Shown here piece by piece: positions 1 to 32,784 of a stretch of DNA of 32,784 nt. The notes beneath the pieces were generated by a model, which saw only the letters and a program-made list of their open reading frames with translations, was not told where the DNA came from and made no database searches. Origin of the DNA: a virus. Taxonomy: Duplodnaviria > Caudoviricetes. Made by a program: the position numbers and the translations under genes. The DNA is taken from the IMG/VR virus record IMGVR_UViG_3300048598_000307, positions 1-32,784 of that record. One strand, written 5' to 3'. The stretch's first letter is position 1; each line of letters opens with the position of its first letter.

Positions 1-174
1 CTCGCGCGTCAGGTCGATCGCAGCTTTCAGCTTGTCCTTGCCGATCTTGGCGCGGTGCGAGCGGCCGAGCGGGGCGTCGGAGAGGTTCTTGAGGGCCCAG
101 CCGGGGCGCTTGGCGCAGGGGCCGGACGAGAAATTAGGCACGCGCGGACGCGTGGTCGGAGCAGTATTCGCCAT
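1..174 (-). CDS. serC: Phosphoserine aminotransferase, N-terminal 58 codons (runs off window); host gene
   Basis: Manual translation from ATG at 174: MANTAPTTRPRVPNFSSGPCAKRPGWALKNLSDAPLGRSHRAKIGKDKLKAAIDLTRE; FSSGPCxKRPGW...LGRSHR is the alphaproteobacterial SerC N-terminus. Not in ORF track. Confidence 0.92.
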   Translation of the reverse strand, partial: MANTAPTTRPRVPNFSSGPCAKRPGWALKNLSDAPLGRSHRAKIGKDKLKAAIDLTRE

Positions 175-230
175 CGATGTCTCCATCCTTACAGATGGGC
201 GCGCCCCGTTGGGGGGGCGTGTCCCGTCGA
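175..230 (-). ncRNA. serC leader cis-regulatory RNA element
   Basis: Directly 5' of serC: hairpin CGCCCC...GGGGCG followed by CCAUC-UGUAAG-GAUGG overlapping the SD; fits the serC leader motif known in Alphaproteobacteria. Confidence 0.7.
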
Positions 231-232
231 TG

Positions 233-261
233 GGGGTAGGATGGGAGGGAGGGGGAGTCAA
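233..261 (-). promoter_or_regulatory. Putative sigma70 promoter of serC
   Basis: TTGACT (261-256), 17-nt spacer, TACCCC (238-233); weak -10 lacking the final T is common in Alphaproteobacteria. Confidence 0.5.
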
Positions 262-270
262 GGCGCTATC

Positions 271-318
271 TGTAGCGCGAACTTTCAAATGGCAACGCGC
301 GAACAATCAAATGGCAAC
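271..318. repeat. Prophage right end: terminal TG (CA-3' on minus strand) and two tandem 22-bp transposase-binding sites (R1/R2-like)
   Basis: GCGCGAACTTTCAAATGGCAAC (275-296) and GCGCGAACAATCAAATGGCAAC (297-318), 20/22 identical, starting 4 bp inside TG, at the host/phage boundary. Confidence 0.85.
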
Positions 319-341
319 AGATCGTAGAATTGAGCGTGGTG

Positions 342-839
342 CTAACGGGCAAGCCGCTTCTTCAATGATGCCAGCGAAACCTCGGCGGCCGCCTGGTTGA
401 GCATCGCGTTCACTGTCGCGGAGAGACAGTCCTCAATGGCTTGGAAATACGCTCGCATGTCCTCGGACCGTGCGGCATCAATTTCCACCGCTTGACGCAG
501 GCCCGAACGGTGGATGTCCCTCATTGCCTGCGAGCAGTACAGAGTTTTTGCTGCGAGCGCGTCGCGCATCGCCGCCAGTAGGGGCTCAAGGTCGCCCTGC
601 CAACTGCTCGGCACCTTTTTCTTCGCTACCACGGCCGATTTGAGCTGACGGACTGCAAAGATCACCGCCTGCGTTTTAGCGAGGACGTCGTTGTAGACGT
701 CAGCGCGATTCTCAAACTCCTTTCTAACCCAGTCGCGTTCAAACGATCGCTCTTTGTCTCGGTAGGCAAACCAGAGCGTCAGTCCAGAACCCGAAAGTGT
801 GCCGATCACAGCGATTATCGCAGGCCAGAGATTGGTCAT
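342..839 (-). CDS. Hypothetical protein with N-terminal transmembrane helix (accessory gene), 165 aa
   Basis: ATG at 839 overlaps MTase stop (ATGA); N-term WPAIIAVIGTLSGSGLTLWFAY hydrophobic; visibly more AT-rich codons than structural genes. Confidence 0.75.
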   Translation of the reverse strand: MTNLWPAIIAVIGTLSGSGLTLWFAYRDKERSFERDWVRKEFENRADVYNDVLAKTQAVIFAVRQLKSAVVAKKKVPSSWQGDLEPLLAAMRDALAAKTLYCSQAMRDIHRSGLRQAVEIDAARSEDMRAYFQAIEDCLSATVNAMLNQAAAEVSLASLKKRLAR

Positions 840-1633
840 CGCGCGTCCGTCGAAATGATCACCTCGCGCACCCGCTTGCTCTTGCCCGCGCCGCCCGCCT
901 GGTAGCTCAGCTCGACCATCTCGATCGAGGCCCAGGCGAACAGCTCGCGCACCGCGGGCACGTCGTTCAACGAGAGAATGAAGCGGCCTTGAAGCCGCTG
1001 TAAAGCGGCGCTGAGCTCCTCGAACTGCTCCCGCCCGAATAATCCACGGCCATAGAAGTGCTCGGTGCCCCAATAGGGCGGGTCGAGATAGAACAGTGTA
1101 CCCGGCCGATCCCAGCGCCGGATGAATTCCTGCCAGGGCAGGCACTCGATCCATACGCCGGCCAGACGGTCATGCACGGCCTCCAGGAGCGGCTGCAGGC
1201 GGGTGACATCGAAGCGAGCGGGCGCCTTCGTGTCGATGCCAAAGGTCCTGCCGGCGACCTTGCCGCCGAAGGCGAGCTTCTGGAGGTAGAGGAACCGCGC
1301 CGCCCGTTCGAGGTCAGTCAGCGTGTCCGGGTCCTGGGCATTGAGCCGCTCGAATTCAGCCCTGCTCGCCAGCTGCCAGCGCAGCATGTCGAGGAAAGCC
1401 TGGTAGTGGCGCTGGAGCACGCGGAAGAATATGGCGACGTCGCGTGAGGCGTCGTTGATGACCTCGGCCTTGGGTTTTGCCGGGCGGCGGAGGAAGACGC
1501 CTCCCATGCCGACAAACGCCTCCGCATAGGTCGTGTGCTCGATAGCGCTGATCCGATCGACCAGGCGGCCGGCGAGTTGCTTCTTGCCGCCGATATAGCC
1601 AGCGACGGGGGAAATAGGTCGAACCATGTTCAT
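836..1633 (-). CDS. DNA adenine methyltransferase, D12/Dam class, at the mom position
   Basis: YIGGK, EAFVGMGGV (motif I), INDAS, LDPPY (motif IV), ILSLND. Confidence 0.92.
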   Translation of the reverse strand: MNMVRPISPVAGYIGGKKQLAGRLVDRISAIEHTTYAEAFVGMGGVFLRRPAKPKAEVINDASRDVAIFFRVLQRHYQAFLDMLRWQLASRAEFERLNAQDPDTLTDLERAARFLYLQKLAFGGKVAGRTFGIDTKAPARFDVTRLQPLLEAVHDRLAGVWIECLPWQEFIRRWDRPGTLFYLDPPYWGTEHFYGRGLFGREQFEELSAALQRLQGRFILSLNDVPAVRELFAWASIEMVELSYQAGGAGKSKRVREVIISTDAR

Positions 1634-1764
1634 CTGATCTTAGAGCCTGAAGGCGCCCGATGCGGCGCGGCCTCACGGCCGCCGTGGCGGGCGATGTAAT
1701 CTCCAGTGTCATCGGGCGGCGTTGCCTTGGCGGGGACAGCCGCTGGAGCCCTCGGGCTCCCTCG

Positions 1765-2151
1765 TCACGTATCGGTCGCTCGCGCTCCAATCCGCTTGCG
1801 CAGCTGCATGGTGCCGGTGAGCAACAGCGCCTGGTCACCGTCGCCCCAGCTGATGCGGGCTTCGTGATAATGGTTTCCCAGCTGCAGGCCTCCCTCGCGG
1901 AACAGCGTGTCAGCCGGTCGAAGCGAGACCTGGACGAAACGCTTCCCCGGTCCTGCGCTGATCGAGACGCCAGATCCGAGTGATTTGCGGATGAAGAATG
2001 CGGCCTCGGCCGCATCTGGCGACGGCGCGCAGATCCAATCAGCAGCCGTGACGACCTCATCGAAGTTCTCCCCGTCCGCATAGACCAGCGGAATCCGGAG
2101 CACACGGCTGGTGCCGGCGTAGTGCATGAATGTCTGCCCGGTGGCCGTCAT
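1765..2151 (-). CDS. Hypothetical virion-associated adaptor (BppU N-terminal-like), 128 aa
   Basis: ATGA-coupled to the 876-aa gene; beta-rich pattern (VQVSLRPADT...YHEARI...LLTGTM) reminiscent of BppU_N-type domains. Confidence 0.55.
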   Translation of the reverse strand: MTATGQTFMHYAGTSRVLRIPLVYADGENFDEVVTAADWICAPSPDAAEAAFFIRKSLGSGVSISAGPGKRFVQVSLRPADTLFREGGLQLGNHYHEARISWGDGDQALLLTGTMQLRKRIGARATDT

Positions 2152-4778
2152 CCGATCCTTCCTTTCAGCAGCGTCTCGATGTCGACCTGCGCGGCTAGCA
2201 TCGTTGAGGCGTCGATCCGGCCGTCGATCCGCGTCAGGGCATCGATCCAGCCCAACAGCTCGGAGATCGGGATGTCTTCCAGATCAGCGGCGAGTGCGCC
2301 GATGGCCTGGACAAGATCCGCACCCGATTCGAGCGCCCCCAGAACGCCGGCGAGCGAGATGTTGCCAAGCGCATGCAGCTCGTCCGCGGCCTCAACCGAG
2401 GTCAGGGCGCCTGCTATGGCCAGCGCGCCGTCCAGCGCGGCAACGTCGACGCCGCGATCGACAATGATTGCCGTACCGGCTGCGACCAGAGACCCCACAA
2501 TGCCGAGCTGATCGGGACTGCTGCCGATCGAGCCGAGCGAACCGGCGATGGACGAGCTTCCTGAGGCAGCGGCAGCGTCGGCGTCGCCCGCCAAGGCATC
2601 GACCAGGCCAGCGATGGCGATCGATCCGGAGGCGGCCGCCGTGTCCGAGCCGACGTCCGTCGCCTGGACTGCACCAATCGCGATCCTGCCTCCGATGATG
2701 AAGGCGCTGTCGCCACCAATATCCTGGGCCGAAATGCCACCGGCGATGGGCAGTCCGCCGATCAGCGCAAGCGAATCCGGCGCCTGTTCAGCAGCGGCAA
2801 GGGAGCCAGAGCAGCCGGTCGATCCTGAGAGCGCTGCCAGCTCGCCCGCGTTGTCGATTACGCTGATACCGCCCGCAACAGTGGTCCCGCCGATCGCTGC
2901 GGTGGTATCACTGGAACCGTCAACCAGCACGGCTGCGCCGCCGATCGCCACGCGTCCGGTTGCTGAAGCTGTGTCGCCGGCCGACTCCATTACGACGATA
3001 TCGCCGGAGATCGTGGGCAGGCTCGTCGAGCCCGAGGCCACGACGCTATCCGCCCCGCTCTCGCCGACATCGAGCGATCCGCCGATCGTGACCGCGCCCG
3101 ACCCGGTGGCCGTATCGCTAGCGCCTTCCGGAACTGCCAGAGAGCCAGCCAATGCGACCATACCGGCGGCCGAGGTTGTATCCGAGCCGCTGTCGGTGGC
3201 CGAAAGCGCGCCGACGATGGTTGGACTGCCCGAAGGCCCATCAGCTGTGATCGTGAAGCGGACCCTGCCGTTGCCGCCTGTACCGCCATTGCCCGACGCG
3301 CCAGAGATGGCGCCACCACCGCCGCCCGGAGCTGCCGCCGCAGCAACCGACGTACCCGTGCTGGAGGCACCGCCCAGACCACCGTCAGGCGATCCTGCTG
3401 CGCCTTGCGTGGCTCCTGAAGCGTTGCCACCGGCGCCGGCCGAGCCCGCGCCGCCTCCGCCTGCGCCGCGAAGCGTCGTGCCGGAGCCAGTGTTGCCGCC
3501 GGCGCCGCCCGCGAACTTGGTCGTGCCGATCGAGGCAGCCGTCGTGCCGCCCGCACCGTTGACCGTCGAGGTGCCGGCCGAGCCTGCCTTCGCCAGCGCG
3601 CCATGCGACACCAGCGTCGGCGCGGTGTTCGTGGTGATCCGGATCCATGTGTCGCTGGATGGCGCGCCGCCGGTGGTGGCGCTCGTACCAGCTGCACCGG
3701 CGCCTACATTCCAATAAATCGTGTCGCCGACGCTGACGGGCCAGCCGTCGCCAGCGTTGTTTGATGCCGCGAAGGCGCCGCCGCCCGAACCACGACCGCG
3801 TCGAGGGCCGCCGGCACCTGGCCCCCAGCCTTCAACGAGGTTGAGGACGCCAGTCCCGTTCGGCAGCTCGGTCGAGGTGAGCGTAAGAGACCCTGAACCA
3901 GTCGTGCTGACCGTCGTAGTGACCGGAGCGAGCGTAATCGGCGCGCTATCCGCGGTGACCACCTCAACTGAGTCGCCTATGGCGTTCGTCGCAATGACGC
4001 CGAAAGCGAGAGTTTGCCCCTCGTCACCGGAAACAGGCGTGTAGTTCGGCGAGGCCGATCGGCTGCCTCTCGCAACCCCGCCGACATATGGCAGGAAACC
4101 ATAGCTCGTAGGGCTATCAGTCCACGCGCCATTGGAGCAGGTATTGACCTGACCTAGCGCAGGCGTCGTGTCGCTCAGTGTCGGGACGCTGGTGTTGCTC
4201 GGCGGATTGGTCGGGCCAGCGCTGGCGCCAAGCCAAGCGAACCCGCTCGGAACCGTCAGACCAGCTGCGACCGGATCGTCGATGATCGTGACAGGGTTTG
4301 GGCCCGGAATAACGGCCGGGACATGCCCTGAACCCACAAGCGGATTGACAATTCCGCCTGTTCCGAGAGCCGGGTTTCCCGAGCTTAGAAGGGTGTTGCC
4401 TTTGTAAGCCCAGAGGCGGTTAGCATCGACATCGACCGCAAACATGACGATGTCGTTGGCGAGGACATCACCGCCGTAAGACTCGTAACCTGAGGCTGCG
4501 CCGGCGGCATCAAGCCAGACAGCTTGGATATCGCCGTACTCTTGGACGATGAACCCAGACCCACCACTGTAGCTCGGAAAACTCCAGGATGGTTGCAGCG
4601 CTCCAACAACCTGAACGCCACCTTCCAAGGCAACGCCCAGGCGGAAAGCGAAGGCGCATTTACCAGTAAGAGCGGTGTTGGTCTTGGCGCCGGGATCAGC
4701 GCCAGTGCCCGTAGCGGTCAGATTGCCGTTCGAGAGGCTGACGTTATTCGAGCCGGTGAGCGTGAACTGTAGCGGCAC
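2148..4778 (-). CDS. Large modular fibre/adhesin-like protein: SPRY-like domain, Ig-like domain, Gly-rich domain, ~22-aa tandem repeats
   Basis: LSNGNLTAT...DIVMFAVDVDANRLW (SPRY-like); PSNTSVPTLS...GQVNTCSNGAW...YTPVSGDEGQTL (Ig-like); EGWGPGAGG...GGNGRVRF (Gly-rich); repeated GxLxxxExxxDxxxxxGxxxxxG units. Confidence 0.75.
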   Translation of the reverse strand: MPLQFTLTGSNNVSLSNGNLTATGTGADPGAKTNTALTGKCAFAFRLGVALEGGVQVVGALQPSWSFPSYSGGSGFIVQEYGDIQAVWLDAAGAASGYESYGGDVLANDIVMFAVDVDANRLWAYKGNTLLSSGNPALGTGGIVNPLVGSGHVPAVIPGPNPVTIIDDPVAAGLTVPSGFAWLGASAGPTNPPSNTSVPTLSDTTPALGQVNTCSNGAWTDSPTSYGFLPYVGGVARGSRSASPNYTPVSGDEGQTLAFGVIATNAIGDSVEVVTADSAPITLAPVTTTVSTTGSGSLTLTSTELPNGTGVLNLVEGWGPGAGGPRRGRGSGGGAFAASNNAGDGWPVSVGDTIYWNVGAGAAGTSATTGGAPSSDTWIRITTNTAPTLVSHGALAKAGSAGTSTVNGAGGTTAASIGTTKFAGGAGGNTGSGTTLRGAGGGGAGSAGAGGNASGATQGAAGSPDGGLGGASSTGTSVAAAAAPGGGGGAISGASGNGGTGGNGRVRFTITADGPSGSPTIVGALSATDSGSDTTSAAGMVALAGSLAVPEGASDTATGSGAVTIGGSLDVGESGADSVVASGSTSLPTISGDIVVMESAGDTASATGRVAIGGAAVLVDGSSDTTAAIGGTTVAGGISVIDNAGELAALSGSTGCSGSLAAAEQAPDSLALIGGLPIAGGISAQDIGGDSAFIIGGRIAIGAVQATDVGSDTAAASGSIAIAGLVDALAGDADAAAASGSSSIAGSLGSIGSSPDQLGIVGSLVAAGTAIIVDRGVDVAALDGALAIAGALTSVEAADELHALGNISLAGVLGALESGADLVQAIGALAADLEDIPISELLGWIDALTRIDGRIDASTMLAAQVDIETLLKGRIG

Positions 4779-4826
4779 GAGCCTACCCCACGATCACGAT
4801 CACCGAGACGTTGGCGAGAGTGACGG

Positions 4827-5384
4827 TCACGGTGCGTGCGTGAACACGGCCGCGCTGACCGTTACGGGCTGGTTGAGCGTGATCTCAAGGCTGTCGAGCT
4901 GCAGATCCGCATTGGCCTTGCAGTACCAATCCCAGGTGACCGTTCCATCGGCGATGCCGGCGGCCGTGCCAGACGGCCCAGCGCCGGCCGAGGTCGAGCC
5001 AGCCGCAACGCATTTGTAGATTTCGGAGCCATTGGTGCGGTAGGCGCCGAGCGGAACGGCGGTTGAGGCAACACGCGCCGGCGCGGCCGCCGCCGTCAGG
5101 CCGACGTCGAATTCATTGAGCGTCGTGCCGCCGGTTGCGGTCCGGATGCGAGCCCGCAGCGCCTTGCCGGAATTGTCGGCCGAGGCGTCCGTCTTGGGGA
5201 AGCCGGCAAGCGTCGCAACACCAGCACCGGACGGCGCTGGGGCGGCCGGGTTGTTGAGCGAAAGTGTGGCGAGAACGGCGCCGAATCCGGCGGTGCAGAT
5301 CTCAAGCACACCGGTCGTGCCGATCGCCGAAATCCAGGCGGCCATGCGGGCGATTTTCACGGCGTCGGTGTAGACGTTGGTCAT
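4827..5384 (-). CDS. Putative phage structural protein with inserted carbohydrate-binding-module-like segment
   Basis: 185 aa; phage structural-like core (ARMAAW...ADNSGKA.RARI...LDSLEIT..QPVTVS) interrupted by LGAYRTNGSEIYKCVAAGST...DGTVTW. Confidence 0.65.
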   Translation of the reverse strand: MTNVYTDAVKIARMAAWISAIGTTGVLEICTAGFGAVLATLSLNNPAAPAPSGAGVATLAGFPKTDASADNSGKALRARIRTATGGTTLNEFDVGLTAAAAPARVASTAVPLGAYRTNGSEIYKCVAAGSTSAGAGPSGTAAGIADGTVTWDWYCKANADLQLDSLEITLNQPVTVSAAVFTHAP

Positions 5385-5411
5385 TGTTCGAGCTTTCGAG
5401 CTGGGCCGCCG

Positions 5412-5546
5412 TCAGGGGCGATCGAGGTTGCGGATAAGCTTGAGGCCGGCGGCTACGCCGCGGCCGTCCATGCCGTCGTCGCCGTCGCGCGGCAGGCCAC
5501 AGCCGGCAAGCGACAGGACCAGGATTGCGAGGGTGAGCGCGCGCAT
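5412..5546 (-). CDS. Small lipoprotein, 44 aa
   Basis: MRALTLAILVLSLAGC lipobox; ATG 2 nt after upstream stop; fills the gap between genes. Confidence 0.6.
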   Translation of the reverse strand: MRALTLAILVLSLAGCGLPRDGDDGMDGRGVAAGLKLIRNLDRP

Positions 5547-5548
5547 CG

Positions 5549-6055
5549 TCAGGCCACCACGATGAGGAGGCCCCAGAGCGCGCCAACTGCGAACTCGGCG
5601 CGAGGCCAGTCCAGGGCGTTCAGCGGACGAAACAGGACGTGGTAGGCGATCGTGGCCAGGGCGGCGAAGGATACGCCCGCAAGCCAGAATTCCGGCCGGC
5701 CGGCGAGCCAGGCTATGGCAATGACGCCGGGCAGGATGAAGAGCATCCGGGCGAAAACCGGTAGCAGCGAGCCTGGCAGAGCCAGCAACGCTGCCTCGAC
5801 CAGGTCCGGCGAGCGATCCGGGCGACGGCCGCCGACGCGCATGAGGATGTGGCCCCAGCCCCAGACGGCCCACAAGGCATAGGCCGCCGCGAAGGCCAGC
5901 GCGATCGGCCAAGGTTGAAGCAGCAGTGCGACGGCGCCGATAGCCGGCGTGACATAGATGAGGGCACGGCCACGGAGCCATTCCGGCTTCCAGGAAGCGT
6001 CGCCGCGCAGGCGATTGAGGCAGGCGCAGGCGATGATCACGAAGAGCGCGGTCAT
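5549..6055 (-). CDS. Hypothetical integral membrane protein, 168 aa
   Basis: Several hydrophobic segments; ATGA-coupled to upstream gene. Confidence 0.75.
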   Translation of the reverse strand: MTALFVIIACACLNRLRGDASWKPEWLRGRALIYVTPAIGAVALLLQPWPIALAFAAAYALWAVWGWGHILMRVGGRRPDRSPDLVEAALLALPGSLLPVFARMLFILPGVIAIAWLAGRPEFWLAGVSFAALATIAYHVLFRPLNALDWPRAEFAVGALWGLLIVVA

Positions 6056-6600
6056 GGCGCCACCTCGAAGGCAGCGTCGATCTCGGCGGTCGTCGTAACG
6101 GTGCCGGCCTCGATCGACGCGAGCAACCCGGCCTCGATGCCGAAGACCGTGCGGACATGCTCGCGCGCAGCGATCGCCAGGGCGGGGAAGTCGGCATTCG
6201 CCACGGAGCGGAACTGACCGTCCGCGAATTTCCAGCCGTCGCCATCGATACGCACGCCCTGGGCGATCGCCTGGAGCTCGGACAGGATCTTGCCCTGGCT
6301 GCGATCATCGGTGTGGATCGGCCAGCCGTTCCAGATCGTGCCGGCCTGCTCACGCCGCCAGCGGAGGTCTGCCGCGTAGGCTATAAGCTCGGCTTTCGTC
6401 CGGACGGGCGCGGCCGGCGGATTGAACACGCCGCCGTTGAGCAAGAAACCGGGTTCAACCTCGGAATCGCAAGCGTGCCAGACCCCCGGAAAGTCCGGAT
6501 GAAACGCATCTTGCGGCGTCAGATCGTCCGCCGGAGGAACCCAGATCTCGACCACTACTGCATCGAGCACGCGCGCATAGGGCTGATTCATGTCGCTCAC
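6052..6600 (-). CDS. DUF4376-type tail fibre assembly/accessory protein
   Basis: YAADLRWRREQAG...HTDDRSQ...WKFADGQF...HVRTVFGIE pattern; follows tail fibre gene. Confidence 0.8.
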   Translation of the reverse strand: MSDMNQPYARVLDAVVVEIWVPPADDLTPQDAFHPDFPGVWHACDSEVEPGFLLNGGVFNPPAAPVRTKAELIAYAADLRWRREQAGTIWNGWPIHTDDRSQGKILSELQAIAQGVRIDGDGWKFADGQFRSVANADFPALAIAAREHVRTVFGIEAGLLASIEAGTVTTTAEIDAAFEVAP

Positions 6601-7679
6601 GGCGTGGCGTAGGTGATGGTCACCCGCCCGTTGCCGCCCTTCTGTCCACCATAGGAATTGACGTTGGTATTGCCGGCTGCGCCTCCGCCGGGCTGCTGAC
6701 CGGAATTGCCCTGCTGGCCACCTTGAGCCCCCCGCGCGCCGTTTCCGCCGGGGGAACCGTTGCCGCCGAACGAAACAAAGGCACCGCCGCCTGGCACAAT
6801 AATCTGGGCGCCGGCCGACGACGTTCCGCCCGCCCCCGGCGAGCCTCCCGCGGGACCGCCCGCGCCGCCGCCGCTCGCCGTCAAGAGCGCACCGACCGAC
6901 GTCGAGCCTCCGCTGCCCCCGGAATTTCCTGGCGCCGTGCTGGTATTGCCGCCGACGCCAATCGTCACGGCGTGGATCGCGCCGGGTGTGACGGCCACAT
7001 ATCGCGCGGCATACAAGCCGCCACCGCCGCCCAGGCCGCCGAGGGAGGAACCGTCACCGGCGCCGCCGCCGCCACCGGCGCCCCAAGCCTCGATAAATGC
7101 GAACAGAACCCCGGCCGGAACCGTCCAGCTTCCTGAGACGTCAAAATTTACGACCGAGAGATTGACCGGGTTGAACGCCGCGCGGAGGTCGCTGGCGACC
7201 ACCCCGCGACAGCGGAAGGCGGCTCCATCGAACGCAATGTCGAGCAGGCTATTGGCAGGAACGTCGCCCGGAGCCATCGCGCTCCCGCTGCGCCGCACGA
7301 GCGGGACCACGCCAACGCCGTCGACATTAATGGTCATGGCGTCGGTGTTAGCCCCGGCGCCGGTAAGTAGGAGAAGCGGCAAGCCAGCGGCGTAGGCCGC
7401 CAAGTCCGGCGTGAGGTCGACGGTCAGCGCATTCGCTGTTCCGCCGACGATCTTCCAGTTGAAAGCGCCCGATCGGATCACGCGCCGCAGCTGCGCGAAA
7501 TCCGCGTTGGACGGCACAAAGCCCGCGCCCTCCACCGCACCGACAACCTCCTCCTGGATGGCGTTATGCCAAAGGGCAGCGAGCTCGGTGCCCGGCACAC
7601 CCCCGACTGTATCCTTGCCCCGGAAGCCTCTGCGGCCGCCGCCGAGATCGATGGTGTTGGCGCCGATAATGCGGTCCAT
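6597..7679 (-). CDS. Tail fibre protein with glycine-rich C-terminal domain
   Basis: N-term MDRI...PGT...WHNAIQEEV..AG.VP....QL typical of Mu-like fibres; FDVSGSWTVPAGV...WGAGGGGG; follows gp48. Confidence 0.85.
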   Translation of the reverse strand: MDRIIGANTIDLGGGRRGFRGKDTVGGVPGTELAALWHNAIQEEVVGAVEGAGFVPSNADFAQLRRVIRSGAFNWKIVGGTANALTVDLTPDLAAYAAGLPLLLLTGAGANTDAMTINVDGVGVVPLVRRSGSAMAPGDVPANSLLDIAFDGAAFRCRGVVASDLRAAFNPVNLSVVNFDVSGSWTVPAGVLFAFIEAWGAGGGGGAGDGSSLGGLGGGGGLYAARYVAVTPGAIHAVTIGVGGNTSTAPGNSGGSGGSTSVGALLTASGGGAGGPAGGSPGAGGTSSAGAQIIVPGGGAFVSFGGNGSPGGNGARGAQGGQQGNSGQQPGGGAAGNTNVNSYGGQKGGNGRVTITYATP

Positions 7680-7688
7680 GGCCGGTCC

Positions 7689-8291
7689 CTAGATGTAGCG
7701 GAAGGCGACCTCGGTATGCGCCGGCTTGGCGCGCCGGATGTCGCATTCGACGTCGGAAAGGATGATGTCGAGCAGGAGATCGCCCGCCTGGGCTTCGTCG
7801 ACTTTCGCGACGGTCTCGCCGAGCAGTGCGAGCTCGACGGTCCAGACGAACTGCTCCGGGCTTTCGACCAGCTCATCGCCGGCCTGTGCGGCATCGGCGA
7901 CCGTGACGCGGTTCTCTACGATGGCGATGGCGACGCCGCGCCGGGCGGCCAGCGCGGTGAAATACGCGATCGAGGCACCGCCGCGGCCGGTCCAGCGCTG
8001 GTGTGCGAGCTGGCGGCGCTGCTCGAGCGACATGGTCGCAGGATCGCGTCCGCACGGGTCCGGCCCCAGTACGCGCTCGAAATCAGGCAGGAGCAGCGTC
8101 GCCGTGCGCGGGTCGATCTCCTCCATCATCTGCTGGGCGACCAGCTCGATATCGGCGGTGCCCGCAGCGATCGACTTGAACAGCGTTTCAAACAGGCTCG
8201 GTGGCGCCCCTTGCGCGCAATGCGGCCAGACCCAGCCGCGGGGCGCATTGCGGACGATATCCGACCGGGCCTGGTCCTTGCTCCTGCTCAC
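7689..8291 (-). CDS. Baseplate protein gp48 (YmfQ/DUF2313)
   Basis: PRGWVW, EIDPRTA..LLPDFERVLG, ECDIRRAKPAHT. Confidence 0.9.
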   Translation of the reverse strand: MSRSKDQARSDIVRNAPRGWVWPHCAQGAPPSLFETLFKSIAAGTADIELVAQQMMEEIDPRTATLLLPDFERVLGPDPCGRDPATMSLEQRRQLAHQRWTGRGGASIAYFTALAARRGVAIAIVENRVTVADAAQAGDELVESPEQFVWTVELALLGETVAKVDEAQAGDLLLDIILSDVECDIRRAKPAHTEVAFRYI

Positions 8292-9388
8292 GGCGCCACC
8301 CAGGTGATGACGCCCCGGCTGGCGAGCTCGCGCGGCGCGCAGACGACATCGCCGGCCGGGACGGTCAGCACGTGCGAGTATTCGCCATTGGCGGCCGAGA
8401 TGGCCTCGGAGATCCGCGAATGCGGCAAGGTGCCGCCGATCTCGGCCTCTCGGGCATGAAACTCGTCGAGGGCGGCTTCAACGGCCGCCCGGTTGGCGGC
8501 CGAATCCGGGCTCAGTTTTATCGTGTAGGGCTGGACCTTCTGCAGGTAGCTCATGACGATGACCTCGGCGGTCACGGGACGCTGCGTTTCGAGATGGGAA
8601 GCGATCGCGTCGATCTCCGCCTCGGTCGGTTCAACCGGCACTGACGCCGTCCCCATCGCGACGACGACGCCGACCGAGCCGTAGCCGACCCAGTTCGGGA
8701 TGGCCTTGACCTTCGAGGCCGCAAACTGGGCGAAGACCCAGTTGGGATAATCGAAGCCCGCACCGCCATGGCCAGGCTCGCGGATGACGGCCAGAAGACG
8801 CGCCAGGAGCGACTCGTCCGATTCTTCGGCCGCGCCGCCGGCGAGACCGCCATCGTCGAGCGTGGCGGCTTGCGGATCGAGGCCGGCCAGCGCGGTCACG
8901 ATCGGCAAGATGGCGCCGCCTGCGGTGTTGGCGCCAGCGCCGCCCTCCGTGGCGATAAGGCCGAGCGTGACCGAGCCGCCGCCGGCGACGACGCCGGGAG
9001 CGGTGGTTTCGACCAGTCCGCCACCCGGCGTGCGCAATTGCAGACCGCTTGGTACGGCGAGCCCCGGCGTTCCGGTGAAGACCGCATAGCCGACTGCCTT
9101 GGTCGCCTCGCGCTTGAACACGCCCCAAATCGAGGCATGGCGCACCAGGTGCTCCTGCTCGGCCTTGTCCGGCATGTACTGGTCGCCCCACCAGCGCAGG
9201 TGCAGATGGGTTTCGAAGAGCCCGTTCGCGTCGGTGCGCAGATGCGCCGAGATCAAGCCCTTCTCGGAGCGCACGGCGCGCGCGATCGCGGCCGGGTCCT
9301 TATCCGGACGTAGCTGGATCAGCGCCGCTTCCATCTCGGCCTCGGCGCGGCCGAGAATGTCCTGGGGTGTCGGGAGCGGAAACGGCAT
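8288..9388 (-). CDS. Baseplate J-like protein gp47
   Basis: MPFPLPT, GGAAEESDESL.ARL, GGAGFDY, RPVTA; ATG 9388 overlaps gp46 stop. Confidence 0.92.
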   Translation of the reverse strand: MPFPLPTPQDILGRAEAEMEAALIQLRPDKDPAAIARAVRSEKGLISAHLRTDANGLFETHLHLRWWGDQYMPDKAEQEHLVRHASIWGVFKREATKAVGYAVFTGTPGLAVPSGLQLRTPGGGLVETTAPGVVAGGGSVTLGLIATEGGAGANTAGGAILPIVTALAGLDPQAATLDDGGLAGGAAEESDESLLARLLAVIREPGHGGAGFDYPNWVFAQFAASKVKAIPNWVGYGSVGVVVAMGTASVPVEPTEAEIDAIASHLETQRPVTAEVIVMSYLQKVQPYTIKLSPDSAANRAAVEAALDEFHAREAEIGGTLPHSRISEAISAANGEYSHVLTVPAGDVVCAPRELASRGVITWVAP

Positions 9389-9852
9389 CAACGCACCCGG
9401 ACGTTACGCTCGACGACCTGGCCGTCGACCTTGCAGCGCAGGCTGAGCATCCCGGCGCGGACCCATTCGGCGCTGACCTCGGCCGCCTGGCCGAGCTCGG
9501 CTTGCGCCCAGGCCAACGCCTCCTCCGCCCAGAACTGGGCGAAGCGGCGGGTGGTCTCCGTCTGCTTGGCGCGGTCGAGCAGCCAGATCCGGCATCCGAT
9601 CTTGCGGCCGAGCCGATCAAGCGCATCGCCGACCCAGCCGCGCCGCGAGACGAAGGAGGTCGAGGCGTTGAGCGCGTCGATGCCGCTCGGCATCTCGTCA
9701 TCCGGCTCGGCCCGGCGATCGGTACCGAGCGAGATCAGCATCGGCGTCAGCGCGGTTTCGTCGAGCAGGAGATCGCAGTCGTCGCCCAGCGCCAGATCGG
9801 CGCGGCGCGTCACCGGGTCATAGACCAGAGCTGCGTCGAGAAAGGCGGACAT
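9388..9852 (-). CDS. Baseplate protein gp46
   Basis: ISLGTDRRA, RGWVGD, GCRIWLLDRAK, AEEALAW; start at ATG 9852, 36 nt from late-promoter palindrome. Confidence 0.9.
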   Translation of the reverse strand: MSAFLDAALVYDPVTRRADLALGDDCDLLLDETALTPMLISLGTDRRAEPDDEMPSGIDALNASTSFVSRRGWVGDALDRLGRKIGCRIWLLDRAKQTETTRRFAQFWAEEALAWAQAELGQAAEVSAEWVRAGMLSLRCKVDGQVVERNVRVR

Positions 9853-9910
9853 GGCGCCGAAAGTGACGCGCGCGCGCAAGCTGCGGCACGCCCCGATCTC
9901 GGGGCATCAC
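9853..9910 (-). promoter_or_regulatory. Late promoter copy 3 (imperfect palindrome plus -10 CACTTT) upstream of gp46
   Basis: CGGCACGCCCCGATCTCGGGGCATCAC (9884-9910), 24/27 identical to the copies at 22205 and 29699. Confidence 0.75.
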
Positions 9911-9972
9911 GCGCTCTTGCTTCAGGAAACGAGAGACGTATCTCGGGAGGACGACACGACCGAAGGCCGAGC

Positions 9973-10461
9973 ATGCTCACCGATCGAGACCAAACACCCA
10001 TCATCCCGCGGATGGCGGTTGCCTACCATGAGGCTGGACATGCGCTTGCCGCCCTGCATGTGGGCAACCGGATCGATTTCGCTTCTATCGACGGCGCAGT
10101 CTCCTACAAAGCTGACGCAACCGGCCTAGCCCCGGCACAACAGCGAGCGTTCGTCGCTGATCAAATGTTCGTTCTATGGGCTGGGCATTCTGCCGAGCTG
10201 CTCTTCTGGAGAAGCTTCGCCGGGGAGAAGCCAGAATTCCTGACAAGCCACCGCAATGATGTCCGCAAGGCGGAAAATTGGGCGCGCCTTGTCGCAAATC
10301 GAGAGGAAGACGTCAGCGAGCTCATGGATGAGGCTCGATCCCGTGCTTTTCGATTCGCTGTCACCTACTCGCAAACTCTCACGGCCCTGGCCTCGCGCCT
10401 TTCTGAGACTGGTGAGATGTCGGAGGAGGAGATCCGCGGCATCGCAGCCGCGACGTTTTAA
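9973..10461 (+). CDS. Stand-alone peptidase M41 (FtsH protease domain)-like zinc metalloprotease, antisense moron
   Basis: AYHEAGH zinc motif, LWAGHSAE, downstream ND, and C-terminal LASRLSETGEMSEEEI as in M41 domains; no AAA or TM part. Confidence 0.78.
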   Translation: MLTDRDQTPIIPRMAVAYHEAGHALAALHVGNRIDFASIDGAVSYKADATGLAPAQQRAFVADQMFVLWAGHSAELLFWRSFAGEKPEFLTSHRNDVRKAENWARLVANREEDVSELMDEARSRAFRFAVTYSQTLTALASRLSETGEMSEEEIRGIAAATF

Positions 10462-11015
10462 ATCTCCGGCTCCGGGTCCGGGCCGACGACAGGCGGCACC
10501 GAGCACCACACGCCGCCGCGATCGACAAGGACATAGTGGTCGCCCGTCCGGATCTTGGCGTAGTCCGTCCGAACGACCGTCCGCGAATCCGCGCCGACCT
10601 TTGCGACGACGCGATCCTCCGTCACCTCGGCCGTGGTCTCCTTCACCTTCACGAAGACCTTCTTCGTCGTCAGAATCTCGATCGTCCCGTCCGCCTTGAA
10701 GTGGATGCGGTCGCCCTTGAGGTTGTGCACGGCGGCCTCGCCCTCGGCGAGATTGCCCAGGCGCGATCCTGGCGCCGCGACCGGGAGCCCGGCGAGATCG
10801 CCCTGGTCGCCGCCGATCGCGAAGACGAGCATCATGCCGCCGGCCGGCGGGCGAGAGGAGAAGCCGAATGCCTGCGCGATCTCGACATCGGTGCGGTCGA
10901 CATGGCGATGCGTGGTGACGCTGGCGGTCTGGCTGCCGCCCTTGTCATTGGTCGAGCGCACCACGGCCCGGCTGACGATGCCGCGGAAGGCGTGGACGAT
11001 GTCCTTGATATCCAT
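10458..11015 (-). CDS. Baseplate assembly/spike protein gp45
   Basis: QAFGFSSRPP, GGD, LAEGEAAVHN..GD; position after gp44. Confidence 0.88.
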   Translation of the reverse strand: MDIKDIVHAFRGIVSRAVVRSTNDKGGSQTASVTTHRHVDRTDVEIAQAFGFSSRPPAGGMMLVFAIGGDQGDLAGLPVAAPGSRLGNLAEGEAAVHNLKGDRIHFKADGTIEILTTKKVFVKVKETTAEVTEDRVVAKVGADSRTVVRTDYAKIRTGDHYVLVDRGGVWCSVPPVVGPDPEPEI

Positions 11016-11023
11016 GGCTGGCC

Positions 11024-12268
11024 TCAGAGCGGGTTGGCGGTGCCGTCGAGCTTGCCGGCCTTGCCCGAGCTAGCCTTGCCCTTGGACTTGCCCGAACCCT
11101 TGTCCGCGCGGCGATCATTCTCCGGCAGGAGGTCGTAGGCTTCCGGCCCTGTGATCCGCAGCTTGGTCTGAGGCCCGCGGTCGCCATAGGCGACGCGGAT
11201 GCCGGCGATGAGCATGTCGCGGTCGAGGTTCGAGTAGGCATCGGAGACGCCGGCGATGGTGTTGGGTTTCCAGAACTGGCCGTTCGCCTGGAAATCCGGC
11301 CAGGCGTAATCCTCCTTGTCGCCCTTGCCCCGCCGGGTCCGCATCTCCCACTCGGCCTGGCGCTGGGCGTCGAAGGCCGTGGCCTTGGTGCGGGCCATGG
11401 CTATGAAGGGCCGCCAGCGCGTTACCTCCGGATCCCGGGCATGGCCCATGACGAGCGTGCCTGCGCCTTCCGGCACATCCTGCGGGTCGTCGGTCGCCGG
11501 GGCCGACTGGGCGGGCGCCGACTCGAGCGGCTCGGCCGAGGCATCGAGCGCGGCTGTCTTCGAGCGGCGGCCGCCGTTCTTCTCGCTCTGGCCCTTCACG
11601 AAATAGTCGCTGAAGCGTTCCCGCGCCGAGAAGGAGCCGCGCAGCCTGGTGATGTTTCCCGGAAAGCGGATATCGCTGGCGGCGCGCTCCTGGCCGGAGC
11701 GGGTGATGACGAGCGTGCCGACGCGGTCGGTGGTGATGAGGACGCCGCGCTGCTTGGCGTATTTCGCGAGGATGGAGAGGACAGTCTCGCCGGCCTCCAC
11801 CGTGCATTTGTCGAAGTTCGGGGAAACATCGGTATCGCAGCGCACCTTGATGCCGAAGGGCGCGCAGAGCTTCTCCGCGAGCTCGGTCAGCGAGATGTCG
11901 CGATACTCGTGCTTGCCACGCGGATCCGGCGGACAGTCGACCAGGTCGCCGGTCAGGTCGCGACCAGTGATGACGGTACCGGACTGGCCGACCGAGGCGT
12001 CCGGCATGACGTCGTCGATGTAACCAATGAGCCAGACCACGCCGTCGATCTTGATGGTGACCTTCTTGCCCCAGTCGAGCAGGCCAGAGCCGTCGACGGC
12101 GGCCGCATGCTCCCAGGCCTGCATGGCGCGGAGCTCGTCCCGGCAAGCGAGTTCGAACGAGGCCGAGAGCTCCGAGAGATCATGGCAGAGATCGGCGCGG
12201 TAGAACTGGGTGAAGTCGTTGTCGTCGATCGAGAGCGTGATCCGCCGCGTCGGCTCGACCGCGATCAC
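11024..12268 (-). CDS. Baseplate hub / tail protein P (gp44)
   Basis: GTG at 12268 overlaps gp43 stop; GYIDD, ITGRDLTGDLVDC, ERFSDYFVKGQ, QAEWE, WKPN. Confidence 0.9.
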   Translation of the reverse strand: MIAVEPTRRITLSIDDNDFTQFYRADLCHDLSELSASFELACRDELRAMQAWEHAAAVDGSGLLDWGKKVTIKIDGVVWLIGYIDDVMPDASVGQSGTVITGRDLTGDLVDCPPDPRGKHEYRDISLTELAEKLCAPFGIKVRCDTDVSPNFDKCTVEAGETVLSILAKYAKQRGVLITTDRVGTLVITRSGQERAASDIRFPGNITRLRGSFSARERFSDYFVKGQSEKNGGRRSKTAALDASAEPLESAPAQSAPATDDPQDVPEGAGTLVMGHARDPEVTRWRPFIAMARTKATAFDAQRQAEWEMRTRRGKGDKEDYAWPDFQANGQFWKPNTIAGVSDAYSNLDRDMLIAGIRVAYGDRGPQTKLRITGPEAYDLLPENDRRADKGSGKSKGKASSGKAGKLDGTANPL

Positions 12269-13599
12269 CGGAGCACCTCGACCGGGCCGGCGCCCAGCAT
12301 CGTCGGATGGCGCAGCCGGTTGCGCCGGACGATATCGGTGGCGAAGGCGATGACGGCGGACGGATCGTCGCCGACCAGATGCTGCGCCAGCAACAGTGCG
12401 GAGGCGTTGCCGGGCGGCTCGATCATCTCGACCGAAGGCAAGCGGCCGATCGCTTCCGACAGGTCCATGGCGAGCTTGGCGCGCAGCTCGCCCAGCGCTC
12501 GCCACAAGGCGGCCGCCGGCGCGACCTGGCTGCCGGCAAGCTCGGCCGCGCTGCGCTGCGACCGGCGCAGGCGATCGTCGAGCGTGGCGCAGATGCCCTG
12601 GGCGTCCTGCCGGGAGTTGAAGGGGATTTGAACGACGAGCCGGGCCGCCTCGGCCAACGCGCCGGCCTCGGCCGCGCAGAGCACGGCGCGCTCTGGAGCA
12701 CCGGTCGGCAACGCGACCGCGGTGATCGACGGGAGGCCGACCACCGGCACGTCGTCGGCGGGGCGCAGGCGCCGGCCGATATCGCTCGCAACGCCCATGA
12801 GCAGGATGGCACCGGCGCGTGGATTCGCCGGTACCGGCGCGATGGCCTCGGGGCCGGAGCCGATTCCGCTGGCGGGCTGCGGCCGGTGAATGGCGGACAT
12901 CGAGGCGAACAAGGCCGCCGGCGCGGCGGCCAGGGCTGAGGCGGTCTCGACCCGGGACGGCAGGGCCACCGCGGCCGCGATCGCGGCCTCGGCCGAGGCG
13001 ACGGCCGGCAGGAGCGAGGCCGCGCGCTGCGCCTGACCTGCCCAGCCGCCGGTGACGGCGATCGCGGTGCCGACCGCGCTGACGGCGCGGGCATAGGTTG
13101 CGGCGGCCAGCGGCGATGCCGACAGGGCAAGCCGCGCCAGCGAGACGGCTGCGCCGCCCAGCGCGCCGGCGGCGACCAGGAGTGGACCAAGCGTTGCGAG
13201 GAATCCGGCGCCGACCGTGACGGGATCGAATTCGGCATCGATGCGCGCGACGCGCAGCTCCGAGACGTCGAACTCGATCGAGGCCGGGCGGAAGAGCACG
13301 CAGCGGATCGGCCCGCGCCACGGATGGATGAAGGTCGCCGGGCCCGGCGCGCGGAAGGCGGCGTGCAGGGCCTGCGCTTGGGCGACATAGTCGTCGCCGA
13401 TGACCAGGCCGGAGATCCGGATCGGCCCGTCGAGCGGGCCGGTATCGTCATGGGTCTTCAGGTCGAGCCCCGGAAACAGAACCTGGTGGATGCGCCGGCC
13501 GACCGAATGCTGGGCGTTGATCACCCAGAAGGGCTGGCCGCGCCAGGCGGCGGGCATCAGTCCCGGCAGCAGGCCGTCGATGTCGTCGAACAGGCTCAT
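12265..13599 (-). CDS. DNA circularisation protein N (gp43)
   Basis: AAWRGQPF, GRR, GDDY, GPATFIHPWRG, RNRLRHP; ATG 13599 overlaps TMP stop. Confidence 0.9.
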   Translation of the reverse strand: MSLFDDIDGLLPGLMPAAWRGQPFWVINAQHSVGRRIHQVLFPGLDLKTHDDTGPLDGPIRISGLVIGDDYVAQAQALHAAFRAPGPATFIHPWRGPIRCVLFRPASIEFDVSELRVARIDAEFDPVTVGAGFLATLGPLLVAAGALGGAAVSLARLALSASPLAAATYARAVSAVGTAIAVTGGWAGQAQRAASLLPAVASAEAAIAAAVALPSRVETASALAAAPAALFASMSAIHRPQPASGIGSGPEAIAPVPANPRAGAILLMGVASDIGRRLRPADDVPVVGLPSITAVALPTGAPERAVLCAAEAGALAEAARLVVQIPFNSRQDAQGICATLDDRLRRSQRSAAELAGSQVAPAAALWRALGELRAKLAMDLSEAIGRLPSVEMIEPPGNASALLLAQHLVGDDPSAVIAFATDIVRRNRLRHPTMLGAGPVEVLR

Positions 13600-15620
13600 G
13601 CGCGACCGAGCATGCTGCCGCGGTTCGGCGTGATCGGCACGGCCGGGTTCTCCGACTGGACGTTGACGACGCGCGAGCCCTCCGACGCCTCGACGACGAT
13701 GCGGCCGCCGACCTGCATGTTGCTGTTCGAAGCCGGGCCGCCCGCGGTGCGCGTGAAGCCGGCCGAACCGCCGACGCCGCCTCCAGGCGCTGAGCCAGGC
13801 GTGATCATGCCAGTTGGATTGCCCATCGGGTCTACGCCGCTGCCACCGGGCGTGCCAGGAGCCGCTCCACCGCCCAGCCAGGAGGGAAGCTTGATCATCT
13901 TTGAGAGATCGATGCTGCCGATCGCCGAGATGATCCGGCTCGGAAGACCGGCGCACAGTGCGATGAGCGCGTCGATGCCGCGCGCGAATCCATCGACCAA
14001 GGATTTAGCCAGCTGCGACCCTACGGCGACGAGGTCGACCTTCATCAATGCATCGACGAGCTGCTGGCCGGCTTGGGTGCCCGCCCGAGAGACAGCCGCA
14101 CCGAACTCGACCATCGCCGTCCAGGCCCGGCTGGGCCAGCTGGTGACGGCCTCAGCGACATTCGTCCAGATCTGGGAGAGCTGCGGACCAATAGCCGACC
14201 AGTTCTGCCAGACGTAGAGCGCGCCGGCCGCCAGGGCGGCAAGCCCCGTGACGATCAGCCCGATCGGCGAGAGGAGCAAAGCCAGTACAGCAGCCAATGC
14301 ACTGACGATCGGCGTGAGGATGGCAATTGCAGCTCCGAGCGCGAGCAGAGCACCGGTCCAGGACAGGACGCCGTTGATCAGGCCGGGCCACTTCTTGTCG
14401 ACCTGGTCGATCCAGTGAAGAAGCTGCTGGAGCCAGCTTATCGCCGTGGGCAGATTTGATGCGAAGGCGAGCCCGATCCGATTGCCGAGAGACCCTGTCA
14501 GTACGCCGAACTGCTTCAGTTGGGGCTCAAGCCCTTTCATGCGCGTCGCGAAGTCGTCGATGATGACGTCGGTCCCCGCTTCCTTCAGCTGACGCTTGAA
14601 GTCCTTGTACTTGTCGACGGCCTGCATGAAGGGCAGCAGGAAGCCGAGCACCTGCATGTCGGCATAGAGCTTGCCGACCTTCGTGCCTTCCAGCAGCGTG
14701 CGAATCTGCTTTTCGCGTTCCTTATCGTTGACCCCGGCCTTCTTCATGATCTTGTCGATCTCGGCCTGCTGGGGCTTCAGCTTATCCATCATCTTCTGAA
14801 GGACAGCCTCGATAGGATTGATGCCCTTGGCCGCAGCGTTGGTCATGACGCCAGTGACATCGACCTTCAGCTCCTTCTCAAACTTCTTGATCGCTTCAGG
14901 AGCGTTGATCTTGGTCAGGAAGTTATTGAGGTTCGTCGCCGCCTGGCTGGGGTCGGCCGTCCCGAGCATGGCGATCTGCAGGCTGGCTCCGAGCGTCTCG
15001 ACCGCCTCGGCGCCAGCGACCCCGAATTTGGCCATCTGAGCCGAGAGCTCCGGAAACTCGCGGGCCATGTTGGCGAACTCAAAACGGCCCAGCTTGCCGG
15101 CAACGACGAGCTTACCCAGCATCGCTTCCATCTGTTCCGCAGGCACTTTCAAGGACTCGCTGAGAGAGAAGGCCGTTTTCGCCGTGTCATCGATCGTCGC
15201 GCCCGTCGCGGTCGCGACCTTGGCGATCGTCGGCATCAGCTTGTCGATCAGGGCGGAATTCATGCCCGCCGAGATCAGCGTCTTTGCGCCCTTTGCTACG
15301 TCCATCGAGCTCTGGCCGGTATCGAATGCGAGCTTCTGGTACTGCTTCGACAGATCTCCGATCATGGTCTCAGCCGCCGCACCGGCCTTCCCGGCGGTGA
15401 TCGCGATGTCACGGAGCTGCGCGTCCCAAGCCGCTGCCTGCTGAATCGGCGCCGTAAAGGAGAGCGCGGCAAGCGCGCCACCGATCACGCCGATGCGGCG
15501 GCCGAGATCTCCGACCGCCGTGGCCGTGGCCGAGATTCCCCGAGTAAGGCCGCGGAGAGGCGCCGTCAGCCGGTCGACCAACTGGACGAGGACCGAAACC
15601 TTCATGTTCGGATTGGCCAT
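13596..15620 (-). CDS. Tail tape measure protein
   Basis: 674 aa, LVDRLTAPLR, AGKLGRFE..NMAREFP, AATNLNNFL; position after tail chaperone. Confidence 0.92.
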   Translation of the reverse strand: MANPNMKVSVLVQLVDRLTAPLRGLTRGISATATAVGDLGRRIGVIGGALAALSFTAPIQQAAAWDAQLRDIAITAGKAGAAAETMIGDLSKQYQKLAFDTGQSSMDVAKGAKTLISAGMNSALIDKLMPTIAKVATATGATIDDTAKTAFSLSESLKVPAEQMEAMLGKLVVAGKLGRFEFANMAREFPELSAQMAKFGVAGAEAVETLGASLQIAMLGTADPSQAATNLNNFLTKINAPEAIKKFEKELKVDVTGVMTNAAAKGINPIEAVLQKMMDKLKPQQAEIDKIMKKAGVNDKEREKQIRTLLEGTKVGKLYADMQVLGFLLPFMQAVDKYKDFKRQLKEAGTDVIIDDFATRMKGLEPQLKQFGVLTGSLGNRIGLAFASNLPTAISWLQQLLHWIDQVDKKWPGLINGVLSWTGALLALGAAIAILTPIVSALAAVLALLLSPIGLIVTGLAALAAGALYVWQNWSAIGPQLSQIWTNVAEAVTSWPSRAWTAMVEFGAAVSRAGTQAGQQLVDALMKVDLVAVGSQLAKSLVDGFARGIDALIALCAGLPSRIISAIGSIDLSKMIKLPSWLGGGAAPGTPGGSGVDPMGNPTGMITPGSAPGGGVGGSAGFTRTAGGPASNSNMQVGGRIVVEASEGSRVVNVQSENPAVPITPNRGSMLGRA

Positions 15621-15624
15621 CGCC

Positions 15625-15780
15625 CTATCCCTTCGCGGCCTCCGCCGCCCGGCTTTCGAGCTCGGCGGCGATGTTGAACTGCCAGCGCAGCTCGGGGAGC
15701 GTGAGCCGCTCGGCCTTGTCGAAGCCGCCGCCGTAATACCGGGCGACGGAGCCGACGATCAGCGGCCAGTCTTCCGGCCA
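15625..15780 (-). CDS. Tail assembly chaperone extension (GT/gpE'-like), no start codon of its own
   Basis: +1 frame relative to TAC: WPEDWPLIVGSVARYYGGGFDKAERLTLPELRWQFNIAAELESRAAEAAKG*; LTLPELRW resembles gpE'; exactly fills TAC-TMP gap. Confidence 0.7.
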   Translation of the reverse strand, partial: WPEDWPLIVGSVARYYGGGFDKAERLTLPELRWQFNIAAELESRAAEAAKG

Positions 15781-15781
15781 C

Positions 15782-16180
15782 TCACTCCTGCAGAAACGAG
15801 ATCACGGCAGCTGCGGCCGTGACGTCCCTTGCCAGCATGTTGTCGAAGAGCGGATCCATGCGGTGCTGCTTGATGCCGGTCGCCTGGGCCAGCGCGACAA
15901 CGGTCTGCTTTTCCGGCGGCGCCTGGGCGATCATGCGCAGGTTGAGGCCGGTCATCTCGCGGAACGTCAGAGCGTCGTAGGTTTCCTCGCGCTGGCCGCC
16001 GGCGTTCTTGATGGTCAATGTTACCGGCTTGATCAGCGGCAAGGTGATGGTGCCGTCATCATTGCGGATCGCGCGTTCGGGAAGCGCCACCTTCTTCGAG
16101 GTTGCAGCATCGTCATCGACCACAACGCTGCCAGCCGGCGCAGTCAGGTCCTCGGCGTCTTCGATCACGACCGGTTTCAC
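15782..16180 (-). CDS. Tail assembly chaperone (gp41-like)
   Basis: LPLIKPV, LTFREMTG, FDNMLARD; between tube and TMP. Confidence 0.85.
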   Translation of the reverse strand: MKPVVIEDAEDLTAPAGSVVVDDDAATSKKVALPERAIRNDDGTITLPLIKPVTLTIKNAGGQREETYDALTFREMTGLNLRMIAQAPPEKQTVVALAQATGIKQHRMDPLFDNMLARDVTAAAAVISFLQE

Positions 16181-16539
16181 GCGATCACCTCCTCATAGTC
16201 ACCAGCGGACCATTTCAGGCCGATCTTCCCGCCTTCGCCGCCTGTCAGTTCGCGATTGTCGGTCAGGAAGGCGTCCGGCCACACATAGGTCTGTCCGGTA
16301 TCGCAGATGACCTGCAGCTCGCCCTCCTCGGACGTGTAGAGGTCCTTCATGCGCTGGCCGCGTTCGAGGGCAGTGGTCGCCTCGATCTCGGAGGCTTCGT
16401 ATTCCTGCGCGCGGCCGACGCGCTTGCCGTAGACGACGGCATTGTTCTTCAGGCCACCGAGCTTGAGCTTGGCGCCCTTCTCGACGGGCACGTTGCGGCC
16501 CTTCCAGACGATGTCGATGATGCCGAGCGTCTGCGCCAT
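16177..16539 (-). CDS. Tail tube protein
   Basis: 120 aa after sheath; MAQTLG, CDTGQTY; SD AAGGAG. Confidence 0.88.
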   Translation of the reverse strand: MAQTLGIIDIVWKGRNVPVEKGAKLKLGGLKNNAVVYGKRVGRAQEYEASEIEATTALERGQRMKDLYTSEEGELQVICDTGQTYVWPDAFLTDNRELTGGEGGKIGLKWSAGDYEEVIA

Positions 16540-16587
16540 CGGATGCTCCTTTCAAGGCGCGTTGAAGCGCCGGTTCAGACGGCCGGT

Positions 16588-18048
16588 TCAGACCTGGAAT
16601 TCGAGCGCCGCGGCGAGCACCATCAGGTTGCCAATGATGCGGATCTGCTGCTGGGCGTTCATGCGGTTCTTGTCCGTTTCGTCGCGCTCGAACACGCTTT
16701 CCGAGACGGTGCGGTTGACGTCCTCGATCCACGCCTGGCGCTCATAGAGCTTGCAGCGCGTCGCCCAGGAGCCGTGCATCCGGCGCGGCGTCACCACCGC
16801 GTCGTTGTTGTTGGCGGCCGGGCTGTCATCGTCGGCGAGCTTGTGACGCGGATAGAGCAGCGTGACGTACATCGCCCAGTCGTAGCGGATGCGGGTCAGC
16901 ACCTTCGGCACCATGATGTCGAGATAGGCGGTATCCGGCGCGCCGAGCGACGTCGTCTTGTAGGCGGTGATCAGGCGCTCCAGCACGATCGTGCCGTCAG
17001 CCAGGCGCGTCCAGGTCGAGATGCCCTGGCGCAGCAGCAGGTCGCGTTCGGTTTCGGTGAAGCAGTCGACCGAATCCGGTCCGGCGATGCCGGTCATCTC
17101 CAGCCCGCGCAGCTGACGCGCGGGATCATTGGTGAGGTGGAAGGACGCCAGGCCCGCTGCGACGGCTGCCCATTCCCACGGAGCCGACATCGCGTTCTTG
17201 GCGCCGATCGGCGAGAGGTAGGGCGAATTCGTCAGGGCGCCCTTCGTGCCGAGCTGGCCATAGGTGCCGGCATGGCCGACATAGGCATGGCCGTCCTTCT
17301 TCCCCATCGCCTGGAAGCGGGCGGCGAGCTCGGCGGTCAACGCCGACAGATTGGCGGCATCGTCCCAGGGCATGATGAAGTCGGTGAACCACTCGTTGGC
17401 GATCGCCGCGATTAGGGTGGCCACGTCCGGATTGCCGGATCCGGCGACGCCGGCGGCGATCGCCACCGCGATCGTGCCCGGCAGGATTTCCTCGGCGAAC
17501 TTGCGCATGCGGACATCGATGGCGTTGCCGCACTCGCCGGCATGCTTGGCGGTCAGCGTGACGACGCCGGCGGCCGAGGTCGCGACGACCGGCATGTCGG
17601 CATCGGCATTGATCGCGTTGACGGCGGCCGTGGCGAGCTGCGTCACCGTCATCGAAGCGGTCGCGGCGAAGCGGACGCGGCGGTTCTGGATATAGATCGG
17701 AACCGTGCCGGCGCCCGAGCCGGTAATGGTCAGGGTCTTGGTGGCCTTCACGCCGGCGCCGCTATCGGCGAGCGCGATCGCGTAGAACCGCGTCGTCTTG
17801 TTCACCTTCTTGTAGGCCGCGACCATCTGCTGGCCGATCGAGCCGGCGCCGAACAGCACCGTGGCGTCTTCCGGCCGGGTGATCTCGTAGAGCTGGCCAG
17901 CGACGGCCGAGCCGGCCGCCAGCTTCTGCGCGAACGCGACGACGCGGGTCGGGAAGGAGACCAGGCCCATGGTCCGATAGTTCGGGCGCACCTCGACGAG
18001 GGTGCCCGGCGGCCGCCAGTCATAGGGGATCTCGGTGAGATTGATCAT
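16588..18048 (-). CDS. Tail sheath protein (gpL)
   Basis: IPYDWRPPG, FGAGS, DPARQL, LLRQGIST, ITAYKT, PRHKLADD. Confidence 0.95.
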   Translation of the reverse strand: MINLTEIPYDWRPPGTLVEVRPNYRTMGLVSFPTRVVAFAQKLAAGSAVAGQLYEITRPEDATVLFGAGSIGQQMVAAYKKVNKTTRFYAIALADSGAGVKATKTLTITGSGAGTVPIYIQNRRVRFAATASMTVTQLATAAVNAINADADMPVVATSAAGVVTLTAKHAGECGNAIDVRMRKFAEEILPGTIAVAIAAGVAGSGNPDVATLIAAIANEWFTDFIMPWDDAANLSALTAELAARFQAMGKKDGHAYVGHAGTYGQLGTKGALTNSPYLSPIGAKNAMSAPWEWAAVAAGLASFHLTNDPARQLRGLEMTGIAGPDSVDCFTETERDLLLRQGISTWTRLADGTIVLERLITAYKTTSLGAPDTAYLDIMVPKVLTRIRYDWAMYVTLLYPRHKLADDDSPAANNNDAVVTPRRMHGSWATRCKLYERQAWIEDVNRTVSESVFERDETDKNRMNAQQQIRIIGNLMVLAAALEFQV

Positions 18049-18060
18049 CGCGATGGATCC

Positions 18061-18249
18061 TTACTTCTCGCCTTCCGGCTTGGCCGGCTTGGGAGGGGTG
18101 GCGACGACCAGGTCGCCATCGTCGAGGCGGCGGCGGACGTAGGTGGTGAGCTCGGCGTAATCGCCCTCGGCCGGCCAGAGCGCGCCGGTGTCCTCGCGGC
18201 GCACGGTGCGGCCCTCGGCCGGCTTCAGGAACTTGCGGGCGTCGGTCAT
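18061..18249 (-). CDS. gp38-like DUF2635 protein
   Basis: LKPAEGRTVR...YVRRRLDDGDLV; ATG overlaps gp37 stop. Confidence 0.85.
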   Translation of the reverse strand: MTDARKFLKPAEGRTVRREDTGALWPAEGDYAELTTYVRRRLDDGDLVVATPPKPAKPEGEK

Positions 18250-18821
18250 GGCTGCCTCACGGGATAGGCGCCGTCGCGGTCCTGGTCTTTCGGCCAGGGC
18301 TCGAAGGCGGAAAGCATGCGAAGGAATTCTGGGGCCGCGGCGAGATCGCCCGTGACGTCGTCGATGACGACGGTGGAGCCGATGTCGAGCGTCGCGATCG
18401 CAATGTCGTGGTCGTCGTAGCCCTCGGCATAGGCCTGGGCGGCGGCGGTGATCGAGAACGTGCCGAGATCCGGAACGCTGAAGCCGTTCAACAGCATCAT
18501 CGCCCCAGTCATCGCCGGGAACAGGCCGGGGCCGGCCTTGTCGCCGAGGAAGCGCGGCTTGCCCTTGTTCGGGTTCTTGACCAGGACAGTGAGGCGCAGG
18601 CCGAGTGCGCCCTGGAAGCGGCGACCGACCTTCTGATCTGTCGGGTTGAGCTGGCGCCAGCCGAGGGCGAGGCACGGCGTCTTGCGGACGATCGCCTTGA
18701 ATTCCGCGATCGTCATCGGGTCCGGAACGAGGTGGAAATCCCACTTCGCCGGCAGGAAGACGGTGCGCAGCCGCGCCTCGATCGCGGTGAAGGACGCGCT
18801 GATCGGATCCACGGCGCTCAC
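18246..18821 (-). CDS. gp37-like tail terminator/completion protein
   Basis: GTG 18821 overlaps gp36 stop; synteny between gp36 and gp38. Confidence 0.75.
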   Translation of the reverse strand: MSAVDPISASFTAIEARLRTVFLPAKWDFHLVPDPMTIAEFKAIVRKTPCLALGWRQLNPTDQKVGRRFQGALGLRLTVLVKNPNKGKPRFLGDKAGPGLFPAMTGAMMLLNGFSVPDLGTFSITAAAQAYAEGYDDHDIAIATLDIGSTVVIDDVTGDLAAAPEFLRMLSAFEPWPKDQDRDGAYPVRQP

Positions 18822-19243
18822 AGTCCACGCTCCCCGTGCCGGCCGAACATGCGCTCGCGATCCTGCGTCCGGCCGACGCTGCTGGGCTGGGACGGCGCGA
18901 TACCGTCGAGCGTGACCGTTCCAGCCGCGATCTGCGTCAGCCAGGCGACGATGTCCTTCCGGTCGTTCTTGGCCTGCTCGGGCGGCTCGCGATCGCCGCC
19001 GACGCAGAGGTCGTAGCGGGCGAGGATGCACGAGGCGCGGGTGATGACCTGCGGCGCGAGCTGCAGCGGCACGACATAGCGCTTGCGCAGATAGCTATCG
19101 ATGATGCCGTCCGCATCGGCGATCGCCTGCTCGACCGGCGTTTCGTTCACCGTCTCCGGCAGCTCGCCATCGACGGAGGAGAGCCGCAACATCTCCGTCT
19201 CGCCGAAGCGGCCGATCATGTCCTGGACGGTGGCGTAAGCCAT
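18818..19243 (-). CDS. gp36 head-tail adaptor (DUF1320)
   Basis: MAYATVQDMIGRFGETE, AIADADGIIDSYL..RY..PL, LARYDL, WL..IAAG. Confidence 0.92.
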   Translation of the reverse strand: MAYATVQDMIGRFGETEMLRLSSVDGELPETVNETPVEQAIADADGIIDSYLRKRYVVPLQLAPQVITRASCILARYDLCVGGDREPPEQAKNDRKDIVAWLTQIAAGTVTLDGIAPSQPSSVGRTQDRERMFGRHGERGL

Positions 19244-19382
19244 GGTTGTTCCCAAAGCGACGGCCGCCCCGCACGCCAGCGGCCGTCAGATGCGTGGGGA
19301 TGTCCGGGAGGGGCCAAGCCGAAGCTTTCCCTCCTAAGCGGATCCGCAGCGTGCGAGCGGAGGCCGCACCCCTCTCCGGGGT
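19244..19382 (-). ncRNA. Candidate structured intergenic RNA (four hairpins, kissing loops)
   Basis: Four stems incl. a cUUCGg tetraloop; loop CGCACGC complementary to loop GCGUGCG. See findings. Confidence 0.55.
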
Positions 19383-19616
19383 TTATCTCTTGGCCTTGTT
19401 GGCCTTCGGCGGCGCGGCGCCGTCCTGGTAGATCACGGTCAGCAGCGGCTCGGCCTCGATGATGGCGAGCTGCTCGGCGCTGAAGTGATCGGCCGGATAG
19501 GTCTCGTCAGCCGGGTGAGCCACGCCACCGCGGCGAAAACCGTCATGGGCGCGGCTGATGATGCGGACGGTCGGCTCGGCCTTCGCCTCGGCGGGCTTTT
19601 CGGCGGCTTCGATCAT
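19383..19616 (-). CDS. gp35/HI1506-like protein
   Basis: GFRRGGVAH...FSAEQLAIIEAEPLLTV; SD GGAG before ATG 19616. Confidence 0.85.
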   Translation of the reverse strand: MIEAAEKPAEAKAEPTVRIISRAHDGFRRGGVAHPADETYPADHFSAEQLAIIEAEPLLTVIYQDGAAPPKANKAKR

Positions 19617-19690
19617 GTTTGTCTCCAGGTGAAGGACGCTCTCTCTGGAACCGCCGGCGGCGCCGGCGGCTCGTGAGAAGGCGCCGCCGA

Positions 19691-20590
19691 TCAGGCGAGC
19701 CAGGGGCAGACGAGCAGCTCGGCGGTGCCCTTGTAGACGTTGGTCGCGCCGGCAGCGTCGCGCTCGGCGTTGAGGATCTCGAGGCCGGCTTGTTCGAGCG
19801 CCGGCGGCACGACGAGGAGACGGGGACGAACACCCAGCGGGCGGTCGAAATCGCCTTTCATGCCCTGCATGGCGGCGCGGGCGCTGCCATAGTTCGCCTT
19901 GTTCAGGGTCTGCTTCGAGCCCCAGGCGAACTGCCAGAAGCCGAAACCGACATTGTGCCGGGCATCCGTGCCGTAGACGAATTCCTTGCGGTCGAAGACG
20001 TTGTCGTCGGTCGGATTGTCCTTGCGGACGAGGTCCCAGGCCTTGCGCTTCTGCAGGATGATCGGCTTCAGCATGCGGCTGTCGTCGATCAGGAACCAAG
20101 GCGTGCCGGAGCCGCCATCGGTGTTGGCGACCGAGTTGACGGTCTGGCCGTCTGCCGCGAGCACCGGATGGTCCGTGTCGAAGAAATACTGCTTGTCGTA
20201 GCAGGCGGTGGCAAAGCCGGCCTTAAGCAGGCTGAAGACGAGCTGGTCGTAATGGGAGTTCGACGCGGCGCCGAGCTCGGTGAACATCGGCGTATAGATG
20301 CCGAGGTTGTCATCCTCGATATCGTCCCTGCTGACCGAGATGGTCAGCTCATAGGACTTGTTCTTGATGGTGTACCCGGCCTGGGCGATGTTGTGGACGA
20401 CACGGTCGCCGGCCCATTCCCGAACGTTCGGGATTTTGCCCAGCCAGCCATAGTCCTGTTCGCGCGTCGTCGAAGGAACGGTGGTGGCGATCCGGCCGAA
20501 CTGCGAGGCAGCCTGGCTGTCGAGACCGGACTTGAAAGCGGCATTGAAGCCGATGAAGAGCGTCCGGAGGGCGTTCTGGTTAAGCTGCAT
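19691..20590 (-). CDS. Major capsid protein (gpT)
   Basis: YGWLGK.P..REW.GDR, IEDDNLGIY, FFDTDHPV, GFGFWQFAWGS, LLVVPPALE. Confidence 0.96.
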   Translation of the reverse strand: MQLNQNALRTLFIGFNAAFKSGLDSQAASQFGRIATTVPSTTREQDYGWLGKIPNVREWAGDRVVHNIAQAGYTIKNKSYELTISVSRDDIEDDNLGIYTPMFTELGAASNSHYDQLVFSLLKAGFATACYDKQYFFDTDHPVLAADGQTVNSVANTDGGSGTPWFLIDDSRMLKPIILQKRKAWDLVRKDNPTDDNVFDRKEFVYGTDARHNVGFGFWQFAWGSKQTLNKANYGSARAAMQGMKGDFDRPLGVRPRLLVVPPALEQAGLEILNAERDAAGATNVYKGTAELLVCPWLA

Positions 20591-20623
20591 GACTGAGCCT
20601 CTGTGACGGGATGGCCGGCGGGG

Positions 20624-21037
20624 TCAGTAGCCGGAGCGGACCCAGACGCCGAGCGCGTCCACGTCCATGATCTTGCCGGCCACCGAACGGGTGTTGGTGC
20701 CGTTGGTCTTGGCCACCGTCTGGTCGTCGACGATGTAGCAATCGGTGCCGATATCGGCGGCGGTGATGGCGTCACCGGCCGAGGAGTTCGCCCAGCGGAA
20801 GGTGCCGCGGCGGATCTTGACGTTGACCGCGTCAGCCGCGCCGGCGCCGTTGTCGACGAAGGCTTCGCAGCGGCCGACGCCGCGCAGCGTGGTGGCGACT
20901 GCGCCGGGAGTGGCGCGACCGGCCGCATCGAGCGCGACCAGGGCGCCGGCGTAGAACACCTTGGCGGCGGCGGCCGGGCGTTCCAGCTGCTCGGACTTCT
21001 TGGTCGTCGTGTTGCGGTCGGCGGTCAGGGCGGCCAT
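20624..21037 (-). CDS. Putative head decoration/cement protein
   Basis: MAALTADRNT...CYIVDDQTVAKT...AGK...GVWV family found between I and T in Mu-like phages. Confidence 0.75.
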   Translation of the reverse strand: MAALTADRNTTTKKSEQLERPAAAAKVFYAGALVALDAAGRATPGAVATTLRGVGRCEAFVDNGAGAADAVNVKIRRGTFRWANSSAGDAITAADIGTDCYIVDDQTVAKTNGTNTRSVAGKIMDVDALGVWVRSGY

Positions 21038-21072
21038 GGCTCAGTGCTCCGTTACGTTTCGGTCAGGCGGCC

Positions 21073-21720
21073 TCAGAGGGTCGCCTTCTCCAGCTCGGCC
21101 TTGCTCTTGGCCATTTGCGCGGGATCGATGCCCATCAGCTGGGCGACGGACGCCTCTTCGGCGTCGAGCCCGCCCTGGACAGGCTGAGGCGGCCTTACGA
21201 TGCCGCCGCTATGGATCGAGACGAGGGCATTGACCTCCGCCTCGACAGCGGCCGCGTCCTTCTGGTGACGCGAGATGTAGTGGTCGCGCATCGGCTTGAT
21301 CGGCTTGCCGGCGTCGATCGCGGCGTCGATGAAGGCGGTGGCATCCTTCTTCGCCTGGTCGGCGGAGAGCGTGTTGAGCTGCGACTGCAGCGAGATCACG
21401 GTCTGTCGCAGTTCAGCTTCGGAACCGTTGCGCGACATCAGCTGGGTCTGCAGCTCGGTCGGGGAGAGCTTCTCCAGATCGATCCCGGCCGCCTTGCAGT
21501 GGGCCGAAATCGCCGCGAGCTTGCCTGCATCCGCAGCCTTCGCGGTGGCGCCAGCGACGATATCGTCGGATTTGGCGTCCGCGGCGAGACCGAGCGCGGT
21601 CGTGACCTTGCCGAGGGTGGAGCCGGCGAGCGCATGCGCCGAAACGGAGGTCAGCATCGTGTCCTCGGCCGCATCGGCGGAAAGACCGAGCGCCTGGCGA
21701 AGCTTGGCGAGGAAGTCCAT
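21073..21720 (-). CDS. Scaffold protein Z (internal in-frame start in protease gene)
   Basis: GGAG 7 nt before ATG 21720 (MDFLAKLRQALGL), same arrangement as Mu I/Z. Confidence 0.65.
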   Translation of the reverse strand: MDFLAKLRQALGLSADAAEDTMLTSVSAHALAGSTLGKVTTALGLAADAKSDDIVAGATAKAADAGKLAAISAHCKAAGIDLEKLSPTELQTQLMSRNGSEAELRQTVISLQSQLNTLSADQAKKDATAFIDAAIDAGKPIKPMRDHYISRHQKDAAAVEAEVNALVSIHSGGIVRPPQPVQGGLDAEEASVAQLMGIDPAQMAKSKAELEKATL

Positions 21721-22173
21721 GGGATGGCTCCGGGAATGAAGAGTGGTCAGGGTCAGGTTCGGGGTGTTGGTCAGCGATGCCCGCAACAGGCGAAGGACGC
21801 GGCCGCCTTCTTTGAGCGCGGAGAAGACGGGCGAGATGCCGCGATAGGCCTTGTCCTGCATCAGGACCGCGCCGGAGCCGGTCCACTCGACGCGGCCCCA
21901 GATCCCATCGGACCGGGCCTGCATCTCGACAATCCAGCCGCGTGCCGGAGCGGGTAGCCCCTTCGGACCAGCAATATCGATGGCGTGGTTCTCGTCGATC
22001 GCGAGGCGGCCAGCGCTCAGCGAGTTGCGGATTACATCTTCAGCGTCCCCGAGTGTGAAAGGCCCGCGTCCGTCCTCGCCAGAAAAGGTCCCGGCAGGCA
22101 TCAGGTGAACCCATTCGGGCACACCGGCCGCCGCCGGGATCTGGAAGTGAAGGGAGGAAACGAACGTCGTCAT
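21073..22173 (-). CDS. Prohead protease I (gp32) with C-terminal scaffold
   Basis: WVHLMPAG, DGRGPF, IDENH, APARGW, YRGISPVF, LTNTPNL; ATG 22173 is 36 nt from late palindrome. Confidence 0.93.
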   Translation of the reverse strand: MTTFVSSLHFQIPAAAGVPEWVHLMPAGTFSGEDGRGPFTLGDAEDVIRNSLSAGRLAIDENHAIDIAGPKGLPAPARGWIVEMQARSDGIWGRVEWTGSGAVLMQDKAYRGISPVFSALKEGGRVLRLLRASLTNTPNLTLTTLHSRSHPMDFLAKLRQALGLSADAAEDTMLTSVSAHALAGSTLGKVTTALGLAADAKSDDIVAGATAKAADAGKLAAISAHCKAAGIDLEKLSPTELQTQLMSRNGSEAELRQTVISLQSQLNTLSADQAKKDATAFIDAAIDAGKPIKPMRDHYISRHQKDAAAVEAEVNALVSIHSGGIVRPPQPVQGGLDAEEASVAQLMGIDPAQMAKSKAELEKATL

Positions 22174-22231
22174 CCCTGCCAATCTGGCGGGATCGGATAT
22201 GACGCGGCACGCCCCGATATCGGGGCGTCAG
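22174..22231 (-). promoter_or_regulatory. Late promoter copy 2 (PI-like): perfect 20-bp palindrome plus -10 CAGATT
   Basis: ACGCCCCGATATCGGGGCGT at 22209-22228. Confidence 0.8.
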
Positions 22232-22265
22232 GTCGTGTCGATGCTTTCGGGAGGGGCCGAGCGGA

Positions 22266-22802
22266 TCAGCGCCGGCGCGGTGATGATGACCCGGAACCGA
22301 TGGCGCGATCAAGGGCGCCGGTGACAACGTCGATGATCATGTCGCGATCATCGCTGCTGACGCCGAGATAGGGCCGCGCGGGGATGGTGACGGAGCGCGC
22401 ATGCACTACGCGATTGCCGAGGCGGAAGACGAGGCGGCCCGAGCCTTTCGGTGTGATGACGCCCCCGGTCTGGTGAATGCCGGCATAGATCTTGTTCGAT
22501 CCGACTGCGACCTGGTCGCGGCCGGCGCTGTAAGTGACCGAGCCCTGCAGGCCGCCGCGCATGCCGCGTTCACGCAGGATGCCCGGCCCCTTCTTCCCGG
22601 CCGCATAGGTCGGATTGAGCGGAGCCCAGGCGCCGCCATCGGGACCGACGCCATCGTCCATGCGGTCCTGCGTCGAGGTGACCAGGCCGGTGCCGATCGC
22701 CCGCATGATGGGTGTGGTGTCCGACACGGCCATGGCGAGCCGGCTGAAGGCGCTCTGGGCCTGTGACACGTCCATGCGGGTGATGAGCTGGATACCGCTC
22801 AT
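22266..22802 (-). CDS. Virion morphogenesis protein G
   Basis: GPDGGAWAPL, VGSNKIYAGIHQTGG, TIPARPYLGVS. Confidence 0.92.
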   Translation of the reverse strand: MSGIQLITRMDVSQAQSAFSRLAMAVSDTTPIMRAIGTGLVTSTQDRMDDGVGPDGGAWAPLNPTYAAGKKGPGILRERGMRGGLQGSVTYSAGRDQVAVGSNKIYAGIHQTGGVITPKGSGRLVFRLGNRVVHARSVTIPARPYLGVSSDDRDMIIDVVTGALDRAIGSGSSSPRRR

Positions 22803-23509
22803 GGCGTGACCGGCAATTCCTTCCAGGCCTTGCCCGGGTTGTAATCAAAGCCGGGATCGACGCCGAGCGAACCCTTCAGCACTTCGCCAGTGCGTTTGAC
22901 CACGGTCTGCGTCGGGATCCGCTGTGGCGCCTCGTCGACGCCGGTTCGGCCCTGGCGCCGCAATCGCGTCTCAGAGAGCGGGCGCACCCGGCAGCCGCAG
23001 CCCCAGCCGTTGGGCGGATAGGCCCAGTCCCAGAACGGATCGGTTGCGGCGAGAACCAGACCGTTCCAGGCGAGATGCTGCTTGCGCGGATGGCGGGCGC
23101 CCGAATGGACGTATTGCCAGTATGGGAAGGCCAGCAACGTCTCCGGCTCGGTCTGCTGGGCATAGCGCCCCGCGGAATAGGCCATGGACAAATTGGTCTC
23201 GTAGATCACCCGGGAACGCCAGCCTGGCCGGCCGGTATGTTCCCAGCCATGCTTGCGCACGATTTCGTCGAAGGCGCCGCGGAACTCCTGCAGCGTGGTG
23301 CCTTGCTCCAGCGCTTTTGCGATCTCGGTCCGAAAATCCTCAACCAGCGCGTCGGTCGCTGCACCGGCAACTGTGAAGGCCCGCGTGTTGGCGCGGCCGA
23401 AGACGTCCGTCCAGCCGGTCGAGGTGGTGTTGATCTTCTGGCGAAGAAAGTCGATCGCTTCGTCGAAGGGCAGATCGAGCGCCGACGTGACGGTGCTGAA
23501 TTCGGTCAC
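22799..23509 (-). CDS. Head morphogenesis protein F (gp30)
   Basis: AFTVAG, IYETN..MAYSAGR, YWQY, HLAWNG, PPNGWGCGC, DPGFDYNPG. Confidence 0.92.
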   Translation of the reverse strand: MTEFSTVTSALDLPFDEAIDFLRQKINTTSTGWTDVFGRANTRAFTVAGAATDALVEDFRTEIAKALEQGTTLQEFRGAFDEIVRKHGWEHTGRPGWRSRVIYETNLSMAYSAGRYAQQTEPETLLAFPYWQYVHSGARHPRKQHLAWNGLVLAATDPFWDWAYPPNGWGCGCRVRPLSETRLRRQGRTGVDEAPQRIPTQTVVKRTGEVLKGSLGVDPGFDYNPGKAWKELPVTP

Positions 23510-23653
23510 AGCCCCCTCCGAAGGTCGAGCCTCTGGGAAGCCCGCTGGCGGGCGTTCCCGGTTTCAGCCCCATCGCCCCGGAAAATCTTTTGAAACTGAA
23601 ATTGAAACAGCTGTGGGCGATTGGCGCGGGATCCGCGCCCCCCGCCCAACCTG
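23510..23653. other. Intergenic AT-rich-core element, candidate strong gyrase site
   Basis: GAAAATCTTTTGAAACTGAAATTGAAACAG (23581-23610) in a 144-bp gap within otherwise overlapping head genes. Confidence 0.4.
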
Positions 23654-25294
23654 TCACGCCGAGCGGTCACCGGGCGTGCCTCCGATCTCGGCGAGGAGTG
23701 CGGCGCGTCCGGTCATGTTCGCCAGCGCCAGGCCGCGCCCCATGGCCTCTGCCAGCGCCTTTGGATCGAGCTGCATCAGCGCCAGGCGCTGCGCCAGATC
23801 CTGCATGTCGGTTGCGGCGTCGAAGGCGGCGCGGATCTCCGCGGTGAGGCCGGCCATGGCGCCGGCGGCATCCTCGGCGAGCTGCTCGGTCAGCTTCTCG
23901 ACCAGGTCCGGCTCGGGCGCGCTGGCATGGCGCGTGACAATGTGACGGAGCTGCTCGAGCGGGGCTGGCTTTGGCGCCGTTGTCGGGATGACATCGGGTT
24001 CGCCGGAAGCGGGGTTCGCGAGCGACGCCGACTGGCGGCCGCCAATGATCGCAAGGTCGACCTTGCTCTTGTCCGGTTCGGATAGGCCTAGGCGATCGCG
24101 GATCTCGCTCGCCTCGACCTCGAGGCCGAGCGGGCCGAGCTTCTGTACCGCATCGACGACGTCCTTCAACGGGACTTCATCAGGGCGGCCGATATTGATG
24201 CGCGGATACTTGGCCTGCGGTCCGAAGTTTAGTGCGATGATAAGCGGGACGAGCTGGCGGGTCAGCGAGGCGGAGAGCAGCTTCGCATCGGCGCGCTCCA
24301 GATCCTCCTGGACGAGCCGGTGCTCCTGGGCGACGGCATGGCCTCCGGATACTGCGTCCGTCGTCGTAGTCTGGCCGAGAACCAACTTTGAGATCTGGCG
24401 GTCGAGCCAGTCGGCGCGTCGCTCATAGAGCTGGCCCGGTGATCCGGTGCCCTTGTCGACCGAGATGAACTCGATCTCCATTTCTTTCGGAATGATCGCC
24501 GCGCAGTCGCCGGCGATGTTGGCGACGGCACGCCAGAGCACTTCCTTGTCCGGATCCGAAGCGGCCCGGTCGAACTTACCGACACGCGTCGGCATCCCGT
24601 AATTCTGGGTGAAGATCGCCCAGTCCTTCGCCGTGAAGGCCTTGTACATCCACGACCAGGAGGCGACGCGGGCCAGGCCGGAGCGGATCGTCAGGCCGCT
24701 CTTGGCCCTATGCTTGTGGACGATGAATTTGTGCGGCGATAGCGGCTCGCGCGTCACGCCCTCGGCCAGCACCACCGTCTCGCCGTCGACCAGGTCGAAG
24801 TCGAACCAGCGCTGCGGCCGATAGTCGAAGCATTTCGGCAGGACAGCCTCGGGCGTCGATTCCCACTCCGTCTCCATGACGGAGAAGCCCTTGCCGATAG
24901 CGTCCAGGATGTCGAAGAGCGCGAGTTCGAGCACGCCTTCCTTCAGCCACTCGACCAGGAAGTCCTTGTGGCGGACATGCTCCTTGTCGTCGCTGGCGGC
25001 CTCGACATTGATCGGCAGCTGCGCGATGGCGCGCCTACGCGTTCCGAGCACGGAGAGGTAATGCGGGTCGCGCTCCTCGATGTCCTCGGCGAGCTCCAGC
25101 CACGCCAGCGCATTGCCGGTCGCCGCCGCGCGATGGATCGAAGCCAGCCGCGCCGGGGTCAGGCCATCGGCCGGATGGCCGGAGATCGGCGTGCGAACGC
25201 CGGTGAGCGTCGGGCCGGCCTTTGGCGGACCGAAGACGTCCTCATAGTCGATCGGCCGTCCGTCCGGCCCCAGCAGCTTGGAGATCCGGGTCAT
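23654..25294 (-). CDS. Portal protein gp29 (DUF935)
   Basis: LTPARL, EDIEERDPH, DAIGKGFS, YGMPTRVGK, ISKLVLGQT. Confidence 0.94.
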   Translation of the reverse strand: MTRISKLLGPDGRPIDYEDVFGPPKAGPTLTGVRTPISGHPADGLTPARLASIHRAAATGNALAWLELAEDIEERDPHYLSVLGTRRRAIAQLPINVEAASDDKEHVRHKDFLVEWLKEGVLELALFDILDAIGKGFSVMETEWESTPEAVLPKCFDYRPQRWFDFDLVDGETVVLAEGVTREPLSPHKFIVHKHRAKSGLTIRSGLARVASWSWMYKAFTAKDWAIFTQNYGMPTRVGKFDRAASDPDKEVLWRAVANIAGDCAAIIPKEMEIEFISVDKGTGSPGQLYERRADWLDRQISKLVLGQTTTTDAVSGGHAVAQEHRLVQEDLERADAKLLSASLTRQLVPLIIALNFGPQAKYPRINIGRPDEVPLKDVVDAVQKLGPLGLEVEASEIRDRLGLSEPDKSKVDLAIIGGRQSASLANPASGEPDVIPTTAPKPAPLEQLRHIVTRHASAPEPDLVEKLTEQLAEDAAGAMAGLTAEIRAAFDAATDMQDLAQRLALMQLDPKALAEAMGRGLALANMTGRAALLAEIGGTPGDRSA

Positions 25295-26937
25295 CAGAGG
25301 CTCCTGCGCAGGCGCGGCAACATCGTGCTCCGCGGCTCGTCATCATCATGGTGGCGGCCGGCGCCCATGCCGCGGGGGCCGTCCAGCGCGACCGGGCCGG
25401 AGGCGGTCACCGCCTGGTAGCTGTAAGGAACGAAGGGCAGGCGCGTGGCCGAATAGGCGAGCGCGATCGCTATGCCGGCATCGCCGTGGCGCGTGCCGCC
25501 GGCGCCGGCGGCCGTCCGCCGCGCCGGGAGCGAAGCGATGCCCTTGATGATCTTGAAGGCGCGCAGATCCGCGCCGATCTCGGCATCCCGGGGGATCGCG
25601 ATCGCATCATCCTCGAAGGCCGCCTTCACGGGCGGCATCTCGGTCCGGTACCACTCGGTGGAGAACTTCACGCCGATCATGCTCTCGCCGAAGTTCTGGG
25701 TCCCCGATTCCGCGAGCGAGGCGCCGATGCCGGTGGCGTCGATCCGGCCGCCGATGAAGCGAGGAAGCCTCCGCACGATCGCGTCGCGGATCTGCTCCTG
25801 CTGCTGGAAGGGCACGCGCGCGAGCTCGACCATGAACGGAATGACCCGGCGCATCACGCGCGTCATCTGCATGGGGCAGAGCACCGAGAGGTCGCGATGG
25901 CGGCCGACGTCCATGCCGAAGCCGGACTGGAGAGCGGGGTCGAGCGTCGACGCCATGACCGGCGCCAGCTCGTCGTCGATCCAGCGCTGGATCTCGGCGC
26001 GGCGCCGATGCTCCGGCTCCATCGTGAAGGATTCGGGGAAGGACAGGCGCAGCACCGGCGCATCGACCATGCGCGCCTCGATCAGCGGGCCGGGAAGCCA
26101 GGCGCCGGAACCCTGCGACGGGATGCAGTAGAGCTCCTCGTCGGCGCCGTCGCCGTAATCGGAGATCAGCTTGTCGCGCCAATCGGCTTCCTTCTCCGGC
26201 GTCCACTCGCCGTGCTTGTGGGCGTTGATCAGGCAGATGCGCTCGAAGAGGCCGTCCTTCAGCGCATCGTCCAGGTCGAAGCGCACCAGCCCATAGCGCA
26301 GGCGCTGCGCACGGATATCGACGATGAGCTGGTTGAACGGGTTCTCGGCGCCGTTATGGGTCGAGATGATCAGCACCTTGCCGCCCCAGATCAGGAACGC
26401 CATCGCGGCCTTGATCAGCTCGGCCAGGTTGTCGACGAAGGCCGCCTCGTCCAGCACGGCGAAGCCCTGCCGGCCGCGGAGAGATCTAGGCTTCGACGAC
26501 AACGCCACGATCGAGAAGCCCGAGGCGAAGTCGATCTTCAGCGCCTGGACGCCCTTGTCCGAGCCATCGTCGAAGATGATGTCGCCAGTGGCCAGCACGG
26601 CCTTCTCGAACAGCCGTGCCCAGTTCGCCGCGGCGTCGATGAACTCCTTCGCCATGTCATGGGACGTGCCCATGTAGAGCGTGTCCATACCGCCATCCGC
26701 CCTGGTCGAGGCCGAGCGCAGGACCGCGTCGGCCGCAGCGCCCCAGGTGGCGCCGGTGCGGCGGGACTTCTCGACGACGACGACATCGTGCCGTTCGCAC
26801 TGGCGAACGATCTCGCTCTGATAGCCGAGCAGCACCGAGGATTCCCGCCAGTCCGGCGAGGTGGCGCGACCCTGTTTCGTGCGGATCGCGATCCATTCGT
26901 CGCGGGATGGCCGATCGACGGACGCGGCTTCAGCCAT
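25294..26937 (-). CDS. Terminase large subunit (gp28)
   Basis: EKSRRTGATW, LRGRQG, LDEAAF, ISTHNG..NPF, GMDVGR..DLS, HGD. Confidence 0.95.
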   Translation of the reverse strand: MAEAASVDRPSRDEWIAIRTKQGRATSPDWRESSVLLGYQSEIVRQCERHDVVVVEKSRRTGATWGAAADAVLRSASTRADGGMDTLYMGTSHDMAKEFIDAAANWARLFEKAVLATGDIIFDDGSDKGVQALKIDFASGFSIVALSSKPRSLRGRQGFAVLDEAAFVDNLAELIKAAMAFLIWGGKVLIISTHNGAENPFNQLIVDIRAQRLRYGLVRFDLDDALKDGLFERICLINAHKHGEWTPEKEADWRDKLISDYGDGADEELYCIPSQGSGAWLPGPLIEARMVDAPVLRLSFPESFTMEPEHRRRAEIQRWIDDELAPVMASTLDPALQSGFGMDVGRHRDLSVLCPMQMTRVMRRVIPFMVELARVPFQQQEQIRDAIVRRLPRFIGGRIDATGIGASLAESGTQNFGESMIGVKFSTEWYRTEMPPVKAAFEDDAIAIPRDAEIGADLRAFKIIKGIASLPARRTAAGAGGTRHGDAGIAIALAYSATRLPFVPYSYQAVTASGPVALDGPRGMGAGRHHDDDEPRSTMLPRLRRSL

Positions 26938-27493
26938 CGCGCACTCCGAAGAGCTCGCGCTTGAAGGCTTCCTTCGCATCGGCCGAGAGGCCCTTGGCGG
27001 CACCGACCTTCTCGATCACGGCTTCCGCCTTGGCCTTGAACTCGCCTTCCAGCTTGGTCCGGCGGACGGCGGACATGGCCTGTCCCTTCACCGTGTCGTG
27101 GAAGGCGCGGGCGAGCTCCATCGCTTCCTTTGGAGAGCGCTGGGCGGCATCGGCCTGGGTGAGCTCGAAGACAAGCATCTTGATGAATTCGCCGAGCACG
27201 ATCGAGTTGTCATCGACCTTCTCCGGCGTGAACTGGTCGGCGATGCCGGTGAAGATATGCCGGGCCTCGTCAAGCCGGATCTGCACGGCGCGTAGCTTCA
27301 CCGCCTTGCGATTGAAGGCCGAGGACGAGATCGGGTCGACGCCCTTCTGCGCCAGGCGCGTGTTGAGCTCGAACAGGATCTCTTGCTGGGTGCGCTGGCG
27401 CAGGTTGAGCTCGCCGATCGCCCAGACGATATCGTCCTGAGCGTCATCGGGGACCAGGTCCATGGAGGTGAGCCGGTTGCGGATGCCGGCCAT
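26930..27493 (-). CDS. gp27-like (DUF3486), probable small terminase
   Basis: ISSSAFNR motif; directly upstream of large terminase. Confidence 0.8.
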   Translation of the reverse strand: MAGIRNRLTSMDLVPDDAQDDIVWAIGELNLRQRTQQEILFELNTRLAQKGVDPISSSAFNRKAVKLRAVQIRLDEARHIFTGIADQFTPEKVDDNSIVLGEFIKMLVFELTQADAAQRSPKEAMELARAFHDTVKGQAMSAVRRTKLEGEFKAKAEAVIEKVGAAKGLSADAKEAFKRELFGVRDG

Positions 27494-27496
27494 GGT

Positions 27497-27796
27497 TCAG
27501 GCCTCCGGCCGCGACGGGCGCTTCACGCCTTCGATGACCAGGCGCCGGCCGACATGATCGGAGCCCTTCGCGGTGAGTTGGGCGACGCGAACCGTGCCGG
27601 CAATGACCACCGTGACCGCGGACATCGAAGCCAGCCAGTTAAGCTCGTCATGGACCCAGTCCCGGCTCTTGCTGATGCCGTAGGTTTCGAGCGTGACGCG
27701 CAGCAGCTCGGAATTCAGCCGACCGTCCGACTGCTCCTCGAGGGCGCGCAGGATGATGAGCCGGGCCTCCTGCCGGACGAGATTGTCGAAGCTCAT
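27497..27796 (-). CDS. gp26-like winged-helix protein
   Basis: RLIILRAL, LNWL, LTAKGSDH, EGVKRPS. Confidence 0.85.
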   Translation of the reverse strand: MSFDNLVRQEARLIILRALEEQSDGRLNSELLRVTLETYGISKSRDWVHDELNWLASMSAVTVVIAGTVRVAQLTAKGSDHVGRRLVIEGVKRPSRPEA

Positions 27797-28149
27797 TTGC
27801 GGGCCTGCTCCAGCAAGAATTCCTGCAAGCGTTCGGAGATCGCGGCGACTGGCTTCAGCTGCTCGCCCATGGCCCGCATCTCACCGCGCAGCTCCGAGAG
27901 CGAGAGCTGGATGGTGTGGACGGAGCCGCGGTCCGGCAGGTGGCGGAACTCGTTCTCCAGAGCCGCCACGCGGTCCTCGATCTTGTCGGCCTTGTCGATC
28001 GCGCGGTTAAACTTGCCGTCGAGCGATTCCGTCGCCCGGTCGTGATCGACCTTGGTGACGAACTTCGTCGATAGCAGCACGATCACGAGCGAGCCGAGCA
28101 GCGAGAGCACGCCGCCATAGGATTGCAGGAAAGTCAGCACGTCGTTCAC
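27793..28149 (-). CDS. gp25-like protein (DUF2730)
   Basis: N-terminal TM, RVAALENEFRHLP, coiled coil, FLLE. Confidence 0.8.
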   Translation of the reverse strand: MNDVLTFLQSYGGVLSLLGSLVIVLLSTKFVTKVDHDRATESLDGKFNRAIDKADKIEDRVAALENEFRHLPDRGSVHTIQLSLSELRGEMRAMGEQLKPVAAISERLQEFLLEQARK

Positions 28150-28424
28150 GGCCTCGCTCCATCCACGGCCGCGACACCAGCCGCCCGTCTCGTCTCGCAG
28201 ATGCGCAGGTTCGCGCGGTCTCGGCCCCAGCCGTTGGTGACCTCTGACGCGGTCATGTCGCGATCCGGCAGCGCGACCGGATCGGCACAGCGCTGGCGGG
28301 CGACGGCCGGGAGCACCGGCCGGGTGAACTCGACCTTCACGGTCGGCTCAGGGTCTGGCGCCGTCGAGCACCCGGACGCGATCGCGCCGGAGCACAAGAT
28401 CAGCGCCGCCAGCAAGCGCCGCAT
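28146..28424 (-). CDS. Outer-membrane spanin (Rz1-like lipoprotein)
   Basis: Signal peptide with ASGC lipobox, Pro-rich, C..P, W..DR..L..C; overlaps end of Rz in another frame. Confidence 0.82.
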   Translation of the reverse strand: MRRLLAALILCSGAIASGCSTAPDPEPTVKVEFTRPVLPAVARQRCADPVALPDRDMTASEVTNGWGRDRANLRICETRRAAGVAAVDGARP

Positions 28425-28731
28425 CGTTCTTCTCCAGTTCCTTCAACTGCTCTTGAAAGCGGGTTTCGGCCTCGCGGGCGGCGCCCTCGGCTCTTGCCGA
28501 GGCCAGCACCTGATCGGCCCTGGCATTGGCCACCGCCGTGTTCGCCTTCGCGATCTGGGCCTCCCATTTCGCGTCCTGAGCCTCGCGGGCGACGGTCGCC
28601 GCCTTTTCCTGCAGCCGCCCGATCTCGACCAGGCCGCGCCAGAAGCCGAGGCCGCCGGCAGCGAAAAGCAGCGCGACGACGATGACGACCGCGATCGCCT
28701 TCCAGTTCTTCCAGGCCCAGGCGGCGAACAT
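28348..28731 (-). CDS. Inner-membrane spanin (Rz-like)
   Basis: N-terminal TM then Ala/Glu coiled coil; ATG overlaps endolysin stop. Confidence 0.8.
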   Translation of the reverse strand: MFAAWAWKNWKAIAVVIVVALLFAAGGLGFWRGLVEIGRLQEKAATVAREAQDAKWEAQIAKANTAVANARADQVLASARAEGAAREAETRFQEQLKELEKNDAALAGGADLVLRRDRVRVLDGARP

Positions 28732-29213
28732 CACGCGGCCTCCGAGAGGCAGAGCTCTCGCTCGGCCTGGCGCCGGCGGGTGAGGCCCGGAAAAACGACG
28801 CCGCCGGCCTTGTTCCACTTGAGCAGGGCATCGCAGGCGGCGCGGGGCTTGTTGTCGTTCAGCAGCCGAACCACGCTGGAGCCGCAATAGGCGCCGACGC
28901 CGACATTGTAGGCGAAGGACACCATCGCGACCTGGCGGCGCATCGGCATCTCGACCTTGGTGCAGGCGAGCACACCCTGCTCGAATTCCTGAAGGCCCTT
29001 GAGCAGCATGGCGTCGCACTCGGCCTTCGTGGCCGTCATGCCCATGCGGATGCCGCGGGTTTCGCCGTAGCAGAGGGTCGCGACGCCGACGACATCGCGA
29101 TAGGCGGTCAGGCGCAAGCCCTCGAATCCGCCCACAAGCGAGATGGCAAGGGCAGCAGCGGCGGTAGCCTTCTGAAGGCGGGTGCGCGGACGAAGCGACA
29201 GGACGGCGCTCAT
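28731..29213 (-). CDS. Endolysin, GH24 lysozyme, probable SAR type
   Basis: FEGLRLTAYRDVVGVATLCYGET (E-8x-D-5x-T triad), FAYNVG, GLTRRR..E; Ala-rich N-terminal segment. Confidence 0.93.
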   Translation of the reverse strand: MSAVLSLRPRTRLQKATAAAALAISLVGGFEGLRLTAYRDVVGVATLCYGETRGIRMGMTATKAECDAMLLKGLQEFEQGVLACTKVEMPMRRQVAMVSFAYNVGVGAYCGSSVVRLLNDNKPRAACDALLKWNKAGGVVFPGLTRRRQAERELCLSEAA

Positions 29214-29410
29214 CCGAGCACCAGCCACATGAAATAGGCCAGCCACGCCGCCAAGGAGATCGCGGAGGCGATGACGAGCAGCACCATGGCGATGATGACG
29301 TTGAACGGGCCGAGCAGGCCCTGGGCGCTCGCCTGGCGACGGAAGACCAGGAAGGCGCGCACGAAGGCAGCGATCGTGACCAGGAGCGGGAGGAGCCAAC
29401 CGAAGCTCAT
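29210..29410 (-). CDS. Small two-TM membrane protein in lysis cassette, 66 aa
   Basis: MSFGWLLPLLVTIAAFVRAFLVF...FNVIIAMVLLVIASAISLAAWLAYFMWLVLG; ATGA overlaps at both ends. Confidence 0.7.
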   Translation of the reverse strand: MSFGWLLPLLVTIAAFVRAFLVFRRQASAQGLLGPFNVIIAMVLLVIASAISLAAWLAYFMWLVLG

Positions 29411-29667
29411 GCCTGGTCTCCCGAGACAGTTTCCTGCGCGACCAGCCGGGCAATGAAGGCACCCGCGGTCGCCGCGAAGGAGAGCCCGGCAAAGAGGCCG
29501 GCCGGCACGTCGATCGCCTCGCGGATCAGCGGCAGCGCGATCTCGGCGCCCGAGAGCAGGCCCGCGATGACGATGAGGCGGATCGACCAGGCGTGCTTCA
29601 GCACGCGCTTCCAGTTCCAGACGAGTTTCACGAGCTGCTCCGGCGCCGGGCACGCCAGCCCGGTCAT
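29407..29667 (-). CDS. Putative holin
   Basis: KLVWNWKRVLKHAWSIRL...ARLVAQ, two TM segments; first gene of lysis cassette; alternative GTG start at 29631. Confidence 0.75.
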   Translation of the reverse strand: MTGLACPAPEQLVKLVWNWKRVLKHAWSIRLIVIAGLLSGAEIALPLIREAIDVPAGLFAGLSFAATAGAFIARLVAQETVSGDQA

Positions 29668-29725
29668 CAGAGCGAAGATGCGGGGATCGTCAGGAAGCCG
29701 GCACGCCCCGATATCGGGGCGTCAG
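29668..29725 (-). promoter_or_regulatory. Late promoter copy 1 (Plys-like): perfect 20-bp palindrome plus -10 CATCTT
   Basis: ACGCCCCGATATCGGGGCGT at 29703-29722, touching the stop codon of the Mor/C gene. Confidence 0.8.
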
Positions 29726-30084
29726 CGGAACAGGTTGAGCTGGAGGGCGGCGGGGCGCCCATGGCGCTGCAGGATATCGTGCACCGTGTTCTCGGTGCAT
29801 CCCGCGCGCTGCGCAGTCTGCCGGCGGTTCAGCCCCATGGCAATGTAGCAGACCACGCGCCACTGCCGTCCGAACGGGACCTTGATCCAGTTGCGTCCGA
29901 ATTTCTCATGGAGCTTGGTCGCGGCGTCAAGCCCGACGATGCGGGTCACTTCGGTTTCCGGCCCCGGATCCGAGACATAAAGACGGCTACCGCCACGCTC
30001 CTCCAGCAGCTTCAACGCAGCCTCGGCGCCGATCAGCTCGACGAAGCGGGCGACATCGTCCGTGGGGGGCGGCAGCTGGGTCAT
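29722..30084 (-). CDS. Mor/C-family transcription activator
   Basis: IGAEAALKL....GG..LYV, FG...I.VP, C-terminal HTH (RRQTAQRAGCTENTVHDIL); upstream of lysis genes. Confidence 0.88.
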   Translation of the reverse strand: MTQLPPPTDDVARFVELIGAEAALKLLEERGGSRLYVSDPGPETEVTRIVGLDAATKLHEKFGRNWIKVPFGRQWRVVCYIAMGLNRRQTAQRAGCTENTVHDILQRHGRPAALQLNLFR

Positions 30085-30317
30085 CGCCGGCGCTTTCGGG
30101 GATGGCGATCGTCGGCAATGACCGTGACAAGGTTGCCGCTCTCGACGACGTAGCGCAGGCCATCCACCACGATGACGTAGTTCGCGGTGCCGGCGCGCTC
30201 GGCCATCTTGCGCCCGCGCTCCAGCGAGCCGGAGATCATGGCGCGCAGCTGCTCGACATCCAGCGCACCGGAGCGCTCAAGGAAGCGGACGAAGGCGTGA
30301 TCGGTGACGTGGATCAT
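30081..30317 (-). CDS. Hypothetical protein, 78 aa (TDHA..RFLER motif)
   Basis: ATG 30317 overlaps gemA stop; stop overlaps Mor start. Confidence 0.75.
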   Translation of the reverse strand: MIHVTDHAFVRFLERSGALDVEQLRAMISGSLERGRKMAERAGTANYVIVVDGLRYVVESGNLVTVIADDRHPRKRRR

Positions 30318-30709
30318 GCCTTTTCCCTCACCCGCTTCTGCCAGGCCTTCAGCTGCTCGATCGCCTCGCGTGCCTGAAGCGGCTTCAGGAATTCGGGCGC
30401 GGCGACCTTGAAGCGGCCGAGCACCCAGGCTCGCAGCGCGTCTCGATCGAGCGGGCCGGAATGGAGAGCGCCCCACAGCGCGTAGATCTTGCGCGTGTCG
30501 GCGCGCTCGGCCGGCGGCCTGGTCGATTCCCGCGCCTGCCAGCCGAGACGCTTGAACTCGGCGATGACGGCGATCGCGGCTTTCTCCGAGAGATCCTTCG
30601 CACTGGCGACCTTCCCGACGCGCTGAAGCAAAGCCCGATATTCTTCCTCTTGGAGCTTCAGCTCCTTCTTCGCGATGTGGATCTTCGCGAGCATGGCGGG
30701 ATGGCTCAT
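30314..30709 (-). CDS. gemA: GemA/gp16-family protein (DUF1018)
   Basis: AKIHIAKKEL, YRALL, SAKDL, KIYALW, IEQLKAW. Confidence 0.9.
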   Translation of the reverse strand: MSHPAMLAKIHIAKKELKLQEEEYRALLQRVGKVASAKDLSEKAAIAVIAEFKRLGWQARESTRPPAERADTRKIYALWGALHSGPLDRDALRAWVLGRFKVAAPEFLKPLQAREAIEQLKAWQKRVREKA

Positions 30710-30933
30710 CGACCGGTCCTCGCGATCGCGGCGAGCAGCTCCAGGCGCCGCTTCGTCAGCCGCTTCAATTCGGTTTCAACGGTGGTGGAGCGCCTCGGCG
30801 CCACATCCGCCAGCACCTTGGCCAGCCGCTCGCGCTTCTCGTCGATCCGGCCGAGCTCGTCCTTCGCCAGCAGGGCCGAGATGGCGCTGGCGTCGGAGGG
30901 AGCTGGGCGGGGAGCGAAGAAGCGCGAGGCCAT
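30706..30933 (-). CDS. Hypothetical protein, 75 aa
   Basis: SD GGAGG, stop overlaps gemA start; predicted helical. Confidence 0.7.
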   Translation of the reverse strand: MASRFFAPRPAPSDASAISALLAKDELGRIDEKRERLAKVLADVAPRRSTTVETELKRLTKRRLELLAAIARTGR

Positions 30934-30936
30934 GGC

Positions 30937-31614
30937 TCAGCCTCCGAGCTCAAGGAGCGGGGCCGGCGCCGGCTTGGCGAAGCGTGCGGCATCCAGGCGA
31001 TGGGTGTGAAGCTTGCGCTGGCCGGGCGGGATCCAGAGCGGCGCGCGCGGCTCGGCGCCATGCTTCCAGCAGACCCAGCAGTAATCGGTCGCGGTATCGC
31101 CATCCGGCTCCCAGCGCCCGCGATGCATCGGCACGCGCTCGACATAATAGGCGATGAGGAAGGGCGCGAATTCCTGGAAGAGCTGATAGCGCTCGATCGT
31201 GTGCAGCCACTGCGTCCGGACCAGGAGCGAGACGCCGCGGCGCGCCAGCCGGAGGGCGACGCGGGCGAATTCCACGGCGAGGTTGAAGGGCGGATTCGTG
31301 AAGGCCCAGTCGCAGGCGCCGAGGTTCGGACCGGCTTCCAGGAAGTCGGAGACCTCGCCATAGCCGTAGGGGAAAATGTCGCTACCGCGCGTGAACGTGA
31401 AAGTCTCGCGCAGCGGCTCGGCCATGTGACCCTCGCCACAGGCGGGATCCAGTACGATGTCACTGGTCAGCACGCCAAGCACCGGCAGCGCGACATGGTG
31501 CACGAAGGCACGCGTCGCCCACGGCGGCGTCGGGAAGAAGTCGAGAGAGTCGGCCGGCTCGACGCGCTGCGCGGCGACTGCGGTTGAGAACGCGAAGGCG
31601 CGCTGGCCTTTCAT
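30937..31614 (-). CDS. SAM-dependent N6-adenine DNA methyltransferase-like protein
   Basis: DFFPTPPW, LDPACGEG (motif I), TNPPF (motif IV). Confidence 0.85.
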   Translation of the reverse strand: MKGQRAFAFSTAVAAQRVEPADSLDFFPTPPWATRAFVHHVALPVLGVLTSDIVLDPACGEGHMAEPLRETFTFTRGSDIFPYGYGEVSDFLEAGPNLGACDWAFTNPPFNLAVEFARVALRLARRGVSLLVRTQWLHTIERYQLFQEFAPFLIAYYVERVPMHRGRWEPDGDTATDYCWVCWKHGAEPRAPLWIPPGQRKLHTHRLDAARFAKPAPAPLLELGG

Positions 31615-31658
31615 CGGACAATCCCCTTCAACTGCAGTCGTTGAGAAGGATCGACCCG

Positions 31659-32297
31659 ATGCTGGAACCTCGCCCGAGAGTTGCGCGCCGCCCTCGGCAC
31701 GGCGCGCACATCACCACCCTGTTCACGAAGCGATATGGCTTCTCGCAGGAGGTTCTTGCCGATATCGGCCTGCTTTTTCTCGCCTGGTCCCTCTTCGAGA
31801 ACGAAGTCGAGATGGCAATTTGGAAGCTGACGGAAATGCCTGTCGCGAAGCAGCGACCGGCCACCGACAAAATGCAATCGGCCGAACGCCTCAAAGCGCT
31901 CAACGATGCTATCGCTGGCCGAATTGGCCCCGAACAAAAAAGGGCTCTTGCGCTGTTTAGCGAGACCGCCGAGCACGTGCTCGCCTACCGCAATGCCATT
32001 GCCCACGGCCGGCCGTTCGGAGGGGCGATCGGAGGCCAGATGTCTATGAGCAACTACTCGTTCCACGGTGAGCGTCGAAAGCGACCTGCGGAGGTGGCCC
32101 ACTTCCTCCCGTCGATCCTGAAGCTTGCGTTGGAAGCCCTCGAAACGTTGCACCTTTGCGTCTACCAGCTTCAGATGACGCGCAACGCAGACGAAGGGAT
32201 CGCGCTGATGCTGAGCGATCCCCATCTGGCTTCGGCCCGGTCCGCGGCTCATGAGGCTCGTCACATCGCGAGCATGATCAACCACGAGAAGTATTGA
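31659..32297 (+). CDS. HEPN-motif protein, antisense moron, 212 aa
   Basis: SD GAGAAGGA before ATG 31659; IG..F.AWS.FE N-terminal helix and RNAIAH (Rx4H) motif; all-helical composition. Confidence 0.7.
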   Translation: MLEPRPRVARRPRHGAHITTLFTKRYGFSQEVLADIGLLFLAWSLFENEVEMAIWKLTEMPVAKQRPATDKMQSAERLKALNDAIAGRIGPEQKRALALFSETAEHVLAYRNAIAHGRPFGGAIGGQMSMSNYSFHGERRKRPAEVAHFLPSILKLALEALETLHLCVYQLQMTRNADEGIALMLSDPHLASARSAAHEARHIASMINHEKY

Positions 32298-32311
32298 ACT
32301 GACGAAATTCA

Positions 32312-32722
32312 TCACGCCGGCTCCCAGCGGATGAGCACGCCTGTGAACAACAGTTCCGCATCCGACGCCTCGGAGTGCGCTGCTCGCCAGAACGCGCGCA
32401 TATCTTCCCAATGAAGGAAGCCGTCCTGCCTGGCGAAATCGTCGAGGGGATCGGCGAGTTGGATCACCTCGTCGTTGTCGAGGAAGTGCACGAAGGCGTC
32501 GGTCACGAAGAGCCGCAGCGGACGCACCTCTAGGCACATCTGGTCGGCGATGATCTTCCGGCAGTGCTTCGTCCGCATGCCCTGGTAGAGCTGGATTGCC
32601 TCGCCAGGCTGGGCATGGCGTTTGCGTGGCGCCCGGATGGTCTGGCGCTTTATGATGCCGGTGGCGGGATGCCCGTTCGCAATCGGCTCGGCGAAGCGCT
32701 TGTTGAACGAATAGGCGACCAT
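32312..32722 (-). CDS. ASCH/PUA-like domain protein
   Basis: YSFNKRF, KRQTIR, PGEAIQLYQGMRT, FARQDGF; SD GGAGGA. Confidence 0.8.
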   Translation of the reverse strand: MVAYSFNKRFAEPIANGHPATGIIKRQTIRAPRKRHAQPGEAIQLYQGMRTKHCRKIIADQMCLEVRPLRLFVTDAFVHFLDNDEVIQLADPLDDFARQDGFLHWEDMRAFWRAAHSEASDAELLFTGVLIRWEPA

Positions 32723-32784
32723 CAAGGTTGTCCTCCAGCGCCCGGCGCTGTCGCTGCGAGGATCTGGCTCTCCGCGATGGTTTC
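32722..32784 (-). CDS. 3' end of an upstream phage gene (partial)
   Basis: Open frame ETIAESQILAATAPGAGGQP* with TGA overlapping the ASCH ATG. Confidence 0.45.
   Translation of the reverse strand, partial: ETIAESQILAATAPGAGGQP

Follow-up and report, generated by a model that had tools for sequence, protein, structure and literature searches.

The pRNA of phage phi29, an RNA of ~120–170 nt with two complementary loops on separate arms, is essential for packaging. GOLLD and ROOL are phage and prophage RNAs of unknown function that often lie near tRNA islands and contain kissing loops (PMC12286853), and manA, an RNA of less than 200 nt, forms cages via intermolecular kissing loops (10.64898/2026.07.01.735769). 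Mu-gpT-DE was originally described in PMC5737381 and appears under this name and the Rfam accession RF03012 in 10.1101/2020.02.04.933952. RNA-based counter-defence is also in print (PMC10651486, 10.1101/2023.03.15.532788), and prophages with UG27 reverse transcriptases carry variable ncRNA arrays, which are a different system (10.64898/2026.09.22.753630).

Here we describe an apparently uncatalogued kissing-loop RNA, hereafter family A, whose sequence would place it among the orphan phage RNA motifs. It lies in a DNA of 32,784 nt (the window, meaning this whole analysed stretch), a Mu-like prophage-type record with its late head genes on the minus strand. No Rfam family matched the element at E ≤ 10, including the ribozyme, riboswitch and CRISPR-DR families, and it is not a tRNA match in Rfam either. 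An earlier note on this DNA could not tell whether the element is the motif known from downstream of Mu-like gpT genes. This identity is now excluded: the Mu-gpT-DE model had no match at E ≤ 10 in the element's own genome or in a 157-nt scan, and its 49-bit score was not reached. Both are orphan structured RNAs of the Mu-like head region; however, Mu-gpT-DE is a model of 53 positions found directly downstream of gpT (going by its name), whereas the element spans ~140 nt one gene further downstream, and two of its nine copies follow a capsid gene other than gpT. The same model matched none of the tested elements of a short family introduced below, and gave two weak matches elsewhere.

GOLLD and ROOL set a precedent for phage RNAs that adjoin tRNAs. 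The element is far smaller, has one kissing pair only and shows no family-model match to GOLLD, ROOL or manA. A conserved kissing-loop helix, as in those three, covaries in the short family, which we infer to be linked to A, and barely varies in A itself. Unlike an RNA anti-CRISPR built on a solitary repeat, the element matches no CRISPR repeat among those in Rfam. A likeness to counter-defence cargo lies in its site, which also holds tRNA-Met and PF24729 (Acb2/Tad1) genes. We found no description of the element in the literature. Supplementary text of PMC10690425 and PMC8632094 contained none of its short motifs, and a term search of 10.64898/2026.09.15.751765 gave no matches. It could still be listed as a candidate in the alignment files of PMC10690425 and PMC5737381.

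Results

Genomic setting

On the minus strand, the major capsid gene gpT (19691..20590; PF10124, E 2e-126) is followed by a gp35-like FluMu_N gene (19383..19616; PF17891, E 4e-10) and then by the gene for the gp36 head-tail adaptor, Phage_Mu_Gp36 (18818..19243; PF07030, E 2e-31; phrog_195). A gap of 139 nt separates the gp35 stop from the gp36 start, and the element (19244..19387, minus strand) begins ~308 nt past the gpT stop, beyond gp35. The gap had been called unusual in an operon of otherwise overlapping genes. It is large, but it is not unique, as 9 of the 16 late-gene junctions listed have gaps of 33–197 nt (small ORFs were seen by eye in two of these gaps) and the other seven overlap or nearly touch. 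Two further large gaps of the late operon, at 23510–23653 (144 nt, including an A/T-rich stretch) and 22183–22265 (83 nt), both contain inverted repeats. Read-through or a hidden ORF in the spacer was rejected, since spacer lengths of 130–147 nt break the frame.

Neither a sigma-70-type promoter (in 18700–21200) nor, within the gap, an intrinsic terminator on the minus strand was found; 2.5 kb held three terminator sites, with 1.3 expected. On the plus strand, the region of the P1 hairpin (19368–19382) resembles a weak intrinsic terminator for antisense transcription, with the end of gp35 as its T-run. At its left end the record contains host DNA, with a serC leader RNA (RF00517, 63 bits) at 178–229. 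Four RNA runs were available as contigs only, which carry no information on transcript ends or levels; two 151-nt pieces lie on gp35, and a contig from one relative spans the region. Contigs of runs X19/X20 come from a soil relative in which the P4 region (window 19246–19291) has hardly changed but the remainder of the slot has diverged, possibly a tenth member of family A.

A second structure, separate from the element, occupies the space between gpT and gp35. This long stem-loop with internal loops (19617..19690, minus strand) is constant: all 12 gpT-type relatives aligned have it, irrespective of their cassette, and 3 of its 18 pairs show double-sided changes. A step-down of expression from capsid to neck and tail genes, as proposed for the element, fits this stem-loop better, making it the better candidate for that role.

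Hairpins and alternative folds of the element

The sequence, the coordinates and the four hairpins on the minus strand, all within the 139-nt gap, are as described earlier. Family A comprises nine distinct copies, which score 128–160 bits with a model (R1) that was itself built from those nine. The RNA starts with an A-rich leader with a C-run (19374..19387), which overlaps the gp35 stop and resembles the leaders of unrelated RNA cassettes found at the same site. There follow P1 (19368..19382), P2 (19338..19367), P3 (19307..19334), a conserved junction (19296..19306; 7 of 9 columns invariant), P4 (19259..19287) and a conserved 3' tail (19250..19258; 6 of 7 columns invariant) that contains the probable gp36 ribosome-binding site.

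The hairpins differ in how they are conserved. P2 covaries, with double-sided changes at five of nine pairs and 97% of the cells paired across the nine copies. All 18 columns of the P4 stem are invariant, compared with 20 of 44 four-fold sites of gp36. The loops that face each other in the kiss, 19348–19356 in P2 and 19268–19278 in P4, are invariant at 7 of 9 and 8 of 11 columns, respectively. P3 is variable in sequence (3 of 30 columns invariant), yet the hairpin is formable in every copy, with a UUCG loop in seven of the nine; the short family lacks it.

P1 as drawn in the earlier note can form in all nine copies, but so can an alternative in which its G-run pairs with the junction C-run (19296–19299) and the leader with 19251–19257. 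The local and the long-range fold lie within ~3.5 kcal/mol of each other throughout; the local form is slightly favoured in eight copies, the alignment consensus prefers the long one, and no double-sided change decides between them. The 3' tail is able to pair with the leader or with the junction C-run, and a 5'/3' closing helix is likewise formable. As single sequences, the copies do not fold above chance (z −1.70 for the window, z −1.2 to +0.8 across the nine copies). The minimum-energy fold of the window's copy is not the four hairpins but a long helix that zips both loops together, and this zipped fold is also the minimum for two other copies, L001 and L018 (three of nine in all).

The two folds of similar energy at the 5' end, and the zipped form of three copies, are what a switch might use, one that senses a ligand or a protein, for example a cyclic-nucleotide immune signal, and opens the next ribosome-binding site; in two copies the next gene is acb2, of the anti-CBASS type. 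We nevertheless give this reading a very low probability. The zipped fold is not the best one in six copies, no riboswitch family matches, and acb2 also follows the unrelated cassettes B and C and tRNA. Moreover, the downstream genes differ in function (gp36 in seven copies, acb2 in two), unlike the single function expected downstream of a translational riboswitch.

The loop–loop helix

Positions 19349–19355 and 19270–19276 form seven Watson-Crick pairs plus two flanking G-U pairs, as had been reported. Random 9-mer/11-mer pairs from the window reach seven such pairs in 0.25% of 100,000 draws. A loop–loop match of at least 6 bp between some two hairpins, however, exists in 74 of 111 comparable 450-nt regions and is thus common, making a single sequence weak evidence; generic kissing descriptors were similarly unspecific, matching 22 of 203 control windows. 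Within A, six of the nine pairs never vary. One pair is U-U in L025 and another is U-U in L005, the seventh is C-G in five copies and A-G in four, and no compensatory change was found in the kissing loops of the nine. Since these loops barely vary, the A copies alone do not prove the pairing.

The short family provides what A does not. It consists of two hairpins and a short variable linker (~65 nt) and occurs in other alphaproteobacterial phages, with six sequences, three of them in isolated phages; its sites are L169:4607-4680, L733:2380-2448, L762:1362-1433 and L799–L802. L169 and L733, which have two hairpins only, emerged from a screen. BLAST with these two led to Microcystis phage Mwe-Yong1, Ochrobactrum phage POA1180 and Paracoccus phage Pben1 together with its host copy, and a model of the family (R2) led to L762 (E 8e-8). 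The Pben1 element sits two genes before the small terminase, outside the head slot. Three of seven loop–loop pairs change on both sides in this family, and 41 of 42 cells (97.6%) pair over the six sequences, Pben1 breaking one kissing pair. Two of the three double-sided changes stem from L762, which was found by R2, whose scoring ignores the kiss. The third stems from L733, which, like L169 and the candidate L744 below, was noticed partly because its loops match. Loop covariation, for which the earlier note had proposed a test on collected gp35–gp36 spacers, is absent within A but present in the short family.

A and the short family can be placed in one register, with a common 7-bp helix, three further double-sided differences and, at position eight of the kiss, A/C variation opposite G in both. 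The permutation p is 0.049 within the short family and 0.0003 overall, values that are inflated by relatedness. Because its covariation falls in A's register, the short family supports the kissing pairing of A. In the short family, the second hairpin looks like the apical stem and loop of A's P4. Against a link, R2 scores A's P4 at only 8–12 bits (E 0.8–4.8), below chance matches. We regard homology between the short family and the window's element as likely. A more distant candidate in the same slot, L744, was obtained with R1 (18.5 bits, E 0.0044). It has the four-helix layout of A and different loops that still form seven Watson-Crick pairs. Seven pairs between predicted loops were reached at just two of 730 leader-motif sites, those of L744 and of L005, a member of A.

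On these comparisons we regard the P2–P4 kissing pairing as well supported, be it within one molecule or between molecules. The claim of a pseudoknotted structured RNA is supported by conservation, by the covariation of P2 and by the loop–loop covariation in the probably related short family, though not by the folding of single sequences. The latter fact, and the perfect invariant inverted repeat that is P4, could instead mean that the conserved feature acts as DNA, as an inverted-repeat binding or recombination site, or that the loop match is incidental. We consider this extremely unlikely: the exchanges between G-U and G-C and the UUCG loops fit an RNA of the coding strand, the loop–loop helix has double-sided changes, and each genome has a single copy.

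Distribution of family A

A search with the gp36 protein, which is independent of the RNA sequence, gave 53 loci with eight further distinct A copies among them. All nine copies belong to Bosea-type Mu-like phages (the three with a named host are from Bosea), at one copy per genome. No new member appeared among the matches listed from viral DNA-pattern scans and checked by nhmmer, in the 1/64 of a metagenome scan made with too loose a pattern, or in 111 Bosea-genus genomes, 401 family genomes, phage and plasmid records and further gp36 loci. With no further members found, family A is narrow in the collections searched. L785 and L786 gave model matches at E 0.03–0.04, that of L785 overlapping the end of a capsid gene, and L746 (E 0.57) has no clear loop match. 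The genome searches, which included the 401 family genomes, revealed no conserved host target of at least 25 nt for the element.

Among the 18 closest non-redundant relatives (gp36 identity at least 67%), nine carry A, eight carry the unrelated structured families B and/or C, and one carries neither. The A-carriers are rejected as a single clade on the gp36 tree (5 changes, p-AU 0.0002), and a shuffle test on that tree showed no significant clustering of them (46/500). A lies downstream of gpT/FluMu_N in seven copies, and downstream of a phrog_1005 capsid and a small gene that is not FluMu_N in two.

This pattern bears on a possible role in morphogenesis, in which an essential, pRNA-like RNA would make a prohead-bound ring or bind gp35. 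The two complementary loops, which sit on different arms, the formable closing helix and the position among head genes would all suit such an RNA. The phi29 pRNA is, however, required and hence expected in all close relatives, whereas the element is exchangeable, has no Rfam match and is missing from half of the 18 relatives, including phages 97–98% identical upstream. It also occurs with two capsid families and with unrelated upstream genes. An essential role is therefore unlikely and the pRNA-like reading exceedingly improbable; a universal partnership with gp35 is likewise unlikely, given the two carriers with another capsid family and another upstream gene.

An exchangeable slot and its other cargo

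Pairs of near-identical phages show that cargo is exchanged at this site, with A as one optional cassette. L022, which carries A plus acb2, and L003, which carries C, share 98% identity through the 2106 nt that precede the slot. Between L005 (with A) and L027 (with B plus acb2), identity is 97% across 638 nt, ends at the leader (19374..19387) and is 94% from gp36 on. In a census of 111 non-redundant gp36 loci, the slot held A in 9, B in 14, C in 7, tRNA-Met in 8 and acb2-like genes in 12, counts that include one truncated B, one partial C and one tRNA-Met at an uncertain position. Most close relatives have some structured spacer there.

Family B is a multi-branched RNA of ~100 nt with covariation at 8 of 22 pairs (e.g. 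L008:2388-2490, L026:2151-2250). Found in 14 of the 111 slots and in 6 of 36 later loci, it is more widespread than A, and it has no match in Rfam. Family C is an RNA of 150–190 nt (L003:2310-2503, L023:2103-2260, L028:1967-2125, L004, L711, L733) whose only Rfam resemblance, to Pseudomonadales-1, is weak and below threshold (E 2.3). Apart from the tRNAs, no slot RNA reached the Rfam cut-off. A tRNA-Met (CAU) lies in or near the post-capsid slot of L154, L193, L211, L713, L720, L723 and L798, in some cases directly before family B or acb2. Acb2/Tad1-hairpin genes stand just before gp36 at L001:2262-2498 and in 11 other slots, and eight of the eight acb2-like proteins tested match PF24729. At L014:2119-2496 this place is taken by a PF13876 (gp49/gp66) gene, which we take to be of the Tad2 family. 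Other spacers look structured (L148:4398, L161:4246, L172:2011, L164:3320, L007:2358, L181:2868, L719, L712 and L746), and most of them begin with a similar leader. The L164 spacer looks like a cyclic-dinucleotide riboswitch by eye only, with no Rfam match.

The A-rich, C-run leader recurs across the cassettes. Its pattern, which was defined after seeing the copies, is present in 9/9 A, 11/13 B and 5/6 C, compared with 1.5% of random 40-mers, and in L211 and L713 it follows directly on the CCA end of a tRNA. RNAs also stand in tandem, as tRNA-B (L211, L713), B-C (L004) and B with the short family (L762); none of the nine A copies is in tandem with another slot RNA.

An intergenic RNA whose sister cassettes stand in tandem beside tRNAs could belong to an undescribed class of self-cleaving or processing RNAs, cutting the late transcript or freeing the adjoining tRNAs, and the invariant bases of P4 and of the junction, together with a loop–loop tertiary contact, would be in keeping with this. 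It seems to us very unlikely, as no Rfam ribozyme matches at E ≤ 10, the core motifs of hammerhead, twister, pistol and HDV were not seen by eye, and the minimal family is reduced to two hairpins and a variable linker.

Position relative to the downstream gene

All nine A copies end 5–14 nt upstream of a start codon, seven directly before gp36 and two before an Acb2 gene. The probable ribosome-binding site is paired in most A folds, and its G pair is mostly paired in folds in which the loops are blocked. The short elements of L733, POA1180 and Pben1 also shortly precede a start codon. Given this constant closeness to a start codon and the usual pairing of the ribosome-binding site, the main rival to the reading that we favour below is a cis element of the mRNA. 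The kissing fold would then cap the 5' end of the downstream message, which after a cut in the leader would be under threat from RNase J-type 5'-to-3' decay, and/or hide the next ribosome-binding site. In this way the element would tune neck, tail or Acb2 output, and the different cassettes would be interchangeable means to that end; the structured spacers of most close relatives would agree with it. We consider this rival possible, but less likely than the favoured reading.

Several observations run against a role in cis. In many Mu-like relatives gp36 follows with hardly any gap. The conserved tail is displaced in two of the nine A copies, lying 13–14 nt from the start codon, and L744 has no comparable tail, its P4 ending more than 20 nt from the start. 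The slot also accommodates tandem RNA arrays and tRNAs, which are not cis regulators, and the constant stem-loop after gpT is already present.

Discussion

We tentatively favour, at slightly less than an even chance, the reading that the element is a conserved optional RNA cassette with kissing hairpins, which is cut from the late transcript as a stand-alone small RNA and probably acts in phage–host conflict. From its position, the element is likely to be co-transcribed with the abundant capsid message. A cut at the A-rich leader, which may serve as processing site and/or crossover point, would then free the small RNA, to which the kissing fold could give stability, and the released RNA might help the phage to counter host defences, for instance by acting as a decoy.

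Three lines of argument lead to this reading. First, the element is exchangeable and indifferent to its neighbours, which speaks against its being essential or tied to a particular gene. Second, tandem stacking with tRNAs and the common leader suggest that the cassettes are freed by cleavage as individual products; the tandem arrangements of tRNA with B, of B with C and of B with the short family are as would be expected of separate RNA products. Third, Acb2 and tRNA-Met as occupants of the same slot suggest a part in host conflict. This last argument is one of guilt by association: an anti-defence role appears likely from the slot neighbours only, and acb2 follows A in just two of nine copies. 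Counting against the stand-alone small RNA are the signs of a cis element, in that A ends just before a start codon in nine of nine copies and is mostly predicted to pair the ribosome-binding site, as a cis element would.

A bolder version, which we rate as improbable, extends the idea to the whole slot. Alphaproteobacterial Mu-like phages would then carry, after the capsid gene, a set of swappable small non-coding RNAs, each opening with a common leader, next to tRNA-Met and Acb2. Among these RNAs the kissing family (A, the short form and L744) would act as a loop-assembled sponge of a host immune sensor or signal.

If this were true, the kissing-loop family would be a new class of counter-defence, the RNA counterpart of the Acb2 sponge, and if the slot RNAs are counter-defence factors, the slot would be a place to mine for more. 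Near-identical phages that exchange whole RNA elements, tRNAs or an anti-CBASS-type gene in one slot can serve as natural swap controls, and the existence of a natural minimal form of ~65 nt in isolated phages makes the function of phage orphan RNAs directly testable.

Follow-up and report, generated by a model that had tools for sequence, protein, structure and literature searches.

A stop-free frame coupled at both ends across an antisense HEPN-like gene in a Mu-like early operon: a candidate ribosome bridge

Antisense genes inside operons

It is known that a gene of the opposite strand, equipped with expression signals of its own, can lie inside a co-transcribed operon, as in the noncontiguous operons described for Staphylococcus aureus (the men operon) and for prophage 80alpha. 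In the covered sections of PMC11034616, the interrupted stretch is stated to be untranslated, reciprocal lysogenic and lytic expression is proposed, and the survival of such operons is attributed to uncoupled transcription in Gram-positive bacteria. A problem is left open there, as transcription across an untranslated antisense gene would be barred by polarity, that is, by Rho loading on untranslated RNA (PMC12548453, in part), wherever transcription and translation are coupled.

In the Tha/Ith pair of S. aureus prophages, a HEPN gene and an antisense ORF belong to opposed transcription units; the Ith protein, small and conserved, has a promoter of its own and inhibits Tha (PMC11087260, part covered). 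The B3-like transposable phage Fc02 carries in its early operon a lytic-strand ORF, gene 10, over a lysogeny-expressed antisense gene (gene 10/olg1-olg2); this gene shows exclusion activity and is conserved across beetreviruses, and the covered sections of PMC9936078 contain no coupling or polarity argument for it. By its position we take B3 ORF16, which is separated from the adjacent genes by 11 nt and 127 nt, to be the equivalent of gene 10. The reverse ORF of ambigrammatic narnaviruses is codon-aligned, has no known homologues, and its translation is proposed as its function (PMC8316113, part covered). Finally, coupling by ATGA or TGATG, with -4 or -1 junctions and a Shine-Dalgarno (SD) sequence inside the upstream ORF, links real genes (PMC12548453, PMC6728339 and PMC10666635, parts covered).

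The locus considered here belongs to the window, by which we mean the whole stretch of 32,784 nt that was analysed. As in noncontiguous operons, an opposite-strand gene is situated between two operon genes that adjoin each other at empty sites, and by analogy the layout works like such an operon, with co-transcription predicted; unlike there, the interrupting stretch bears a stop-free coupled ORF and comes from a proteobacterial phage. The ORF, hereafter the bridge, resembles Ith in opposing a HEPN-like gene, and differs from it in spanning the full gene, in lying on the lytic operon strand and in the lack of peptide conservation. With Fc02 the locus shares a transposable phage, an early operon and an ORF of the lytic strand over an antisense gene. 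The closest functional analogy is the narnavirus reverse ORF, although that one belongs to a eukaryotic RNA virus, overlaps a whole segment and involves neither operon coupling nor polarity. Where ATGA/TGATG coupling elsewhere links real genes, one link here is an apparent filler with an unconstrained peptide. The full-text literature searched contained no account of a filler frame spanning an antisense gene of a phage, although it may have been mentioned before.

The locus at the end of the early operon

The window locus closes the early operon of a Bosea-type, Mu-like prophage. On the minus strand it comprises an upstream gene (32312..32725; phrog_8581, unknown function), a DNA methyltransferase-like (MTase) gene (30937..31614; phrog_799), a conserved gene of 75 aa (30706..30933), gemA (30314..30709; PF06252), a conserved gene of 78 aa (30081..30317; phrog_8252) and, as the last gene of the coupled chain, a Mor/C-like late transcriptional activator (29722..30084; phrog_836). 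An initial sequence-only reading had called the upstream gene 'ASCH', a label that found no Pfam confirmation; we retain 'ASCH-like' as a name. The nearest relatives of the MTase occur in Bosea genomes. As in Mu-like early operons, gemA and mor/C end a chain that begins with ner and transposases A and B, this order being taken from relatives and named by analogy with the annotation of RR1-B and Aussie, as the window stops before the transposase. At two empty sites (L086, L091) the ASCH-like gene joins the MTase gene directly by ATGA.

Between these genes, on the plus strand, lies an antisense accessory gene of 212 aa encoding a HEPN-like predicted RNase (31659..32297), with an SD-like AAGGA ahead of its ATG (31646..31650) and an RNAIAH (RxxxxH) motif at 31989..32006. 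Its product has six homologues at 62-84% and 141 matches in a profile search, and in an alignment of 52 sequences no column is invariant except R111 and H116 of the motif. The AF2 model is mainly helical (pLDDT 94.9), with fold matches to 1wwp (Z 8.2, rmsd 2.7, 100 aligned), the HEPN structure 2hsb (Z 7.6, rmsd 3.0, 101 aligned), AbiA (Z 7.1) and the HEPN toxin 8xdj (Z 6.7); HEPN entries are among the top matches, with middling Z and interleaved with unrelated bundles. A Foldseek search of the PDB with the model yielded nothing at E<=0.001, Pfam HEPN_RiboL-PSP was matched by one of the 52 family members (E 0.0026), and PADLOC matched none (0/52). Given the homologues, the invariant RxxxxH, the confident helical model and the HEPN structures among the best fold matches, the gene is likely HEPN-like; it is likely also a predicted anti-phage gene, foreign to the phage operon. 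A search of viral contigs for this gene gave only one weak locus (L001, left out of the counts), and a search of annotated phages gave none. Scans of 31200-32784 revealed no terminator and no sigma-70 consensus, the latter scan being ill-suited to Alphaproteobacteria. In contigs assembled from four sequencing runs other genes occupy the slot, with loose ends at 31606 and 32309; these contigs contained no variant within the HEPN-like gene usable for dN/dS.

The bridge (minus strand, 32312-31611, 233 codons) is stop-free between its overlaps with both neighbours. At its start the minus strand reads ...GGGAGCCGGC GTG ATG AAT..., and the ATG at 32312 shares the A of the TGA of the upstream gene (32314-32312), yielding a -1 overlap, TGATG; the in-frame GTG at 32315 is an alternative start with a -4 overlap (31611..32315, 234 aa). 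The stop codon (TGA, 31613-31611) overlaps the ATG of the MTase gene (ATGA, -4). An SD-like GGGAG, kept at empty sites, precedes the bridge start within the end of the upstream gene (32321..32325, minus strand), and an SD-like AAGGGG lies within the bridge end before the MTase start (31623..31628, minus strand). The frame runs codon to codon opposite the HEPN-like gene, which has no TTA, CTA or TCA among its 24 Leu and 12 Ser codons. Hence the start at TGATG, the open frame, the ATGA end and the codon alignment described in the sequence-only reading are all borne out by the sequence and coordinates, and so is its remark that the product lacks a recognisable motif: the peptide has no Pfam or PHROG match, none of 555 candidates is homologous to it, it is absent from the protein collection searched, and its atlas scores (0.83-0.84) fall under the lead level.

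Upstream, the bridge frame continues without a stop through the ASCH-like gene as far as the window end (32312-32783, minus strand); relatives have comparable open +1 frames, and these look like GC bias. The possibility that the window bridge ends in the remnant of a 106-aa gene was rejected, the best end match (17/24) being within background. A C-rich, rut-like skew was looked for in the insert and not found; its operon strand is not C-rich (C/G 0.88 vs 1.05 in core genes).

Considered alone, the window bridge could be explained as a shadow ORF. The estimated probability that its frame is open is 0.084, which agrees with the caution, voiced at the outset, that openness by itself may be a shadow effect. 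The aligned antisense frame is open in 3/13 genes of 150-320 aa with similar GC3 (0.72-0.78) and in 183/289 genes at GC3>0.85, while the stop-rate bin at GC3 0.65-0.72 is based on 17 genes; open aligned frames are common in GC-rich genes, as stops require TTA, CTA or TCA codons, which are seldom used. The exact coupling at both ends, which had been thought harder to explain, is less surprising, because the overlap triplets are inherited from the empty site: 289/405 junctions of early operons between transposase A and mor already are -4 or -1, an upper figure, as the gene caller favoured coupled starts. With such junctions being usual, only the two frames (1/9) and the openness are free variables. 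At this locus alone, the pattern is within chance; it is the comparison between loci that reveals an excess.

Antisense genes in related prophages

The survey covered 28 prophage regions, some of them close kin: the window, 10 viral records and 17 contig stretches of 16 Bosea-group genomes. Genes were called on both strands by our own codon model with a coupling bonus; L302 and L313, being mostly host DNA, were excluded. There were 20 antisense calls in the early regions, of which we counted 14, setting five pre-transposase genes apart and dropping L278 c189 as a shadow (its sense ORF looks real); L283 c208 and L291 c220, shadows of other genes, had been dropped before counting.

If the open frames were shadow ORFs, they should be open at the rate set by codon usage, and their ends should be unrelated to the neighbouring genes. 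Neither holds across the inserts. In 13 of the 14 cases, the antisense gene between transposase A and mor is spanned by one codon-aligned, doubly coupled ORF. The bridged inserts (five HEPN homologues, three membrane proteins of 79-81 aa and five singletons) represent seven unrelated families; two of the singleton antisense products match PHROG, and none of the bridge products does. Bridges start at -4 in 12/13 cases and end at -4 in 11 and at -1 in 2, and a G-rich SD-like stretch closes all 13 of them, ahead of the next start. No stops are observed in the bridge frames, compared to 39.9 expected, with 1-22 stops in the other two sense frames over the same inserts. The probability of a frame match is 1/9 per insert, and 1.9e-6 over the six families other than the one in which the pattern was discovered; the loci are not independent. 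A survey of this kind had been asked for in the sequence-only reading, and its counts support the translational bridge inferred there.

The only exception is an early antisense gene in L298, which is unbridged though the core genes of the prophage look intact; the gene following it may have its own promoter. The L298 stretch (12063-13742, phage-oriented) comprises the unbridged gene, an antirepressor-like gene (by inspection) and a small gene. In L272 (11851-12849, phage-oriented), a bridge of 332 codons contains long stretches of glycine where the opposite strand is non-coding; phrog_11791 is matched by the antisense product there. Two bridges terminate in recognisable remnants of phage gene ends (20/24 nt; background 1/300), with which in-frame replacement as the origin of the inserts would fit. 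In the early regions of L262-L312, about a dozen small gene modules are reshuffled with nearly all junctions still at -4 or -1, and two different tail modules are joined to the same early region.

The pre-transposase slot holds six small antisense genes, five called and one found by hand (phage-oriented: L262 3736-3981, L268 3083-3328, L286 3370-3615, L294 2876-3154, L284 3607-4056, L278 595-828). The sense frames over them stop between -4 and +2 relative to the following gene, are mostly not codon-aligned, and have looser 5' overlaps or form a two-step chain. Several of these genes share an upstream 'EEAGM' stretch (SD-like), and ORFs resembling them are also present in L298 and L272.

Relatives of the HEPN-like gene provide a control for the codon usage of the family. 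The aligned frame is open in all five in-operon homologues, which are 24-38% identical in pairs and have four different pairs of flanking genes, and in none of the nine relatives situated elsewhere (Fisher p 0.0005). The latter contain 3 (L245), 2 (L248), 1 (L328), 7 (L329), 3 (L330), 5 (L324), 11 (L325), 7 (L326) and 4 (L327) stops in this frame. For weaker homologues the aligned frame is closed in 12/12, mostly at lower GC3.

Antisense genes of the late regions provide a control of another kind. The window contains a palindrome at 29700..29720 (minus strand) that recurs at 22206-22226 and at 9885-9905. These three sites, which the search lists for either strand, compare with an average of 0.10 in shuffles. 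The copies begin about 56 nt before the start codons of the lysis, protease and baseplate genes. Each phage has its private palindrome, which follows mor and also precedes the protease gene and a baseplate or tail gene, and in most cases it lies about 55 nt upstream of the start codon, a spacing that would fit leaderless transcripts. By analogy, the palindromes are likely putative activator sites of late promoters, the Mor/C sites of Mu being what we take as the model for this reading. Some copies resemble terminators; either way, as promoter or as terminator, the palindromes would mark transcript limits.

None of the four late antisense genes located directly upstream of a palindrome (the M41 gene of the window, L263, L283 and L273) is bridged, and each carries 2-4 TTA, CTA or TCA codons, that is, stops on the other strand; one late antisense gene away from a palindrome (L297) is bridged. 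In total, 14/15 are bridged vs 0/4 of the palindrome-adjacent genes (p 0.0013 by locus), or 8/9 vs 0/4 by family (p 0.007), with L281 left out of the count. L281 has two unbridged late antisense genes, which are not directly before a recognised palindrome; its stretch 2671-4657 (phage-oriented), between head genes, comprises these two AT-rich genes, one AAA-ATPase-like and the other its small partner, defence-like by inspection.

The M41 gene itself (9973-10461, plus strand) is small and antisense, and its product resembles peptidase M41 (Pfam E 2e-6, narrowly below the cut-off). It and the spike gene are arranged tail-to-tail; it lies upstream of the native palindrome at 9885-9905, and its slot carries other cargo in L263, L271, L283, L289 and L291. 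A new promoter had been proposed for this moron. However, the palindrome behind it is one of the three window copies and is present at the empty sites of L265, L267, L305 and L307, and hence the moron brought no new promoter.

We also compared 11 records of cultured transposable phages with the depositors' annotation. Antisense genes are annotated in the early operon of four phages and in none of the other seven records, and the aligned frame is open over all five antisense early genes of the four. In RR1-B the bridge runs from -4 to -4, and its start codon would be TTG. In Aussie an ORF of 294 aa starts at -4 and ends in the ATGA at 11050-11053, at which a second ORF starts that shares its register with the second antisense gene and runs to the -4 of gemA; in this Sinorhizobium phage (L316, 10169-11700) the frame switch falls inside the second of the two antisense genes. 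The bridge of RcWaterboi starts at -4 and ends 80 nt short of the next gene, and that of Mae-JY22 starts at -10 or -19 and ends 60 nt short. In LPB1 a promoter, 'Pgem', is annotated ahead of gemA; were Pgem present in the window phage, mor would not depend on read-through.

Taken together, these comparisons show that a frame both open and matched to the junctions is selected where read-through of the operon is required.

What the bridges may do

If the bridge and the antisense gene were dual-coding, both products should be conserved. For the bridges this is not the case. When the five HEPN bridges are aligned, 332 of 2008 codons give identical residues vs 344.5 +- 15.7 obtained by synonymous resampling, and homologues are lacking. 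In one pair of m79 bridges (84/129 identical), the same codons are conserved in 58/80 positions of the moron vs 47/80 of the bridge, and changes fall mostly at the moron third position. The resampling and pair comparisons thus show no selection on the bridge peptide. As conservation of the peptide does not exceed that expected from synonymous resampling, it is likely the translation itself, rather than the product, that is selected.

We consider it rather probable that the ORF is a selected ribosome bridge that covers the insert and keeps the early transcript from polarity termination. Inserts would arise by in-frame replacement between the inherited start and stop overlaps and persist only with an open aligned frame. 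After induction, ribosomes leaving the upstream gene would re-initiate at the start overlap, where the SD-like GGGAG is situated, and cover the 700-nt insert, so that the early transcript would not be terminated before the MTase gene, gemA and mor; the cost avoided would be Rho-type polarity. The HEPN-like gene would have its own promoter in the lysogen and be damped by lytic transcription. A translational bridge with an unimportant product is what the sequence-only reading had proposed, and it gains from the seven insert families, the stop avoidance, the lack of peptide conservation and the absence of bridges at putative promoters. The points against it are Pgem of LPB1, the lack of C-rich skew, the exceptions L298 and L281, the non-independence of the loci, the lower GC3 of several controls, the coupling bonus of the gene caller, the TTG start in RR1-B, and the case of Fc02, whose lytic-strand ORF over an antisense gene serves a function of its own.

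An alternative is a strict hand-off, where the MTase start is fed mainly by termination-reinitiation from the bridge and transcription termination is not at issue. The exact bridge ends at -4 or -1, the Aussie relay, which holds -4 at its internal switch, and the prevalence of such junctions in early operons (289/405) speak for it. On the other hand, all 13 bridges close with an SD-like stretch before the next start, the presence of many genes behind the inserts varies, and the bridges of RcWaterboi and Mae-JY22, ending 80 and 60 nt before the next gene, are more in keeping with cover by ribosomes than with a hand-off. We regard the strict hand-off as unlikely. Still less probable is a bridge that encodes a real protein, which might inhibit the HEPN toxin in the lytic phase, similar to Ith, or act as an exclusion factor, similar to Fc02 gene 10. 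There are precedents, as the antisense ith protein inhibits Tha (PMC11087260, part covered) and gene 10 and olg1 both exclude (PMC9936078, sections covered), and the m79 pair mentioned above is fairly similar. However, bridge products have neither homologue nor family, the five HEPN bridges are as identical to each other as shadow ORFs are expected to be, the m79 moron is more conserved than its bridge, seven unrelated inserts are all bridged, and one bridge has glycine runs over non-coding DNA.

To about the same low degree we would credit the possibility that bridge ribosomes shield the lytic mRNA from pairing with the moron transcript and from double-strand or endonucleolytic decay. The bridge frame covers precisely the complementary stretch, the unbridged slots sit at transcript ends, and narnavirus persistence needs an intact reverse ORF (PMC8316113, part covered); but such shielding does not require exact 3' coupling, and RNase III was not the principal factor in 80alpha (PMC11087260, part covered). 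The least plausible reading, and a very improbable one, is that of an unselected shadow ORF of a GC-rich gene combined with inherited junction triplets. The openness expected at the window locus, the open antisense frames of high-GC3 genes and the ATGA already present at empty sites are in line with it. Against it are the complete lack of stops in the bridge frames, the frame match in 13/14, the closed frames of all nine family controls and of all four promoter-adjacent controls, and the frame-switching relay in Aussie.

Returning to the ribosome bridge, a more general rule may follow, to which we would give an even chance: in proteobacterial temperate phages, any backward gene in a promoter-less stretch of a lytic operon would have to read on both strands, the filler ORF only carrying ribosomes. 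A stop-free coupled filler frame would solve the problem left open in PMC11034616 (sections covered), and the both-strand rule, if true, would be the proteobacterial answer to the paradox of noncontiguous operons. It would explain the avoidance of TTA, CTA and TCA codons, a signature by which antisense defence genes might be sought and the limits of prophage operons mapped. Annotators would be warned that long antisense ORFs at such sites are neither noise nor ordinary genes, and engineered phage operons would gain a design rule for the placement of cargo. For the phages themselves, the rule would filter which defence genes can be acquired, and the bridges would amount to a lasting supply of random peptides that are translated, out of which anti-toxin peptides or overlapping genes of the kind of Fc02 gene 10 may arise.
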